A DNA stretch of 8,964 bases from Octopus sinensis (lineage: Eukaryota), in the NCBI RefSeq assembly GCF_006345805.1, contig NW_021828212.1, forward strand, positions 1-8,964, given 5' to 3'. Below the pieces are notes generated by a model. It saw only the letters and a list, made by a program, of their open reading frames with translations, was not told where the DNA came from and did not search any database. This document shows positions 1 through 8,964 of this stretch, piece after piece. The position numbers were made by a program, and so were the translations under genes. Every line of letters begins with the position of its first letter. Position 1 is the stretch's first letter.

Positions 1-164
1 CTTAAAAAGAGAAGAACATGGTCCCTTCCTTAACGAAGAGATCTTATCTTATCGCCCATCACTTGTTATGCGCTCACAATTAGTTTGATAGTTGAGCTCT
101 GATTGGCTGTATGCAAATGAGCTCCTAACTGGGGTCCAAAACTCTTGTAGGAAAAAAATTTCGC

Positions 165-503
165 ATCCTGCTCAAAAGGTCCCTGAATAAGTGCTGTTTA
201 AGAGTGTTGAACGAACCACCCATGTTTCCAAACGTGAATTATCCAAACCCCAAAGAATCCCTCTCAACACATGGCTATGATGCTCCCCCACTACTTCTGC
301 TCGTGATCAGAGATGCACATATCGTCAGCCACTAAGGGACATGCTCAACTGGTTAAGGTCAAACAACTGACAAGCAAATCTGTGGTATTGAGCAGAATAT
401 TTGATGTAAAACCCATCTTTTATACCAAGACAAAACAATGTACATGATAACACTTCCAATCAGTTAAGATCAGAAGCCATGGGAGCCACTGCCTGGTACT
501 GCA
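165..503. mobile_element. Probable fragment of an unclassified high-copy interspersed repeat
   Basis: Complex non-coding sequence that resembles a common octopus repeat as I recall it. There is no second copy, TSD or coding signal in the window, so the call and boundaries are unverified. Confidence 0.3.
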
Positions 504-660
504 CCAACAACGCGAGTACGAAGTACATGTAAAGTATTAGCAGACGCTCAGTGAAGGGAAGAAAGATGGTTTAACGTTTCGAGCAGACGTTCTTCTTCAG
601 AAACAGAGGAAAGTCCAATAGAAAAGGAAGACGGAGGAAGAAATTCGCCAACGTAAATAA
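504..660 (-). mobile_element. Probable Penelope-like element (PLE) terminal-repeat fragment or retrozyme-like unit
   Basis: Contains the minimal hammerhead motif CTGAAGA..GAAACGT on the minus strand, a motif associated with PLE termini. No RT or GIY-YIG coding sequence is present. Boundaries are approximate. Confidence 0.45.
569..604 (-). ncRNA. Minimal type I hammerhead ribozyme motif (one stem II mismatch)
   Basis: Minus strand reads GUUU-CUGAAGA-A-GAAC-GUCU-GCUC-GAAAC-GU-U-AAAC. Stem I is GUUU/AAAC, the core is CUGANGA and GAAA, stem II is GAAC/GCUC (3 of 4 pairs), and stem III is a loopless palindromic ACGU followed by UH. Confidence 0.6.
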
Positions 661-665
661 TAACG

Positions 666-694
666 TATATATATATATATAATATATATATATA

Positions 695-733
<39 letters not shown>
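666..733. repeat. Compound microsatellite (TA)n(TG)n(AG)n
   Basis: Directly visible. Confidence 0.95.
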
Positions 734-751
734 AAACAGAACAACAGCAAC

Positions 752-826
752 AAAAGACGGGATGGTTATGGTTGGAATGGCGTTGACGATAGCTCTTCTG
801 GATCAGGATTGTCTCGGGGTTAAATA
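752..826 (+). mobile_element. Short degenerate fragment of the same repeat family as 7355-7905
   Basis: 752-798 aligns ungapped to 7509-7555 at 34/47 identity, starting with the exact 11-mer AAAAGACGGGA. 799-826 loosely matches 7877-7903. Confidence 0.65.
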
Positions 827-871
827 ACCACGAGTGATGCGGAATATACGACTGAAATGTCTGTTTAATGA

Positions 872-990
872 AAGAATTGTTTGGTAGAGAGAGGGGAGGG
901 AATGAGTGGGGGTTGGGAAGAATTCTTTGGTAAAGACACAGAGAGAGGGGGTAGAATGAGGGGGAGAATACTTTGGTAAAGAGAGGTTGG
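872..990. repeat. Degenerate purine-rich tandem repeat, period 46 bp, about 2.5 units
   Basis: AGAAT(T/A)(G/C)TTTGGTA(G/A)AGA recurs at 873, 919 and 965. Confidence 0.7.
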
Positions 991-1069
991 AGTGAGAGTG
1001 GAGGTTCTGAGAGTGAAGGAATTGGCTATGATGTATCATCATCTGACAGAGGTTGTCGTTATTTCAGAT

Positions 1070-1150
1070 GCGGTGGAGGGTGGAGGGTGATGTGGCGGCG
1101 GCGGCGGCCGTGTCGGTGGTGGAGATGCTGATGGTGGTGGTGGTGGTGGA
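1070..1150. repeat. GC-rich (GGC)n/(GGT)n low-complexity tract
   Basis: GGCGGCGGCGGC and (GGT)n runs are visible. Confidence 0.8.
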
Positions 1151-1219
1151 ATGGACTGGTTGTGACAGACATTTCACTTTACAGTTCAACAATTCTGATT
1201 CATTAAATCTCTTTGTCCG

Positions 1220-1350
1220 TCTCTCTGTCTGCCTGCCTGTCTGTCTGTCTGTCTGTATGTATGTTCCTCTCTCTCACACACAAACACACATTCTCTTCCT
1301 CTCGCCATCTCTCTCTCTCTCTCACACACACACATACACACACACACAAA
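1220..1350. repeat. Compound (TCTG)n/(TC)n/(CA)n microsatellite region
   Basis: Directly visible. Confidence 0.9.
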
Positions 1351-1369
1351 TATGTACGTATATATTTTT

Positions 1370-1588
1370 TTATTCTTTTACTTGTTTCAGTTATTTTGAC
1401 TGCGGCCATGCTGGAGCACCACCTTTAGTCGAACAAACCGACCCCAGGATTTATTCTCTGTAAGCCTAGTACTTGTTTTATCGGTCTCTTTTGCCAAACC
1501 GCTAATTCACGGGAACCTAAACGCACCAGCTTCGGTTGTCAAGCGATAGTGAGGAGACAAACACAGGCATACAAACAAACATATGCAT

Positions 1589-1634
<46 letters not shown>

Positions 1635-1820
1635 GCACATACATATATATATATACGACGGGCTTCTTTCAGTTTCCGTCTACCAAATCCACTCACAAGG
1701 CTTTGGTCGGCCCGAGGCTATAGTAGAAGACACTTGGCCAAAGTGCCACGCAGGGGGGACTGAACCCGGAACCATCTGGTTGGGAAGCAAGCTACTTACC
1801 ACACAGCCACTCCTTCGCCT
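1370..1820 (-). mobile_element. tRNA-derived SINE, family 1, copy A (near full length)
   Basis: Minus strand begins GGCGAAGGAGTGGCTGTGTGGTAAGTAGC (A-box-like TGGCTGTGTGG, B-box-like GGTTCAGTCCC), then a CORE-like ACTTTGGCCAAGTG, an internal (TA)n and the tail CAGCATGGCCGCAGTCAAAATAACTGAAACAAGTAAAAGAATAAAA. It is collinear with copies C and D. The octopus OR1/OR2/OK SINEs are candidate names, not verified. Confidence 0.92.
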
Positions 1821-2009
1821 ATGGATTGAAACAAGTAACAGAAAAGAATATAACGAATGAAATTATATTAAAGGAATTTTATGGAACGAGGCGAAGAATA
1901 CAAGAGAAGATGGAAGTACGAAAGCGATTCTGCGCTCCGTCGTGATGAGACGATGACAGCTTTGAAGACGAGTTAACAGGCAAAATGGCGCAGGGATGGA
2001 GCGAAAAGA

Positions 2010-2041
2010 TGGAGAGGAGAGAGAGAGAGAGAGAGAGAGAG
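2010..2041. repeat. (GA)n microsatellite
   Basis: Directly visible. Confidence 0.95.
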
Positions 2042-2152
2042 GATAACATGGCAGAACAGAGAGATTAAAGTTGGTTTAAATACGGTTGGGTTTTTCATTT
2101 TACTACTTCTTTTGTCTCTGTTTGATATGGAGTGATATGAAGGGAAGGAGTT

Positions 2153-2171
2153 GGGGTGGGGTGGGGTGGGG
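2153..2171 (+). other. G-quadruplex-forming motif (GGGGT)3GGGG
   Basis: Four G4 tracts with 1-nt T loops. Confidence 0.75.
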
Positions 2172-2238
2172 ATAGGAAATGCTTTGCTTTTTATTTTGTT
2201 CACAACAAACGTGTCTCACTTGAAATTACATAAACTAA

Positions 2239-2407
2239 GTGTGTGTGTGTGTGTGTGCGTGCGTGTGAGTATTTATCTATTTACATACATGTGTGGGTGA
2301 GTGTTTATAAGTTTGTTATGCGTATGCGTGTGTGTGCGTATATATATATATATGTATATGTGTGTGTGTGTGTATATATATATATGTATATATGTGTATA
2401 TATATAT

Positions 2408-2441
<34 letters not shown>

Positions 2442-2658
2442 GTATATATATGCATATGTATATATGCATATATTTTATTTATTTATTTGCATACATGTGT
2501 GGGTGGATGTTTTTTCTGTGTGTGTGTATATGCATTTATATTATATTTGTGTGTATATATGTGTGTGTACATATATATGCATTTATATTATATTTGTGTG
2601 CATATATATGTGTGTGTGTGTGTGCGCGTGCATTTTTATGTATATGTGTACATATGTG

Positions 2659-2693
<35 letters not shown>

Positions 2694-2710
2694 GTACGTT
2701 TGTATGTATA
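2239..2710. repeat. Long degenerate (TG)/(TA)/(CA) microsatellite field
   Basis: Directly visible; it produces the Val/Cys/Tyr/Ile-rich spurious ORFs. Confidence 0.92.
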
Positions 2711-2777
2711 TGTTATTTTTCCCTTTTAATTTTGCACCCCATTCATTTTTTCCACCCAATCTCTTCCTGTCTTTATT

Positions 2778-2832
2778 CCGCCCCTCCCCTCCCCCACCCG
2801 GCCACCCGGCCACCCAGCCACCCGGCCCCGCG
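2778..2832 (-). repeat. 8-bp tandem repeat (CCACCCGG)x4 plus C-runs; G-quadruplex motif on the minus strand
   Basis: Plus strand CCCACCCGG-CCACCCGG-CCACCCAG-CCACCCGG. The minus strand has about eight tracts of three or more G. Confidence 0.8.
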
Positions 2833-3199
2833 TCATCTTCCTTTCTAACTCCACAGACCCAGATGTATGTATTCCGGTGATAAAGAATGTATTATTGCCA
2901 TGAAACGGAAGAACTGTGAATGGAACCAACTACCTCCACAGACATTATTGCGCGAACAGCCATCCGTGGCACCGCTCCGCACGGCACGGCCTTCGTGTGT
3001 ACTCGAGCGTCACCCACTTACTTTGTCTTAACTATGGAACGACATCAGTGACATATAACCTGGGTAGAACGGAATCGAAAAACAATCAAAATCTAATTTT
3101 TCTCATACACCTCATCAAAACAAACAAACCAAGGTGTCAAGCGAGTGGATGCGAAGATGACAAACAGACAGACACAACACACACACACACACATACATA

Positions 3200-3749
3200 C
3201 GTGTCTTGTGGTAAGAAGCGTGCTTCCCGACCACATGGTTCTGGGTTCAGTCCCGCTGCATGGTACCTCGGGCACGTGCTTTCTACTATAGCCTCGGACC
3301 GACCAAAGACATAAGGTCTAGGGTCGAGTTCTCCGACTAAAACCCGTCAATGCAGTGCTCCAGCATGGCCGCAGTCAAGCAACTGAAACAAGTAAAAAAA
3401 AACTATAAAAGAATATATAATAAACGGAAACGGAAAGAAGCCGGTCATATACGTCGTGTGTGTGTGTGTGTGTATGCATGCATGTATGTACGTATGTATG
3501 TATTTAGGTATTTGTGTGTCTATGTTTGTCCACGCCCCACATCGCTTGACAACCAATTTTGGTGTGTTTACATCCCTGTGACTTAGCGGTTCGGCAAAAG
3601 AGACCGATAGAACAAGTACTAGGCTAAAAAAGACATAAGATCTGGAGTCGAGTTCTCCGACTAAAACCCGTCAAGGCAGTGCTCCAGCATGGCCGCAGTC
3701 AAGCGATTGAAACAAGTAAAAAAAAAAACATAAAAGAACATATAATAAA
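3200..3749 (+). mobile_element. tRNA-derived SINE, family 1, copy B (rearranged, 3' tail present twice)
   Basis: Head 3200-3308 (TGTGGTAAGAAGC, GGTTCAGTCCC), tail copy 3305-3424, body resumes at ACGGAAAC (about 3424) with an internal (GT)n/(GTAT)n, final tail 3629-3749. Confidence 0.9.
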
Positions 3750-3750
3750 A

Positions 3751-4185
3751 TGTTCTTTCTTTGACTTGTTTCAGACATTTGACTGCGGCCGTACTGGAGC
3801 ACCGCCTTAAAGGGCTTATAGTCGAAGAAATCGACCCCAGGACTTATTCTTTTGTAAGCCTAGTACTCATTCTATCGCTCACTTTTGCCGAATCGATAAA
3901 TTACGGGGACGTAAGCACACCAACACCGGTCATCAAGCGGTGACGGGGGGACAAACACAGACACAATGACACACACACACAAATATATTATATATATATA
4001 TATATATATACATACATATATATATATGTGACGGGCTTCTTTCAGTTTCCGTCTACCAAATCCACTCACAAGGTTTTTGTCGGTCCAAGGTTATAGTAAA
4101 AGACACTTGACCAAAGGTGCCACGCAGTGGGACTGAACCTGGGACCATGTGGTTGGGAAGCAAGCTTCTTACCACACAGCCATGC
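3751..4185 (-). mobile_element. tRNA-derived SINE, family 1, copy C
   Basis: Reverse complement is collinear with A and D: GCATGGCTGTGTGGTAAGAAGC head, GTGAGTGGATTTGGTAGACGGAAACTGAAAGAAGCCCGTC, internal (TA)n, tail GGCGGTGCTCCAGTACGGCCGCAGTCAAATGTCTGAAACAAGT. Confidence 0.92.
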
Positions 4186-4565
4186 AGGGTTTTTAAACAT
4201 AGAGGCTTTACTTCTACACACCAGATTAATTCAATTCGTCCTTAGTCAAAATACACCCGTTGTTAATGTCTTGTCATTTGTATTTGTGTACCATTTCTCC
4301 GGGGTTTTTTTCCGTCCCTGTTTTCGTATACATTCGCGACTTTCTTCCAAGGAATCTAGTGCGCTTAGCTTAGTTTTCCTTTGGAGCTGGCCACATTGGA
4401 GCAATCTCGAGTATAACCAGCCGAAATTGCAAAGATAATCTGGAAATCGACTGAGGAAAGAAAACTCCGAATGGCCCGTCCTTGTTGCCCTGTATCGTCT
4501 GCCTGGATGTTTTATTGTCCTTTTTTTGTATTACCTAACTGTCTGGATGTTTTGCGTTCTTGTCC
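4186..4565. mobile_element. Unclassified interspersed-repeat fragment (possibly PLE-related)
   Basis: Non-coding, with an internal direct repeat CTGGATGTTTT at 4503 and 4543, and abrupt junctions with SINE C and the LINE. The resemblance to an octopus repeat is from memory only. Confidence 0.3.
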
Positions 4566-5799
4566 CAGCTCTAACAGTATTATGACTGGGTGTTGAGGCA
4601 GTTACTCAACAAATCAAATGTGGACCTTGATTTTGCAAAAGCTTTTGACAAGGTGGATCATGGTATGATATGTCACAAACTACGTGACCTCGGCATAGCT
4701 GGAAAACTTGGAGTGTGGTTGCATGACTTCCTGAAAGATAGGAGTCAGGCAGTAGTGGTTAATGGAGCCACCTCTATGAACACACAAATAGTGAGCGGTG
4801 TTCCACAGGGCACTGTCTTGGGACCACTGCTTTTTATAGTGGCCCTCTCAGATATGCCCTCAAATGCCCGGATAGCCACTCTGGCCAGCTTGCAGACGAT
4901 ACGAAAGTCTCGCAGAAAATACAGAACCCCAGCGATGTTGCACACCTGCAGCAGGAGTGGACTCAATCTACAGATGGACTGAAGATAATAATATGCAGTT
5001 TAATGCTGAAAAATTCCAGGCACTGCGCTACCAGCATCCAAAACTGAATATTAAACTTACAGGATACACCGGTCCACAGGGAATTTCAATCCCAGAGCCT
5101 AAGTCTGTGAGGGACCTGGGTATCGACATGAGTGATGATACCTCTTTCCAAGTGCACATTACCAGGAGGCGACAAAGTGCAGACGACTGGCTTGGTGGAT
5201 CCTAAGAACATTCAGAACCAGAGATAAGGAAACCATGATGGTCCTCTGGCGGACATTCGTCTCAGTCGCCTGGATTACTGCTCACAGCTATGGTCACCCA
5301 CCAGTGTAAAATTAACAGCGGACTTGAAGCAATCCAGAGAAGATTCACAAAGAAGATCGTCTCTTTGCAACAGCTCAGCTACTGGGAAAGGTTGAAACAG
5401 CTAAGACTCTACTCCCTGGAGAGAAGACGGGAGAGGTATGCAGTAATATATGTCTGGAAGATCCTGGAAGGAATTGTGCCAAATTTTGGCATTGTAAGCT
5501 ACACCAATGCTAGAACGGGACGACACTGCATCGTGCCAAAGATCCCAGCAATGCCATCGCGCTTTAGGACCAGTTACTGCAACAACCTGGGTTTTAAGGG
5601 CCCACAGCTTTTTAATATTCTCCCAAAGAGTCTGAGGAACTTGCACAAAGTAGATGTAGCGGTTTTAAAATCAAAGCTGGACATCTTCCTGTCAAGAGTC
5701 CCAGATGAACCTACCTCACGGCAAGAGGTGCAAATGAGAGTAGCTATATCAAACTCCATTCTTCACCAAGTGCCACATATTAGACGAGGTTCGTCGTAA
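4566..5799 (+). pseudogene. Disrupted LINE ORF2: reverse transcriptase and C-terminal domain
   Basis: Motifs LDFAKAFDKVDH, SGVPQGTVLGPLLF, (F)ADDTK (ADD at 4892-4900), NNMQFNAEK, VRDLGI, LDYCSQLWSP and LSYWERLKQLRLYSLERRRER. The frame is restored across five -1 shifts (about 4890, 4958, 5167, 5262, 5322). There is one in-frame TAA (4572), an apparent in-frame 9-nt loss before LDF, and a natural stop at 5797-5799. Confidence 0.93.
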
Positions 5800-5868
5800 T
5801 AACAGTGTAGCACAAAACGGCGGTGCATCAGCATGGCCGCGGCTCTGAGCTGAAACTAGAAAAAAAAA

Positions 5869-5869
<1 letters not shown>
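4566..5869 (+). mobile_element. 5'-truncated non-LTR retrotransposon (LINE) of the CR1/L2 group
   Basis: RT and C-terminal ORF2 remnant, a short 3' UTR (5800-5859) with stem-loops, then A10 (5860-5869) running into (TA)n. No TSD is visible. Confidence 0.93.

Positions 5870-5901
<32 letters not shown>
5870..5901. repeat. (TA)n(CA)n microsatellite at the LINE 3' end
   Basis: Directly visible. Confidence 0.9.
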
Positions 5902-5903
<2 letters not shown>

Positions 5904-6032
5904 GCTATATCATCTACATACATACTGAAATATGTGTACTGCTACATATGCACTCATTAACATCTAGAGACAGCGCATCATGTTATATACACCAGAGTGG
6001 GACACATAACTTTAATATAAATATATATATAT

Positions 6033-6447
6033 GGCGCAGGAGTGGCTGTGTGTGGTAAGTAGCTTGCTAACCAACCACATGGTTCGGGTTCAGTCCCACT
6101 GCGTGGCATCATGGCAAGTGTCTTCTGCTATAGCCCCGGGCCGACCAATGCCTTGTGAGTGGATTTGGTAGACGGAAACTGAAAGAAGCCTGTCGTATAT
6201 ATGTATTATATATATTATGTATGTGTGTGTGTTTGTGTGTCTGCGTTTGTCCCCCTAGCATTGGTGACAACCGATGCTGGGTGTTTACGTCCCCGTCACT
6301 TAGCGGTTCGGCAAAAGAGACTGATAGAATAAGTACTGGGCTTACAATGAATAAGTCCCGGGGTCGATTTGCTCGACTAAAGGCGGTGCTCCAGCATGGC
6401 CGCAGTCAAATGACTGAAACAAGTAAAAGAGTAAAGAGTAAAGAGTA
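6033..6447 (+). mobile_element. tRNA-derived SINE, family 1, copy D (full length)
   Basis: GGCGCAGGAG start, A-box-like TGGCTGTGTGTGG (6043-6055), B-box-like GGTTCAGTCCC (6087-6097), internal TA/TG tract, 3' stem-loops and an (AAAGAGT)x3 tail. Both flanks are (AT)n. Confidence 0.93.
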
Positions 6448-6511
6448 TATATATATATATATGCACACACACACACACGCATATACACACATAGCACTGT
6501 ATGTATGGCCC

Positions 6512-6557
<46 letters not shown>

Positions 6558-6560
6558 CTG
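6447..6560. repeat. (TA)n/(CA)n microsatellites
   Basis: Directly visible. Confidence 0.9.
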
Positions 6561-6716
6561 CTTATAAAATATTATACATATACAAGTATGCACTCGTGTC
6601 TATTATATGCATATTTCCATAACCACATACCACTCACACGGTTTTATGTACAAATGCTAGAGACACACATCTTTACACAAACAGGCTCAGATTTTGAATT
6701 ACGTCTATAAACACAT

Positions 6717-7105
6717 GTGCGCATCTACGTACACGCACGCATACACACACACACGTTGATACTCACAAATATACCCAAAACACACAAAAGCGCGCGCGCA
6801 CACACACACATTCACAGAAACACACACAAATCTACATACTCACAGAATCACACACACACACACACACACAAATGTACATCCACCCACGCACAAATGCACA
6901 CCTCCACATGCACTAAACATAAACACACACACATACACACACATATTTATACTCACAACTACACACAAAACACACACACACATTTACAGAAACACACAGA
7001 CACATACACACAAACGTACATCCTCCCACATACAAGTCCACACACAAACACACACACCCCACACGCACAAATACACGCACACACACACACGCGCGCACAT
7101 TCAAA
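6717..7105. repeat. Degenerate (CA)-rich simple-sequence field
   Basis: Interrupted (CA)n throughout; it gives the His/Thr-rich spurious ORF 6717-7163. Confidence 0.9.
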
Positions 7106-7354
7106 CATGCAAGTACAGACGTGTATTATCTGCGACTCATCATTATCTCTCTGTTTTGGTTAGAATCACAGAACTTCCGTTGCAATCAGCTGAAGCTGGT
7201 GTTACCTGATAGGAGGTGGGGGAGGGCCCCGGGGGAAGGTCACTAGCTATTTAGCTACGGTCTACTTATGATGACCCTTATAGATAGCAACTGTCTGTGA
7301 GGCTCCCGCAGTAAAAATAACAGACTTCAGCAGATTTACTTCTCCCCCAAAAAG

Positions 7355-7905
7355 GCCGCCACGAATCATCGACGGAGCCTGCCTACCTGGTTGTACGACC
7401 TACGTTTAAATAGCAGCCAAATCGCCCCCAAATCACCCTCACACCGCCGCCTAAGAGAACGACACATCAAATGATGTTGTCATGGGTTTCTTTTATATAT
7501 ATAGAGAAAAAAGACGGGAGGGTCACAGCTAGAATGCCCTTGATCATAGTCCTGCTTGTTGAAGGCGCGTGGCTAAGTGGTTAGGGTGTTCGACTCACGA
7601 CCGCAAGGTCGAGAGTTCGATTCCCAGCGGTGTGTTGTGTCCTGGAGCAAGTTCCAATCTACACACCCGGCAAAAATGAGTTGTACCTGTATTTCAAAGG
7701 GCCATCCTTGTCATGTTCTGTGCCATGCTAAATCTCCCTGAAAACTACGTTAAGGGTTCGCATGTCTGTGGAGTGCTCAGCCACTTGCACGCTAATTCCA
7801 CCAGCAGACTGTTCCGTTGATCGGATCAACTGGAACCCTCATCGTCGCAAGCGACGGAGTGCAGCGATAGTCCTGCACGATCTGCACAGACCTGAGGTTG
7901 AACCA
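7355..7905 (+). mobile_element. Older interspersed repeat interrupted by the family 2 SINE
   Basis: Its 3' part matches the fragment at 752-826, and the similarity continues after the SINE at 7877-7903. The left boundary is uncertain. Confidence 0.55.
7556..7866 (+). mobile_element. tRNA-derived SINE, family 2, with a 10-bp TSD
   Basis: A box TGGCTAAGTGG (7570-7580), B box GTTCGATTCC (7615-7624), CORE-like TGTGTCCTGGAGCAAG, two 3' hairpins. Flanked by the exact direct repeat ATAGTCCTGC (7546-7555 and 7867-7876). Confidence 0.88.
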
Positions 7906-8138
7906 TATATATACAATTGCGCATGTTTAATTTTGCGTATAACAATATAAAAATTGCTGCTGCGGTTGTTGTTTAGCTTGAGGCCAGATCCTATGCTCAA
8001 GGACGATCCAACCGTGGCTATCCAGACTTTTTTCATTCTTTGCATATTTAGGATTACATTGTCCATTGTATCTTTTGTATGTTTGTTTTTAAAGATATTT
8101 GTGTTAATCTGAGAGAGATTTGACTGTTGTTTCTAGAG

Positions 8139-8368
8139 CCTCTTGTTGGTAGGGCAGACACTCGTTTGGTGGGAGAGGGATCCCCTTGCTTATAGGGGAG
8201 ACTCTCTTGTCAGAGTGGAAGTCTCTCTCGTTTGGTGGGAGAGACTCCCATGCTGACGGAAAAGACTCCCTTGTTGATAAAGAGACTCTTGTTGCTGGGA
8301 AATAATCCTTCGTTGATTGGAAAGACTCTCTCGTTGGTGAGAGAAACTTTTGTTGGTAGGAAATACTC
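8139..8368. repeat. Degenerate minisatellite, unit about 19-23 bp, about 11 copies
   Basis: Approximate consensus CTCTTGTTGGTGGGARAGACT. CTCGTTTGGTGGGAGAG is exact at 8161 and 8227; TTGTTGGTAGG occurs at 8143 and 8350. Confidence 0.8.
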
Positions 8369-8964
8369 CGCAGTGGGTTGTTAAAAATAGAAAAAACAAA
8401 TGTCAGCCGAACGAGAGAGAGAGAGAAAAAAACAAACGAATTAATAAATAAATCTATTTTTAACAATAACAAATCGAGAGAATATTTCGTTCTAATTTAG
8501 TTGGAAATATCTGATAAGTTGGGTTTTGTGAGACAAATATAATCAATAACAAAAAAAGATGTGAGGTTTTCTTGAAAAACAAAAGCAAAAACAAAAACGA
8601 TACAACTTCCGAACGATAACAAAATCGTAGGTTAGGTTTGTGTCTGGTGCACGTTCATTGAAGAAAGAATTGTCTTGTTAGTATTGTAACCAACACCTCT
8701 CGGAATATTTATAGCTTCAACGATCAAATAGAAGCAGTTGTTATATTAACTGTAAACTGTAAATCTGAGCAATGGAAGGGCGTGTTAGTTAGCAGCCGAC
8801 ATCAGATAAACAAACGATGGACCGCATTAAGATGGAGAAATAAACGAATAAGCAATTTAACAAACGGGAGAAAAATATGAAGGAATGAGAGAACTATTGC
8901 AAATTTCTCTACGGATCTGGTGGTGGTGATGGCTTGATTGAATAAATATGAATAACGGAGATGT

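Follow-up and report, generated by a model that had tools for sequence, protein, structure and literature searches.

An octopus SINE shares the two-hairpin 3′ tail of a CR1/L2-type LINE

The window (the whole stretch of DNA that was analyzed, 8,964 bp) is AT-rich, microsatellite-laden eukaryotic DNA with a single long coding remnant. Since the best named protein relatives of this remnant are those of Octopus vulgaris and Argonauta hians, the window is octopod genomic DNA. This remnant is the decayed ORF2 of a LINE (Table 1), and its conceptual translation matched RVT_1 in Pfam with an E value of 4e-18. When compared by tblastn with P0121 and an Argonauta ORF, it ran through frames +3/+2/+1/+3/+2/+1, i.e., five frameshifts, had one in-frame stop near 4572, and gave no alignment to either protein upstream of 4560, indicating that the copy is old and 5′-truncated. 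The stop codon of ORF2 is followed immediately by a second TAA (5800-5802), with which a short spacer begins, then by a tail ending in a plain A10 with no octamer repeat and, 3′ of the tail, by a (TA)n(CA)n microsatellite.

The window also holds SINE copies A to D and short orphan tail stubs. In BLASTN comparisons, SINE D was 78-79% identical to copies A and C over ~420-450 nt and 86% identical to a copy from O. vulgaris. The last 50-60 nt of the SINE form its tail. Every SINE copy ends in this module, the SINE type of which has the exact hairpin 2 CAGUCAAAUGACUG and AAGUAAAAGA repeats. Of the tails in the 9 kb of the window, five belong to SINEs and one to the LINE, and the 6.3-kb O. vulgaris locus of the LINE copy L003 contains two and one, respectively. 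A preliminary description of this DNA had called the SINE dominant, which describes its local density of five tail-bearing copies in 9 kb. Two candidate Pol III boxes, found by eye ~43 nt apart, are TGGCTGTGTGG, which fits TRGCNNAGTGG at 10/11 positions, and GGTTCAGTCCC, which fits GGTTCGANNCC at 9/11. No tRNA was found in the window by ARAGORN or by Rfam at E values up to 1, the latter returning solely microsatellite-driven miRNA and snoRNA pseudo-hits below the gathering score. The SINE stretch GGCAAGTGTCTTCTRCTATAGCC is one that we take to be CORE-like. The tRNA-derived Octopus SINEs OK, OR1, and OR2 were reportedly described by Ohshima and Okada in 1994, OR2 being a CORE-SINE, and given its putative tRNA-like head and its CORE-like stretch the SINE in the window may be OR2 or a relative of it.

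Table 1. Coordinates of the LINE remnant, the SINE copies, and their tails in the window
Feature	Position	Strand	Remarks
LINE ORF2 fragment, 5′-truncated, decayed	4560..5799	+	Distal half of RT domain and C-terminal domain; ends at TAA 5797-5799
LINE 3′UTR spacer, stop codon to tail	5800..5818	+	No SINE similarity in MAFFT alignment
LINE 3′ tail	5819..5869	+	Hairpin 1 5818-5839; hairpin 2 5840-5852; GAAAC 5852-5856; TAG; A10 5860-5869
SINE copy A	1369..1822	−	Tail 1373-1425; R1 71.3 bits
Orphan tail stub	1823-1853		GGATTGAAACAAGTAACAGAAAAGAATATAA; family D18
SINE copy B, rearranged, two tails	3200..3745	+	Tails 3349-3400 and 3673-3724; families D14, D17; R1 67.4 and 70.6 bits
SINE copy C, slightly 5′-truncated	3750..4190	−	Tail 3757-3808; R1 68.3 bits
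SINE copy D, full length	6033..6445	+	Putative tRNA-like head; body CORE-like; (TA)n(GT)n internally; 3′ module; LINE-type tail 6382-6445
SINE D tail	6382-6445	+	Hairpin 1 6382-6401; hairpin 2 6403-6416; GAAAC; (GTAAAGA)n; R1 76.8 bits
22-mer sites (SINEs A, B twice, C, D, and LINE)	1402-1423(−), 3351-3372, 3675-3696, 3785-3806(−), 5819-5840, 6382-6403		

The LINE and the SINE meet in their tails. The sequences at 5819-5840 in the LINE (GGCGGTGCATCAGCATGGCCGC) and at 6382-6403 in SINE D (GGCGGTGCTCCAGCATGGCCGC) are identical at 20 of 22 positions, exactly as they had been quoted and counted in the preliminary description. Searching the window for the SINE 22-mer with up to three mismatches returned exactly six sites, whereas none was expected from 200 dinucleotide-preserving shuffles; besides the LINE site, these comprise five SINE sites, so that the same end was recovered on copies A, B (twice), and C, as had been claimed. 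BLASTN aligned SINE D 347-396 to positions 5816-5864 of the window (78.8% over 52 nt) and gave no LINE/SINE alignment further 5′, and when 150-nt stretches were aligned with MAFFT, the similarity set in abruptly at GG(Y)GGTGC, with none 5′ of it. Both methods therefore bear out the sharp upstream end of the similarity that had been described, the homology being ~50 nt long and terminal. The SINE shares only this terminal module with the LINE; the SINE body and the LINE ORF lie outside the homology. Two details of the earlier account needed adjustment. The short spacer behind ORF2 is real, but it separates the tail from the first stop codon by 19 nt rather than 20 nt. Likewise, both elements do run into CTGAAAC(T/A)AG and an A-rich end, which is A10 in the window LINE and (GTAAAGA)n in SINE D, but there are two hairpins instead of the single one proposed, and the quoted 22-mer corresponds to the first. 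Over a 45-column core, LINE tails and SINE tails are 68-89% identical, and the tails of the two elements are homologous.

The tail of ~50 nt consists of four parts, namely, hairpin 1, hairpin 2, the motif GAAAC, and A-rich repeats of ~8 nt. Hairpin 1 has the nearly invariant sequence GGYGGUGC-NCCA-GCAUGGCC with bulged Gs, laid out as G-G-Y / G bulge / G-U-G-C, loop NCCA, and G-C-A-U / G bulge / G-C-C, and 16 to 20 of its 20 positions are identical between any of the LINEs and SINE D. Hairpin 2 has a stem of 5 to 6 bp in which sequence and loop length are free and the pairing is kept, as in CAGCC/GGCUG, CAGUC/GACUG, CGGCU/AGCUG, and CAGCCC/GGGCUG. It is followed by GAAAC, replaced by GUAAC or GAAAU in two copies. 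The terminal repeats are (CATTAAAA)2-3 in the LINE copies L001 and L009, (AATAAAAG)2 in L002 and L005, GTAAAAGAGTA in L010, and (GTAAAGA)3 in SINE D, and (GTAAAAGA)n is also among the repeat units of octopus tails.

Two adjacent hairpins were predicted by RNAalifold from seven LINE and seven SINE tails. In an alignment of 16 tails, 96.4% of the pair cells were standard pairs, compared with 23-45% in slid controls, and the covariation score was 0.249, a value that none of 500 shuffles (mean 0.178) reached. Compensatory pairs, with both sides changed, occurred at columns 5/20, 27/40, and 28/39; the covariation is thinner than these counts suggest, because column 27/40 owes all six of its U-A pairs to related SINE copies, in which they may go back to a single event. 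Five tails folded singly each gave the same structure, with z scores from -2.2 to -3.8. The window LINE tail folded into the two hairpins with a minimum free energy of -18.8 kcal/mol (z -2.56; 60.9 bits with the covariance model R1) and the SINE D tail at -17.8 kcal/mol (z -2.79). The tail thus has a conserved two-hairpin structure. Since hairpin 1 keeps its sequence, including the loop and the bulges, and hairpin 2 keeps only its pairing, the pattern suggests that the reverse transcriptase (RT) may contact the bases of the former and recognize the latter by its shape.

Relatives of the LINE were sought with its C-terminal 169 aa, which had 437 homologues, and with the 402-aa conceptual ORF2 remnant, and the flanking DNA of the closest ones was taken. 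Together with the window copy, these make up nine LINE copies: L001, L002, L004, and L010 from ENA assemblies, L003 from O. vulgaris chromosome OX597818.1, L005 from an NCBI assembly, L006 from a Logan assembly, and L009, a near-full-length copy, from an A. hians scaffold. The eight relatives are 62-71% identical to the window copy at the amino acid level where full-length comparisons were available. The tail lies directly 3′ of ORF2 in all nine copies, which represent at least three octopod sources, with a spacer of 0 to ~130 nt among the relatives. The check that had been proposed, i.e., whether other copies of the LINE share this end, therefore came out in favor of the pairing, all eight independent relatives carrying the tail after ORF2. 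A further candidate relative, L008, was set aside, its translation disagreeing with the query and no tail being seen. The homologue P0005, 77% identical and labeled as Escherichia coli, is evidently a contaminant and had no contig placement.

Positions 5819-5869 might instead be an extremely 5′-truncated SINE stub that was inserted separately and happened to land after the stop codon of a LINE that ends otherwise. SINEs are very dense in the window, and orphan tail stubs do exist there (e.g., 1823-1853), but a chance insertion does not agree with the finding that the other LINE copies (8/8), on various contigs and in various species, carry their tails in the same place relative to ORF2. Furthermore, hairpin 2 of the window LINE, GGCTCTGAGCT...TAG, resembles that of its close relative L006, AGCTCTCGAGCC...TAG, and is unlike that of the SINE, AGTCAAATGACT...AAG, which a SINE stub would carry. 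The identity of the window LINE tail to the SINE tails, 68-74%, also falls below that of the SINE tails among themselves, 79-95%. With the tail present in 9/9 LINE copies and a hairpin 2 of the LINE subtype, we rejected the stub, the probability of which we regard as minimal. The LINE-subtype hairpin 2 and TAG show the tail to be vertically inherited in the LINE lineage, of which it is a native part. A second sequence seemingly shared upstream of hairpin 1, ACTAAAAC in SINE B and L001, was dismissed as chance, as the close relative L009 does not have it.

Two more distant relatives, L007 from a Cherax crayfish (47% identity) and L045 (50%), retain hairpins and tandem repeats, with (TAACCTCCAGG)2 and (ACTTCAAGTA)2 as the repeat units, but their tail sequences are unrelated to those of the octopods, and R1 gave no match in either. 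We therefore discarded the idea that the tail sequence itself is ancient; the distant relatives share its architecture only, and this particular tail is a feature of the octopod lineage within the LINE group. Elsewhere, 34 matches to GGTGCNCCAGCATGRCCNCAG among JGI metagenome contigs, all in high-GC bacterial sequence lacking the remaining tail, and 15 matches to hairpin 1 plus CTGAAAC among GTDB genome contigs, all bacterial, were put down to chance.

LINE and SINE RNAs are generally known to undergo template switching with each other, and the tail might have moved in the opposite direction, having arisen in the SINE or elsewhere and been captured by an ancestor of the LINE through template switching or recombination. 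Such an event is not polarizable from sequence alone. However, the tail occurs in Argonauta and in LINE sub-lineages whose proteins are 30-38% apart, no tail-bearing SINE was found in 21 kb of Argonauta sequence, and the distant L007 and L045 likewise combine hairpins with repeats. This spread over divergent LINEs, and over Argonauta without a tailed SINE, points to a tail that is ancestral to the LINE group, and we consider a transfer from the SINE to the LINE very unlikely. Even if it were true, the inference of a present-day partnership between LINE and SINE would be unchanged.

The class of the LINE is best seen in the Argonauta copy. L009, despite two frame breaks, encodes an endonuclease (Exo_endo_phos_2, E 3.8e-12), an RT (RVT_1, E 4.8e-32), and the C-terminal domain, followed by the tail, so that a relative of the window copy has the EN+RT architecture; the window copy keeps the RT and C-terminal parts only. 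In amniotes, CR1 elements have EN and RT in one ORF, are frequently 5′-truncated, and end in a 3′ hairpin and an ~8-bp microsatellite (PMC8665684), and the wider CR1/L2 “stringent” group typically shows the same features (PMC3747384). The octopod LINE tails, a hairpin and then an ~8-bp microsatellite, have the 3′ end by which CR1 is defined (PMC8665684). The placement of the LINE in the CR1 group, as given in the preliminary description, is thus supported through architecture, namely, the APE endonuclease and RT of L009 and the hairpins with repeats of about an octamer, and a LINE of the CR1/L2 “stringent” type, with CR1 and L2 left undivided, is the assignment that this architecture supports. 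The homologue P0223 is named “mobile element jockey,” a name too broad to tell members of the Jockey/CR1 supergroup apart.

The arrangement has close parallels in known systems. The eel pair UnaL2/UnaSINE1, which belongs to the L2 clade and is experimentally proven, resembles the octopus pair in that the SINE shares the LINE 3′ tail only, that the tail comprises a conserved stem-loop and short tandem repeats rather than plain poly(A), and that the RT is modeled to recognize the 3′ RNA and then mobilize the SINE in trans, a step that in the octopus would be inferred by analogy (PMC3747384). The primary sequences of the two tails are unrelated, and the host of the octopus pair is a protostome. 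Unlike UnaL2, the octopus tail has two adjacent hairpins, the first sequence-conserved and the second conserved in structure only, and A-rich units of ~8 nt rather than TGTAA. In amniote CR1, a similar 3′ hairpin with the 8-bp microsatellite ATTCTRTG has been proposed as the RT recognition site, and the octopus octamers (CATTAAAA)n and (AATAAAAG)n fit this hairpin-plus-8-bp-microsatellite structure (PMC8665684). The likeness to amniote CR1 extends to the EN and RT in one ORF and the frequent 5′ truncation, and the difference lies in the tail sequence and the repeat unit. Some SINEs, such as the tortoise Pol III/SINE, borrow a CR1 end as in the octopus (PMC3747384).

Within the same phylum, bivalve pairs are known that join the Vhc_1 SINE to CR1-1_CGi/CR1-14_CGi and CORE, V, Meta, and Deu SINEs to CR1, CR1-Zenon, L2, and Nimb LINEs, with 3′ homologies of 35-61 bp at 72-95% identity, the same scale as in the octopus (PMC4758252; PMC11481361). 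The modular or “mosaic” evolution of the bivalve SINEs (PMC11481361) is likewise comparable to what we found between Octopus and Argonauta. The octopus, however, is a cephalopod, and the likeness to the bivalve pairs is one of homology length and identity and of the kind of evidence; no cephalopod pair appears in these two papers (PMC4758252; PMC11481361).

Under the stringent recognition model, which is summarized together with its experimental proof in the eel in PMC3747384, the RT of the LINE would bind the two-hairpin tail on its own transcript. Target-primed reverse transcription would then start within the terminal repeats, which would permit priming or slippage on the nicked target. Pol III transcripts of the SINE end in such a tail as well and would serve as templates in trans. 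Recognition of the tail by the RT and mobilization of the SINE in trans are thus what the analogy with these systems predicts for the octopus. A TA/CA/TG microsatellite follows within 40 nt in 8 of the 14 tails with enough flank (5/7 LINE and 3/7 SINE), whereas the octopus background for an adjacent microsatellite is 12.7% (binomial P ~1e-4), which lends weak additional support to a common route of integration. CR1 is among the recently active LINEs of O. vulgaris, in which SINEs and LINEs are described as having expanded jointly (PMC13282606).

As for the identity of the partner, the tail of SINE D, measured over the two hairpins and GAAAC, was 89% identical to that of L002, 85% to L004, 82% to L005, 74% to the window LINE, and 69% to L006, and the SINE post-hairpin sequence AACAAGTAAAAG is identical in L003 of O. 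vulgaris. The exact SINE hairpin 2 was present in none of the nine sampled LINE copies. Because the SINE tail is nearest to that of L002, which belongs to a sister sub-lineage of the window LINE, and its exact hairpin 2 is in none of the copies, the source and mobilizer would most likely be a sister sub-lineage outside this sample. The preliminary description had named this LINE family, or a close relative, as the mobilizer; of these two, the close relative is likelier, given the identity of 89% to L002 and 74% to the window copy. We conclude that the octopus SINE probably borrowed the tail of a stringent-type (CR1/L2) LINE, to which the tail is native, and that the mobilizer is likely a close relative of the LINE in the window.

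Elements in Argonauta share the head and the CORE-like body of the SINE at 82% identity and diverge into another 3′ part exactly at the internal (TA)n(GT)n of the Octopus SINE; in the 21-kb Argonauta locus, the LINE tail was found alone, with no tail-bearing SINE. This very small sample hints that the tail module may have been joined to the SINE body in the Octopus lineage. The shuffling of SINE modules that leaves the Argonauta elements with the shared head and CORE but another 3′ part would also suit a different account, in which the tail is a relic from the LINE lineage and the SINE has been amplified by some other autonomous element, such as RTE or Dong-R4, both of which are abundant and recently active in the octopus (PMC13282606; PMC9115989). 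The lack of an identical hairpin 2 in any sampled LINE copy fits this account as well. The tail, however, is terminal in every SINE copy, and hairpin 1 is ~90-100% conserved against an identity of 78-80% in the rest of the SINE copies, as a need for it in copying would predict. RTE-type elements, moreover, end in microsatellites of their own (PMC9115989), while the 3′ ends of the LINE and the SINE lie in the same microsatellite-adjacent context. We thus regard amplification by another element as unlikely and favor mobilization of the SINE by the CR1/L2-type LINE lineage whose tail it carries.

A broader form of this proposal can be put forward only tentatively, at somewhat less than an even chance. 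The octopus-specific SINE expansion, which accounts for ~8-12% of Octopus genomes in the literature, may have been driven by one CR1-like LINE lineage through the two-hairpin tail, in a pairing never described before. Hairpin 1 may be a sequence-specific RT recognition element that is conserved across Octopoda, from Octopus to Argonauta. Because the related SINEs of the Argonauta lineage carry another 3′ part, the gain of the module by the SINE may be later than that lineage or independent of it.

The papers searched contained no description of a SINE/LINE tail pairing in the octopus, although one may be on record in Repbase, Dfam, or SINEBase. A 2013 compilation of SINE/LINE pairs includes no octopus, no mollusc, and no LINE partner for OK, OR1, or OR2 (PMC3747384). 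In the portions available of the octopus repeat papers, SINEs are labeled “tRNA-Core,” “tRNA-Deu,” or “unclassified,” which are labels from automated libraries, with no partner named, and the LINE highlighted so far is an RTE. The same literature presents SINEs as the largest repeat class in Octopus genomes and as over-represented in brain transcripts and lncRNAs (PMC8967140, PMC9115989, PMC13282606).

That SINEs can carry the 3′ end of a stringent LINE is textbook knowledge (PMC3747384), and the octopus case adds to this rule and leaves it unchanged; it is useful to cephalopod genomics and unsurprising for a transposon specialist. The pair would give protostomes a tractable case of stringent 3′-end recognition with one sequence-conserved and one structure-only hairpin, and the recognition tail can serve to anchor the 3′ ends of both elements in annotation. 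Naming the autonomous LINE behind the SINE burst would open its timing, its lineage specificity, and its possible ongoing activity to study.

Every full SINE copy carries an internal (TA)n(GT/CA)n microsatellite directly after …GAAAGAAGCCCGTCG, and this point coincides with a boundary in comparison with Argonauta. The SINE-like elements in Argonauta hians (locus L009) share the head and CORE part of the Octopus SINE exactly up to the microsatellite point, whereas their 3′ part beyond it is unrelated. This pattern indicates that the Octopus SINE is a composite with swapped modules.

Features of the window and of the Argonauta hians locus L009
Feature	Sequence	Positions	Strand	Remark
SINE B	window	3200-3745	+	inner piece 3307-3420; own 3′ end 3629-3745
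Internal SINE microsatellite, (TA)n(GT/CA)n	window	6196-6245, 1560-1660, 3960-4030		
Second tRNA-derived SINE, distinct from SINEs A-D	window	7557-7865	+	Deu/CORE-like stretch GTGTTGTGTCCTGGAGCAAG
10-bp direct repeat	window	7545-7554 and 7867-7876		ATAGTCCTGC
Orphan tail stub, ~30 nt	window	1823-1853	+	final part of tail, GGATTGAAACAAGTAACAGAAAAGAATATAA
Degenerate 21-bp minisatellite	window	8199-8368		~8 copies, 63% match, consensus AGACTCTCTTGTTGATGGGAA
SINE-like element	L009	1440-1640	+	
SINE-like element	L009	16200-16390	-	

The window also contains a second type of SINE, flanked by a 10-bp direct repeat that is probably its target-site duplication. The two-hairpin tail, which the LINE and SINEs A to D have in common, is absent from the 3′ end of this element (…CGTCGCAAGCGACGGAGTGCAGCG), which presumably has a different partner from that of the SINEs bearing the tail.

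Two further arrangements involve the tail itself. In the body of SINE B, approximately 20 nt are replaced by a piece of about 115 nt that spans the 3′ module and the tail together with the A-rich flank downstream, and that is 94% identical to the 3′ end of SINE B itself. The piece could be the product of a local duplication, or else a truncated copy from the same subfamily nested within SINE B. The orphan stub shows that extremely 5′-truncated tail stubs exist in this genome. It is oriented opposite to SINE A, whose head it adjoins.

The Rfam "miRNA" matches (mir-297, mir-466, mir-3149, and others) at 2350-2435, 1580-1660, and 6440-6535 of the window all fell below the gathering score and are artefacts produced by (TA)n/(CA)n microsatellites, which are palindromic. 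A protein match to the C-terminus of the window LINE (P0005; a 94-aa fragment, 77% identity), labeled "hypothetical protein, partial [Escherichia coli]" in the database, is almost certainly cephalopod contamination of a bacterial assembly.

At the related LINE copy in O. vulgaris (locus L003, 3540-3900), an array of ~60-nt repeats (…GTGGCCGTTGCCAGCCTCGCCTGGCCCCCGTGCCGGTGGCACATAAAAAGCACCATCCG…) lies immediately 3′ of the tail, followed by another SINE-like body; the array appears to be a further octopus repeat family. TA/CA/TG microsatellites lie directly past the 3′ ends of LINE and SINE copies alike, in 8 of 14 cases against a background of 12.7% (P ~1e-4); they are seen in the 40 nt downstream of tails in the window and at L003 and three other loci with related LINE copies (L004, L006, and L010). 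Two explanations are at hand: the endonuclease may favor sites of this kind, or the tails may give rise to the microsatellites.
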